From positions 1 to 46,852 of the forward strand of contig CBFIBF010000006.1 of assembly GCA_965660795.1 (NCBI GenBank): a DNA stretch of 46,852 bases, in the 5' to 3' direction. The stretch's first letter is position 1, and each line of letters opens with the position of its first letter. This DNA is from Gammaproteobacteria bacterium (GTDB lineage: Bacteria > Pseudomonadota > Gammaproteobacteria > GCA-002705445 > GCA-002716945). A program made the translations under genes and the position numbers. The notes under the pieces were generated by a model, which was not told the origin of the DNA, searched no databases, and was given only the letters and a program-made list of their open reading frames with translations. This document shows positions 1 to 46,852 of the stretch, piece by piece.

Positions 1-1
1 T

Positions 2-442
2 TACTTTCAAAAGCCAAAAAATAATTTCAAATATTTTTATATTGCAGGTTTCAAAATTGGTGTAATGATATGTTGGGATCAGTGGCATATGAATTCATAT
101 GCATTTATGAAAAAAAACAATATCAACCTAATAATTTGTCCTACTGCAATTGGGTATTGCTTTTACAAAAAGAGAATTTTTAACTTAAAAAATGAACAAC
201 GTAAATGGCTTGATGTCATCAAAGCTAATAGTCTTATGATAAATACACCAATGATTGTCGCCAATAGAATTGGTAATGAAACAGAAGTAAATCGAGCTAT
301 AAAGTTTTGGGGTAATAGCTTCATTACAGATTCTAATGGTAATATTGTAAAAAAATGCAAATCAAGACAGTCTGTGGTACTTCATAAAATAGACTTCCGT
401 GATCAAAATACAGCAAAAAAATCATGGAATTTTCTAAATTAA
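2..442 (+). CDS. aguB: Carbon-nitrogen hydrolase, N-carbamoylputrescine amidase-like (5'-truncated by window edge)
   Basis: Frame open from base 2 (YFSKAKNNFKYFYIAGFKIGVMICWDQW...); nitrilase-family catalytic Cys motif ICWDQW, plus PTAIG, ANRIG and FWGNSF motifs typical of AguB. Confidence 0.7.
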   Translation, partial: YFQKPKNNFKYFYIAGFKIGVMICWDQWHMNSYAFMKKNNINLIICPTAIGYCFYKKRIFNLKNEQRKWLDVIKANSLMINTPMIVANRIGNETEVNRAIKFWGNSFITDSNGNIVKKCKSRQSVVLHKIDFRDQNTAKKSWNFLN

Positions 443-472
443 GCAATAATTTAGTGATTATTATAAAAAAAC

Positions 473-502
473 ATGTCAAATCTCATAAGTAAGCATTATA
501 AT
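473..502 (+). promoter_or_regulatory. Putative sigma70 promoter for the peptide/rhodanese operon
   Basis: ATGTCA (473-478, 4/6 match to -35), 18-nt spacer, perfect TATAAT (497-502); AT-rich background weakens the call. Confidence 0.45.
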
Positions 503-547
503 ATTCATAATTCAATCAGTGCTTAAAATAAAGGAGATTTTTACACA

Positions 548-700
548 ATGAGAAACTACTTTTTGCTATTAGCAATGCTTATTATGAGTATTTCAATATC
601 TCAACCATCGTTTGCAGATAATGAAATAACCCCAAATATAATATTTGCTGAGGATGGGGAAAAAAAGTCTTCAGATGATGAAGAGCCAGATTGTGAATAA
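548..700 (+). CDS. Small secreted acidic peptide, 50 aa, C-terminal DDEEPDCE with single Cys (not in ORF track)
   Basis: Manual translation MRNYFLLLAMLIMSISISQPSFADNEITPNIIFAEDGEKKSSDDEEPDCE*; SD AAGGAG at 531-536; Sec-type signal (basic N-terminus, hydrophobic core, P-S-F-A|D); stop 15 nt before the rhodanese start. Confidence 0.85.
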   Translation: MRNYFLLLAMLIMSISISQPSFADNEITPNIIFAEDGEKKSSDDEEPDCE

Positions 701-715
701 TTAATGGGAGGAGAT

Positions 716-1396
716 ATGTTAAAAATTAAACATAACGTATTATCAGCTGCTCTACTCTCTTTTGTTCTTGTATCGTTTTCTGCATTTGCAGGTAAACCAG
801 TTGCAATTTCAAAAGCAGATGGTCCAAATTCACTTGAATTAGGACTTTCAGTATCAGTTGGTGAACATAAAATCATGAGAAACCAAGATAACAGTGCAAC
901 AGTTAATCCTGCTTTTGCTAAAACTTCTAGACCTTGTCCGCCATTTTGCATTCAACCAATGCAATTAAGACCAGGTATTGAAACTCTTGGTGAACAAGAA
1001 TTAATTCATTATGCTGTTATGATGAGTAAAGGACAAAAGATGCCAGATGGCTCAGAGATCATGCTTATAGACTCTAGAACACCTGATTGGGTCGCTAAAG
1101 GAACAATCCCTGGTGCAGTGAACTTACCTTGGACTCTTTTGAGTGAAAGAAAAGGTGCGGATCCGCTATCTATAGCTGAATTAATGACTAGTAAATTTGG
1201 CGCTAAAGAGCAAAATGGGCTTTACTATTTTGATGATGCAAAAACCTTAGTTTTGTTTTGTAACGGAATGTGGTGCGGTCAATCACCTAATAACATTAAA
1301 AGTCTACTAAGATACGGATATCCAGCAAATAAAATTAAATGGTACCGTGGTGGTATGCAAAACTGGGAAAACTTAGGATTTAATACCGTTAAATAA
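716..1396 (+). CDS. Secreted/periplasmic rhodanese-domain sulfurtransferase, SoxL-like
   Basis: Start moved to ATG 716 (SD GGAGGAG 707-713); signal peptide ending AFA|G; motifs RPCPPFCIQPM, IDSR, GTIPGAVNLP, FCNGMWCGQS, WYRGGMQNW. Confidence 0.88.
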   Translation: MLKIKHNVLSAALLSFVLVSFSAFAGKPVAISKADGPNSLELGLSVSVGEHKIMRNQDNSATVNPAFAKTSRPCPPFCIQPMQLRPGIETLGEQELIHYAVMMSKGQKMPDGSEIMLIDSRTPDWVAKGTIPGAVNLPWTLLSERKGADPLSIAELMTSKFGAKEQNGLYYFDDAKTLVLFCNGMWCGQSPNNIKSLLRYGYPANKIKWYRGGMQNWENLGFNTVK

Positions 1397-1413
1397 AACA
1401 ATATTATCCGATT

Positions 1414-1448
1414 AAGCAGCACATGATTAAATGTGCTGCTTTTTTTTT
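1414..1448 (+). terminator. Rho-independent terminator of the peptide/rhodanese operon
   Basis: Stem AAGCAGCACAT / ATGTGCTGCTT with loop GATTAA, followed by a T-run to 1448. Confidence 0.9.
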
Positions 1449-1454
1449 GAAATT

Positions 1455-4400
1455 ATGAAACAACTTAATAAAGGTTTCAATGTTGTAAAAAATATTGTTG
1501 GCTCCTCTTATATCATTGAAATAGATGAGCTATCAAAAAAATATAAAAGTACACTAATAATTTTAGACAATAATCATCAAATTGATGCTTTATATAATGA
1601 ATTATCAAGACTATATAAATCAAAAAAAATTCTTAAATTTCCAAATTATGGACTTGATGATTATAGCAACGTCGCGATTGACAAAGATATAATTAAAGAC
1701 AGATATGAATGTTTGATAGAGTTATCTCTTAATGCTGACAATAAAATAATAATTACATCCTACAGGTCAATATTTTACAAAATTCCACAATTAAATGAAA
1801 CATTAAAATCATGGAAAAAAATTGACAAGTACATAAAATATAACGAACTTATAGATAGATTAAAGTCTTTTAATTATGAAAAAACATCTAAGGTTATTGA
1901 GCCTGGTCAATATCGAATATCAGGATCAATTGTAGACTTCTTTTCTATATCTTCACATGATCCTGTAAGAGTAAATTTTTTTGAAGATAGTATAGAATCT
2001 TTAAAAATATTTAATTCAACTACTCAATTAACAAAAAATGATATTGATAGCAGCATACTCACATCTGAGTGCATTTATCACTTAGATCAAAAAAATATTG
2101 AATTTTATAAAGCAAACGTAAAAAAATATTTTGATTCTGAATATGTCGAAGATATTGAGTATGAGAAGGTTATTTCAAATGATAGTAAAAATTATATTCA
2201 TAACCTAATCCCTATGCTCTTCAGAGAAACAGAGTCATTAATATCATCGCTTGGTAATAATTTAGTTTGCTTCATGAACAAAAATTTTCATGAAGAATAT
2301 AATGACTTCAGAAATACATTAAATAAAATCTATGATAATGAAATATTTAACAGATATCTTATTAAACCAGATGAACTAATAATAAGTGAAAAAGATATTG
2401 AACATATTATCGACAATAATTATTTTTATATAGCATCTGATTATATGAAAGATATGGATTTTCATAAATCTAGCTATACAACTGTACCGTCACTGTCTAT
2501 CAATTATAATTATAAAAATCCATTTATAAATTTAGAAAAAGTTATTTTTAATACTGAATATAATTTTATATTTTTTATAGAAAGAAGTGATAATTATAAA
2601 ACATTAACAGACTACCTAAATTCTCAAAATATTGAATTCTATGAAACGGATAATATAGGTATTTCAAGTAATAAAATTCAAATAATGAGAGAACATATAA
2701 ACGAAGGATTTATTGATAATAATAAAAAAATTATCTATGTCAGCTCCAATGATCTTTTTGGACTTATTAAGACACGATTATCTTCTAAAGAAATACTCAA
2801 ATCATCAGTTATTGATAACCTTACTCAAATAAAATTCAATGATTATATTGTTCACCAAGAACATGGAATAGGAAGATATAAAGGTCTTGAAATCATGAAT
2901 ATCGAAAATAAAGTAACAGAATTAGTCAAGATTGAATACGCAGATAATAATAATCTTTATATGCCTATTACTTCTTTATCTTTAATACAAAAATATATTG
3001 GAAATACTGGAATCAATACTAAACTTTCAGAGTTAGGGACAGACAGATGGCTAAAAGTTAAACAAAGAGCTAAAAAGAAAATTGAGGATATTGCTGCTGA
3101 ATTACTGACCATTCAAGCACAAAGAGAACTTAATAAAGGTTATAAATTTAATGTAGATGCACATGAATATGGAAAATTCTGTAATTTGTTTCCATATGTT
3201 GAAACAGACGACCAATTAAGCAGCATAAATCAAGTGATTGAAGATATGTGTTCATCAAAAGCTATGGATAGAGTTATCTGTGGAGATGTAGGTTTTGGAA
3301 AAACAGAAGTGATACTGAGGGCCGCATTTGTTGCAATTAATAATAATAAACAAGTGGTTGTGATAGTACCTACAACTGTACTAGCTAAACAGCATTACGA
3401 TACATTTACAAAAAGATTTATAAATTATGATACTAAAATTGAATTGATGACACGTGCAGTTTCACAAAAAGAAAAAATAGATATCAAAAATAATTTGTTA
3501 AAAAGTAAAACTAATATAGTAATAGGTACTCATGCATTATTGAATAAAGAAATTAAATATGCAGATTTAGGATTATTAATTATAGATGAAGAGCATAAAT
3601 TTGGCGTTAAACATAAAGAATCTATTAAAAATATTAAAAATAATATTGATGTTTTGACATTAACTGCAACACCTATTCCTAGAACTCTTAATAATGCTCT
3701 CTCAGAAATCAAAGATATGAGCATTATTAATACTCCTCCTATAGGAAGAAAAAATATACAGACGAATATTATTAATAAATCAGAAAGTGAGATTAGAGAA
3801 TACATAGATCGTGAAATAACTAGAGGTGGACAAGTTTTATATATTCATAACAGAATTGAAACTATGAATGACGAGATATCATATTTAAGAGAAATAAATT
3901 CAAATTATAAAATTGATAATGTTCATGGAAGAATGTCAACACAACAAATTCAAAAAGTGATGAATAGTTTTTTGAGTGAAAAAACAAACATACTTATTTG
4001 TACAAGTATAATTGAAAGCGGCTTAGATATGACTAATGTAAATACAATTATAATAAATAATGCTCAAAATTTTGGTTTATCTCAACTTCATCAAATTAGA
4101 GGTAGGGTTGGAAGAAGTGCAAAACAAGCATATGCAGGAATGATAGTTGATGATCAAAATAAACTTACAAATGAAGCTCAAAAAAGGATGGATGCATTTA
4201 TAAACACCAACAGTTTAGCCGGAGGACTAGATATAGCTAGTCATGATCTAGAAATTAGAGGTGCTGGTGAACTTTTAGGGGAGGAGCAAAGCGGACAAAT
4301 TACTGAGATTGGTTATGGCATGTATACCTCTATGCTCTCACGTGCTGTTAATCGGCTTAAGAATATTGATGAAGCAGATGATACAAATCAAGTTGAAATT

Positions 4401-4823
4401 GACGCGTTCGAATCAACATTAATTCCTCAAGATTATATAGAGGATATATTTCAAAGGTTGGATTTTTATAAGGATATCTCAAGCGCTACAAATGATCATA
4501 CTATTAATGAAATTATGACGAAATTAATTGATATATATGGACCTATACCAGAACACTTGTTAAATCTCATAGATCTTAGCCGAGTAAAAATTGCAGGAAG
4601 CGCATTAGGTGCGCAAAGAATAAAAATTAATAGAGATAATGTTGTAATAGTCCTAAATGATGAAAATTCAATAGATACTGAAACTCTTGTAAATATATAT
4701 ACAAATTCAAAAAGAATTAAAATTATCAATAGCAATCAAATTAAATACTCGATTGAATCAGATGGAAGTTTCTCAAATATTTGTTCTGAAATCATAAAAG
4801 TAATATCTGAAATTACGTGTTAG
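1455..4823 (+). CDS. mfd: Transcription-repair coupling factor Mfd
   Basis: CarD-like RID (YIVHQEHGIGRY), GDVGFGKT, DEEH, TATPIPRT, QIRGRVGRS, DLEIRGAG TRG motif; ATG 1431 lies inside the terminator stem so 1455 is preferred. Confidence 0.96.
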   Translation: MKQLNKGFNVVKNIVGSSYIIEIDELSKKYKSTLIILDNNHQIDALYNELSRLYKSKKILKFPNYGLDDYSNVAIDKDIIKDRYECLIELSLNADNKIIITSYRSIFYKIPQLNETLKSWKKIDKYIKYNELIDRLKSFNYEKTSKVIEPGQYRISGSIVDFFSISSHDPVRVNFFEDSIESLKIFNSTTQLTKNDIDSSILTSECIYHLDQKNIEFYKANVKKYFDSEYVEDIEYEKVISNDSKNYIHNLIPMLFRETESLISSLGNNLVCFMNKNFHEEYNDFRNTLNKIYDNEIFNRYLIKPDELIISEKDIEHIIDNNYFYIASDYMKDMDFHKSSYTTVPSLSINYNYKNPFINLEKVIFNTEYNFIFFIERSDNYKTLTDYLNSQNIEFYETDNIGISSNKIQIMREHINEGFIDNNKKIIYVSSNDLFGLIKTRLSSKEILKSSVIDNLTQIKFNDYIVHQEHGIGRYKGLEIMNIENKVTELVKIEYADNNNLYMPITSLSLIQKYIGNTGINTKLSELGTDRWLKVKQRAKKKIEDIAAELLTIQAQRELNKGYKFNVDAHEYGKFCNLFPYVETDDQLSSINQVIEDMCSSKAMDRVICGDVGFGKTEVILRAAFVAINNNKQVVVIVPTTVLAKQHYDTFTKRFINYDTKIELMTRAVSQKEKIDIKNNLLKSKTNIVIGTHALLNKEIKYADLGLLIIDEEHKFGVKHKESIKNIKNNIDVLTLTATPIPRTLNNALSEIKDMSIINTPPIGRKNIQTNIINKSESEIREYIDREITRGGQVLYIHNRIETMNDEISYLREINSNYKIDNVHGRMSTQQIQKVMNSFLSEKTNILICTSIIESGLDMTNVNTIIINNAQNFGLSQLHQIRGRVGRSAKQAYAGMIVDDQNKLTNEAQKRMDAFINTNSLAGGLDIASHDLEIRGAGELLGEEQSGQITEIGYGMYTSMLSRAVNRLKNIDEADDTNQVEIDAFESTLIPQDYIEDIFQRLDFYKDISSATNDHTINEIMTKLIDIYGPIPEHLLNLIDLSRVKIAGSALGAQRIKINRDNVVIVLNDENSIDTETLVNIYTNSKRIKIINSNQIKYSIESDGSFSNICSEIIKVISEITC

Positions 4824-5875
4824 TTCTTATTAATAAATACTGTTGATGTAGGGTAAGCAATTTCAGCATTATGATTTTCGATAATTTCTGCGATTTCAAA
4901 TAGTATACCTTGTTTAATAGATAGAAATTCTTCCCAATCTTTTGTAACTGTAAATGCATAAACAAAAAAGTCACATGAAGAAGGCGCAAAGCTTTTAAAA
5001 TATACTTTTGGTTTAATGTTCTGATCTATTTTTGAATTTTTTTCCAAAGCATTTCTGACATCATTAAGTATAAGGTTCATGTTTTTAAGATCATCATATC
5101 TAATTCCTATTGTTTCATTTAATCTTCTATTCGACATTCGTGTAGCATTTTCAACGATAATACTTGAAAATGCGGTATTTGGAATATACAGAATATTTTT
5201 TGAAAAGGTTCTTACGACCGTTAATCTCCACCCAATCTTCTCAACAATACCTTCGATATTTCTATCTGGGGATTTAATAAATTCACCTACTCTAAATGGC
5301 CTATCAAAAAAGATCATCATCCCACCGAAGAAATTAGAAAGAAGATCTTTTGCAGCTAAACCTACAATTAACCCACCAACACCACCAAATGCTAAAAGAC
5401 CAGATATGCTTAATCCCAATTCTTGCATGATTAATAAAATTGCAATCACTACAACAATAACTTTAATTATTCGGACGACTATTTCATATGTCTCAGTTAC
5501 TAAGGCTGCGTCATCTTCTGCAGAGGTATTTTTTAAAAAAGGTTTAGAATCAATATAAAAATTTAAACCCCTTTGAATTGACCATGAAATTAGTATAACC
5601 ATTAAAATGAATATAGATGATGATAAATGGAAATCATAAATTATAATTTTTTCATTATTAAGATAATTAAGAAGTAGCAATAAATAACCAATTATAATTA
5701 AATATGAAGATGGTGTTTTTACTGAATAAAGTAAAAGTTCATCATAAACTGTATTTGTTTTTTTTGACAAAGATAATATGACATTAATGATTTTATTTTT
5801 TAATGTCAGCAAAAATACGGCCGCGACACTTAAAGTGATCAAATCAAAATGTGCATTATCAAGTATTAAATTCAT
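4820..5875 (-). CDS. mscS: MscS-family small-conductance mechanosensitive channel (YnaI-like)
   Basis: Multiple TM helices; LLAFGGVGGLIVGLAAKDLLSNFFGG, DRPFRVGE, EGIVEKIGWRLT, IAYPT. Confidence 0.93.
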   Translation of the reverse strand: MNLILDNAHFDLITLSVAAVFLLTLKNKIINVILSLSKKTNTVYDELLLYSVKTPSSYLIIIGYLLLLLNYLNNEKIIIYDFHLSSSIFILMVILISWSIQRGLNFYIDSKPFLKNTSAEDDAALVTETYEIVVRIIKVIVVVIAILLIMQELGLSISGLLAFGGVGGLIVGLAAKDLLSNFFGGMMIFFDRPFRVGEFIKSPDRNIEGIVEKIGWRLTVVRTFSKNILYIPNTAFSSIIVENATRMSNRRLNETIGIRYDDLKNMNLILNDVRNALEKNSKIDQNIKPKVYFKSFAPSSCDFFVYAFTVTKDWEEFLSIKQGILFEIAEIIENHNAEIAYPTSTVFINKN

Positions 5876-6934
5876 TTAATTTAAAGAGATATTATCCAGA
5901 TATTTAAGAGCATTTTTATAAACATGAAAATCACCTATATTATATGATATATCATCACTGCATGGAATATTGATATCTGATATCTGAATTTTTCCTGATT
6001 TACCTAAAGGTTCAATAAATTCTTTCTGATAAAAGTAATAACTTTTTTTATCTTCAATTATTTTCTGATTTTGCATTGTAGTTATAATTGTCATATCGCA
6101 CCCTGAAGAGATGACTTTATGAAAGATATTTAACCTAGATTCATCTTTAAAAAGATCAGATAAACCTTTCATTTCTAGGTCATCACTTATAAAGAAAGGT
6201 TTGTGAGAAAAAATATTATTAGATATTTCTTGTAACCATTTAGAAGATGATGTGACAGGTTGTTCTGAAACCTTGGGATAAATAATATGGCCAGTCATAA
6301 TTGGAATATTCATTTTTTCATGAATATTTTGAAAACTACAAATATGCAAATCAAGTTGTTCATAAGGAAGATCACAATATGAAATGTCTGTATGTGTATC
6401 TGTTGTAATTACACCATGTCCTGGAAAATGCTTTAGTGTAGGTATGATGCCATTATCAACATAACCTTGAATATATTTGCATGCTAGCTCTACAACGATA
6501 TTTGGGTTATCTGAAAATGTTCGACTGTTCAAGACGGCACTCTTTGTTGTTAAATCAATAACGGGAGAAAAATTAATATCAATTCCAACATCTTTCAATT
6601 CATAACCTGCAATATATCCTGAATAGTAAGCTAGATCCTCAGCTTTTATAGTATCAATAGAATATAAATTACCAATAGCTTGAAATGATGGAAGTGAGGT
6701 AAATTCTTTCTTAAATCTTTGAATACGTCCACCCTCATGGTCGATGCATATAATAATATTTTCTCTAATTTCCTTAATAGATGATATTAATGACTTAATT
6801 TGATTTTTATCTACATAGTTATGATTAAATAAAATTACTCCTCCAATCAAATTACTTGATAATAGATCTTTTTCCTCGGTGCTTATAGATGTTGAGTCCA
6901 AATTAATAATTATAGGTCCAGAAGCACTAATCAT
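5876..6934 (-). CDS. nagZ: Beta-N-acetylhexosaminidase (GH3)
   Basis: GGVILF, IDHEGGRIQRF, KHFPGHG...DTH, SDDLEM; start set at the ATG overlapping the ispF stop (ATGA). Confidence 0.92.
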   Translation of the reverse strand: MISASGPIIINLDSTSISTEEKDLLSSNLIGGVILFNHNYVDKNQIKSLISSIKEIRENIIICIDHEGGRIQRFKKEFTSLPSFQAIGNLYSIDTIKAEDLAYYSGYIAGYELKDVGIDINFSPVIDLTTKSAVLNSRTFSDNPNIVVELACKYIQGYVDNGIIPTLKHFPGHGVITTDTHTDISYCDLPYEQLDLHICSFQNIHEKMNIPIMTGHIIYPKVSEQPVTSSSKWLQEISNNIFSHKPFFISDDLEMKGLSDLFKDESRLNIFHKVISSGCDMTIITTMQNQKIIEDKKSYYFYQKEFIEPLGKSGKIQISDINIPCSDDISYNIGDFHVYKNALKYLDNISLN

Positions 6935-7407
6935 TTTTTTACCAAAATATTTACGTAGCAAGCTATGCCTTGATTGTTACCGATGATACCAGTTTTCTGA
7001 TACGTGGATGATTTTATGCTTATGAGACTAGTTTCACAACCTAATGTCTTAGCTAGATTTAAGCGCATGTCATTAATCTTTGTTTGAAGATGCGGCTTCT
7101 CAAGTACGATAGTTATATCTATATTATTAATAGTGTAATTATGAGATTGTAGAAGCGACAGTGCATGACTGATTATTTGTTTACTATCAATATTTTTATT
7201 CTCATTGTTTGATGGAAAATGTGTACCTATATCACCTTGAGCTAATGCGCCATAAATGGCATCAGATAGTGCATGAAATACAATATCACCGTCTGAGTGA
7301 GCGTCAACAGAATATTCAGATGAAATATTAATACCTCCAAGCTTAATAGTGTTTCCTTTTATAAGTTTATGAAAGTCAAATCCAAAGCCTATTTTAAAGT
7401 CATTCAT
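6931..7407 (-). CDS. ispF: 2-C-methyl-D-erythritol 2,4-cyclodiphosphate synthase
   Basis: IGFGFDFH, AHSDGDIVFHALSDA, GDIGTHF; follows ispD. Confidence 0.96.
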   Translation of the reverse strand: MNDFKIGFGFDFHKLIKGNTIKLGGINISSEYSVDAHSDGDIVFHALSDAIYGALAQGDIGTHFPSNNENKNIDSKQIISHALSLLQSHNYTINNIDITIVLEKPHLQTKINDMRLNLAKTLGCETSLISIKSSTYQKTGIIGNNQGIACYVNILVKK

Positions 7408-8069
7408 AATAGATTCTTGATGTATTGAAGGTCGCTTAAATAAGTGATTTTAATATTCATCGGATTAGACATAATTAAGGAACATTTAAGATTATTAAGA
7501 ACCAAAGCTTCTATATCATCATCTATTTCTGTTTCATTGGCAATACAAGCTTGAATTGATTTATAAAGCTTGTCTGTTTTAAAGATTTGAGGAGTAAAAG
7601 ATGACCATAAATGATCTCTAATAATATTATTCTTAACATTTAGATTAGATAACTCTTTTATAGCATTAGTAACCGGGTAACCAAGAGATACGCCATCCAT
7701 TTTATTATTTAATGATTTAATCATTTTAGTTATATCAGATAGATTTAAAACTGGTCTTGCAACATCATGAACCATTGTAAGAGGTGTTTGTAAATTATTA
7801 TTATAAATATAATTTAAAGAATTATTTAATGACTTCAAACGGGATGTTGAACCAAATGTTATATATTCATTTTTTTCAAGAGATTTAACTTTCACTCTTT
7901 TATTAATTACGATATATCTTTTTGATGAATTAAAATATTTAGAAAAGAAGTTTCTTGAATAATCTAGTAGTGATTTATTTTTAATTTTAATATTTTGCTT
8001 TAATTCTGAAGAGTCAAATCTTTTGCTTTTACCTGCACCCAACATTATCACTGAAATATGTGTACTCAT
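7404..8069 (-). CDS. ispD: 2-C-methyl-D-erythritol 4-phosphate cytidylyltransferase
   Basis: GAGKSKRF...KQ, VHDVARP, TPQIF, NIKITY; ftsB-ispD-ispF synteny. Confidence 0.92.
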   Translation of the reverse strand: MSTHISVIMLGAGKSKRFDSSELKQNIKIKNKSLLDYSRNFFSKYFNSSKRYIVINKRVKVKSLEKNEYITFGSTSRLKSLNNSLNYIYNNNLQTPLTMVHDVARPVLNLSDITKMIKSLNNKMDGVSLGYPVTNAIKELSNLNVKNNIIRDHLWSSFTPQIFKTDKLYKSIQACIANETEIDDDIEALVLNNLKCSLIMSNPMNIKITYLSDLQYIKNLL

Positions 8070-8341
8070 TTGTTGATTATATGAACATATATCTCATCAC
8101 TTTTGACAAGCCCCAAATTATATCTAGCAAAGTTTTCTAGTGCATGTTTTGATGATCTAAGCTCATTTATTTCGATTGATATTTTTTTATTCGCTTGATT
8201 TATTTTTGATATTTTTTCTTTTAAAAGATTATTTTGAGAATTTAAATAGAAAAAATCAACTATGTTATTATTAGCAAAAAAAAGAGAATGTTGAAAGTTA
8301 ATAAAAATTAACAATCCAAGAAAAAAAAGAATTTTTTTCAT
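8066..8341 (-). CDS. ftsB: Cell division protein FtsB
   Basis: N-terminal TM, coiled coil, ENFARYNLGLVKSDE; eno-ftsB-ispD synteny. Confidence 0.9.
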   Translation of the reverse strand: MKKILFFLGLLIFINFQHSLFFANNNIVDFFYLNSQNNLLKEKISKINQANKKISIEINELRSSKHALENFARYNLGLVKSDEIYVHIINK

Positions 8342-9618
8342 CAGTTGAGGTATTTATCTAGTTTGTTATTTGGAGTTAGTGTAGCTAATCTCTCTTCAAT
8401 CCTTAGTAGCTGATTATACTTTGCTACCCTGTCAGATCTTGACATAGAGCCAGTTTTAATCAATCCAGATGATGTGGCAACTGCTAAGTCAGCAATTGTT
8501 ACATCTTCTGTTTCTCCAGAACGATGTGAAATAATAAAGTTATAATCATTTTCTTTTGCTAGATTAATCGCTTGAAGTGTCTCTGATATTGTCCCTATTT
8601 GATTAAGCTTTATTAAGATAGAATTCGCAATTTGACTATCAATACCTCTTTTAAAAATTCTTGGATTAGTTACAAACAGATCATCGCCAACTAGTTGAGT
8701 ATTATTACCAAGTTTAGCTGTTAATTTTGACCATCCATCCCAATCATCCTCAGCCAAACCATCTTCTATAGATAATATTGGATAATTTTCGCGTAATTTA
8801 GAGAGATAATCTATGAATTCGGTAGAGTTTAATTTCAAGTTCTCTGATGATAATGTATAAATTCCATCTTTATAGAACTCACTACTGGCAACGTCTAACG
8901 CTAGAAATATATCCTCGCCTGGTTTGTAGCCTGCTTTAGATATCGAATCAAGAATTATTTCAATAGCTTCATAATTACCGTTTATATTTGGCGCAAAACC
9001 ACCCTCATCTCCAACAGCAGACGACATATTAAGTGCTTCTAAAGAACTTTTAAGTGTATGAAATATTTCTGCTCCGGCTTTAATAGATGAGCTTATTAAG
9101 TCAAAACCTACGGGTAATATCATAAACTCTTGAAAGTCTAATTTATTATTAGCATGAGCTCCGCCATTTAAAATATTCATCATTGGAATGGGAAGCATAT
9201 ATGTGGTCTCTTCAGTAAGTGATTGATACATAGGTATTTTTGCATTCAATGCTTTTGCTTGGGCAAATGCAATACTGCATGCAAGAACCGCATTAGCACC
9301 AAGTCTTGACTTATTATCTGTTCCATCAAAATCAATAAGAAATTGATCAAAAGATTCTTGAGTATAAGCGTTATTTTTATCAATTCTGTTTGAGATTTCA
9401 GTATTTATATTAAGTACAGCATTTAATACTGACTTACCTAAATAGCTGTTTGGGTCATCATCTCTTAATTCAATAGCCTCAAGTTTTCCTGTGGATGCTC
9501 CAGACGGAACGGCCCCTCTTCCTATGATTCCATTATCTAAAATTACATCAGCTTCACAGGTAGGATTACCTCTGGAATCTATTATCTGGCGTCCTATTAT
9601 TTTTTTAATTTTTATCAT
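8341..9618 (-). CDS. eno: Enolase
   Basis: [42 protein letters not shown]. Confidence 0.99.
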
Positions 9619-9621
9619 TTT

Positions 9622-10440
9622 TTAATTTAACTCCACAGGTCTGGCATTATTTATATTAATTATATTTTTTATAAGAATTTCTATATCATTGATATTTAGA
9701 CAATTATCACCATCACTTATGGCATTAGCAGGGTCTGGATGAGATTCAACAAATAGACCATCAACTCCAACCGCACATGCAGCTCTTGCTAGTGGGATAA
9801 TAAATTTACTATCACCGCTAGATGCACCAATTTTAGCACCCGGCCTTTGCACAGAATGAGATGCATCATAAACAATGGGGCAGTCATTTTCTTTCATAAT
9901 AACTAATGACCTCATGTCAGAAACAAGGTTATTATAACCAAACATATACCCTCTTTCACATAGATAAATATTTTTATTCCCTGTTGAATAAGCTTTATCT
10001 AGAACAAACTTCATCTCTTCAGGCGACATAAATTGACCCTTTTTAATGTTTAGAGACGCCTGAGTAGATGCAACTTTGGTAATAAAATCTGTTTGTCTAC
10101 ATAGAAATGCAGGAGTCTGCAAAACATCTACAACATCAGCTACTTCATCAAATGGCGTATATTCATGAACATCTGTCAGAACAGGAATTTCAAATGTATT
10201 TCTCACCTTATTAAGAATTTCAAGACCATCTTTAATACCCACTCCTCTCTTTGATGTTATTGACGATCTATTCGCTTTATCGAATGAAGACTTGTAAATA
10301 AAATTGATATCATACTTTTCGGTGATGTTTTTTAAATACTCAGCAGTTAACATTGCTGTTTTCTCAGATTCAATAGCGCATGGTCCAGAAATAATAGTTA
10401 AGTATTCTTTAGATACTAATTTAAATTTATTTTGTTTCAT
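9622..10440 (-). CDS. kdsA: KDO8P synthase
   Basis: GPCAIES, KSSFDKANRSS, PAFLCRQTD, KKGQFM, DASHSVQ; start set at MKQNKF (10440). Confidence 0.97.
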   Translation of the reverse strand: MKQNKFKLVSKEYLTIISGPCAIESEKTAMLTAEYLKNITEKYDINFIYKSSFDKANRSSITSKRGVGIKDGLEILNKVRNTFEIPVLTDVHEYTPFDEVADVVDVLQTPAFLCRQTDFITKVASTQASLNIKKGQFMSPEEMKFVLDKAYSTGNKNIYLCERGYMFGYNNLVSDMRSLVIMKENDCPIVYDASHSVQRPGAKIGASSGDSKFIIPLARAACAVGVDGLFVESHPDPANAISDGDNCLNINDIEILIKNIININNARPVELN

Positions 10441-12043
10441 AAGATGTTTTAATGAAATTATTAAATAGGGGATGGCCATTCATTGGTGATGAAGTAAATT
10501 CAGGATGAAATTGGCTTGCCAAATACCAAGGATGATTTTTTAGCTCAAGTATTTCAACTAAATTATAATCTCCAGAGAATCCAGAAAACAATAAATCAGA
10601 ATCATTAAAATAAGATATATATTTATTATTTACCTCATATCGATGCCTATGTCTCTCAGTGATAGTCTTTTTCTTATACAATTTATGCGCTAAAGAAGGT
10701 GTAATAAGACTACATTCTTGTGCGCCTAACCGCATAGTTCCTCCAAGATTTTTAGTTGTCCCCTTCATATTACCTTTTAGAAAATCCTCCCATTCTGAAA
10801 CAAGAGATATTACGGGATATGGTGTATTCATGTCAAATTCAGTACTATTTGCTTTTTTAAAGCCAAGAACATTTCTAGCATACTCAATAACAGATATTTG
10901 CATACCTAAACAAATACCTAAATAAGGTATATTTTTAGTACGCGCATGTTTTGCCGTAAGAATCTTGCCTTCAATACCTCGATTTCCAAATCCACCTGGC
11001 ACTACTATACCTTGTAAATTATTGAGTAATTTCATATTTGATTTCTTTATATCTTCAGAGTCAATAAACTTAATTTCTAATGAAATTTGATTATGTATAG
11101 ACGCATGTAAAAGAGATTCATTTAAAGATTTATAAGAATCTTCTAATTCAACATACTTCCCGACCATACCAATAGTCAGTTTTTTATTACATTTTTTAAT
11201 CTTATTAGTAAAATTTATCCAAGGTTTGATAACAGACTTCTTGTTTGGTAATTTAAGTTTTTTAAGTATGTAGCTATCAATTTTTTGCTGTTTATAGTCA
11301 ATAGGTATCTCATATATTGATGATGCATCTTGAGCCGAAAAAACAGCCTCATCGGATACATTGGTAAATAATGATATTTTGCTTTTGATATGACTATTTA
11401 ACTTATTTTTAGCACGACATAATAATATATCTGGTTGTATCCCTATAGATCTTAATTCTTTGACAGAATGCTGTGTGGGTTTTGTTTTAATTTCATTTGT
11501 AACTTCAACCAGCGGCAGGAGCGTTAAATGAATGAATAATGTATGGCCATCATTCATTTCCATATTCAGCTGTCTAATCGATTCAAGGAAAGGTAATGAT
11601 TCTATATCTCCTACAGTACCACCAACCTCAACAAATGAGACGTCTGCACCTTTAGAACCTAATTTTATTAATTTTTTTATTTCATCAGTGACATGTGGTA
11701 TCACCTGTACTGTACTACCAAGGTATTTTCCTTCTCTTTCCTTTTTAATTACATTTGAGTAAACTTTTCCTGCAGTTACATTTGAATTTTGATTCATAGT
11801 AATACCAACAAATCTTTCGTAATGACCAAGATCAAGATCTGTCTCTGCTCCATCTTCAGTAACAAACACTTCACCATGTTGAAAAGGACTCATAGTTCCA
11901 GGATCAAGATTGATGTATGGGTCGAGTTTTTGTAAGGAGACTTTATAGCCTCGCAGTTTGAACAATGACGCTAGGGAGGCGGCGGCAATACCTTTTCCAA
12001 GGGATGAAACAACACCACCTGTAATAAATATATATCTAGCCAT
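10427..12043 (-). CDS. pyrG: CTP synthase
   Basis: TGGVVSSLGKG, KTKPTQHSV, GICLGMQ, ERHRHRYE, QFHPEF. Confidence 0.99.
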   Translation of the reverse strand: MARYIFITGGVVSSLGKGIAAASLASLFKLRGYKVSLQKLDPYINLDPGTMSPFQHGEVFVTEDGAETDLDLGHYERFVGITMNQNSNVTAGKVYSNVIKKEREGKYLGSTVQVIPHVTDEIKKLIKLGSKGADVSFVEVGGTVGDIESLPFLESIRQLNMEMNDGHTLFIHLTLLPLVEVTNEIKTKPTQHSVKELRSIGIQPDILLCRAKNKLNSHIKSKISLFTNVSDEAVFSAQDASSIYEIPIDYKQQKIDSYILKKLKLPNKKSVIKPWINFTNKIKKCNKKLTIGMVGKYVELEDSYKSLNESLLHASIHNQISLEIKFIDSEDIKKSNMKLLNNLQGIVVPGGFGNRGIEGKILTAKHARTKNIPYLGICLGMQISVIEYARNVLGFKKANSTEFDMNTPYPVISLVSEWEDFLKGNMKGTTKNLGGTMRLGAQECSLITPSLAHKLYKKKTITERHRHRYEVNNKYISYFNDSDLLFSGFSGDYNLVEILELKNHPWYLASQFHPEFTSSPMNGHPLFNNFIKTSYETK

Positions 12044-12055
12044 TCAGATGCTTAA

Positions 12056-12061
12056 ATTATA
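12056..12061 (-). promoter_or_regulatory. Putative -10 element of pyrG (very short leader)
   Basis: Minus strand reads TATAAT-ttaagcatctga-ATG with no SD. Confidence 0.4.
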
Positions 12062-12087
12062 ATGCATAAAGGTGAAAAGATATAGAT

Positions 12088-13365
12088 TTATCTTATATAA
12101 GATGAAATAAATATATGGTTCTCACTATACGCAACCAACAGAGTTTCTTGAGAAAAAAACAATATAAATCTATCTCTTTCCCATGTAGGAATTGAGTTAC
12201 TTTGGAAAACTTTTTTTAAATATTGAGAAAAGTTCTTATTTAATGATATCTTTTCCTTTCCATTAAATGATTTAAGAGTTATGGGTGCTTTATTAGATAA
12301 ATAATCATATATGCCTTTTTCTTTTAGTTTTTCGATTAATATTTTACTTTTTCCGAAAACAATATCACTTTGTAGATCCCAAACTTTATCTTTTATTAAA
12401 AGCTTTTCATGAGCAGAGAGTATGTATAAAGTATTATTATATTTTGTAATTATTTTCTCATTTAATAAATATCTTGGATAATCATTATTATTACTATTCA
12501 TTATATTTAATAGATTTAATAAATCATTCTTAGAGAGTTTATAATCAATATTTGACTCAACCCAAAATTTAATGAATATAGTATGTATGTGATCTGGAAA
12601 GACTTTGAGTCTATTTATTTCAAGATTATCATTGATAATAATATCATTATATATTTTATCGCAATAATCATTTGCCATTTTATTATACTGATCCTGTAAT
12701 AAAATATTATGGTGCATAACCTGATTAAGCTTTGGCCATATTTTTTTTATAGGAGGGATGATTTTTTTTCTAATATAATTTCTATGATAATTTAAATCAT
12801 CGTTAGTTGCATCATTTACAAAATCCAAACTAAATTTTTCAGCAAGATTAATGAGTATGCTTTTTGAAATAGATAAAAATGGTCTGTAAATAATTTTATC
12901 ATTTTTTATGGATATTTTTTTCATAGATGATAAACCAATTGGAGATGAACCTCGAAATAAGCGATAAAAAAATGTTTCAACCTGATCATCTAAATGATGA
13001 GCAAGTACAAGGGATTCATTTTTCGATAGTGTGTTAAGAAATATTTCATATCTTTTTTCTCTGAGATATTCTTCTACATTTGAAGTCTTAGTTGGCTGAA
13101 TATGTTTTATGACAAGGTCTACATCATATTGATTACATATGTGGATACAACGTCTTTCCATTTCATTTGAATTTTTTGAAAAGTTATGATTGATGTGAAC
13201 AGCTCTAAAATTATAACCATATGTCAATTTCAATTCATAAATTATTGATAGAAGTACAAGTGAATCAACTCCGCCGCTGATACCGACAAGAAAGTCTTTA
13301 TATTTTGATTTATTAAGTAAGTTACTTACAAGCTGTTTAGCTTTAGGAAGATTCAAATTGTCCAT
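12088..13365 (-). CDS. tilS: tRNA(Ile)-lysidine synthetase
   Basis: PP-loop SGGVDS, HINH, AHHLDDQVETF, RNYIR; accA-tilS-pyrG synteny. Confidence 0.96.
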   Translation of the reverse strand: MDNLNLPKAKQLVSNLLNKSKYKDFLVGISGGVDSLVLLSIIYELKLTYGYNFRAVHINHNFSKNSNEMERRCIHICNQYDVDLVIKHIQPTKTSNVEEYLREKRYEIFLNTLSKNESLVLAHHLDDQVETFFYRLFRGSSPIGLSSMKKISIKNDKIIYRPFLSISKSILINLAEKFSLDFVNDATNDDLNYHRNYIRKKIIPPIKKIWPKLNQVMHHNILLQDQYNKMANDYCDKIYNDIIINDNLEINRLKVFPDHIHTIFIKFWVESNIDYKLSKNDLLNLLNIMNSNNNDYPRYLLNEKIITKYNNTLYILSAHEKLLIKDKVWDLQSDIVFGKSKILIEKLKEKGIYDYLSNKAPITLKSFNGKEKISLNKNFSQYLKKVFQSNSIPTWERDRFILFFSQETLLVAYSENHIFISSYIR

Positions 13366-14308
13366 AAGATGAAATTTTTGAATTTCTAAATTCTAAAAGC
13401 TCTGAAATAGGAATTATTTCTACCTCATCAATCAATTCATTGATATTAGTTTTCAGTGAAGAATACATGGCATTATAATCTCTATGTGCTGCACCAATAG
13501 GTTCTGGAATAATCTTATCAATTAATTTATGTTCTAATAATTTTTTTGAAGTTATAGATAGTGCTTCTGCAGCAATATTTGCTTTAGATGCATCTTTCCA
13601 AAGAATGGAAGCGCATCCTTCGGGGCTAATGACAGAATAAATACTATATTGAAGCATTGCCAACTTATCTGCCACACCAATTGCAAGTGCGCCACCCGAT
13701 CCTCCCTCTCCTATCACTATAGATATGATAGGACATTTAATTTTTGACATTTGGTAAAGATTATCAGCTATTGCAATGCTTTGATTCCTTGATTCAGCAT
13801 CTATGCCAGGATATGCGCCTGGAGTATCAATGAACGTAACGATTGGTATTTTAAATTTTTCCGCAAGTTTCATTGCTCGCAACGCTTTTCTATATCCCTC
13901 AGGTTTAGGCATACCAAAGTTTCTAAAAACTTTATCTTTTGAATCTCTTCCCTTTTGATGTCCAATTAACATAATTGATCTTCCATCAAGCTTTGCTAAT
14001 CCACAAATAATCGCCTTGTCATCACCAAACATTCTATCTCCATGAATCTCTACAAAATCATCAAAAATATTAGAAACATAATCAAGCGTGTAAGGGCGCA
14101 AAGGATGTCTTGCGATTTGAGAGATTTGCCAATCAGATAAAGAAGAAAATATTTTAGAGATATTTTTCTCTAACTCTTTATTTAATGAATCAATCTTATT
14201 TCTGTCTCCTTGAGATGTGGTAGCGCTAGTTTTAATTGATGCAATCTTATTTTCTATTTCTAATAGAGGCTGTTCAAAATCAAGGTAGTTTAGATTATAT
14301 TCTGACAT
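13343..14308 (-). CDS. accA: Acetyl-CoA carboxylase carboxyltransferase alpha subunit
   Basis: YLDFEQP, ARHPLRP, FGMPKPEGYRKA, GEGGSGGALA, SVISPEGCASILW. Confidence 0.99.
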   Translation of the reverse strand: MSEYNLNYLDFEQPLLEIENKIASIKTSATTSQGDRNKIDSLNKELEKNISKIFSSLSDWQISQIARHPLRPYTLDYVSNIFDDFVEIHGDRMFGDDKAIICGLAKLDGRSIMLIGHQKGRDSKDKVFRNFGMPKPEGYRKALRAMKLAEKFKIPIVTFIDTPGAYPGIDAESRNQSIAIADNLYQMSKIKCPIISIVIGEGGSGGALAIGVADKLAMLQYSIYSVISPEGCASILWKDASKANIAAEALSITSKKLLEHKLIDKIIPEPIGAAHRDYNAMYSSLKTNINELIDEVEIIPISELLEFRNSKISSYGQFESS

Positions 14309-14314
14309 CTCTAC

Positions 14315-14320
14315 ATTATA
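14315..14320 (-). promoter_or_regulatory. Putative -10 element giving a leaderless accA transcript
   Basis: Minus strand reads TATAAT-gtagag-ATG. Confidence 0.5.
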
Positions 14321-14342
14321 ATTATTATCATTAATAATTCTA

Positions 14343-17300
14343 TTAGTATTTGATTATAACATTTTTAGTACCAACAATGGATTGCAATGATTGCATTAAT
14401 TTATTGTTGATTTTAATAGATATCTCTTTCTTGAATCTTATTGGAACAAGAAGATCTCTAGATACATAGCATATTGTTACTTTAGTATTTCCTGCTTCAG
14501 ATTCAGAAATAATATTTTTGATAGACTGTAAAGTTTCTTTTGATTTTAAATCAGAAGTCAATATGATTTCAATATATTTAGAGTGTCTTTCTCTGGCATC
14601 ATTTAATGAATAAACGTTATCTACTCTCATTGAAAGTTGTGAGTCATATTCATCAATATAAGTTTCTCCATGAAGAAATAAAATTACATCCTCTTTGATA
14701 AGATGCTTGTAAGCGAGATATTTTTCCTCAAAAAATGAAGCATTAATAAATCCACTGCCGTCATCTACTTTGAATATATTAAGATATTTATTTTTACCTA
14801 TCTTTTGTATACGAGAATCTATAATGACGCCGGATATAGTTGTATTTAGCTTTGTTATAGAATTATTAATAATATAGTTGTTTATAGATAAAATATTCTT
14901 TAAGTTCATGTCATTTAATTCATCATGATATGATTCCATTGGATGTCTAGACATATAATAACCAAGAACTTTTCTTTCCATTATAAGCTCTTTATTTGAG
15001 GGAGAAATTTTGATTATTTTTTTTTGAATATTAGATTGTGATGATGATTCTGATGAGGAAAAAAGTTCATTTTGACCAGCCGCTATATCAAGTTGGTTTT
15101 TCTGTCCTTGTGACATAATGATATTAAGGTTTTCTATGGTAGACAATCTTGAAAATTCATTTATGTTGTCAAAGCAGCCCGATGATATTAATGCATCTAT
15201 AGTGCCTGAATTGACAGTATTTAAATTTACTCTTGAGCAGAAATCTTCAATATTTTTATATGGTCCAGTTTTATTTCTAATTTCACAAATATGTCTTGCT
15301 GCATTATCACCAACACCCTTAATAGCACATAAACCATAACTGATTGTATCTTTCTTTTCAGGAAGAAATCGATAACTTGATGAATTTATATCTGGTGATA
15401 AAACAACTATGCCCATTTCATTACATGCAGATAATAAATTAATAATTTTATTCGTATTATCCATATCTGAGGACATAGCGGCAGCAAGAAATTCACTGGT
15501 ATAGTATGCTTTAAGATAAGCAGTTTGATAGGATAACATTGCATACGCAACAGAATGAGATTTATTGAAACCATATCCAGCAAACTTTTCCATCTTATCA
15601 AAAATAGAAATTGCGGTTATTTCATTTATGTTATTTTTCTTACATCCATTTATAAATCTTGATCTGTGATTTTCCATTTCTTTTTGTTTTTTCTTGCCCA
15701 TTGCTCTTCTCAATAGATCAGCATCACCAAGTGAATAACCACCTAAAGATTTAGCAATTTCCATTACTTGTTCTTGATATAATATTAATCCATTTGTCTC
15801 AGAGAGTATCTTTTCTAGTAATGGATGTTCATATTTGATCTCAGCTCCGTGTTTATTTGCAATAAAGTCATCAACCATATTTGTTCCAAGGGGACCAGGT
15901 CTATATAAAGCAACTAAAGCTACAATATCCTCAAATTTATCTGGCATTAATTGAGCCATATATTTTTTCATTCCTAATGATTCAAGTTGAAAAATACCCG
16001 TTGTCATTTTCTTTTTTAGAAGTGAAAAAACTTTACTGTCATCAAGCGGTATAGAGTTTAATTCGAAAGTATATTTATTTTTTTTAATCAATTTCAATGT
16101 ATCATCAATCACGGTAAGTGTTGTAAGTCCAAGAATATCGAACTTTACAAGACCTAAAGATTCAATATCATCTTTATCAAATTGAGTGATAAGTTCGTCT
16201 TTATCCTCTAAAGAATAAACGGGCATAAAATCTGTAATATCTGATGGTGCTATAACTATACCAGCTGCATGTGTTCCTGCACCACGCGGAAGTCCTTCAA
16301 TTTTTTTAGCTAAATCTATAAGTGTCTTTACGTCGTCTTTAGTTTTATATTCTTTTGAGAGCTCTTTACTGGCTTTTAGAGCTTCATCTATAGTGATACC
16401 GAGCGTAAATGGTACTAGCTTGGCAATTGTGTCAACAAATCCATATGTATAATCTAGAACTCTGCCAACATCTCTTATTACAGCTCGTGCAGATAGTGTA
16501 TTGTAAGTTATGATTTGTGATACTTTATCCTGTCCGTATGTATCAATGATATGATCAATAACCCTCTGACGCTTATTCATACAAAAATCTATATCGAAAT
16601 CAGGCATTGATATTCGTTCGGGATTTAAAAACCTCTCAAAAAGCAAATTGTATTTAAGCGGATCAATGTTTGTAATACCTAGAACAAAAGCTACTAACGA
16701 TCCTGCTCCAGAGCCTCTTCCAGGACCGACCGGAACATCGTTTTTTCTTGCCCACGTAATAAATTCTTGAACGATAAGAAAATAGCTGGAAAAGCCCATA
16801 TTATTTATTACTCGAATTTCCTCTTCAAGCCTTTCTTCATAAATTTTGTTATCAAATGTGCTTGAACATAAATAATCTTTCAGTCCATCATTACAGAGAT
16901 CATTAAAATACTGTGTGTCATTTTTATTTGATGGGTTTGTAAATTTAGGTAAATGATACTTAAAATCAGGGAATTTAAAATTACATCTCTCTACGATATT
17001 TTCTACATTAGTGAGAGCAGATTTCAAATCTTTATACAAAGATGCCATTTCTTTTGTAGTTTTAAAATATTGATTTGTAGAGTAATCGTCTTGGTTTACC
17101 CTATCGTCTAACTTAGTTTTTTGAATTATTGATACTTTAACCTCGTTAGCCTCATAATCAGAATCAGTCATAAATATGACATCATTGGTTGCTACAATGG
17201 GTAAATTAAGATTCCGAGCATATGTTAATGATAATGAATTATATTCTTTTTCATTAGTTCTGTTAGTCCTATCGATTTCAACATAGAATCTATCAATAAA

Positions 17301-17768
17301 TATTTCAGATAATTTTGAAATAATATCATGCATGATCTCATTTGGATGTCTTAGTAGACTTAAACCATTAATGCCATTTCTTCCTCCGGACAAACATAAT
17401 AAATCAGAATTATATTTTTTTAGAGTTTCAATATTTGAACCTAGATAAGATGATCTTGATTTGTGTATTAAAGACAATATTTTGTTTATATTGTAATAAC
17501 CTTCAAGGTTTTGACAGAGTAAAACAATATTACCAACACATATATTATTTTTATAAAGCAATGGAATCTCACAGCCAATGATTGGTTTGATAGATGCTTC
17601 AATGCATTTGTTATAAAATTTAACAGCTCCAAATATATTTAAATAATCTGTCAGTGCTAATGATTTGAAATTGTTTTTCTTAGCGAAACTGACTAAATCA
17701 TCTATCTTGATGGTCCCTGAATTCAATGAATATGCAGTGTGTAAATGTAAATGAGTAAAATTATTCAT
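14343..17768 (-). CDS. dnaE: DNA polymerase III alpha subunit
   Basis: PHP HLHLHTAYS, GPGRGSGAGS, MPDFDIDF, YGFNKSH, clamp-binding-like QNELF; start set at MNNFTH (17768). Confidence 0.99.
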   Translation of the reverse strand: MNNFTHLHLHTAYSLNSGTIKIDDLVSFAKKNNFKSLALTDYLNIFGAVKFYNKCIEASIKPIIGCEIPLLYKNNICVGNIVLLCQNLEGYYNINKILSLIHKSRSSYLGSNIETLKKYNSDLLCLSGGRNGINGLSLLRHPNEIMHDIISKLSEIFIDRFYVEIDRTNRTNEKEYNSLSLTYARNLNLPIVATNDVIFMTDSDYEANEVKVSIIQKTKLDDRVNQDDYSTNQYFKTTKEMASLYKDLKSALTNVENIVERCNFKFPDFKYHLPKFTNPSNKNDTQYFNDLCNDGLKDYLCSSTFDNKIYEERLEEEIRVINNMGFSSYFLIVQEFITWARKNDVPVGPGRGSGAGSLVAFVLGITNIDPLKYNLLFERFLNPERISMPDFDIDFCMNKRQRVIDHIIDTYGQDKVSQIITYNTLSARAVIRDVGRVLDYTYGFVDTIAKLVPFTLGITIDEALKASKELSKEYKTKDDVKTLIDLAKKIEGLPRGAGTHAAGIVIAPSDITDFMPVYSLEDKDELITQFDKDDIESLGLVKFDILGLTTLTVIDDTLKLIKKNKYTFELNSIPLDDSKVFSLLKKKMTTGIFQLESLGMKKYMAQLMPDKFEDIVALVALYRPGPLGTNMVDDFIANKHGAEIKYEHPLLEKILSETNGLILYQEQVMEIAKSLGGYSLGDADLLRRAMGKKKQKEMENHRSRFINGCKKNNINEITAISIFDKMEKFAGYGFNKSHSVAYAMLSYQTAYLKAYYTSEFLAAAMSSDMDNTNKIINLLSACNEMGIVVLSPDINSSSYRFLPEKKDTISYGLCAIKGVGDNAARHICEIRNKTGPYKNIEDFCSRVNLNTVNSGTIDALISSGCFDNINEFSRLSTIENLNIIMSQGQKNQLDIAAGQNELFSSSESSSQSNIQKKIIKISPSNKELIMERKVLGYYMSRHPMESYHDELNDMNLKNILSINNYIINNSITKLNTTISGVIIDSRIQKIGKNKYLNIFKVDDGSGFINASFFEEKYLAYKHLIKEDVILFLHGETYIDEYDSQLSMRVDNVYSLNDARERHSKYIEIILTSDLKSKETLQSIKNIISESEAGNTKVTICYVSRDLLVPIRFKKEISIKINNKLMQSLQSIVGTKNVIIKY

Positions 17769-18324
17769 ACTGTTCGAAAAATGAGTCTCTATGATAAATG
17801 GTTTTACCAAATGATGCTATTGCTTGTTTATGTTGTCTTGTTAAATAACCTTTATTTTCCTTTAAACAATACATGGGATATCTAGTATCAATATAGTTCA
17901 TCTCAAAATCTCTCGTTACCTTTGCTACAATGGATGCTGCAGAGATTTGTTTGATTTTATCGTCTCCCTTAATTATTGACCTGCATTCAATATCAATGTC
18001 TGGTAAGTGGCTACCGTCAACTAGTACTAAATTCGGCTTTACATAAAGATTATCTATAGCTCGTTTCATACTTAGTAATGTAGCATTGTGTATATTTATT
18101 AAATCAATTTCTTCTTTAGTGGCAATTCCAACTGATACACTCAAAGAGGTTTGAATGATTTTATTTGCTATATCTATTCTCTTTTTTTCAGCTAATTTCT
18201 TAGAATCTATAAAATCATTAGTGGGCGTATTATTACATAATATAACTGCAGCAGAGACAACTGAACCAACAATGCTTCCTCTGCCTACTTCATCAACTCC
18301 TGCTATTATTTTCCTTGATTGCAT
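17761..18324 (-). CDS. rnhB: Ribonuclease HII
   Basis: AGVDEVGRG, DSKKL, VDG, KGD...ISAASIVAKVTRD. Confidence 0.98.
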   Translation of the reverse strand: MQSRKIIAGVDEVGRGSIVGSVVSAAVILCNNTPTNDFIDSKKLAEKKRIDIANKIIQTSLSVSVGIATKEEIDLINIHNATLLSMKRAIDNLYVKPNLVLVDGSHLPDIDIECRSIIKGDDKIKQISAASIVAKVTRDFEMNYIDTRYPMYCLKENKGYLTRQHKQAIASFGKTIYHRDSFFEQYE

Positions 18325-18375
18325 CTAAATGGTATATAATGTGATATCGCCAATCACTATAAATAATAATATATT

Positions 18376-19287
18376 ATGACTACTAAAATTAGAATTGGAA
18401 TAATAGGATTAGGGTACCTGGGTAAATTTCATTATCAAAAGTATATGTTAAACCCATCTGTGAATGTAACATCTGTTGTAGATACCGACCAGACTAATTT
18501 TAAAATTATCAAGAATAGTAATATCTTTAGATCTAAATCATATAAAGATATTCTTGATAAAGTTGATGCTGTATCTATAGTTACGCCAACAATAACTCAT
18601 TATAAAATTGCTAAATTTTTCTTGGAAAATAAAAAGCATGTTCTTCTTGAGAAACCAATGACTGAAACTGTCAGCCAAGCAAGCTTGATCAATAAAATAG
18701 CAAAAAAAAATAAATGCATATTACAAATTGGTCACTTAGAACAATTTAACCCTGCTATTAAGAAATTAAAGTCACAACTCAAAAATCCAGAATTTATTGA
18801 AGTTCATCGCTTATGCAAATTTAATCCTAGAGCAACAGATGTTGACGTTGTTTTGGATTTAATGATACATGATATAGATATTGTTTTATCACTGGTCAAT
18901 CAGGAGATAAAAAAAATATCTGTGTCAGGAAAGAAAGTAATTACAGAATTAATAGATATAGCAAACGTTCGAATAGAATTTAAAAATAATATTGTTGCTA
19001 ATTTAACGGCAAGCAGAATAAGTACTAAGAATGAGCGTAAAATGAGAATATTTTTAAAAAACTCTTACTATTCTGTTGATTTTATTAATAATGAGTTGAA
19101 AAAGCTCAATAAGAATAAAAACAATACGTTTAATCATATTGACTATAAGTTCAAAAAATCTGATTCTCTACGTGATGAGATAAATAATTTCATAAAAGCT
19201 TGTTATGGCAAAGATAAATCTGTAACCACCGGGATAGATGGACAAAAAGCCTTAGCTGTAGCTAAAAAAATTACAAGGAATTTTTAA
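18376..19287 (+). CDS. gnnA: Gfo/Idh/MocA oxidoreductase, probable UDP-GlcNAc 3-dehydrogenase
   Basis: GLGYLG, EKP, GHLEQFNP, DVVLDLMIHDID, ASRIS; located with a DegT aminotransferase and lpxB beside lpxA. Confidence 0.85.
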   Translation: MTTKIRIGIIGLGYLGKFHYQKYMLNPSVNVTSVVDTDQTNFKIIKNSNIFRSKSYKDILDKVDAVSIVTPTITHYKIAKFFLENKKHVLLEKPMTETVSQASLINKIAKKNKCILQIGHLEQFNPAIKKLKSQLKNPEFIEVHRLCKFNPRATDVDVVLDLMIHDIDIVLSLVNQEIKKISVSGKKVITELIDIANVRIEFKNNIVANLTASRISTKNERKMRIFLKNSYYSVDFINNELKKLNKNKNNTFNHIDYKFKKSDSLRDEINNFIKACYGKDKSVTTGIDGQKALAVAKKITRNF

Positions 19288-19289
19288 CA

Positions 19290-20375
19290 ATGATAAAATC
19301 ATTTGACTTAACTGAACAATATAAAAAATTAGAAAATAAAATTAATAGAAAGGTGCATGAAGTTCTTGCGTCTGGAAATTATATATTAGGTGAGAATGTT
19401 AAATTTTTTGAAAAAAGAATAAACGATTATCTTGGAAGTAAATATTCAGTTAGTTGTAATTCTGGTACTGATGCATTAATTTTATCACTTAGAGCAATGG
19501 GTATCGAAAAAGGTGATGAAGTAATCACAACACCATTTACATATTTTGCTAGTTCAGAGGCAATATCGCTTGTTGGAGCAACACCGGTGTTTGCAGATAT
19601 TAATCCTCATACCTTCAATATTAATCCCAAAAATATAAGAAAAATGATTAATAGAAAAACAAAAGCAATCTTATCAGTCCATATTTTTGGACAAACATGT
19701 AAATTAGATGAAATTAATACTCTAGCAAAAGAGTATAACATTGCTCATATAGAGGATTGTGCTCAATCTTTCGGCGCAACTCACAATAATAAACAAAGTG
19801 GAACATTTGGTGAATTTGGATGCTTTAGTTTTTTTCCAACAAAAAACCTTGGATGTTTTGGTGATGGAGGTTTGATTACTGCAAAAAATAAGAAAGCTTA
19901 TAATCTATTATTGAAACTTCGTACCCATGGTGGAATCAAGAGGAATCAACATGATGTAATTGGATATAATAGTCGACTAGATGAATTACAAGCCGCCATT
20001 TTGACAGTTAAATTACCATACATCAATAAGTTCATAGAGAATAGAAGAGCTGTCGCGAAAATGTATTTCAAATTGATAAATAACGAAAAAATTATATTAC
20101 CTTTTGTAGATAAAAATTCTAAGCATACTTTTAATCAATTTACTTTGAGAGTTAAGAATAGAAACAAATTTGAAAAACATCTGAAGCAAAATAAAATCCC
20201 TTATGGGATTTATTATTCAAAGCCAATATATAAATATAAAGCTTATGATATATATAAATACAACCCCCTGCCAATGGTTGAGAAAATATCAAAAGAATGT
20301 ATATCAATACCTATATATCCTGAGTTAAAAACAAATGATATAAAAATGATATGTAATGTTATAAATGAATATTAA
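19290..20375 (+). CDS. gnnB: DegT/DnrJ PLP aminotransferase, probable UDP-3-keto-GlcNAc transaminase
   Basis: NSGTDAL, IEDCAQSFGA, SFFPTKNLGCFGDGG, GYNSRLDELQAA; between gnnA and lpxB. Confidence 0.85.
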   Translation: MIKSFDLTEQYKKLENKINRKVHEVLASGNYILGENVKFFEKRINDYLGSKYSVSCNSGTDALILSLRAMGIEKGDEVITTPFTYFASSEAISLVGATPVFADINPHTFNINPKNIRKMINRKTKAILSVHIFGQTCKLDEINTLAKEYNIAHIEDCAQSFGATHNNKQSGTFGEFGCFSFFPTKNLGCFGDGGLITAKNKKAYNLLLKLRTHGGIKRNQHDVIGYNSRLDELQAAILTVKLPYINKFIENRRAVAKMYFKLINNEKIILPFVDKNSKHTFNQFTLRVKNRNKFEKHLKQNKIPYGIYYSKPIYKYKAYDIYKYNPLPMVEKISKECISIPIYPELKTNDIKMICNVINEY

Positions 20376-21498
20376 CAATACAAAAAGAATATTCATTATT
20401 GCAGGGGAACCATCTGGTGATCAACATGCATCCAGACTTATTAGGCAATATACAGAAAAAAATAAAGATATAATAGTTGATGCCTTTGGTCAAAATGAAT
20501 TAAAAAAAACTGGAGCTAATATTGTATATAATACAGAAAAAATTTCTGTAGTAGGAGTCATTGAAGTTCTCTCGAAGATTAACGAAATCTCTAGCGCTCT
20601 GAAGATAGCCAAAAGACATATCAAAGATACTAAACCTACTCTTATAATTTTAGTAGATTATGTTGAGTTTAATTTGAAAATTGCTAGATATGCAAGAAGT
20701 TTAAATATTCCTGTTTTATTTTATATTGCTCCACAGCTTTGGGCTTGGAGAGAAAAAAGAGCTAAATCTCTAATTGAAAACATAAATTACTTAGCAGTGA
20801 TATTTCCATTTGAAGAGTCTTTTTTCAAAAAATATACAAAAGATGTGTCATTTGTGGGACATCCTTTATTTCAAAACATTAGTCTGATGAATTCTGTAAA
20901 AAACATTAATGAAAGATCAATTGATCTTGGTATTTTTCCAGGAAGCAGAGAATCAGAAATAAAAAATAATATTCACATAATGCTGGACTGTTTACAAAAT
21001 AAAAAAGAACAAAATATTGCAATATTTTATGCCAATAAGACGTGTTTAGAGTTACTAAAAAGGTTATTGCCTGAGAACTATCATCCGTATTTAAAATCAG
21101 GAGAAGATATCAATGCAATAAGTGACTGTAAAAAAGCTATATGTGCATCAGGCACAATTACACTTCAACTAGCAATTCTAGAAGTACCGATGGTCATAAT
21201 GTATAAATTATCATTAATCACATACTTTATTATGAAGTCTTTAGTTAAATTAAAATATATAGGATTAGTTAATTTAGTACTTGGTAATACCATAGGATCG
21301 AAACCTATTGTAAAAGAATTCATTCAACCATCATATTCAGATCAAATTGATGCAATGGTTGAACTAAACAAGATTGATAATGACAATGAATATAGACAAG
21401 ATATGATTGATATGTACAAGGAAATCAAAAGTTGTCTATCAAACAAGACTCAGGATAATTTAAACAGTATCATAGATAGATTGCTCAACGTTATCTAG
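20365..21498 (+). CDS. lpxB: Lipid-A-disaccharide synthase
   Basis: IIAGEPSGD, APQLWAWR, FPFE, FVGHP, PGSRESE, SGTITL. Confidence 0.96.
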   Translation: MNINNTKRIFIIAGEPSGDQHASRLIRQYTEKNKDIIVDAFGQNELKKTGANIVYNTEKISVVGVIEVLSKINEISSALKIAKRHIKDTKPTLIILVDYVEFNLKIARYARSLNIPVLFYIAPQLWAWREKRAKSLIENINYLAVIFPFEESFFKKYTKDVSFVGHPLFQNISLMNSVKNINERSIDLGIFPGSRESEIKNNIHIMLDCLQNKKEQNIAIFYANKTCLELLKRLLPENYHPYLKSGEDINAISDCKKAICASGTITLQLAILEVPMVIMYKLSLITYFIMKSLVKLKYIGLVNLVLGNTIGSKPIVKEFIQPSYSDQIDAMVELNKIDNDNEYRQDMIDMYKEIKSCLSNKTQDNLNSIIDRLLNVI

Positions 21499-22261
21499 TA
21501 ACGCCTCTTTTACTTTCGACAAAAAAAGTTACAAATTTTTTTGTGAAATCATTTTCTAAATTAAGAGAATTATATTCATGTAATTTTTCAACAGAAGTCT
21601 TTTTTGATTTTATAAATAATTTGAAACATTTCTCAAGTGATTGAATAGTATTTTTATCAAAACCCTTTCTTTTCAGTCCTTTAACATTTATTTTGTATGC
21701 TTTTGCATGATTTCCTGACACCAGTGTATAGGGAGTTATATCTTGCGTAATAACAGTCCCAAGTCCAGAAAATGCATATTCACCTACTCTGCAAAACTGA
21801 TGTACTAAACTGAACCCTCCTAAGGAAACATATGACTCCAGATATACATGTCCAGCTAGACTAGCAGCGTTTGATAGTATGCAGTTGTCATTTACTATGC
21901 AATCATGTGCCACATGTGTATAAGCCATAAATAAATTGTTACTTCCTATAGATGTATAAGATATGCCTTTTTCTGTGCCACGATGTATGCTGCAATATTC
22001 TCTAAAAGTATTGTTGTCACCTATTGCGCAAGTAGTGTTCTCTCCATCAAACTTTAAATCTTGGGGGTCTTCACCAATTGTGGCATATTGATAGATGATA
22101 TTATTTTTACCAATTGATGTATTTTGTCTGATAATTGCATGCTCTTTTATTATTGTGCCCGCTTTAATGGATACATTTTTTTCAATAACAGAATAAGCGC
22201 CTATTTCAACGCTCTCCTCTATGTCAGCTGAAGGATCAATGATTGCTGTACTATGTATCAT
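21491..22261 (-). CDS. lpxA: UDP-GlcNAc(3N) acyltransferase
   Basis: Hexapeptide repeats, PQDLK, IHRGT, HVAHDC (catalytic His119), LAGHV, VHQF. Confidence 0.97.
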   Translation of the reverse strand: MIHSTAIIDPSADIEESVEIGAYSVIEKNVSIKAGTIIKEHAIIRQNTSIGKNNIIYQYATIGEDPQDLKFDGENTTCAIGDNNTFREYCSIHRGTEKGISYTSIGSNNLFMAYTHVAHDCIVNDNCILSNAASLAGHVYLESYVSLGGFSLVHQFCRVGEYAFSGLGTVITQDITPYTLVSGNHAKAYKINVKGLKRKGFDKNTIQSLEKCFKLFIKSKKTSVEKLHEYNSLNLENDFTKKFVTFFVESKRGVTR

Positions 22262-22682
22262 TCCTCGGTCTTATCGCTCCAATTAAATCAGCTTTACAAA
22301 CAGTTTCTGATTCTACCTCACAATATGCGGCAAATTTATGGACTTCACTTTTGCTTTGAAGTAACTCTGCATGAATTGTAATTATATCACCGGGAAGTAC
22401 CTGTTTTTTAAACCTCGCATTGTCTATACCAACAAAATAATATAGGTACTTCGTCATATCTCTTTTATTACTATGTACATCAAGGATAGCTGTAGCTTGT
22501 GCCATAGCTTCAATTAAAAGAACTCCAGGGAACACTGGATGTTCAGGAAAATGTCCTTGGAAAAAAGGTTCATTATTACTAACGTTTTTGTTTGCTATTA
22601 TTGTCTTGTCTTTTTCGATTTTAATAACTTTATCAATCAAAAGAAAAGGATATCTATGAGGTAAGTAATTTTGAATTATCAT
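22251..22682 (-). CDS. fabZ: 3-hydroxyacyl-ACP dehydratase
   Basis: LPHRYPFLLID, FFQGHFP, PGVLLIEAMAQ; start set at ATG 22682, after the lpxD stop. Confidence 0.97.
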   Translation of the reverse strand: MIIQNYLPHRYPFLLIDKVIKIEKDKTIIANKNVSNNEPFFQGHFPEHPVFPGVLLIEAMAQATAILDVHSNKRDMTKYLYYFVGIDNARFKKQVLPGDIITIHAELLQSKSEVHKFAAYCEVESETVCKADLIGAIRPRNDT

Positions 22683-22692
22683 ATTATATTGC

Positions 22693-23577
22693 CTATTTTT
22701 TCTTATAAAGGTTTCTGAATAATACTTGATTTTTGCTCCAATTACGAACTGTATCGGCTGCCATTGCTGACGCATATGATCCTTCTTTTTTGATCGATTT
22801 AGTAACCATTGTCATACCATGAATATGCACGTTATCGCATAATGTTATATGACCGTTAATACCAACACCTCCACCTATAGTACAGTTATTTCCAATAATC
22901 GTACTCCCTGCAATTCCAGTGCAAGCAGCGATTGCAGTGTTCTTGCCTATCGTTACATTATGCGCAATATGTACTAAATTATCTATTTTACAGTTTTTTC
23001 TTAGATACGTATTATCAATCATGCCTCTATCAATGGTTGTTCCGCTACCTATTTCAACGTTATCCTCTATAACAACAGAGCCAACATGAGGGATTTTAGC
23101 CCATGAGTTTTCATCACGATAAAGTCCAAAGCCATCAGAGCCAATTACAGCATTAGGGTGAATTATTACATTGTCTCCAATGATAGTATCATGATTAATA
23201 AATACTCCGGGATATAGTAAACAATTTTTTCCAATTTTGACGTTCTCTCCAATTGTGACGTTCAAATGATTATCTAATAATTCATATTTACTACTGTTAC
23301 TAATTCTGTAAAGTAATTTGGATAAGGATTTAGATACATTTTTAGTCCTGAATAATAATATATCTTTACCTATATCTTTTGAAAACGAAAAATCAACAAT
23401 TAAACCAGCAAATGGAGATAAATCATAATTATTATGATTTGTAAGAAAACCTAGTGAGCCTTTAATAGGATTAGTTATAGTTGATATGGTATCAAATAAA
23501 TTGTCACTATTTGAATTACACTCTGCGCCAAGGACATTCTCTAGTTCACTAATAGTATAAGCTTTATCTAGCTTCAT
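22693..23577 (-). CDS. lpxD: UDP-3-O-acylglucosamine N-acyltransferase (short form)
   Basis: IGSDGFG, IPHVG, TIDRG, KIDNLVHIAHN; skp-lpxD-fabZ synteny. Confidence 0.95.
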   Translation of the reverse strand: MKLDKAYTISELENVLGAECNSNSDNLFDTISTITNPIKGSLGFLTNHNNYDLSPFAGLIVDFSFSKDIGKDILLFRTKNVSKSLSKLLYRISNSSKYELLDNHLNVTIGENVKIGKNCLLYPGVFINHDTIIGDNVIIHPNAVIGSDGFGLYRDENSWAKIPHVGSVVIEDNVEIGSGTTIDRGMIDNTYLRKNCKIDNLVHIAHNVTIGKNTAIAACTGIAGSTIIGNNCTIGGGVGINGHITLCDNVHIHGMTMVTKSIKKEGSYASAMAADTVRNWSKNQVLFRNLYKKK

Positions 23578-23578
23578 T

Positions 23579-24079
23579 CTAGTTGAGCTTATTTATAATC
23601 TCTTGAGTGATATCAACATATTTTTTAGCATACAAAGTTGTTCCGTCAGCTCTTAATATTAAATCATAGTCATTATCTTTTGCATATTCATTAATAGCAT
23701 TCTCTACAATAACTCGTATTCTATTTAGTTCAGAATTCTGTTTGGTTTGTAGTTCTTTCTGAAGAGATTGTTGTTTTTCTCTAAATTCTTTTTCAATTTT
23801 ATTAATTTGACTTATTTTATTTTTTCTCTCATCCTTCGACATGACTCTCTCGTTTTTAAGATAATCGTCATTTAACTTATTCCATGAAGTCTCTATCTCT
23901 TTTAATTTGTCTGCTTTAGGTTTAAATTCATTTTTTATATTATTTTGAGACTCTTTGTATATAGGTATTTCTTTAAATAACACATCAAGCTTTACAATTC
24001 CTACTTTAATTTCAGCTTGCACTAGATTTGGTAAAATCACGAGAATTATAAACAAATAAGTACTGAATTTCTTCATCAT
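23579..24079 (-). CDS. skp: Periplasmic chaperone Skp/OmpH
   Basis: Signal peptide, KVGIV, coiled coil, YDLIL...DIT; between bamA and lpxD. Confidence 0.93.
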   Translation of the reverse strand: MMKKFSTYLFIILVILPNLVQAEIKVGIVKLDVLFKEIPIYKESQNNIKNEFKPKADKLKEIETSWNKLNDDYLKNERVMSKDERKNKISQINKIEKEFREKQQSLQKELQTKQNSELNRIRVIVENAINEYAKDNDYDLILRADGTTLYAKKYVDITQEIINKLN

Positions 24080-26412
24080 CAGAATGCCCCTCCAAGAGAA
24101 AATATAACTGGTTTTGTATCATCGCCAGATTTGGACTTGAATGCATTCACAAATCCAATAGATACAGCACCTACAGGAGTTCTGAAATTGCCTTGAATTC
24201 CATAACTACCTCGTAAATCACTATAACTAAAATCCGCAATATCTTCAAATACATTACCTATATCAACAAATAATGATGCTCTGAAGTTTCTATTATCCTC
24301 GCCCAAAAATGGCGGAGGAGGAAAAATCCAGTCATTCTGAATTGCAAAAAGAAAATCTCCACCAATAGCATCACAAGTTTTGGCTGTGCATGTAGTATTA
24401 TTTTTGAGTGGTCCCAGGCTATTAGAATCAAAACCTCTTACAGTTCGGTCGCCACCAGCAAAAAATTTATCATGAAATGGGAGACTTGATGATCCTATCA
24501 AACCTGTACCAATTCCAAGTTGCGGCTTAGTTTGAAGAACGGTATTCCAATCAAACATGTTTAAAAAGTTCAGCTTGTAAGGCTTGTTGTATTCACCCAT
24601 AAATTTGACAGATGCGTATGAGTAATCAAAATCAGGTGGTATATAAAAATTTGAAATTATACTTTGTCTTTTACCAGTAGACGCATAAATAGTTCGGTCT
24701 CTTGTATCTTCAGTATAATTCGCATTAAGTAGAAAGCCTAGATGCGTATCACCATGTTTATTTAAAAATGATCTAACATTTGATGGAGAACCTGAGGTTA
24801 TTGTATATTCAGTTAGTACTAGCTGCGCTCCGTAGCCATAAGATTTAGTCTCAGATATTGGGATATTAAAATCAAAACCATATGCTATAGTATCTGATAA
24901 ATATGCAGCTGTTGAAGTTGAAGATACGTCAGTTTCACTAAAAACAAGATTGGTGCTCTTAGAAATTCCATCACTTGTATGATAAGGATTTGTATTACGA
25001 TATCTAATCAACTTTCTATAAGAACTTCTTTCTAGTTCTAAAGAAACGTTGTTCCCTCTTCCTAGAAAATTATCTTGTTGAAGCTTAACGTTAAAAATAG
25101 CTCCCGAAGAATCAGAATAACCCGCACCAATTTGAAATTCACCTGATTGTGTTTCATCAATTATAAAATCAATATCTATTTCACCTGTCGATTGATTTAT
25201 GATTGTCTTCTTAACCTCAACATTATTTACATATTTTAAACGTTGCAATCTTATTTTGGATCTATTAATTTTATTTTCTTGATACAATGATGACTCAAAT
25301 TGTCTTAGCTCGCGTCTGTAGACTTCATCATTAGTCTTGGTGTTTCCAATTATATTGATTCTTCTCACAAAGGACTTAGAATTTGAGTTGATAAGAAAAG
25401 CTATATCAACAGATGAAGCGCTATCATCAAATGAAACGTTGTAATTGATATCAGGGAATGCATATCCCTTCTCGCCTAGAATAAACTTTATACTTTCTTT
25501 TGTTGATTCAATTTTTGATCGATCAAATGATGTTCCTGGTTTTAAATTGAATTTTAGGATATTTTTAAATATTTCATCATTGAAGTTTTCAAGACCCATT
25601 GCGCTAACATTTCCAAATGTATATTTTTTTCCTTCGTCAATTGAAATAGTTATATAAATATCTTTCTTGTCTGAGGACAAGTTAACTTGTTTAGACACAA
25701 TCTTTACCTTTGCGTAACCCATATTCTGATAGTATTGTATTATTGACTCAATATCTTGATCTAGCTGAGTATTGTTATATATGTCTTTATCAGACCAAAA
25801 TTCAAACCAATACTTAGGGCCAGACTTAATGATAGATTTAATTTGACGATTAGAAAAACTTCTATTACCTATAATTTTAACTTCCTTTATAGTTGAAGCT
25901 TCGCCTTCATTAATTTTTACATTGAGATTAACTAGATTATTTTCAACCGTCACTACTTCAATTTCAACTGATGAAGAATAGCGGCCGTTGTCATAATATA
26001 ATCTGACAAGTTCCTGTTCGACCTTATCTAATAGATTTTTGCTATAGGGTTTACTTTTTTTTATGCCAATACTTTCAAGAGATGAAATGACTTGATCAGT
26101 TTCAAGAAGTTTGTTGCCTTCAACGTTTATTTTAGATACTAGAGGTGTCTCTATTACATTAATTATTAGAGTATTATTTTCCGCTTTAATGCTTATATCT
26201 GTAAAAAGATTCGTAGAGAATAAACGTTTTATAATCTCAGAAATATCATCCTGATTGTAAATCTTGCCAATCTCAAAATTAGAATATTCAATTATCTCTT
26301 CATTTGATATTCTTATGTTTCCATCTATTTCAATGAAATTTAGTTGCTGTTCATCAGCATGAGATAGATTTATATAAAAAGAAATAATGATTAGGCAGAA
26401 AATTCGAATCAT
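24079..26412 (-). CDS. bamA: Outer membrane protein assembly factor BamA
   Basis: POTRA repeats, NFLGRG, VRGF motif, TPVG, terminal Phe. Confidence 0.97.
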   Translation of the reverse strand: MIRIFCLIIISFYINLSHADEQQLNFIEIDGNIRISNEEIIEYSNFEIGKIYNQDDISEIIKRLFSTNLFTDISIKAENNTLIINVIETPLVSKINVEGNKLLETDQVISSLESIGIKKSKPYSKNLLDKVEQELVRLYYDNGRYSSSVEIEVVTVENNLVNLNVKINEGEASTIKEVKIIGNRSFSNRQIKSIIKSGPKYWFEFWSDKDIYNNTQLDQDIESIIQYYQNMGYAKVKIVSKQVNLSSDKKDIYITISIDEGKKYTFGNVSAMGLENFNDEIFKNILKFNLKPGTSFDRSKIESTKESIKFILGEKGYAFPDINYNVSFDDSASSVDIAFLINSNSKSFVRRINIIGNTKTNDEVYRRELRQFESSLYQENKINRSKIRLQRLKYVNNVEVKKTIINQSTGEIDIDFIIDETQSGEFQIGAGYSDSSGAIFNVKLQQDNFLGRGNNVSLELERSSYRKLIRYRNTNPYHTSDGISKSTNLVFSETDVSSTSTAAYLSDTIAYGFDFNIPISETKSYGYGAQLVLTEYTITSGSPSNVRSFLNKHGDTHLGFLLNANYTEDTRDRTIYASTGKRQSIISNFYIPPDFDYSYASVKFMGEYNKPYKLNFLNMFDWNTVLQTKPQLGIGTGLIGSSSLPFHDKFFAGGDRTVRGFDSNSLGPLKNNTTCTAKTCDAIGGDFLFAIQNDWIFPPPPFLGEDNRNFRASLFVDIGNVFEDIADFSYSDLRGSYGIQGNFRTPVGAVSIGFVNAFKSKSGDDTKPVIFSLGGAF

Positions 26413-27719
26413 GAAAATATTCTGACGAAATCGTTATAAAATGCAATTATCATAATGAACCCAAGAAGTGCTATACCTATGAACTGGGCTATTAATTGAA
26501 CTTTATGAGGTAATTCTTCACCAAATACTATTTCATAAATATAATATACAAGATGGCCTCCGTCTAACATTGGAATTGGTAACAGATTTAGCACTCCCAG
26601 ACTTACGCTTAAGATTGCCAATAGATACAAGAAATACGAAAATCCCATTTCAAGAGATCTTCCTGAGAATTGAGCGATTGAAAGTGGGCCACTAAGGTTT
26701 TTTACATTAGCCTCACCAATAACAAGTCTCCCAATCATTTTAAAGGTTAAAAGCGTGTAGTCAGATGTACTGGTAATTGCACGATTGATTGAGTCAAAAA
26801 AGTTGTAATTTACAAATACGAAATCTGTTTTATCAATTTTTTTTGAAACTCCTAAAAATCCATTTCCATTCTTTTCAAGTACGCGTGCGTCATAATCAAT
26901 GACCTTGCTATCACGTAACGCAACTATGTTTATTTTCTGATCAGGAGATTCCTTAATAATACTTACAAAGTCGCTCCAACTATCTACAAGTTGTCCATTG
27001 ATACTCAAAATTTGGTCGTCAACCTGTATATTTTGATTATTAGCATTAGTATTCACATCACCAATTATTGCATCACGTCCAGGATATATTATGTTTAAAC
27101 CTATATTTGATACGATGTCACCTTCCATGTTTAAGATGCTTGCATCATATTTGACAGGAAATTGATTAAAGTTATTGTTTATGTCTTTAAGTGTTAAGAT
27201 TATTTTTTTCTGATTTACCACATTATTCAATAACTCAACTCTTACATCCTGCCATCGTTGTACTTGGTTATTATTTACAGAAACTACATCATAAACATTA
27301 TTTTCCAGAGATATTTTTGGCTTAACACCACTGATGCCATACATAAAAGTTATAGCAAAAAATATTACAGCTAATATTAAGTTAAAAATAGGACCTGCTG
27401 CGACGACTGCAAATCTCTGGTAAACACTTTTTTTATCAAAACAGTGTTTATGGTCATTTTCATCAATTTCGTTAGGTTGTCCATCTGGATTTTTTGATTC
27501 TAGCATCTGTACATATCCGCCAAGGGGAATCATGCATAGTGAATATTCAGTATTTGTTTTACTTGAAATCCAAGAGTAAATAGGTTTGCCAAACCCTACA
27601 CTAAACTTAAGTACTCTTATATCGCACATTCTAGCCACCAGATAATGACCATACTCATGAAAGGTAACCAAAATACCTATTGCAATGATGAAACCGATTA
27701 TACTATTGATTAATTCCAT
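26409..27719 (-). CDS. rseP: Intramembrane zinc metalloprotease RseP
   Basis: HEYGH, PLGGYV, PDZ region, NLLPIPMLDGG. Confidence 0.97.
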   Translation of the reverse strand: MELINSIIGFIIAIGILVTFHEYGHYLVARMCDIRVLKFSVGFGKPIYSWISSKTNTEYSLCMIPLGGYVQMLESKNPDGQPNEIDENDHKHCFDKKSVYQRFAVVAAGPIFNLILAVIFFAITFMYGISGVKPKISLENNVYDVVSVNNNQVQRWQDVRVELLNNVVNQKKIILTLKDINNNFNQFPVKYDASILNMEGDIVSNIGLNIIYPGRDAIIGDVNTNANNQNIQVDDQILSINGQLVDSWSDFVSIIKESPDQKINIVALRDSKVIDYDARVLEKNGNGFLGVSKKIDKTDFVFVNYNFFDSINRAITSTSDYTLLTFKMIGRLVIGEANVKNLSGPLSIAQFSGRSLEMGFSYFLYLLAILSVSLGVLNLLPIPMLDGGHLVYYIYEIVFGEELPHKVQLIAQFIGIALLGFIMIIAFYNDFVRIFS

Positions 27720-28905
27720 ATTTTTTACTTATTATTTCTTCTGTCAATTTTCTTACTGAAATGTCATTTTCTATTATAGACTTAATATTACTGTGACTAC
27801 ATAGTTCATTTTGATCCAATACATTATTGATGATATTAGATATATCTGTAAATTTAATCATGCCTTTAAGAAAATATTCTACACTAGTTTCATTAGCAGC
27901 ATTAAGAATAAGTCCAGAATTTTTTCCAACTTCTGCAACATCTCTTGCAATCTGGTAACATGGAAATTTGTTTATTGGGATAGCTTCAAATGTCAAGTTA
28001 GAGAAATCAAAAGACTTTGATGATCCTGTGTATAGTCTATCAGGAAATGTTAATGCGTATGATATTGGTACTCGCATGTCAGGTTGAGAAAAGTGAGCAA
28101 TGGTGGCTCCATCAAAGAAATCTACTAAAGCATGTACTTGACTCTGACGGTGTATTACAGCATTGATATTAGATAAATCCAAATTGAATAACAATTTTGC
28201 TTCTATTATCTCTAGACCTTTATTCATCATCGTTGATGAATCTATAGAAATTTTATCACCCATTTTCCATGTAGGATGCATAACCGCTTCCTTTGGAGTC
28301 ACTTTTTGTAAGTCAGAAAGCTTATAATCTATGAAGGGTCCGCCCGATGCAGTAATTGTAAGTTTATTAATTTTAGATTTGTAATAATCATTATGAAATA
28401 TCTTAAGATCTAGCCCTGATGATAAAATTATTTGTAGAATAGCATTATGCTCACTATCGATGGGTAGTAGTAAAGCATCCGATTTAAGCATTAAATCTCG
28501 AATAAGTCCGCCAGCAGAAACTAGTATTTCTTTGTTAGCAGCTAATATTGTTTTATTAGTTTTAATGGCACTTACAACAGGTTTTAAACATTCAAATCCA
28601 ACTATCGAGGCTACAACTATATCGACATCATTGTTAGAACATATTTCTTCAAGACCATCAGAGCCAAATAATATTTCAGTATCTTTTAACTTAATTCCAT
28701 GTTTTTTTATAAATAAATTATATTTATCAAGATTTGTTATTACAGCTATGTTAGGTTTATATTTATTAATTTGTTTAAGTAATAAATCAGTATTACTATT
28801 ACAGGAAATTCCATATAAAGAGAAATTGCCCTTCAATGATGCCATGACATCGAGGGTGTTTCGTCCTATTGATCCTGTCGAACCTAGTATACTTATCTTT
28901 TTCAT
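27703..28905 (-). CDS. dxr: 1-deoxy-D-xylulose 5-phosphate reductoisomerase
   Basis: LGSTGSIG, ANKE, PIDSEH, TASGGPF, HPTWKMG, NKGLEIIEA; start at ATGA overlap with cdsA. Confidence 0.98.
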   Translation of the reverse strand: MKKISILGSTGSIGRNTLDVMASLKGNFSLYGISCNSNTDLLLKQINKYKPNIAVITNLDKYNLFIKKHGIKLKDTEILFGSDGLEEICSNNDVDIVVASIVGFECLKPVVSAIKTNKTILAANKEILVSAGGLIRDLMLKSDALLLPIDSEHNAILQIILSSGLDLKIFHNDYYKSKINKLTITASGGPFIDYKLSDLQKVTPKEAVMHPTWKMGDKISIDSSTMMNKGLEIIEAKLLFNLDLSNINAVIHRQSQVHALVDFFDGATIAHFSQPDMRVPISYALTFPDRLYTGSSKSFDFSNLTFEAIPINKFPCYQIARDVAEVGKNSGLILNAANETSVEYFLKGMIKFTDISNIINNVLDQNELCSHSNIKSIIENDISVRKLTEEIISKKYGINQ

Positions 28906-29714
28906 GACAAGAACCAAACAAAAAATACTGGTAGTGAAGGGAAATAACTATCAAGTCTATCTAGGATGCCGCCATGACCTGGTAGAATAGATCCTGTATC
29001 TTTTTTCTTATAAGTCCTTTTAATAAAACTCATAAATAAGTCTCCAAAAAAAGTCATTAAAATAAATATCAACATAATCATCAAGTCGAGTGATGTCCAA
29101 TTGAAGTTTAAATAAACAGAAATAAGATAAAAAGTAAAAAATGTTAAGAACAAAGAACCTATATAACCTTCAAACGTTTTGTTGGGACTTATATCTGAAC
29201 CAATCTTATTTTTGCCTATTGCTTTGCCACATATGTATGCATATACATCAACAGATGTAACCAACAGTATTAGTATCAAAAAATATAATTTATTATCAAT
29301 TAATTCATTATCTATAATTATCGTATTACTTGAAGGATACAAATTAGTAAGAAAGGTGAAAAATGAGGAAATAATAAGAGTGCCAATCAGCAAAGAATAC
29401 TTTTTGATAAAATGTTGAAGTGATTTTTTAAAGAAAAATAGATAGATAGAAAGTAACAGCCATAATGAAATACAGATATATGAAAACATTGTAAGATTAA
29501 TTATAAGAAAGTAATGTAAAAATATAAGTAAAAGAAAAAAAGGGATAAAAAATGTAATTGATTTGGATGTAAGTCTTAACCACTCTAGGTATGCGACTAA
29601 AGATATCGCGTATATTGTAATGTTAAAGATAATATTAGAGCCAAAATAAAAGAGTAATGCTAGTAATATCAACATAAACATACCAGTGAGAGTTCTTGTT
29701 AAATATTCTGTCAT
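28902..29714 (-). CDS. cdsA: Phosphatidate cytidylyltransferase
   Basis: Multi-TM; SPNKTFEG, GDLFMS.IKR, KDTGSILPGHGGILDRLDS. Confidence 0.96.
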   Translation of the reverse strand: MTEYLTRTLTGMFMLILLALLFYFGSNIIFNITIYAISLVAYLEWLRLTSKSITFFIPFFLLLIFLHYFLIINLTMFSYICISLWLLLSIYLFFFKKSLQHFIKKYSLLIGTLIISSFFTFLTNLYPSSNTIIIDNELIDNKLYFLILILLVTSVDVYAYICGKAIGKNKIGSDISPNKTFEGYIGSLFLTFFTFYLISVYLNFNWTSLDLMIMLIFILMTFFGDLFMSFIKRTYKKKDTGSILPGHGGILDRLDSYFPSLPVFFVWFLS

Positions 29715-30382
29715 TAGTTGACTTTACCAAAGTTCCTTTTGATTAATTTATAGTCATTAATAATGTTCTCTAACTCATCAGAGCAGAAATCTGGCCATAA
29801 AGTATCAACAAAAACTAACTCGCTGTATACTGACTGCCAAAGCATGAAATTACTTAATCTTTTATAACCTCCAGTTCGTATGATCAAGTCTGGATAGTTT
29901 CTGCCTGTAGACAGATAATCTGGTAATTTAGTATTATCAAAGTTACCGATATCATCAATCATGGTTTCAATTGCATTTATAATGTCCCATTGACCGCCAT
30001 AATTATATGCAATATTAAGAGAGTATTTATTAAATTTAGAAGTCAGTTGCTCAGCTTGTTGAATTGTTGTTTTTATTGAGATTGGTAAATTTGTAATATC
30101 TCCGATAACTTTGAATTTTACTTTATTATTCAATAAATCATGCAAGTGATGTTTGATTGATTTATCGAGAAGATAGGAGATATAATCAGTTTCTTCTTTT
30201 GACCTATACATATTCTCGCTACTCATTGCAAAGAATGTGGCTGAGTTAATGCCTAAATCTATACATGAAGAAAATATATTATAGACATTTGATGAACCTG
30301 ATTCGTGCCCATGCTTACGAGCTTTTTTTTGTGAATTAGCCCATCTTCCATTGCCGTCCATTATAAAGGCTATATGGTCCAT
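29714..30382 (-). CDS. uppS: Undecaprenyl diphosphate synthase
   Basis: HIAFIMDGNGRW, SSEN, NYGG, PDLIIRTGG..RLSNFMLWQ. Confidence 0.97.
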   Translation of the reverse strand: MDHIAFIMDGNGRWANSQKKARKHGHESGSSNVYNIFSSCIDLGINSATFFAMSSENMYRSKEETDYISYLLDKSIKHHLHDLLNNKVKFKVIGDITNLPISIKTTIQQAEQLTSKFNKYSLNIAYNYGGQWDIINAIETMIDDIGNFDNTKLPDYLSTGRNYPDLIIRTGGYKRLSNFMLWQSVYSELVFVDTLWPDFCSDELENIINDYKLIKRNFGKVN

Positions 30383-30384
30383 GT

Positions 30385-30942
30385 TTATATTTCACTTATT
30401 TCATTAATCTTGTTATCTGAAATATCGTCTGAGATCTTTATATAGTTGTCAGTAAGTTCCTGAATCTCTATAGTGTAGTCCCTTTCAAAATCCTTAGATA
30501 TCTTCTTTTCCTTCTCTAAATTGGAAATTGATGTATTGGCTGTTCTTCTAATATTTCTAAGTGTGACCTTAATGTTCTCTGTCTCTTTTTTGACAATTTT
30601 TTTCAATTCTTCTCTTCTTTCCTGAGTAAGTGGCGGGAACTTTATATGTAGATTCGTTCCGTTGACAACCGGATTAACCCCTAGGTTACTTTCATTAAGA
30701 GCTTTCTCTATTAATGAAACCGCATTTTTATCCCATACGCTTAGACTTATTGTTGATGCATCTGTAACAGTTATATTAGCAAGTTGTTTGATGGGGGTAT
30801 TGGTACCGAAGTAATCAATCATGATTTGATCAAGAATGCTTGGGTTTGGTCTTCCTGCGCGAATTTTTGATAAAACCAACTTAAAGTTATCTATGCTTTT
30901 ATCCATTGTTGACGTGGTGTCAGATTTAATTTGATCAAACAT
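30385..30942 (-). CDS. frr: Ribosome recycling factor
   Basis: IRAGRPNP, LGVNP, PPLTQERR, RNIRR. Confidence 0.97.
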   Translation of the reverse strand: MFDQIKSDTTSTMDKSIDNFKLVLSKIRAGRPNPSILDQIMIDYFGTNTPIKQLANITVTDASTISLSVWDKNAVSLIEKALNESNLGVNPVVNGTNLHIKFPPLTQERREELKKIVKKETENIKVTLRNIRRTANTSISNLEKEKKISKDFERDYTIEIQELTDNYIKISDDISDNKINEISEI

Positions 30943-30951
30943 ATGAATATA

Positions 30952-31782
30952 TTAGCTTATTTGATTATAAACTTCTTGCGCAAAGTCTTCGGATTTTTTC
31001 TCTAGTCCTTCGCCAACTTCATATCTATGATATGACAATATTTCATTATTTGTAATAATTTTAGTAAGAGTTGTAGATGGATCCTTAACAAAAGGTTGAT
31101 TTAATAATGTATTATCATTAATAAATTTCTTCATTTTACCATCGAGTATGTTTCTTTTAATATCCTCTTTCTTGTCTATTTTATCTAATTCCTTTTTATA
31201 AATTTCTCTTTCAGATATAAGCGCTTCCTCATCAAGCGATGATTCATCAAGCGCTAATGGGTTAGATGCTACAATATGCATACAAATATCTTTTGCAAGT
31301 TTCTCATCTGGATTTTTCAGCTCAACTATTGATACGATTTTATTATTATGGGTATACCCATAAAGATTATTGGTTTTATCAATTTTAAGATATCTTCTAA
31401 GTTTGATGTTTTCTCCGAGTTTAGATATCGACTCAGTGACAATGTTATTGATAGCATCCATGTTATCAGATTTTTCTTGATTCAGTAATATTTCAGCTAT
31501 AGATTCAGAGAGAGAAATAAAATTCTCATCTTTCGCAACAAAGTCAGTCTCTGAGTTTAATTCTAAAATGAGAATGCTTTTTGAATTTTCAAAATAGTTA
31601 ACTAAACCTTCAGCTGCTATTCTTGATGATTTTTTTTCTGCTTTCTTACCAGATTCAGTTCTAAAGAGTTTTACTGCATCATCAAGGTTGTTGTTTGTTC
31701 TTTCTAAATACTTTTTACAGTCAAGAATTCCTGCGCCAGTTATCTCTCTTAACTGTCTTACTAGTTTCAGTGAATCGCTCAC
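30952..31782 (-). CDS. tsf: Elongation factor Ts (GTG start)
   Basis: LREITGAGILDCKK, ELNSETDFVAK, LGENI, RYEVGEG. Confidence 0.98.
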   Translation of the reverse strand: MSDSLKLVRQLREITGAGILDCKKYLERTNNNLDDAVKLFRTESGKKAEKKSSRIAAEGLVNYFENSKSILILELNSETDFVAKDENFISLSESIAEILLNQEKSDNMDAINNIVTESISKLGENIKLRRYLKIDKTNNLYGYTHNNKIVSIVELKNPDEKLAKDICMHIVASNPLALDESSLDEEALISEREIYKKELDKIDKKEDIKRNILDGKMKKFINDNTLLNQPFVKDPSTTLTKIITNNEILSYHRYEVGEGLEKKSEDFAQEVYNQIS

Positions 31783-32604
31783 TTAATTATCCTCAGATGA
31801 GTTAGCTTTTTTTTCACTTACTTTTTTTTCAGAAGCTACTTTCTTGATATCAGTTGTTTTTAGAGATTTTTTAGCTTTAATAGATTTAGTATTATCAATT
31901 TTTTTTGTAGCTGACTCAGATTTTGCTGGTTTAGATTTAACAATAATTTCAGAAATAGATTTCATAAATAAATCGATAGAGGACATAGCGTCATCATTTG
32001 CAGGAATCATATAGTCGACACCATCAAAAGAATTATTTGAATCAACTAGTGCAATAACAGGAATGTTTAGCTTATTTGCTTCTTGTATTGCGATTCGCTC
32101 ATATCTAGTATCAATTACAAATAATGCATCTGGGAGTTTTGTTAAATTCTGAACACCTAATAGATTTTTTTCTAATCTGTCTATATCTCGCTTTAAATCA
32201 ATAATTTGCTTTTTCGAAAGTTTATAAAGTGTTTGATTTTTAAGTTTATTCCTAAGGTCCTCAAGTTTAGATATAGATTTTTTTATCGTGTTGAAATTAG
32301 TCAGCAAACCGCCTAACCATCTATTATTTACGTAAGGCATTGAAGTAATGTCAGAGTATTTTTTTACTATATCTGAAGCTGCGCGTTTAGTCCCAATAAA
32401 CATAATTTTTCCATTATTTGATACCAGTTTCTCAATGAACTTCGCTGCTTCGGTATATCTTTCAGAGCTTTTTTGAAGATTAATTATGTGAAGTTTTTTG
32501 TGTGTTGTATAGATATAGGGTGCCATCTTAGGATTCCAATACTTAGACCTATGACCAAAATGAACACCTGCATCGATCATGTCCTTGATTGATAATCCTA
32601 TCAT
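31783..32604 (-). CDS. rpsB: 30S ribosomal protein S2 with Lys-rich C-terminal extension
   Basis: AGVHFGH, WNPKM, RWLGGLLTN, IPANDDA. Confidence 0.98.
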   Translation of the reverse strand: MIGLSIKDMIDAGVHFGHRSKYWNPKMAPYIYTTHKKLHIINLQKSSERYTEAAKFIEKLVSNNGKIMFIGTKRAASDIVKKYSDITSMPYVNNRWLGGLLTNFNTIKKSISKLEDLRNKLKNQTLYKLSKKQIIDLKRDIDRLEKNLLGVQNLTKLPDALFVIDTRYERIAIQEANKLNIPVIALVDSNNSFDGVDYMIPANDDAMSSIDLFMKSISEIIVKSKPAKSESATKKIDNTKSIKAKKSLKTTDIKKVASEKKVSEKKANSSEDN

Positions 32605-32711
32605 GCCAAAATTACTCCAATAAAATTCATAAATTGTTGTATCATATTCGAGTGATTAGAACAACTATAAACTACTATTTTTTTTAATGATTTGATAACT
32701 TTTAAAATCCT

Positions 32712-33494
32712 ATGAATGAGTACATAAAAACCCCGGGTGAGATACAAAAAATGAGAGTAGCTGGTAAGCTGGCATCTGATGTTTTGATGATGATTAAGGA
32801 ATATATAAAACCAGGTGTGACGACTGGCGAACTAGACACTATATGTCACAATTATATTGTGGATAATCAAAAAGCTATTCCTGCACCACTAAACTATCGA
32901 GGTTTTCCTAAGTCAATATGCACATCAGTAAATCACCAAATTTGTCATGGAATACCATCAGATAGTAAAAAACTAAAAAATGGTGATATTGTCAATATAG
33001 ATGTAACAGTAATCAAAGACGGCTTCCATGGGGACACTAGTAGAATGTTCATAGTAGGTAAAACATCAATCCAAGCACAAAGGCTTTGCGAGGTAACACG
33101 ACAAGCAATGATAGAGGGAATAAAAGTGGTAAGACCTGGAGCTACTACTGGAGATATAGGTTTTGCTATTCAGAGTTATGCTGAAGCTAACAATTTTTCA
33201 GTTGTTAGAGATTATTGTGGTCACGGCATAGGCAAGAAATTTCATGAAAATCCACAAATACTTCATTATGGTAAAAAAAACACGGGCATAGAGCTTCATG
33301 AAGGAATGATTTTTACCATTGAACCTATGATAAATGTTGGTAATTATAAAACTAAAACACTTAGCGATGGTTGGACTGTTGTAACTCAAGATCATGAATT
33401 ATCTGCACAATACGAACATACAATTTTAGTCACAAAAGATGGTTCAGATATACTAACCATAAGACCCGAAGAGGATGAAGATGAATTCAAATAA
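32712..33494 (+). CDS. map: Methionine aminopeptidase type I
   Basis: CHGIP, DVT, GDTS, GHGIG..FHE, FTIEPMIN, SAQYEHT; divergent from rpsB. Confidence 0.98.
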   Translation: MNEYIKTPGEIQKMRVAGKLASDVLMMIKEYIKPGVTTGELDTICHNYIVDNQKAIPAPLNYRGFPKSICTSVNHQICHGIPSDSKKLKNGDIVNIDVTVIKDGFHGDTSRMFIVGKTSIQAQRLCEVTRQAMIEGIKVVRPGATTGDIGFAIQSYAEANNFSVVRDYCGHGIGKKFHENPQILHYGKKNTGIELHEGMIFTIEPMINVGNYKTKTLSDGWTVVTQDHELSAQYEHTILVTKDGSDILTIRPEEDEDEFK

Positions 33495-34620
33495 TGAAAC
33501 TATGAATGTTTTATCTGATTTGATTGAATTTGAGTCAGTAACGCCAGATAAATCAGGTTGTCAAAAATACATAGATAATTATCTGTCAAAGTTCGGCTTT
33601 GAAACAAAATATTTTAAGTATGGTGATGTGAATAACATGGTAGCAAGCCTAGGGGAAGGTAATCCGTGTCTGGCATTCATTGGTCATACTGATGTAGTTC
33701 CACCAGGAGAATTATCATTATGGAAATCAAATCCATACACACTCTCACATAATGATGGTCTGCTCACGGGCAGAGGCACTGCGGATATGAAAGGCGGTAT
33801 TGCATGTTTTATGACAGCTGTGAAAGACTATGTTCAGAATAATAGAGAAATAAATGGTTCAATTAGAATTATTCTCACAGCTGATGAAGAAGGTGATGCA
33901 ATTAATGGGATACGTAAAATTATTGAAGAGAAAGTCTTTCAAAAAAATGAAATTGATTATTGTCTCGTAGGAGAACCATCATCCTCATACGAAATTGGTG
34001 ATGTCATCAGAAATGGTAGACGCGGTTCAATCACAGGTCATCTAACCTTATTTGGCATACAAGGGCATGTCGCTTATCCAGAGAAAGCTGATAACCCTAT
34101 TCATAGCTCTTCAAAAATCATATCCAAGTTTCTTGATATTAAATTTGACAAAGGTAACGAATATTTTCCTCCAACCTCATTTCAAATATCAAACGTTAAT
34201 GCAGGAACAGGTGTTGATAACGTAATACCTGCTGATATAAAAATCGCATTTAATATAAGATATTCTACTGAGACATCTGCCGATGAAATTAAAAGCAAAA
34301 TAACAGACATTATAGAGAGCGAAGATATTAAATACGAAATTACTTGGAAACATTCAGGAGAACCGTTTCTAACCACAGATAAAGAGTTTATGAATATATG
34401 TAAACAATCAATCAAATCTACTACAAATCAAGATGTTATTGTAAGTACTAATGGTGGTACCTCAGATGGTAGGTTTATGGCAAAAGTATGCAATCAAGTT
34501 ATTGAACTTGGATTAACAAATCGCTCTATACATAAAATTAATGAGTCCATAAGGGCAGATGATTTAGAAAAGCTTAAGAATATTTATCAAAACATCTTAG
34601 TTAATATTTTTAAGAAATAA
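33481..34620 (+). CDS. dapE: Succinyl-diaminopimelate desuccinylase
   Basis: GHTDVVP, GRGTADMKG, DEEG, VGEPS, GRRGS, GHVAYP, GGTSDGRF, IHKINE; start uncertain (33475/33481/33502). Confidence 0.96.
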   Translation: MNSNNETMNVLSDLIEFESVTPDKSGCQKYIDNYLSKFGFETKYFKYGDVNNMVASLGEGNPCLAFIGHTDVVPPGELSLWKSNPYTLSHNDGLLTGRGTADMKGGIACFMTAVKDYVQNNREINGSIRIILTADEEGDAINGIRKIIEEKVFQKNEIDYCLVGEPSSSYEIGDVIRNGRRGSITGHLTLFGIQGHVAYPEKADNPIHSSSKIISKFLDIKFDKGNEYFPPTSFQISNVNAGTGVDNVIPADIKIAFNIRYSTETSADEIKSKITDIIESEDIKYEITWKHSGEPFLTTDKEFMNICKQSIKSTTNQDVIVSTNGGTSDGRFMAKVCNQVIELGLTNRSIHKINESIRADDLEKLKNIYQNILVNIFKK

Positions 34621-36181
34621 ATGAAGACTCTAATAGTTTTTGAGTGTATACATGCTTGGGTTTATCGAAAATCTCTTTTGCAGTCCCCTCTTCTACAATT
34701 GATGAATCCTTCATAACATATACTCTGTGACATAGTTTTTTAATTAAACTAAGATCATGACTGATGAAACAGTATGATAGATTGAATTTTTCTTGAAGGT
34801 TTATCAGAAGTTTAATGATATTTTCCTGTACTAAAACATCCAGCGCACTTGTAGGCTCATCAAGTATTAATAATTTTGGTTGAAGAACTAAAGCGCGTGC
34901 AATTGCTATTCTTTGTCTCTGGCCTCCAGAGAATTCTTGAGGATATCTCAATAACATATCTTCATCTAGACCCACTTCATTCATTACTTTCGTGCACATT
35001 GAATGTATGACTTTCTCATCATAAATATTTAACAGGTTAACAATACCTTCAGAAATAATTTGTTTGATAGTCATTCTTGGTGATAATGAAGAAAAAGGGT
35101 CTTGAAATATGATTTGAAAATTCTTTCTCAGTGATCTATCTTTACTTAGCTCATTCTTAGTAATATTTTGACAGATTTTTATTTCACCATCATATCCTAA
35201 CAAGTGCATTATCGACATTGCCAAAGTTGTTTTGCCAGATCCAGATTCACCAACGATTCCAACTGACTCTCCTCGATTAATATGAATATTGATGTTATTT
35301 AATGCTTGATAATATATTTTATTTTTTTTAAGAAGACTGTCTTTAGTTAAATATTTACAATTAAGATTTTTCGTTTCCAAAATATTTTCTGTTTTATCAA
35401 AATTTTCTTCGCGATATGATATTGATTTAATATTTACTAAACTTCTAGTGTACTCATGTTTAGGATAAGTAAATATTTTATCTGTAGTATCTTTTTCAAT
35501 CATAGACCCGTCTTTCATAACAGCGATAGAATCGCAATATCTCTTTATTAATTCAATATCATGAGAAATTAACATCATCGACATGTTCATGTCATTTTTT
35601 AAATTATTGAGTGTATCAAGAATTTGTTTTTGAAGTGTTACATCTAAAGCTGTAGTAGGCTCGTCGGCAATAATAATGCTTGGTTTTCTCAATACTGACA
35701 TTGCAATCATAAATCTTTGCCTTTGACCACCAGATATCATATGCGGATAGCTAGTTAATATTTTTTTTGTATCATTCAGACCAACAGCAATTAAGGCATC
35801 CCTAACATCACTAATATCTAAATTCTTATCTGATAGTTCAATGCATTCAACTATTTGAGAATGAAGACTTTTTACAGGATTAAGTGAAAGCATTGGTTCT
35901 TGAAATATCATAGAAATTTTATTTCCTCTAATATTATTTAATTCACTATCTGTGATGTTATTTATATTTTTATTATCTATAGAAATCTGTCCTGATGTTT
36001 TAAAAATTTTTTTATTTAATAATCCAAGCGTTGAGAGTGCCGTTAATGATTTTCCAGAACCGGACTCACCTACAATACCGAAAGATTCACCCTTTTCTAT
36101 TTCAAAAGATAAATTTTGAACTAAATTAACCCCTGTTGAAATTAATGAAATGTTCAACTTATCAAATTTAACTAAACTCAT
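34610..36181 (-). CDS. yejF: ABC transporter double ATPase, YejF-like
   Basis: Two GESGSGKS/T Walker A motifs, SGGQRQR, DEPT. Confidence 0.88.
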   Translation of the reverse strand: MSLVKFDKLNISLISTGVNLVQNLSFEIEKGESFGIVGESGSGKSLTALSTLGLLNKKIFKTSGQISIDNKNINNITDSELNNIRGNKISMIFQEPMLSLNPVKSLHSQIVECIELSDKNLDISDVRDALIAVGLNDTKKILTSYPHMISGGQRQRFMIAMSVLRKPSIIIADEPTTALDVTLQKQILDTLNNLKNDMNMSMMLISHDIELIKRYCDSIAVMKDGSMIEKDTTDKIFTYPKHEYTRSLVNIKSISYREENFDKTENILETKNLNCKYLTKDSLLKKNKIYYQALNNINIHINRGESVGIVGESGSGKTTLAMSIMHLLGYDGEIKICQNITKNELSKDRSLRKNFQIIFQDPFSSLSPRMTIKQIISEGIVNLLNIYDEKVIHSMCTKVMNEVGLDEDMLLRYPQEFSGGQRQRIAIARALVLQPKLLILDEPTSALDVLVQENIIKLLINLQEKFNLSYCFISHDLSLIKKLCHRVYVMKDSSIVEEGTAKEIFDKPKHVYTQKLLESSFIS

Positions 36182-37191
36182 GATGATTTTCCGCTTATGG
36201 ATTCTCTAATACCTTCTCCAATAAATATCAAAAGTATTAATGTGGTTACTAGGACAATAAATGTTGTAAGTGATAACCACCAGGCTGAAATATTATCTTT
36301 TCCTTGTGAGAGAAGTTCGCCTAAGCTAGGAGTTGTTGATGGAACACCTAATCCCAAGAAATCTAAGCTTGTTAAAATCAATATTGCTCCACTAATTCTA
36401 AATGGTAAAAATGTTACAACAGAAATAAGACTGTTAGGCAGTATATGTTTAATTATAATTTGCCAATCTGTAAGACCTAATGTTCTTGCTGCATTGACAT
36501 AGTCCATATTTCTACCTTTCAAAAATTCAGCGCGAACATAATCTGATAAACTTATCCAGCCAAATAGTGATAAAAGCACTATAAGCAAAAGAATGCTTGG
36601 TTCGAAAATTGAGGCAAATATAATTAAAATATATAACTCAGGCATCGAGCCCCAAATTTCTACAAATCTTTGTAAATATAGATCTACTCTGCCAGCAAAG
36701 TAACCTTGTATCGCACCAAAAAACAATCCTATAAGTATTCCTATCGCAGTAAGTGCTAGTGCAAATATAACTGATATTCTAAATCCGTACAAAAGTCTTG
36801 CAAAAACATCTCTTCCTCTATCATCCGTGCCTAAGATATTATCCATCGATGGCGGAGCCGGGTTAGGTGCTGTACTATTAAAGTTTATGGAATTATACGA
36901 ATGCGGATTAATTGGAAATATTGCCCAATTGTTATCATTGTTTAATAACTTCGAAATATAATGACCTTTATAGTCAGGAGATGTCTCAAAAACACCGCCA
37001 AAATCAACTTCTGTATACTCAATGACATATGGATAGTATATTTTGTCATTAATACTCATAATAATTGGCTTATCATTACTTATAATTTCTGCAAACAAAC
37101 TAACAATAAAAAGTATTAAAAAAATATAGAGTGAGTAAATACTTCTTTTACTTCTTCGAAAGTTTTTCCAAATTATAGAATAAGTGTCCAT
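36178..37191 (-). CDS. yejE: ABC permease YejE-like
   Basis: LGTDDRGRDV, RAEFL, LTSLDFLGLG. Confidence 0.9.
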   Translation of the reverse strand: MDTYSIIWKNFRRSKRSIYSLYIFLILFIVSLFAEIISNDKPIIMSINDKIYYPYVIEYTEVDFGGVFETSPDYKGHYISKLLNNDNNWAIFPINPHSYNSINFNSTAPNPAPPSMDNILGTDDRGRDVFARLLYGFRISVIFALALTAIGILIGLFFGAIQGYFAGRVDLYLQRFVEIWGSMPELYILIIFASIFEPSILLLIVLLSLFGWISLSDYVRAEFLKGRNMDYVNAARTLGLTDWQIIIKHILPNSLISVVTFLPFRISGAILILTSLDFLGLGVPSTTPSLGELLSQGKDNISAWWLSLTTFIVLVTTLILLIFIGEGIRESISGKSS

Positions 37192-38252
37192 TACAAGTTT
37201 TTTTCTGAATTAGATGATGAAAATTTTATTCTTGGATCAACATATACATACATAATATCTGTCAATAATTTAGTGAGTAATCCTAAAAGCGTGAAGATAA
37301 ATAATGTGCCCATTACAACAGGATAATCTCTTTGAATAATTGATTCATAAGATAATAAGCCAATCCCATCCAAAGAAAAAATAGTCTCTATAAGAATACT
37401 GCCCGTGAAAAATGCAGAAACAAATTGTGCAGGGAAACCTGTCAGGATCGGTATTATGGCATTTTTAAAAACATGAGAATAAAGGACTTTATTTTCACTC
37501 AATCCTTTAGCTCTAGCAGTTGTTGTGTACAACTTATTAATTTCATCGATAAAGCTATTTTTAGTCAACATTGTCATGACTGCAAAGCTTCCAATAATTA
37601 GACAAATTATTGGAAGCGTGATGTGCCATAAATAATCTAATATTTTTTCAAAGAAATTTAGATTTGACCAATTATCAGAAACTAGACCTCTTGTCGGAAA
37701 TAGATCAAAAAAACTTCCCCCTCCAAATAATACAATCAATCCTATACCTAAAACGAATCCTGGTATTGCGTATCCAATCAAGACTATAGAACTTGACACT
37801 AAATCAAATCTACTACCATCTTCCATAGCTTTTTTTATTCCAAGTGGAATACTGACTAAGTAGACAATTAAGAAAGACCATAACCCAAGACTAATAGAAA
37901 CAGGTAATTTGCTTATGATCAATTCACTAACACTTTGATTATGAAAATAACTGACTCCTAGATCAAAAAAAGCATAATTGCTAACCAGGATTGTGAACCT
38001 TTCAAAAAAAGGTTTATCAAATCCATAAAATTCATTTAATTGACTAATATGTTCCTCTGAAAGACCGTTTGAACCTCTATATAAATTTGACGATGAAGAG
38101 GATTCAGATATTGCATCTAAACCCGATAGCTTATTTACTAGCTGTTCTACAGGACCACCGGGTACAAATTGTATGATTAAGAATGTTAAGAATAAAATTC
38201 CAAGAAGAGTGGGAATCATTAATAATAATCTTTTTATAATATATAAAGTCAT
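37191..38252 (-). CDS. yejB: ABC permease YejB-like
   Basis: KRLLLMIPTL, QFVPGGPVE, YGFDKP, TARAKGL, VDPRI. Confidence 0.9.
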   Translation of the reverse strand: MTLYIIKRLLLMIPTLLGILFLTFLIIQFVPGGPVEQLVNKLSGLDAISESSSSSNLYRGSNGLSEEHISQLNEFYGFDKPFFERFTILVSNYAFFDLGVSYFHNQSVSELIISKLPVSISLGLWSFLIVYLVSIPLGIKKAMEDGSRFDLVSSSIVLIGYAIPGFVLGIGLIVLFGGGSFFDLFPTRGLVSDNWSNLNFFEKILDYLWHITLPIICLIIGSFAVMTMLTKNSFIDEINKLYTTTARAKGLSENKVLYSHVFKNAIIPILTGFPAQFVSAFFTGSILIETIFSLDGIGLLSYESIIQRDYPVVMGTLFIFTLLGLLTKLLTDIMYVYVDPRIKFSSSNSEKNL

Positions 38253-40024
38253 TTTGACGACCAGGTTTGTAATACATAATTTGTTGCTTGATAATATAGT
38301 GGTAAATTTTTGGGCATTTCGAATTGATTGTAGTAGGCTACTCTATGAGTATCTATATACCAGTTTGGGACCATATAATATTGATTCCATAAAATTCTAT
38401 CCAGTAACTTCGCAGAAACAAGCATTTGATTCCTTTGCTTTGAGTAAATTATGTTTTTAATGAGATTATCAACATCTTTATCTTTTATCCCAGGAAAATT
38501 AAATGCTCCATTTCTATTTGCACTATCAGATGAAAACATACTCATCAACTCAGACCCAGGTGACTGAGATTGAGGATAACTTACAACGGTCATATCATAA
38601 TCGTAATCATCTAGACGTTGTTGATATAAGGATAAGTCAACAGTTCTGTAGTTTAATTTAATTCCTAATCTTTTCAAATTATTCCTAAATGGTGCAAGAA
38701 TTCTTTCGAATCCTTTCTGCGCAAGCAAAAAGTTTATTATCACGGGTTTTTTGTTAGATGAATAGAGTTGACCATCGTAAATATAATATCCTGCCTTATC
38801 AAGAATTTCTTTGGCCATGATAAGAGAATTTCTATAATCAGCTGAATCTTTATTAATAGGTAACTTCATTTTAGGTTGAATTTTATGTGATGAGATTTTC
38901 AGCTCTTTTGCAAGCTCAAGCTCTTTGTCAGAAACTTTGATATCACTTTTCAACTCACTATTACTAAAATAACTATCAGATCTTAGATATTGTCCATAAA
39001 ACAGTTTGTTATTAGACCATTCAAAATCGAAAGCATAAGTAATTGCTTTTCGCAGATGAATATCAGAAAATAGGTCGCGTCTAGTGTTAAAGGCAAAACC
39101 TTGGATTCCAGTATTGTTTGAATGTTTTAATTCTGTTTTGATTATTTTGTTGTTTAAAAAATTAGGGCCATTATAGTCTCTTGCCCACCTTTTAGAATGA
39201 TTTTCATGTATGTAATCATATTCTCCAGCTTTAAAAGCCTCTAGAGCAACTGTCATATCTTTATAGTACTTGATCAATATTTGGTCAAAATTAAACATAT
39301 GTTTTCTAGTTGATAAATCTTTTGCCCAATACGATTTATTTCTGATATAAGTTATATTTTTTCCAATGTTAAAATCAGATATTATATATGGTCCACTTGT
39401 TATGGGAATTTTTTTAACTTCTTTAGAAAAATTATTTTTGTTAAGCCAATCTCTTGAGAAGATTGGAAGATCGCCTATTATCATATGAAGTTCAGGATTA
39501 ATTCTCTTAAATATAAATTTAATAGTCTTCTTATCTATTATTTCTACAGATTTTATATCATTCCAATAAATTCTATATTGAGGATGAGCATCTCTAGAAA
39601 CCAATAAATCATAAGAGTGTTTTACATCTTGCGCTGTTACTTCATTACCATTACTAAACCTTGCATTTTCATTAATAAAATATTTTACAGAAAGATTATC
39701 TTTTGACAGTTGATATGCTTTGGCAATTAATGGATAACTAGATGATGGTTCATCAAGGCTTCTAGTCATTAAGGTGTCAAACATTAAATTATTAATTTGT
39801 GCTGGTGATAACGATTTTAATAAAAATGGATTTAATGAATCAAAAGTGCCAAATGCAGAGAGTATAATTTTACCTCCTTTTTGAGCATCTGGATTAACGT
39901 AATCAAAGTGATTAAAATTCTGATATTTTGCCTGATATCCAATACTTATGGACGTATTCGCCTCAGTAAAGTTCAAAAGAACAAGAAATGTAAATATAAG
40001 GGTGATTACTTTCTTTAATATCAT
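38249..40024 (-). CDS. yejA: ABC substrate-binding protein YejA-like
   Basis: Signal peptide, HFDYVNPDA.KGG, GTFDSLNPF, AFDFEW, SPGSE. Confidence 0.9.
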   Translation of the reverse strand: MILKKVITLIFTFLVLLNFTEANTSISIGYQAKYQNFNHFDYVNPDAQKGGKIILSAFGTFDSLNPFLLKSLSPAQINNLMFDTLMTRSLDEPSSSYPLIAKAYQLSKDNLSVKYFINENARFSNGNEVTAQDVKHSYDLLVSRDAHPQYRIYWNDIKSVEIIDKKTIKFIFKRINPELHMIIGDLPIFSRDWLNKNNFSKEVKKIPITSGPYIISDFNIGKNITYIRNKSYWAKDLSTRKHMFNFDQILIKYYKDMTVALEAFKAGEYDYIHENHSKRWARDYNGPNFLNNKIIKTELKHSNNTGIQGFAFNTRRDLFSDIHLRKAITYAFDFEWSNNKLFYGQYLRSDSYFSNSELKSDIKVSDKELELAKELKISSHKIQPKMKLPINKDSADYRNSLIMAKEILDKAGYYIYDGQLYSSNKKPVIINFLLAQKGFERILAPFRNNLKRLGIKLNYRTVDLSLYQQRLDDYDYDMTVVSYPQSQSPGSELMSMFSSDSANRNGAFNFPGIKDKDVDNLIKNIIYSKQRNQMLVSAKLLDRILWNQYYMVPNWYIDTHRVAYYNQFEMPKNLPLYYQATNYVLQTWSSK

Positions 40025-40029
40025 CTTTG

Positions 40030-40043
40030 TATAATATATTATA
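40030..40043. promoter_or_regulatory. Palindromic candidate bidirectional -10 element between yejA and fabI
   Basis: TATAATATATTATA is a perfect 14-bp palindrome giving TATAAT on both strands within a 32-bp divergent gap. Confidence 0.55.
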
Positions 40044-40056
40044 TTACAAATATATA

Positions 40057-40827
40057 ATGAATCTTAAATCAAAAAACATACTCGTCACTGGTATAGCAAG
40101 TAATAGATCCATCTCATTTTCGATAGCAAAAATATTACATGATGCGGGAGCGAATGTAATAGTCTCATATCAAAACGAAAGATTAAAGGATAGAGTAATC
40201 AAGTTAACTGATGATATTGGCATAACAAACAATGCTTATCAGTGTGACCTCACGAATGATGATGAAATTCTAAATATGAGAAATGATATTATAGAAAAAT
40301 TTAATAATCTTGATGGCATTGTTCATTCCGCTGCATTTGCACCACGTGAACAACTCAATGGCAAGTATCTAGATAACATTACAAAAGAAGGATTTTTGAT
40401 TGCTCATGATGTCAGCGTCTTCACTTTTACAGCTCTTGCAAAAGCATTTCGTGATGATTTAAACGAAAAAGCATCTCTTATTACTCTATCTTACATAGGA
40501 GCAAATAAAGTTGTCCAAAACTATAATGTAATGGGGATAGCTAAGGCTAGTCTAGAAAGTAGTGTTAAATATCTTGCTGATTCTCTTGGTGAAAAAAATA
40601 TAAGAGTTAATGCAATTTCAGCAGGACCAATCAAAACATTAGCAGCTTCTGGAATTAGTGGATTTAATAAGATACTTGATATTTATGAAAGTAAATCTCC
40701 AATAAAAGCAAATATTACAAGTGAGGATGTTGCACAAACCGCCTTTTTCTTATTGTCTGATTACTCAACTGCTATTACTGGACAGACACTGTACGTTGAT
40801 AATGGTTTTAATATAATAGGTTATTGA
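40057..40827 (+). CDS. fabI: Enoyl-ACP reductase
   Basis: RSI, YNVMGIAKASLE, RVNAISAGPIKTLAASGI, ITGQ.LYVDNG; start set at ATG 40057. Confidence 0.97.
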   Translation: MNLKSKNILVTGIASNRSISFSIAKILHDAGANVIVSYQNERLKDRVIKLTDDIGITNNAYQCDLTNDDEILNMRNDIIEKFNNLDGIVHSAAFAPREQLNGKYLDNITKEGFLIAHDVSVFTFTALAKAFRDDLNEKASLITLSYIGANKVVQNYNVMGIAKASLESSVKYLADSLGEKNIRVNAISAGPIKTLAASGISGFNKILDIYESKSPIKANITSEDVAQTAFFLLSDYSTAITGQTLYVDNGFNIIGY

Positions 40828-42668
40828 TTTAGATAATCATTATTGATATCAATTTCAAATGTATCATACTTAGAAAGATAGAAACTATTATAGTCTGACT
40901 CAGATTGTGTATTTCTCAAGTAATCTAAATAGTTATCATCGTCCACCTTATCTTGTCTGACTGATGATAAATTTATTGATTCAACCTTAATTAATACATA
41001 ATCACCACTCCCTAACTTGCTAGAAGTAAAAGTATTACTTATTGACTGACTATTTATAATCTTCATGACTTCATCATCAAAAGTTTTATCATACTGATAC
41101 ACTGAAAATGATTTATAGTCATTATCCACTCCTGCATTTAGACTTTGTAATTTTTTAGATGATAGTTGATTTAGTTTTTTACTACTTTTTTGAGTCATCA
41201 GCAAAGCCTTGATTGCTTGCTCTGATTCACTCAGTGTTAATTGAGAAGGTGGATAATATTTATTTTTCTTAATGAAAAGTATATCGTCATTTGAAATATA
41301 TATTGGGGGAAATATATTTGTAGAACCAATGTCATTGAATAATTGATTAATAACTCTACTGGACAAAATATTATCACTATAATCTTCACCTATTTTTTTA
41401 GTCCTTAACAGCTTAAGATCATATGATTTCGATATTTCTTCGAAAGATAGATTCTGAATGTATATTTTCTCTTTAATGCTATCAAGCATAGAAAAATATT
41501 TTTTTGTACCTTTATTCTTCTGAATTTGCGTTCTAATATCCTTTCTAACGTCTGCAAACTTTTTATTTTCAGGCGCACTAGACTTAATCAACTTTATGAT
41601 ATGTATAGCATTTGATTCAGATGATACTAATTTAATATCACCAGCTTCCATTGAAGTTAGATTATTTTTTATAAAGTTAGGTAAATCATCAAAAGATAAC
41701 TTGCCAATAAAACCTAAATTATTTTTAGTATCTTCATCAACTTCATATTTTTTAGATATATATTCAAATGACTTGTTTGATAATAATTCATTTAAAGCTT
41801 CATTTGCATTAGCTAATACAGACTCCTTATTATCTTTTATTGGAAAAACTAGATGATTTAAAGTATATGTTTTGTCAAGAGATAATGAACCTGAATTAAT
41901 TTTCTTTTGATAGTCTTCTAGCAATTCACTATCAGATACTTCAATCGAGGAAATGATAGACTCTTTGCTTAATCTTATGTAACTAAATTCGGCAGATGAT
42001 GATGACAAGAATGCTTCTTTATTTTTAATGTAATAATCATTGATATCATCTAATGTAATATTAATTGTATCTTTCATATCCTTGAGTTTCAAAAATAAAA
42101 TTTTGCCATCACGTTTATGATAATTTGCGTTTATGTTTAACTTTTTATCAGTAAGAGTTAAAATTGAGGAGTCTGTAATTGTTTTTCTAAGTTGTTCGCG
42201 AATACCTTTTTGATAAAGATATTGTTCGTAGACGTCAGGGTTCATATTAATTAGAAATAAACGCTTTTTATATAAACTTGGATTAAAACCATTTTCATCT
42301 CTAAAAGACGATGTTTCTTGAATTTCATTAATAATTGACTCGTCGCTGGTCACGAGGCCAATGTTCGAAGATATTGAATTCTCAACATTTCTACGTATCA
42401 GATTATCAAATGTAATTTTTTTAATAAAATTATCAGTGTAGATTGGTGGGATATTACCTTGATAGTTTTTTCTCAAAACCTCTTTGAACTGAGACATTTC
42501 TTGTTGAATAATAGATTTACTAATATCTTGATCATTAACACTGAAAGCATATTGCTCGTGGTTTGAACCATAGTCACCTACGCCTAAAAAAACTAAAGGT
42601 ATAGCAACAACTGTAATTAGCAATCCTATTACCCAAGTTTTTAATCTATCTCTTATTGCACTTAACAT
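40821..42668 (-). CDS. ppiD: PpiD-like periplasmic folding chaperone (SurA-N plus parvulin-like domain)
   Basis: MLSAIR, N-terminal TM anchor, F..ENGF, weak parvulin (HLVF...LGFIG...IHIIK); lon-hupB-tRNA-ppiD synteny. Confidence 0.85.
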   Translation of the reverse strand: MLSAIRDRLKTWVIGLLITVVAIPLVFLGVGDYGSNHEQYAFSVNDQDISKSIIQQEMSQFKEVLRKNYQGNIPPIYTDNFIKKITFDNLIRRNVENSISSNIGLVTSDESIINEIQETSSFRDENGFNPSLYKKRLFLINMNPDVYEQYLYQKGIREQLRKTITDSSILTLTDKKLNINANYHKRDGKILFLKLKDMKDTINITLDDINDYYIKNKEAFLSSSSAEFSYIRLSKESIISSIEVSDSELLEDYQKKINSGSLSLDKTYTLNHLVFPIKDNKESVLANANEALNELLSNKSFEYISKKYEVDEDTKNNLGFIGKLSFDDLPNFIKNNLTSMEAGDIKLVSSESNAIHIIKLIKSSAPENKKFADVRKDIRTQIQKNKGTKKYFSMLDSIKEKIYIQNLSFEEISKSYDLKLLRTKKIGEDYSDNILSSRVINQLFNDIGSTNIFPPIYISNDDILFIKKNKYYPPSQLTLSESEQAIKALLMTQKSSKKLNQLSSKKLQSLNAGVDNDYKSFSVYQYDKTFDDEVMKIINSQSISNTFTSSKLGSGDYVLIKVESINLSSVRQDKVDDDNYLDYLRNTQSESDYNSFYLSKYDTFEIDINNDYLNQ

Positions 42669-42683
42669 TTTAGTAGTATTTCA

Positions 42684-42757
42684 CGGAGACGAAGGGACTC
42701 GAACCCTCGACCTCCTGCGTGACAGGCAGGCATTCTAACCAACTGAACTACGCCTCC
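42684..42757 (-). tRNA. tRNA-Asp(GTC), CCA not encoded
   Basis: GGAGGCG TA GTTC..GAAT G CCTGC CT-GTC-AC GCAGG AGGTC GAGGG TTCGAGT CCCTT CGTCTCC G; followed by TGA rather than CCA. Confidence 0.97.
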
Positions 42758-42769
42758 GTGTTGTGATGT

Positions 42770-42778
42770 ATATTAACA
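42770..42778 (-). promoter_or_regulatory. Putative extended -10 promoter for tRNA-Asp/ppiD
   Basis: Minus strand TG-T-TAATAT, 12 nt upstream of tRNA-Asp G1. Confidence 0.4.
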
Positions 42779-42794
42779 CAGATTATTATTACTA

Positions 42795-42818
42795 AAGAAG
42801 CAGCTTTCGCTGCTTCTT
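42795..42818 (-). terminator. Hairpin after tRNA-Val, probable terminator or processing site
   Basis: Minus strand AAGAAGCAGC-GAAA-GCTGCTTCTT, 10-bp stem with GNRA loop, only a short T tail. Confidence 0.65.
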
Positions 42819-42830
42819 AGAATAATTTTC

Positions 42831-42907
42831 TGGTGGGTGATGTAAGAGTCGAACTTACGACCTCCGCCTTGTAAGGGCGGCGCTCTAACCAGCTGAGCTA
42901 ATCACCC
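42831..42907 (-). tRNA. tRNA-Val(TAC)
   Basis: GGGTGAT TA GCTC..GAGC G CCGCC CT-TAC-AA GGCGG AGGTC GTAAG TTCGACT CTTAC ATCACCC A CCA. Confidence 0.98.
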
Positions 42908-42929
42908 TTAATTAGAATTTCTAATTAAG
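42907..42929. repeat. Perfect 11-bp inverted repeat between hupB and tRNA-Val
   Basis: CTTAATTAGAA-T-TTCTAATTAAG. Confidence 0.7.
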
Positions 42930-43193
42930 AGCATCTTTTAAAGCTTTACCAGCTTTAAAAGAAGGTACTACAGAAGCAGAGATTTGAATAGATTCTCCTG
43001 TTCTAGGGTTGCGTCCAGTTCTTGCTTCTCTTTTCTTTGCCTTAAAAGTTCCAAAACCGACAAGCGCAACTTCACTATCGCTTTTGAGAGCATTAGTTAC
43101 TACGCTTATCATAGCCTCAACATGAGCTGTGGCATCAGACTTGCTACTACCTGCTGCTTCAGAAACAGCATTGATAAATTCTGCTTTATTCAT
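42921..43193 (-). CDS. hupB: DNA-binding protein HU
   Basis: MNKAEFI, LVGFGTF, ARTGRNPRTGE, PSFKAGKALKDALN; SD GAGGTG. Confidence 0.97.
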   Translation of the reverse strand: MNKAEFINAVSEAAGSSKSDATAHVEAMISVVTNALKSDSEVALVGFGTFKAKKREARTGRNPRTGESIQISASVVPSFKAGKALKDALN

Positions 43194-43221
43194 TTAACAC
43201 CTCTTTAATCGCAGTTATAGA

Positions 43222-43241
43222 ATGTTGAATGTATTCAACAT
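43222..43241. repeat. Inverted repeat upstream of hupB
   Basis: ATGTTGAAT-GT-ATTCAACAT. Confidence 0.6.
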
Positions 43242-43340
43242 AAGATTATTCTACATCAATAAACTTTAAAAAGTAGAGTAAATCTAACAAATATCATAAA
43301 AAACTATGGATTTTCGATTACTTTTAGGAATTTTTGTAAG

Positions 43341-45737
43341 CTATTGTAAATTTTTAGAAATATTTTCTAACTTATTTTTTTCTGGAGTAGTTTTATTTAC
43401 TTTAGATTTTGATTTAATTGGTTTGCTTTTAAGAGCTATAGCAAACACTTCATCAACGAATTTGACAGCATTTATTTTTAGTTTATCTAAAATAATACTT
43501 GGAATATCTCTAAGGTCTTTTTCATTATCCTTTGGAATAATGACTTCTTTTATACCTGATCTTTGAGCTGCTAAGAGTTTTTCTTTAAGACCACCTATCT
43601 CCAGGACTTCTCCTCTCAATGTTATCTCGCCAGTCATAGCAATATCAGATTTGATTGGAATATTAGATAACGCTGAAGCAACAGCTAGAGCCATGGTTAT
43701 CCCAGCACTAGGTCCATCTTTGGGTGTTGCTCCCTCAGGGACATGTATGTGAATATCTTTTTTGTCAAAATCTTCTAAATCTATTGCTAAATCTAATGAT
43801 CTCGTCTTAACAACGGTTATAGCTGCCTTAATAGATTCTTGCATTACATCACCAAGTTGACCTGTTTGTGTAATTTTTCCCTTCCCAGACATGGCGGCAC
43901 ACTCAACTCTTAACATTTCTCCACCAACAGATGTCCAAGCAAGACCATTTGCTTGACCTATCATATCTTTCTTGTCGCGCATCATTGAGGAGAATCTTTT
44001 CACACCAAGATAATTTTCTATTTCGTTAGGTGATATTTTTAATTTAGTTTTATCTGACATTAAAATTTCTTTGACAACTTTTCTGCAAATTTTGTTTATT
44101 TCTCTATCTAGACTTCTTACACCAGCTTCTCTTGTATAATTACTTATGATGTCTTTGATAGATTTAATAGATAAACTAAGCTCACTGCTTTTTAAGCCAT
44201 TTAATTTGAATTGTTTTGGAACTAGATATTTTTTGGCAATCTCAAGCTTCTCATTCTGAGTATAACCCGGTAGTCGAATTACCTCCATTCTATCTAAAAG
44301 AGGTGCAGGTATTGTATCGGTTGAGTTCGCAGTAGCGATAAACATGATGTTCGACAAATCAAAATCCACCTCAAGGTAATGGTCGTTAAACGCATTGTTT
44401 TGCTCAGGATCTAGTACTTCAAGAAGTGCCGATGATGGATCTCCTCTGAAGTCCATAGCCATTTTATCTATTTCATCAAGTAAAAATAATGGGTTATTAG
44501 TTTTAACTTTGCCAAGATTTTGCATTATTTTTCCTGGCATTGATCCTATATAAGTCTTACGATGCCCTCTTATTTCAGCTTCGTCCCTGACCCCTCCAAG
44601 AGACATCTTGATAAACTTTCTAGATGTAGATCTAGCTATAGATTTTGCTAATGATGTCTTACCAACACCAGGTGGTCCAACTAAGCATAGTATAGGTCCT
44701 CTAATTTTATTTACTCTTTTTGTTACGGCTAAATACTCAAGTATTCTCTCTTTAACTTTTTCTAGTCCATGATGATCATCCTCAAGAATTTTATTAGCAT
44801 TTGCCATATCTGTTGATATCTCAGTCGATTGGTTCCATGGTAAACTTACAAGGATATCTAGATAATTTCTTACTACAGTAGCCTCAGCAGACATTGGTGA
44901 CATCATTTTCAGTTTATTGAATTCACTCATAGCTTTTTCGTGTGCTTCACCAGGGAGTTTAAGCGATTTAATTTTATTTAGGAGTTGGTCTATATCATTA
45001 TTATCATCCCCAATTTCGCCAAGTTCTTTTTGAATGGCTTTCATTTGTTCATTGAGATAGTATTCTCTCTGGCTCTTTTCCATTTGCTGTTTAACCCGAC
45101 TTCTGATTTTCTTCTCAACATGAAGAATATCTAACTCACCCTCCATAGCTTTAATTAAGTATTCACATCGTTTTTTTATGTCTACAAGTTCTAAAACTTG
45201 CTGCTTTTCATCCAGTTTTAATGTCATATGAGCAGCTATACTGTCAGCAAGTTTAGATAAATCATCTATACCTGTTACAGAAGAGATAACTTCAGGTGGG
45301 ACTTTTTTATTTAGCTTTACATAGTTTGAAAATGTATCCTCCAATGTCCGAAATAATGCATCATGCTGATTATCAATATCTATATTTTCACTGTCCAAAT
45401 GAGAATATGTACAAGTTAATATGCTATTATTTTCTATTTTGTTAATCTCGACACGAGAGACACCCTCAACTAAAACTTTCATAGTTCCATCAGGCAGTTT
45501 AAGAAGCTGAAGTATAGTTGCTTCAGTTCCAATTTTATACAAATCATGTGCTTCTGGATCATCAACTTGGGCGCTCTTTTGTGTCACAAGAACAATATTT
45601 TTATGATGATTGTTCATAGATTCATCTAAAGACTTGATTGATAAGTCCCTTCCAACAAATAGAGGTACAACCATATTAGGGTATATAACTACATCCCTGA
45701 GAGGCAATAACGGAAGTGAAAAATACTTCTTCTTCAT
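43341..45737 (-). CDS. lon: ATP-dependent protease Lon
   Basis: [34 protein letters not shown]. Confidence 0.99.
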
Positions 45738-45767
45738 AACATTAATTTATGGTCGAATTTCGAATTA

Positions 45768-46852
45768 TCAAGACTTACTAACTTCTTTTTCACCGCTCTT
45801 GGACTTATAGATTATTAACGGCTTGGATTCAGCATCAACAACGTTCTTGTCGATAACCACTTTTACTATATCCTCTTGAGATGGAAGATCATACATTGTA
45901 TCTAGCAAAAGACTTTCAATTAATGTTCTCAGGCCTCTAGCTCCAGTTTTTCTTTTCATAGCTTTTTTGGCAATTGCAGATAATGCATCTTGTCTAAATT
46001 CAAGCTCACATCCCTCCATATCGAATAGTTTTTTATATTGATTAACAAGGGCATTTTTTGGTTCTGTAAGTATTCTTATTAGTGACTTTTCATCAAGCTC
46101 ATCAAGTGTTGCGGTAACAGGCAATCTTCCAACAAACTCAGGAATTAAACCAAACTTGATAAGATCTTCAGGACCAACACTATCTAATGTCTGTGAAAAT
46201 GATTTTTCAGCTTTAATCTCTTTTACCTTTGCGGAAAAGCCTATACCAGAATCATTTTTTCTCTGGTTAATTATTTTGTCTAATCCAGAGAATGCTCCGC
46301 CCACAATAAATAGCATATTGGATGTATCAACTTGAAGAAATTCTTGTTGAGGATGTTTTCTTCCGCCTTGAGGAGGAACAGATGCGATAGTTCCTTCTAT
46401 AAGCTTTAATAATGCTTGTTGAACTCCTTCGCCAGATACATCTCTTGTAATCGATGGATTATCCGATTTTCTAGAAATTTTATCAATTTCATCAATATAC
46501 ACTATCCCGGTCTGCGCTTTCTCTACATCATAATCACATTTTTGTAATAATTTCTGTATTATATTTTCAACGTCTTCACCTACATATCCAGCTTCGGTGA
46601 GTGTTGTTGCGTCAGCAATGGTAAAAGGGACGTTGAGTAGTCTTGCAAGTGTCTCAGCTAGTAGCGTTTTTCCAGAACCTGTTGGTCCGATGAGCAAAAT
46701 ATTGCTTTTGTTTAATTCAACATCATTTTTTTTAGGAGTAATATTAAGCTTCTTGTAATGATTATAGACAGCAACAGATAGAACTTTTTTAGCGTGTGGT
46801 TGACCAATGACATAATTGTTCAAAATATCGTTTATTTCATGAGGTTTAGGTA
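45768..46852 (-). CDS. clpX: ClpX ATPase (5'-truncated by window edge)
   Basis: Frame open to the edge ([17 protein letters not shown]); [23 protein letters not shown] loop. Confidence 0.98.

Follow-up and report, generated by a model that had tools for sequence, protein, structure and literature searches.

A conserved pair of a small acidic cysteine-tailed peptide and a four-cysteine rhodanese-family protein linked to bacterial sulfur oxidation: a candidate periplasmic sulfur relay

How zero-valent sulfur moves within the periplasm, and from there to the cytoplasmic Dsr system, in bacteria without SoxCD is a question on which a two-gene unit from a small sulfur-oxidising marine bacterium bears. 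For sulfur oxidisers without SoxCD, small organic persulfides have been put forward as carriers of zero-valent sulfur; in the excerpts of these sources used here, the persulfide carriers and the enzymes forming them are treated as unidentified, and a 2024 genome paper describes the formation of the carriers, the enzymes and the transporters as not known (PMC3397948; PMC10892978). The unit lies in a stretch of 46,852 nucleotides (hereafter the window) and consists of a gene for a small peptide followed by a gene for a rhodanese-family protein (hereafter the enzyme). A preliminary description of the window had proposed that the peptide is the dedicated sulfur carrier of a SoxL-like rhodanese. 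One may ask what the two products do together, and how much of that proposal holds. The features of the locus are, in window coordinates:

473..502, + strand: candidate sigma-70-like promoter (ATGTCA, 18 nt, TATAAT; 10/12 matches)
531..536, + strand: Shine-Dalgarno sequence AAGGAG, 11 nt 5' of the peptide start codon, read from the sequence
548..700, + strand: peptide gene, 50-aa precursor, stop TAA at 698-700 included
548..616, + strand: predicted Sec signal sequence of the peptide precursor (residues 1-23, the last three being S-F-A), placed by inspection
683..697, + strand: C-terminal tail E-P-D-C-E of the peptide, with Cys49 penultimate and the sole Cys of the ORF
707..713, + strand: Shine-Dalgarno sequence GGAGGAG, 5' of the enzyme start codon, read from the sequence
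716..1396, + strand: enzyme gene, predicted secreted two-part rhodanese-family protein of 226 aa, stop included
935..949, + strand: CPPFC motif (Cys74, Cys78) in the N-terminal part of the enzyme
1259..1276, + strand: rhodanese active-site loop C-N-G-M-W-C (Cys182, Cys187; C-x4-C), placed by alignment
1414..1449, + strand: intrinsic terminator, hairpin 1414-1441 with an 11-bp stem and a 6-nt loop, then a T run

The two ORFs are spaced by 15 nt, the enzyme ORF running from the ATG at 716 (a further in-frame ATG is present at 704) to the stop at 1394-1396. The flanks are housekeeping genes, an AguB-like carbon-nitrogen hydrolase upstream and, downstream, Mfd followed by MscS, IspD/F, enolase and others, so that the earlier view of a two-gene unit set among housekeeping genes, with a strong Shine-Dalgarno sequence before each gene, stands. 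The strong terminator was also borne out: its stem holds 5 G-C pairs, its RNA folds at -18.2 kcal/mol (z = -5.4; 0/200 shuffles fold as well), it is one of 2 terminator-like sites in positions 1-5000, and an Rfam scan of 380-1520 gave nothing beyond sub-threshold hairpin matches on it. The TATAAT promoter fared less well. A site of 10/12 matches exists, but such sites occur in the region at chance frequency (34 found vs 36.4 +/- 6.2 expected, in DNA of 32% G+C), and the match at 473-502 is therefore regarded as a candidate, no better than chance. Metatranscriptome contigs from 4 runs of 4 studies span the peptide-enzyme junction, all within 535-1419, and the contigs of two RNA libraries stop at 1406 and 1419; there is no RNA-contig cover beyond 535-1427 in these assembled contigs, which cannot prove a single transcript because the assemblies come without a DNA control.

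Is the small ORF a gene at all? Its mature product would have about 27 aa and a net charge of -9, and its relatives follow one plan, namely a signal peptide, a variable part, an acidic tract and the tail E-P-[D/E]-C-[D/E]. Across 88 loci the tail keeps Glu at position -5 in 85, Pro at -4 in 82 and Cys at -2 in 86, positions -3 and -1 being Asp or Glu, and the motif occurs once in the window's genome. Signal sequences were assigned by inspection together with a plain hydrophobicity criterion, and an N-terminal Lys or Arg followed by a hydrophobic core was found in 77 of 83 distinct peptides, in agreement with the Sec-type signal peptide predicted earlier. The earlier notion of a single-Cys peptide is correct within this genus but fails for the family, since 44 of the 83 distinct peptides carry two (30 peptides), three (4) or five (10) Cys in the mature part, next to 39 with one. 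Neither Pfam (at E <= 1) nor NCBIfam gave a match to the peptide, and a peptide profile search reached 435 protein clusters, every one of them unnamed or 'hypothetical'. Reading frame, stop position and five-residue tail are kept across orders while the remainder of the ORF diverges freely; judged by this conservation, the peptide is a real, previously unannotated small-protein family.

The same pattern bears on three other explanations of the peptide. It is extremely improbable that the small ORF is untranslated, or functionally unrelated to the enzyme with their adjacency due to conserved synteny: small ORFs are easily over-read, and many of the related genomes share synteny over the stretch between the Lol genes, aguAB and mfd, but the frame, the stop and the tail survive amid free divergence, genomes in which the peptide is unlinked keep it at another place, and it is almost confined to enzyme-carrying genomes. 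A second reading, in which the enzyme would tailor the peptide into a small product that is modified or exported (RiPP-like or a signal), would account for a small conserved ORF beside an enzyme and for a variable middle with a conserved end; it is very improbable, given that the precursor bears a Sec-type signal peptide and not a leader, that the unit contains no maturation protease, transporter, radical-SAM or other tailoring genes, and that conservation is limited to the last five residues. A periplasmic metal-binding peptide (for Cu, Zn, Fe or a toxic thiophilic metal), handled or loaded by the rhodanese-like protein, is suggested by the poly-acidic tract combined with a thiol and by the subgroup of 10/83 distinct peptides in which five Cys are regularly patterned. 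This reading is quite improbable too, since the frequent neighbours included no metal-handling genes, the associated genes are those of sulfur oxidation, and one Cys with carboxylates makes a poor specific site.

The second product matches Pfam Rhodanese (PF00581) over residues 108-219 (50.3 bits; gathering cut-off 22.2), and its N-terminal, CPPFC-bearing part has no family match. CPPFC is invariant in 13/13 close homologues, and among 56 diverse homologues C74 is kept in 47, C78 in 49 and C182 in 45. Rhodanese structures in the PDB were reached only by a 56-row enzyme profile, the 13-row profile giving 0 matches at E <= 0.01. In the resulting alignments C182 falls on the loop Cys of 3d1p and on the first Cys of the C-x4-C of BH2092 (3nhv), and lies one residue off the loop Cys of 6yub; we take these loop Cys of the three structures to be the catalytic residues. 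Membership of the TsoB family (NF045694) was rejected, as the enzyme scores 15.9 bits vs a cut-off of 805, has 226 aa with no membrane or thioredoxin parts, and carries Cys, not Sec; the PQQ-dependent catabolism-associated CXXCW protein (TIGR03865) was rejected likewise, with 27.2 bits vs 128.05 over the last 50 residues only. A Protein Atlas search with the enzyme returned generic rhodanese clusters only, and at least 574 relatives were confirmed by tblastn in the genome scan. By its sequence, the enzyme belongs to a distinct four-Cys rhodanese subfamily, defined by the CPPFC and C-x4-C pairs and currently annotated just as 'rhodanese-like'.

The preliminary description had proposed looking for an upstream peptide near rhodanese homologues, and this search was productive: a peptide with the same tail is found upstream of the enzyme, on the same strand, in 28/30 loci of relatives and in 88/110 loci overall. 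Two Arenicellales genomes lack a peptide beside the enzyme gene and encode, at a distance of 28-33 kb, a signal-peptide protein that ends in this tail, and in a third genome a second enzyme copy has its own upstream peptide. In a class sample of 201 genomes, peptide-like genes occur in 16 genomes, 15 of them carriers of the enzyme family; one genome (G125) holds a peptide-like ORF and no enzyme match. Pattern hits in L172, G211, G067, G112, G157 and G127 were set aside as chance after reading, five hits ended in TGG and not in a stop, and a reversed-pattern control gave 13 hits in 12/201 genomes. A quick tree of 148 enzyme rows places 88 of the 90 rows with a peptide in a single group of 112 (SH-aLRT 80), and peptide presence needs at least 13 label changes vs a shuffle mean of 46, with 0/500 shuffles that low. 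The pair is kept even in streamlined marine genomes of 1 Mb, and it is also present in loci of Thioalkalispiraceae, Ectothiorhodospiraceae, Chromatiaceae and Litorivicinus. Adjacency in 88/110 loci, co-occurrence when unlinked and near confinement of the peptide to one enzyme subfamily together support a real and conserved pairing, of which searches of Pfam, NCBIfam and the literature gave no description; the literature search on the peptide and enzyme motifs returned nothing relevant, in line with the earlier remark that no characterised system has this architecture.

The pairing is not exclusive on the side of the enzyme. In an evenly drawn class sample the peptide lies upstream of 14/53 enzyme-family genes, and 39/53 have no peptide within 1 kb. 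An ORF ending in E-P-[DE]-C-[DE]-stop was absent genome-wide from 5 genomes with peptide-less enzyme genes, and beside 14 such genes no other consistent small partner was found. Since the wider enzyme family often occurs without the peptide, the enzyme must serve a peptide-independent function. In another enzyme clade the upstream gene encodes a secreted partner of a different kind, about 120-135 aa long and with no conserved Cys, and this suggests that small partners of the enzyme family need not be thiol carriers.

These observations, together with charge, bear on the idea that the peptide is a non-catalytic partner, i.e., a regulator, active-site cap, adaptor or chaperone, whose acidic tail would sit in the active site or shield it (from over-oxidation in oxic sea water, for instance), or would direct the enzyme to another component. 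The median charge of the enzyme core is +2 with the peptide (pI 8.4, n = 90) vs -1 without it (pI 6.4, n = 58), kinship being ignored in this comparison, and K146 is kept in 94% of the peptide-paired enzymes vs 31% of the unpaired ones. Such complementarity of the acidic peptide and the enzyme, the Cys-free partner of the other clade, and the many family members that work without any peptide all agree with a binding role; a Cys that is almost invariant (86/88) and keeps a constant spacing to the C-terminus nonetheless favours thiol chemistry over mere binding, and a purely non-catalytic role is improbable. Co-variation of tail variants (Asp or Glu at -3 and -1) with enzyme columns in 73 pairs was rejected as evidence, as it looks phylogenetic; the top mutual-information columns of the enzyme lie in its signal peptide and variable regions, with no clean co-variation. 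Complex prediction, with alignments of 56 rows for the mature enzyme (residues 26-226) and 42 rows for the peptide (residues 21-50), scored 0.02 in both runs, which had no controls, and speaks neither for nor against contact of the two products.

To which metabolism does the pair belong? The window's genome encodes dsrA, two DsrE-family genes, aprA and soxY, with a weaker dsrA-family match beside dsrA where dsrB is expected, and its SoxY is encoded away from the pair. Profiling against sulfur-oxidation genes had also been proposed at the outset. Of the 201 genomes sampled from the same class, 39 carry the enzyme family at E <= 1e-40; SoxY was counted in 35 and DsrA in 28 of these 39 strong carriers (by hand, with shared ancestry not corrected for), so that 4/39 carriers have no SoxY and 11/39 no DsrA. 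Where no enzyme match reaches E <= 1e-10 (157 genomes), the counts are 55 and 29. A secreted DsrE-like protein with one invariant Cys is encoded directly downstream of the enzyme in 17/80 loci, 6 loci have a thioredoxin-like protein between the enzyme and the DsrE-like gene, and in 49 sample loci the flavoprotein of flavocytochrome-c sulfide dehydrogenase (FccB) is found nearby in 4 and an SQR-like gene in 1. The enrichment of SoxY and DsrA in carriers and these DsrE-like, thioredoxin-like, FccB and SQR-like neighbours support a link of the enzyme family to sulfur oxidation. Among the annotated frequent neighbour clusters of the 80 and 49 enzyme loci there were no Sox proteins. The rhodanese beside a soxXYZA cluster in one genome (G121) has 107 aa, matches weakly and contains no signal peptide, CPPFC or C-x4-C, and weak enzyme-family matches also lie near soxY in two others (G175 and G197).

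The same neighbourhoods can be read differently. The peptide may be a glutathione-like monothiol co-substrate rather than a sulfur carrier, and the enzyme a periplasmic reductase or thiol-disulfide enzyme, whose C-x4-C or CPPFC pair would be oxidised in turnover and restored via mixed disulfides that involve the Cys of the peptide; the latter would end as a disulfide-linked dimer or be re-reduced by thioredoxin-like proteins. The enzyme indeed has two conserved Cys pairs where classical rhodaneses have a single Cys, thioredoxin-, DsbH- or DsbD-like genes are neighbours in some enzyme loci, and TsoB, a Sec-for-Cys counterpart (UxxxxU), is fused to a DsbD-like electron conduit. Against this, no thioredoxin-like gene neighbours the unit in the window, the DsrE-like and FccB neighbours with the SoxY/DsrA association indicate sulfur handling over general redox buffering, and a stoichiometric single-Cys peptide made from one gene would be a costly reductant. 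The co-substrate role is, on the whole, unlikely.

The reading preferred here is that the pair forms a periplasmic thiol or sulfane-sulfur relay in which the penultimate Cys of the peptide is the reaction partner of the enzyme, and we would give it about an even chance. The anatomy of the genes, the conserved pairing, their co-occurrence and the link with sulfur-oxidation genes are observed; in what follows we infer secretion, direct contact of the two products, and each chemical step with its direction. One small two-gene unit would make two periplasmic partners, a rhodanese-family thiol enzyme and a dedicated acidic peptide. Cys182 would take sulfane sulfur, with thiosulfate, polysulfide or some other zero-valent sulfur species of the periplasm as the donor, and the anionic tail of the peptide would enter the active-site region, where its Cys might accept the sulfur (or form a mixed disulfide), yielding a soluble, anionic peptide persulfide or polysulfane. 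This product could then move sulfur among periplasmic partners in bacteria that combine Sox with reverse-Dsr sulfur oxidation, and the second loop Cys (Cys187) with the CPPFC pair might reset the enzyme by thiol-disulfide exchange. A bolder version, distinctly unlikely as it stands, is that periplasmic sulfur mobilisation has its missing organic thiol in the peptide, which would be loaded by the rhodanese, cap and solubilise zero-valent sulfur as a strongly anionic persulfide or polysulfane and hand it on towards the cytoplasmic reverse-Dsr system. If true, the low-molecular-weight carriers of persulfide that have been suggested in purple sulfur bacteria would have a ribosomally encoded counterpart in the peptide. 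The pair, which is widespread among bacteria, may form an undescribed sulfur-carrying system, and it defines a small-protein family together with a four-Cys rhodanese subfamily.

How does such a pair compare with the systems already known? The best PDB match of the enzyme profile is BH2092 of Bacillus halodurans (3nhv and 3o3w; E 3e-7 and 9e-7), a structural-genomics protein with the same C-x4-C loop but without the N-terminal CPPFC part, the match spanning the rhodanese domain only; the one paper found to cite an entry code of it, an unrelated methods paper, reports no function. Sud of Wolinella succinogenes, which binds polysulfide chains according to the excerpt used of PMC3397948, and PspE of E. 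coli are periplasmic single-domain rhodaneses and share with the enzyme a secreted rhodanese fold and sulfane sulfur carried on the loop Cys. Unlike the enzyme, both have one Cys only and are without a CPPFC-bearing N-terminal part or a peptide partner of their own; PspE appears among the PDB matches of the enzyme profile (2jtq, E 4.7e-4, residues 108-136 only), and Sud is absent from the best 60. TsoB, a rhodanese/DsbD-fusion selenoprotein, has a UxxxxU motif, as described in the part of PMC13188914 consulted, that parallels the C-x4-C of the enzyme, and thioredoxin-like neighbours of the enzyme match its C-terminal part (NF045694); the enzyme, however, has neither the DsbD fusion nor selenocysteine, and TsoB has no known peptide partner. 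SoxL (Alvin_2171) of Allochromatium vinosum is, in the available excerpt of PMC10892978, a periplasmic sulfurtransferase of a sulfur oxidiser without SoxCD. It is encoded in soxXAKL, whereas the enzyme was never beside sox genes in the examined loci and has aguB-like and mfd neighbours in the window, so that, judged by gene context, the label of a SoxL-like rhodanese was dropped. The idea of a minimal SoxY analogue is likewise not supported by sequence, as the peptide contains neither the SoxY domain (PF13501) nor the C-terminal GGCGG arm, which is present in the SoxY of one locus (L169) and in place of which the peptide has E-P-[DE]-C-[DE]. SoxY and DsrC are, moreover, folded proteins of about 100 residues or more, against some 27 residues of the peptide. 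What the peptide has in common with SoxY and with DsrC/TusE is a flexible segment that carries a reactive Cys at its C-terminus or right beside it, and in DsrC, as the excerpted part of PMC3397948 has it, the sulfur-binding Cys is the penultimate residue, the very position which the Cys of the peptide occupies.

The peptide (a 50-aa precursor) and the enzyme (a rhodanese-family protein) are encoded on the same strand, with 15 nt between their ORFs, in an AT-rich window of a genome of 32% G+C (1.0 Mb, 88 contigs, 92% complete). The features of this unit are:

up to 442: carbon-nitrogen hydrolase gene, AguB-like by family matches, 5′ neighbour of the pair
473-502, + strand: candidate promoter, 10/12 matches
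548-700, + strand: peptide ORF, 50 aa
716-1396, + strand: enzyme ORF, 226 aa, with its own signal-like N-terminus to A-F-A
1414-1449, + strand: intrinsic terminator, 11-bp stem hairpin and T run

The peptide has a basic N-terminus and a hydrophobic core to S-F-A, a putative signal, and its remaining 27 residues (net charge −9) end in E-P-D-C-E, i.e., it is an acidic, secreted-looking peptide with a penultimate Cys. The enzyme, also secreted-looking, is a four-Cys member of the rhodanese superfamily: residues 108-219 match Pfam Rhodanese (50.3 bits vs. a cut-off of 22.2), and residues 26-100 gave no family match in the Pfam/NCBIfam search. A purine-rich Shine-Dalgarno string stands ahead of each ORF, so that two closely spaced genes with signal-like N-termini and ribosome-binding sites, as claimed in the preliminary description, are borne out by the sequence, as is the strong terminator (hairpin of −18.2 kcal/mol, z = −5.4, by RNA folding). 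The TATAAT promoter claimed there does exist at 473-502, but such sites are no commoner here than chance (34 observed vs. 36.4 ± 6.2 expected) and it thus stays a candidate only. The 3′ neighbour is mfd, the longest ORF of which (1431-4823) starts at an ATG within the terminator hairpin; ATG 1456, further in, seems the likelier start, which would place the terminator in a very short intergenic gap. Other genes of the first 18 kb are housekeeping ones, encoding an MscS-type channel, GH3 hydrolase, IspF, IspD, enolase, a DAHP-synthase-family enzyme, CTP synthase, a PP-loop protein, AccA and DnaE.

Part of the stretch occurs in 16 RNA-labelled runs. Assembled contigs of four metatranscriptome runs from four studies (about 95-97% alike) were compared over 300-1700; by run they cover 581-1419, 622-1406, 535-1149, and 627-736 with 707-1296, bridging the peptide-enzyme junction in all four. 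None of these contigs reaches the upstream hydrolase or mfd, and their ends agree with the terminator; being assemblies, they hint only weakly at a single RNA over 535-1419.

By whole-genome search the enzyme is present in 38 of 61 relatives' genomes (31 of 36 in the same family), and 28 of the 30 relatives' loci returned carry an upstream same-strand ORF of one plan, which opens with a signal-like N-terminus, goes on through a variable stretch and an acidic run, and closes with the tail E-P-[DE]-C-[DE] before the stop. Of the two exceptions, one has 85 nt upstream only and the other has masked bases. In a wider scan of the enzyme alignment against one genome per species at least 600 stretches matched and at least 574 were confirmed, of which the best 80 are nearly all from Gammaproteobacteria. 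Three loci (L047, L049, L080) come from records titled 'uncultured Halobacteria archaeon'; they hold mfd, their enzymes sit among gammaproteobacterial sequences in the tree, and these bins seem to be wrongly labelled or contaminated. In the 30 relatives' loci and these best 80 of at least 574 together, a peptide ORF lies within 950 nt upstream in 88 of 110, in keeping with the small signal-peptide ORF expected ahead of rhodanese homologues. The penultimate Cys is near-invariant (86/88), E stands at −5 in 85/88 and P at −4 in 82/88, and both −3 and −1 carry D or E. Sequence in the middle diverges freely (27% mean column identity in a 42-row alignment, where P47 and C49 are the only invariant columns); 37 of the 83 distinct peptides fit a loose pattern, hydrophobic then acidic, that lies 7-18 residues ahead of the Cys and reads N-I-I-F-A-E-D in the window. 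The window's genome has a single occurrence of the tail motif. Neither Pfam nor NCBIfam holds a model of the peptide; its profile reached 435 clusters among 5.8 billion proteins (E ≤ 0.01), all names given being 'hypothetical protein' and none carrying a Pfam domain.

How tight is the pairing? In an even class sample (201 genomes, 198 genera) the enzyme family is present in 39 genomes at E ≤ 1e-40 and 44 at E ≤ 1e-10, and 14 of 53 sampled enzyme genes (49 loci plus three from earlier sets) have the upstream peptide. A quick maximum-likelihood tree takes in 148 enzyme rows (7 identical ones merged, 7 peptide-less ones with <300 nt upstream left out). Of the 90 peptide-bearing rows, 88 fall within one weakly supported group of 112 (SH-aLRT 80) and the remaining two make up a small clade of their own with good support. 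The peptide label changes at least 13 times, five of these forced by well-supported branches; shuffled labels change 46 times on average, and 0/500 shuffles were as low as 13. Thus, the peptide is tied to one subfamily, with several losses or moves. The tail-plus-stop pattern was also searched in five genomes with an in-group enzyme and no adjacent peptide, and matched in three. In two Arenicellales genomes the same tail ends signal-peptide ORFs that stand alone, 28-33 kb away from the enzyme:

L173, 1312-1518: unlinked peptide gene, tail-pattern match
L175, 1294-1518: unlinked peptide gene, tail-pattern match, among unrelated neighbours (flanked by a large ORF and, on the opposite side, by a membrane transporter-like ORF)

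The third genome has a second enzyme copy carrying its own peptide, and one match in this search was set aside as chance. A further five genomes, whose enzymes lack a peptide, gave no tail-plus-stop match genome-wide. Over all 201 genomes the tail pattern is found at 24 places in 23 genomes (reversed-pattern control, 13): on reading, 11 are known adjacent peptides and three further ones peptide-like (G222, G125, and a second in G148), and discarded were five ending in TGG rather than a stop and five chance ORFs. The pattern misses three tail variants (G149, G121, G163). Peptide-like gene and enzyme co-occur: with these variants included, 15 of the 16 sampled genomes with the former have the enzyme family, against a base rate of 39/201.

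Among 13 close homologues (60-81% identical) F-A-K-T-S-R-x-C-P-P-F-C-[IV]-Q-P and F-C-N-G-x-W-C-G-Q-S-P are invariant. Clustering at 50% leaves 767 representatives within E ≤ 1e-3 and 75 within E ≤ 1e-30, with generic source names throughout ('rhodanese-like', 'sulfurtransferase'). D119 and R121 never vary across 56 diverse rows, in which the Cys are common, not universal (C74 in 47, C78 in 49, C182 in 45, C187 in 40). Some variant architectures were seen: P0121 (449 aa) duplicates the whole two-part module in tandem, P0227 fuses an enzyme-like part with degenerate Cys motifs to PilJ-type sensor domains, and P0151 is extended at its N-terminus by a long acidic stretch free of Cys. In G197 a distant homologue (L168; C3:931438-931983), its Cys motifs unrecognisable, is broken by five in-frame TGA codons, which may reflect a pseudogene, recoding or a frame artefact. 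Solved rhodaneses are reached weakly by the family profile, best being BH2092 (3o3w, 3nhv; E 3e-7 and 9e-7), for which the literature searched reports no function and which shares the C-x4-C loop; C182 takes the loop-Cys position in alignments with BH2092 and 3d1p. In rhodanese chemistry a persulfide forms on the loop Cys, from which we infer that the peptide Cys would be the enzyme's reaction partner, most likely accepting sulfane sulfur, and that the second loop Cys and the CPPFC pair may act as resolving or relay thiols. The main rival, in which the peptide is a glutathione-like co-substrate, is considered unlikely.

Charge was compared on enzyme cores (residues 53-226 equivalents): the median is +2 (pI 8.4, n = 90) with the peptide vs. 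−1 (pI 6.4, n = 58) without it, and K146 of the K-G-A-D-P loop is kept in 94% vs. 31%. In Arenicellales, where the peptide is unlinked, the enzymes are acidic (−3 to −5). This raw comparison across kin is suggestive of charge complementarity between enzyme and peptide.

The window's genome encodes DsrA (1.2e-185), AprA and SoxY, a weaker dsrA-family match at the expected dsrB place beside dsrA, and two DsrE-family genes downstream of this pair; the 92%-complete assembly yielded no SoxB, RuBisCO large subunit, flavocytochrome-c sulfide dehydrogenase domain or rhodopsin. Profiling against sulfur-oxidation genes, as had been proposed, revealed enrichment of the enzyme in Sox/rDsr organisms: SoxY is present in 35, DsrA in 28 and either in 37 of 39 strong carriers (E ≤ 1e-40), vs. 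55 and 29 of 157 genomes without a match at E ≤ 1e-10 (hand counts over different genera, raw regardless of shared ancestry). The 14 genomes with an adjacent peptide have SoxY in 13 and DsrA in 12. Downstream of the enzyme, mfd lies in 27 of the best 80 of at least 574 loci, which is conserved synteny, and in 17 of the 80 the gene directly following encodes a secreted DsrE-like protein whose single Cys is invariant. A periplasmic DsrE-family protein is unusual. This neighbour has two forms, one matching Pfam DsrE strongly and the other weakly, and no NCBIfam match. Six loci have an extended order of peptide, enzyme, thioredoxin-like protein (C-x-x-C), DsrE-like protein, 79-aa ORF, DUF3530 hydrolase and 429-aa redoxin, with a double-thioredoxin protein divergently encoded upstream in five. 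The thioredoxin-like neighbours weakly match DsbH, DsbD and the C-terminal part of TsoB. Occasional sulfide-related neighbours within 3.5 kb in the 49 sample loci are FccB, the flavocytochrome-c sulfide dehydrogenase flavoprotein (four; L141, L143, L147, L160), and an SQR-like flavoprotein (one; L130).

L106, 4762-5394; L045, 5158-5703; 15 further loci: DsrE-like neighbour with signal peptide
L041, L044, L045, L048, L051, L059: extended cluster
L152, L154, L156-L159, L162 (two copies), L163, L165, L166: secreted ~120-135-aa upstream partner (e.g., L163, 3115-3489; L158, 3041-3442)

The last of these marks another enzyme clade (10/49 sample loci); it has shared motifs, no conserved Cys and no Pfam match. 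A Cys-free partner in that place, and the many peptide-less members of the family, speak for the peptide as a non-catalytic cap or adaptor, a reading ranked after the glutathione-like one and quite improbable.

If the reading of the peptide Cys as sulfur acceptor is true, the pair is a thiol-based sulfur relay with a free ribosomal mini-peptide as carrier. The literature searched does not mention the peptide or enzyme motifs; supplementary files and papers under subscription, the original SoxL work among them, lay beyond its reach, so an earlier description of the pair could exist. Passages of two papers call a periplasmic sulfur carrier unidentified (PMC3397948; PMC10892978), and there is a slim possibility that the peptide is this missing persulfide carrier. 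All NCBIfam specific models match the enzyme below threshold, e.g., TsoB, a rhodanese/DsbD-fusion selenoprotein (15.9 bits vs. a cut-off of 805). The TsoB motif is tabulated as UxxxxU in a 2026 review (PMC13188914), and selenocysteine at both equally spaced positions suggests, by analogy, that the C-x4-C pair of the enzyme may be redox-active. The term 'SoxL-like' finds no support: no Sox protein is among the annotated neighbour clusters of the enzyme loci (80 + 49), and of the weak rhodanese matches near soxY in G121, G175 and G197, the one inspected (G121, beside soxXYZA) is, unlike the enzyme, a protein of 107 aa that lacks a signal peptide, CPPFC and C-x4-C. SoxY was rejected as an identity of the peptide, which has no Pfam match and is not a SoxY. 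The peptide shares with DsrC the place of its Cys, since the sulfur-binding Cys111 of DsrC, as described in a passage of PMC3397948, is also penultimate.

Follow-up and report, generated by a model that had tools for sequence, protein, structure and literature searches.

The Two-Gene Locus

The window, a stretch of 46,852 nucleotides from a gammaproteobacterial contig (CBFIBF010000006.1), carries near its left end a small open reading frame followed on the same strand by a gene for a rhodanese. The features of this locus are as follows.

473..502, + strand: sigma-70-like promoter match, ATGTCA-18-TATAAT, 10/12 positions (candidate)
532..536, + strand: Shine-Dalgarno AGGAG of the small ORF, 11 nt 5' of the ATG
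548..700, + strand: small peptide ORF, ATG at 548, TAA at 698-700, 50 codons
548..616, + strand: signal-peptide-like segment, residues 1-23, MRNYFLLLAMLIMSISISQPSFA, with Arg2, a hydrophobic core and SFA/D
617..679, + strand: variable mature part, fast-evolving, with the hydrophobic patch IIFAE and then a K/E/D/G/S linker
680..700, + strand: conserved tail E-E-P-D-C-E plus stop, with Cys49 at 692-694
706..713, + strand: Shine-Dalgarno GGGAGGAG of the rhodanese gene, 6 nt past the peptide stop codon
716..1396, + strand: periplasmic SoxL-type rhodanese, 226 aa, with signal peptide, CPPFC (C74, C78) and the loop CNGMWCGQS (C182, C187)
1414..1449, + strand: intrinsic terminator, 11-bp stem and T-run, closing the two-gene unit

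Read codon by codon, positions 548..700 encode MRNYFLLLAMLIMSISISQPSFADNEITPNIIFAEDGEKKSSDDEEPDCE. An earlier note on this DNA had proposed an unannotated 50-aa gene here; the gene is real, and the coordinates, the translation and the counts of 11 acidic residues, two Lys and one penultimate Cys are all correct. Residues 24-50, DNEITPNIIFAEDGEKKSSDDEEPDCE, hold these 11 Asp and Glu, the two Lys and a single Cys at the penultimate position, with a pI of 4.05 and neither His nor Met. The N-terminus passes a crude, home-made rule for an n-region, an h-region and an AXA motif, as do 69 of 73 homologues, and from its sequence the peptide is predicted to be exported by the Sec pathway and cleaved after A23. 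AlphaFold2, run with a 52-row alignment, places a helix at residues 2-14 only and gives 15-50 no secondary structure (pTM 0.29), a model compatible with a disordered mature peptide. The proposal of a signal-peptide-like N-terminus and an acidic, probably unstructured mature part is supported, and the mature product is probably an acidic, unstructured peptide with a functionally important penultimate Cys. A further suggestion, a second cleavage site at IFA/E, is not supported; these residues belong to a semi-conserved hydrophobic patch with acidic residues (IIFAE, VIFAE, IIFAD, VVMAD and IVAAD in the alignment) that gives no sign of cleavage.

The small ORF has a Shine-Dalgarno sequence of its own. 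Among its homologues, 43 of 73 ORFs are preceded by a Shine-Dalgarno-like 4-mer within -17..-7, compared with 265 of 2905 random ATGs (9%) at the same loci. The rhodanese gene begins 15 nt downstream of the peptide gene; this neighbor, like the sulfur-oxidation genes of the host, was absent from the earlier note. Between the two genes lies a GGAGGAGAT stretch that is retained in relatives, where it appears as "GGD" in translated ORFs, and this arrangement of the sequence suggests that translation of the peptide and the rhodanese may be coupled. The promoter match upstream is a candidate only, as matches of this quality are equally frequent in shuffled sequence (five found, 4.9 expected). For the terminator, one was found where 0.4 were expected. 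No Rfam element was found in positions 1-1500.

Contigs assembled from RNA libraries of four studies (535-1149, 581-1419, 622-1406 and 627-1296) reach from the small ORF into the rhodanese gene; none extends left of 535 or right of 1419, and for two studies the right-hand contig ends lie at 1406 and 1419. Being assembled contigs, they offer no usable depth, and the stretches they leave uncovered are uninformative. They provide a hint of a bicistronic transcript rather than proof, because the libraries may hold DNA.

Conservation and Selection

The rhodanese at 716..1396 served as an anchor for finding homologous loci and is present in 22 of the 25 genomes of the host's family, the host included. 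In all 21 assessable family genomes, a small ORF lies directly 5' of the rhodanese on the same strand; the 22nd was left out, its sequence being cut inside the rhodanese so that the upstream region is not readable. Within the family these ORFs end in EEPDCE or EEPECD, while identity over the first ~40 residues falls to 30-60%. Frameshifts or stops at homologous loci, which the earlier note had named as evidence against a gene, were not seen in the host's family.

Beyond the family, a scan of one genome per species gave at least 577 confirmed rhodanese relatives from 600 pattern matches, of which 80 loci were kept. Under a strict rule, a same-strand ORF just upstream ending in P[DE]C[DE]-stop, 50 of the 80 public loci carry the peptide, and other tail variants occur among the remainder, namely NPEDDCE/D, EEEPDC-stop, EELEE[TS]CD and EEPDCR. 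After removal of four duplicates, four fragments, three overlapping copies and one 33%-identical paralogue, 98 non-redundant loci from Gammaproteobacteria were classified by a looser rule. Of these, 73 have a peptide ORF, five have soxA and a SAXB gene upstream, and 20 have neither, a group in which two loci (L022, L078) offer hardly any sequence before the rhodanese and three (L065, L071, L110) carry variant tails that the rule left uncounted.

The peptides share a common build, in which a signal peptide leads into a rapidly changing middle, followed by a linker of K/E/D/G and, at the end, [DE]-E-E-P-[DE]-C-[DE]-stop. When a profile built from 52 peptides was run against 1.84 billion representative proteins, 270 clusters (50% identity) matched at E <= 0.001. 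The best 150 of these 270 matches are 41-95 aa long, and in 149 of them Cys lies within the last two residues; the sole exception, P0203, continues for 18 more residues after EEEEPDCE. In the host genome, such a tail occurs on one of 3691 ATG-initiated ORFs of at least 30 aa, namely the ORF at 548..700. The idea that the tail might also serve as a C-terminal tag on larger proteins therefore finds no support in the other ORFs of the host or in the lengths of the best 150 matches. A separate word search for a fused form among longer proteins gave nine candidates, none of which scored.

A Cys-anchored profile of 221 unique sequences reads, in percent, E73/D19, E86, E99, P98, D79/E20, C100, E52/D45 and then the stop codon. 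Conservation of the PDC motif had been set beforehand as a test of the gene, and the values for P (98%), D/E (99%) and C (100%) bear it out. Cys is the only invariant residue of the alignment, and exactly one residue follows it in 216 of the 221 sequences (~98%). A second Cys, 13-37 residues N-terminal of the tail Cys, is present in 145 of 221 sequences, including same-genus relatives that have it in the variable part (QCDVIFAEE), and is absent from the window's peptide. In one clade of nine loci, which includes Candidatus Thioglobus and Arenicellales, a five-Cys subtype is found (...WCEANQNACVTWCE...ICQEPECD).

At the nucleotide level, the codons of the tail are not fixed. Over 71 loci, Pro is encoded by CCA (21), CCT (21), CCG (19) or CCC (6), Cys by TGT (27) or TGC (44), and the stop codon is TAA (44), TGA (14) or TAG (13). 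Because the Cys, Pro and Glu codons vary freely while the residues stay, selection acts on the protein. Between the window's peptide and a 62%-identical relative, dN/dS is 0.10, with dS saturated. For the nearest relative (L001 compared with L108), seven of eight nucleotide differences are nonsynonymous, all outside the tail, giving a dN/dS of 1.66. The small ORF is a real gene, selected at the protein level.

The SoxL-Type Rhodanese

The downstream protein matches the rhodanese domain of Pfam (PF00581, 3.5e-13, 50.3 bits), and Foldseek pairs its model with the single-domain rhodaneses TSTD1, RDL2 and YgaP at a probability of 1.0; a sequence search of the PDB returned nothing below E 0.03. The family retains ~60% identity across Gammaproteobacteria and has at least 7993 database matches. 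All four Cys (74, 78, 182 and 187) are invariant across 67 rhodanese sequences. In the AlphaFold2 model (mean pLDDT 77) the core is confident and the CPPFC loop, residues 70-81, lies under 50. With a pI of 8.85 (median 8.6 over the 67 sequences), the rhodanese is basic, compared with the pI of 4.05 of the mature peptide.

The family is named SoxL-type here because of its place in sox clusters, thus by position. At locus L066 the gene order is cytochrome c-soxX-soxY-soxZ-soxA-SAXB-rhodanese-soxB, and the soxXAKL order described for Allochromatium vinosum puts SoxL in the matching place (passages of PMC3368242). In the same source, SoxL is proposed to remove the sulfane atom from SoxY (PMC3368242). 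The five sox-linked rhodanese loci form one clade (support 100/99) that is nested among peptide-linked loci. The rhodanese of the window stands outside a sox cluster, with the peptide gene before it and mfd after it, and soxXYZA lie on a different contig (C1).

Linkage and Gene Neighborhoods

The peptide gene is linked to and co-oriented with the rhodanese gene, and both occur in sulfur oxidizers; the carriers of the peptide include Candidatus Thioglobus, Arenicellales, Thiohalomonadales and Ectothiorhodospiraceae. The peptide is spread over the whole rhodanese tree, where its distribution needs 11 label changes, at least seven of them forced. In an even sample of 150 families, four strong full-length peptide matches were found, all of them directly 5' of a rhodanese.

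At 25 of the 98 rhodanese loci there is no upstream peptide, including all five inside sox clusters. When the peptide profile was searched elsewhere in five peptide-less genomes, only partial signal-peptide-like matches and an acidic stretch in a 2127-aa frame appeared; as nothing convincing was found in these five genomes, the rhodanese can work without the peptide. No rhodanese residues were found that track the presence of the peptide. Rhodanese cores have a median charge of +2 where the peptide is present and of 0 where it is absent, with overlapping ranges.

Among 82 loci, the recurrent neighbors are mfd, DsrE-like, TlpA-like and housekeeping genes. A DsrE/DsrF-like gene bearing a signal peptide directly follows the rhodanese at 16 of these loci, 14 of which have the peptide. 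A TlpA/ResA-like thioredoxin gene is found at 15 of 82 loci, including all nine five-Cys loci, where it is divergent from the peptide gene. At 30 of 82 loci mfd follows the rhodanese, as in the window, where the pair is flanked by an aguB-like gene and mfd. Neither a DsrE-like nor a TlpA-like gene adjoins the pair in the window, and the nearest TlpA-like homologue is on another contig.

Sulfur Oxidation in the Host and Its Relatives

The host genome (G000; 1.0 Mb, 32% G+C, 92% complete) encodes soxX, soxY, soxZ and soxA above cut-off, all on contig C1, with SoxY at 161.9 bits and ending in VKVTIGGCGG. It also contains dsrAB, with dsrA at 615 bits. SoxC was not found in this genome, nor was soxCD as a pair. 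With soxXYZA and dsrAB present and no soxCD found, sulfane sulfur left behind on SoxY has to be taken off and passed on. No SoxB turned up in G000; nine of 12 genomes of the genus have it. The host's family has dsrA in 19 of 24 genomes, and in none of the 24 does SoxC score above the cut-off.

A broader comparison drew on the 150 evenly sampled families, which represent the rest of the class and are not fully independent; 24 of them have the rhodanese. SoxY is present in 20 of the 24 rhodanese genomes compared with 51 of the 126 others (Fisher p 1e-4), and dsrA in 15 of 24 compared with 30 of 126 (Fisher p 4e-4). SoxC shows no depletion in genomes with the rhodanese (3 of 24 compared with 16 of 126, Fisher p 1), and the absence of SoxC from all five sampled genomes with a full-length peptide match involves too few genomes to count. 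A strict link to SoxY fails in genome G092, which is 99% complete and has the peptide and dsrA, SoxY not being found.

A Proposed Role in Sulfur Transfer

By analogy with the Cys arms of SoxY and DsrC, to which it has no homology, the peptide may act as an independent "swinging-arm" thiol, taking up sulfane sulfur or giving it away by way of the rhodanese; this reading is given a probability of about 0.5. One bicistronic unit would make both the peptide and the basic periplasmic SoxL-type rhodanese. The precursor would be exported by Sec and cleaved to a ~27-aa acidic, unstructured peptide, whose only notable functional group would be the thiol one residue from the C-terminus in the tail EEP[DE]C[DE]-COOH. 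The peptide would act with the rhodanese as a mobile arm that lacks a body; its flexible polyanionic tail would present this thiol to the basic enzyme, and sulfane sulfur could be passed either way between rhodanese Cys182 and peptide Cys49. Transfer to Cys49 would give a soluble peptide persulfide or polysulfane, with SoxY-bound sulfur, thiosulfate or polysulfide as the possible source. As an acceptor or shuttle, the peptide would relieve SoxY of its sulfur and pass this along in a cell with a truncated Sox system and Dsr. Binding to the rhodanese, the persulfide chemistry and the direction of transfer are elements of this scheme that we infer from the observations above.

Several lines of evidence are counted for a carrier, namely the linkage, the invariant Cys, the sulfurtransferase partner, the sulfur genes of the host and the opposite pI values, together with the genes for thiol or sulfur relay that adjoin the pair at some loci, the precedent of SoxY and DsrC and the RNA contigs that bridge both genes. 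Counted against it are the peptide-less loci, the undepleted SoxC, genome G092, the lack of a tracking residue and the unexplained CPPFC loop.

Among the alternative roles listed in the earlier note, the "redox thiol" comes close to the carrier reading and has its counterpart in a redox partner or protective cap, in which the peptide thiol would form a mixed disulfide with Cys182/Cys187 of the rhodanese or with CPPFC. Such a peptide would protect the active site against over-oxidation in oxic seawater, or else open a disulfide of the enzyme, and would be recycled by a periplasmic thioredoxin-like reductase instead of passing sulfur onward. The four invariant Cys of the rhodanese are in line with this role, as is the TlpA/ResA-like thiol:disulfide oxidoreductase gene beside the peptide at 15 of 82 loci, all nine Cys-rich ones among them, and the second Cys of 145 of 221 peptides could give an intramolecular disulfide. 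The window's peptide, however, has a single mature Cys and no adjacent TlpA-like gene, and the rhodaneses of sox clusters do without the peptide. The two roles overlap, a persulfide carrier also needing redox recycling; the redox role is judged unlikely. A disulfide-linked dimer and a post-translational modification, listed in the earlier note as well, are hypothetical. Metal binding, in which the Cys thiolate and carboxylates would hold Cu, Zn or Fe, either to buffer the metal or to supply it to the rhodanese or a different enzyme, draws on the density of carboxylates around one thiolate in the tail and on the five Cys of the Cys-rich subtype. It is very improbable for a peptide that has no His or Met and, in the window, a single Cys, that is paired with a sulfurtransferase in sulfur-oxidizing hosts, and that has neither metal transporters nor metalloenzymes among its conserved neighbors.

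Two further explanations place the function elsewhere than in the free thiol. SecM and MifM are leader peptides that monitor secretion and translation, and on their model the conserved C-terminal residues of the small ORF would arrest the ribosome and thereby adjust how much rhodanese is made, the peptide having no function of its own. A signal peptide, a conserved C-terminus with Pro and acidic residues, the position directly 5' of the rhodanese and a stop codon 6 nt before its Shine-Dalgarno would all suit such a leader. The distance from the stop codon to the rhodanese match, however, ranges from 15 to ~640 nt (overstated where the match starts inside the protein), and this wide spread does not fit one coupling mechanism, whereas leaders such as SecM and MifM keep a fixed geometry between the arrest site and the ribosome-binding site of the next gene. 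The invariant residue is a Cys, which suggests chemistry rather than contacts with the ribosomal tunnel, and some peptides end at the Cys itself (two of 73 locus ORFs and three of the 150 best profile matches). The lack of an Rfam element in positions 1-1500 also speaks against a leader. To our knowledge, monitoring leaders regulate components of Sec or YidC and not a sulfurtransferase, whereas the gene downstream here encodes a rhodanese; a leader is accordingly considered quite improbable. A precursor of a RiPP-like or signaling peptide, matured with involvement of the rhodanese, would account for the small size, leader-like N-terminus, hypervariable core, conserved end and tight linkage to one enzyme. 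Its chances are as slim as those of metal binding, given that the N-terminus resembles an ordinary Sec signal rather than a RiPP leader, that the conserved neighbors include no genes of the radical-SAM, YcaO, lanthipeptide or peptidase/export kinds, and that the conserved part is the tail and not the core.

Returning to the sulfur carrier, a more specific version, rather doubtful at present, holds that the peptide family would be the missing gene-encoded "RSH" of Dsr-type oxidizers, a perthiol carrier specialized for the periplasm. In this version the peptide would be loaded by the SoxL-type rhodanese with the sulfane sulfur remaining on SoxY after truncated Sox and would deliver it to the sulfur store or to a membrane step that feeds DsrEFH, DsrC and DsrAB in the cytoplasm. 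The peptide would possibly also be the organic end-group of stored polysulfane chains. It would be unlikely to enter the cytoplasm unless a transporter of its own took it up, and no such gene is linked at the loci. If this version were true, no earlier sulfur carrier would consist solely of a swinging arm with no protein attached.

The peptide offers a testable candidate for two unsettled points, the exit of sulfane sulfur from SoxY where SoxCD is lacking and the thiol, shown as "RSH" in current models, that links periplasmic sulfur to cytoplasmic Dsr. The locus thus presents a conserved small gene in a putative operon with a SoxL-type rhodanese, carried by abundant marine sulfur oxidizers, and more broadly a widespread small protein (270 clusters at 50% identity) that has been overlooked by gene callers and family libraries.

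Comparison With Known Systems

No Pfam or NCBIfam family matches the peptide at E <= 0.01, including SoxY (PF13501/TIGR04488) and DsrC/TusE. None of the 17 database clusters found gives it a name, and the ESM Atlas holds only "hypothetical protein" clusters, at values below 0.9. A literature search that covered part of the papers on sulfur oxidation found no account of such a peptide, and the string of the tail motif returned only unrelated words.

SoxY resembles the peptide in being periplasmic, in having a reactive Cys near the end of a flexible C-terminal segment and in its link to the oxidation of thiosulfate and sulfur, its Cys being placed on a C-terminal swinging arm (as described in part of PMC11237559). 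Unlike SoxY, the peptide has no SoxY domain, no SoxZ partner and no globular body, and it ends in EEPDCE rather than GGCGG.

DsrC has a second Cys upstream of its penultimate one. The latter, DsrC-Cys111, lies on a flexible C-terminal arm and carries the persulfide (passages of PMC3397948). DsrC/TusE and the peptide share the penultimate position of the Cys (Cys49 of 50 in the window), and many members of the peptide family (the 145 of 221 noted above) likewise have a second, upstream Cys. Whereas DsrC is folded and cytoplasmic, the peptide has a signal peptide and no fold, and the spacing of the second Cys varies within the peptide family, the window's peptide lacking this residue altogether.

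SoxL of A. vinosum (Alvin_2171) is, like the rhodanese described here, a periplasmic single-domain rhodanese, and a member of the present family sits in the sox cluster at L066. The likeness is one of position, and the rhodanese of the window differs in standing outside a sox cluster.

The identity of the RSH carrier in A. vinosum is open, glutathione amide having not been detected and glutathione being unsupported according to passages of two papers (PMC4213376; PMC3397948). Glutathione amide persulfide, as the proposed RSH form, and the peptide are alike as proposed soluble thiols between periplasmic sulfur and the Dsr system. They differ in that the peptide is a gene-encoded 3-kDa polyanion rather than a tripeptide metabolite.

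Variation in the peptide upstream of the rhodanese

Within a single rhodanese clade of nine loci, the peptide belongs to a five-cysteine subtype with the pattern ...WCEANQNACVTWCE(S/T)..(D/E)ICxEPECD, in which four of the five cysteines could form a small disulfide knot preceding the common EPECD tail. In Gamma proteobacterium HIMB30, the small ORF upstream of the rhodanese (L110:3756-3944) terminates in ...AELEDSCSDEGESL, with the cysteine eight residues from the end, and its relatives at loci L063 and L102 have the C-terminus EELEE[TS]CD. The HIMB30 terminus may be a drifted version of the peptide tail. The Olavius Gamma 3 symbiont belongs to a clade that lacks the peptide; in this clade, the gene before the rhodanese encodes a conserved periplasmic protein of roughly 100 aa that has no cysteine. 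This protein contains ...GEPPISEWVYGSFRVYFE..., and no family match was found for it.

In G003, a genome of the same genus as the host, the peptide ORF is unbroken, but the rhodanese appears in three pieces, with one TAG and shifts of frame. Going by its title, the record appears to be a long-read assembly, so these breaks may be sequencing errors and not decay.

Loci with peptide variants, a different upstream gene or an apparently interrupted rhodanese
L053:3713-3901, L059:3713-3901; also L046, L050, L055, L058, L070, L074, L085: five-Cys peptide
L103, L105, L106, L107:3364-3660, L093: Cys-free protein of about 100 aa
L021 / L027 / L029 and L108: rhodanese in three pieces, G003

Relation of the pair to sox genes

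On contig C1 of the host genome, a 166-aa ORF lies immediately 3' of soxA (L114:7359-7859), in the position that the SoxAX-binding protein gene (SAXB/SoxK) occupies at locus L066; it has no NCBIfam match. A search of the whole host assembly (92% complete) did not find soxB, which is present in nine of 12 genomes of the host genus, and the missing gene probably falls in an assembly gap. G092, a 99% complete genome from another gammaproteobacterial family, encodes dsrA and three rhodanese-family copies, the best of which has a gene for the peptide upstream of it. Since SoxY was not found in this peptide-bearing genome, the pair may be independent of SoxYZ.

Conserved neighbors of the pair, and tRNA genes of the window

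The transcription-repair coupling factor gene, mfd, lies 3' of the rhodanese in 30 of the 82 loci, from the window through to the Olavius Gamma 3 symbiont. This adjacency is ancient, and there is no evident functional reason for it. The window also carries two tRNA genes on the (-) strand, at 42684-42757 and 42834-42907 (Rfam RF00005; 69.7 and 74.3 bits).

Neighboring genes
window 1431..4823; L107:4721-8227: mfd
L053:3103-3591, (-), and 14 more loci: TlpA/ResA-like gene
L041:4799-5302, L095:4762-5391, and 14 more loci: DsrE/DsrF-like gene

A gene for a TlpA/ResA-like periplasmic thiol:disulfide oxidoreductase adjoins the pair in 15/82 loci, and is divergent from the peptide gene in all nine five-Cys loci. 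Immediately 3' of the rhodanese, 16/82 loci encode a DsrE/DsrF-like protein with a signal peptide, which matches PF02635 and has no NCBIfam name. The DsrE/DsrF family is best known from cytoplasmic sulfur relays, and this neighbor may be a periplasmic representative of it.
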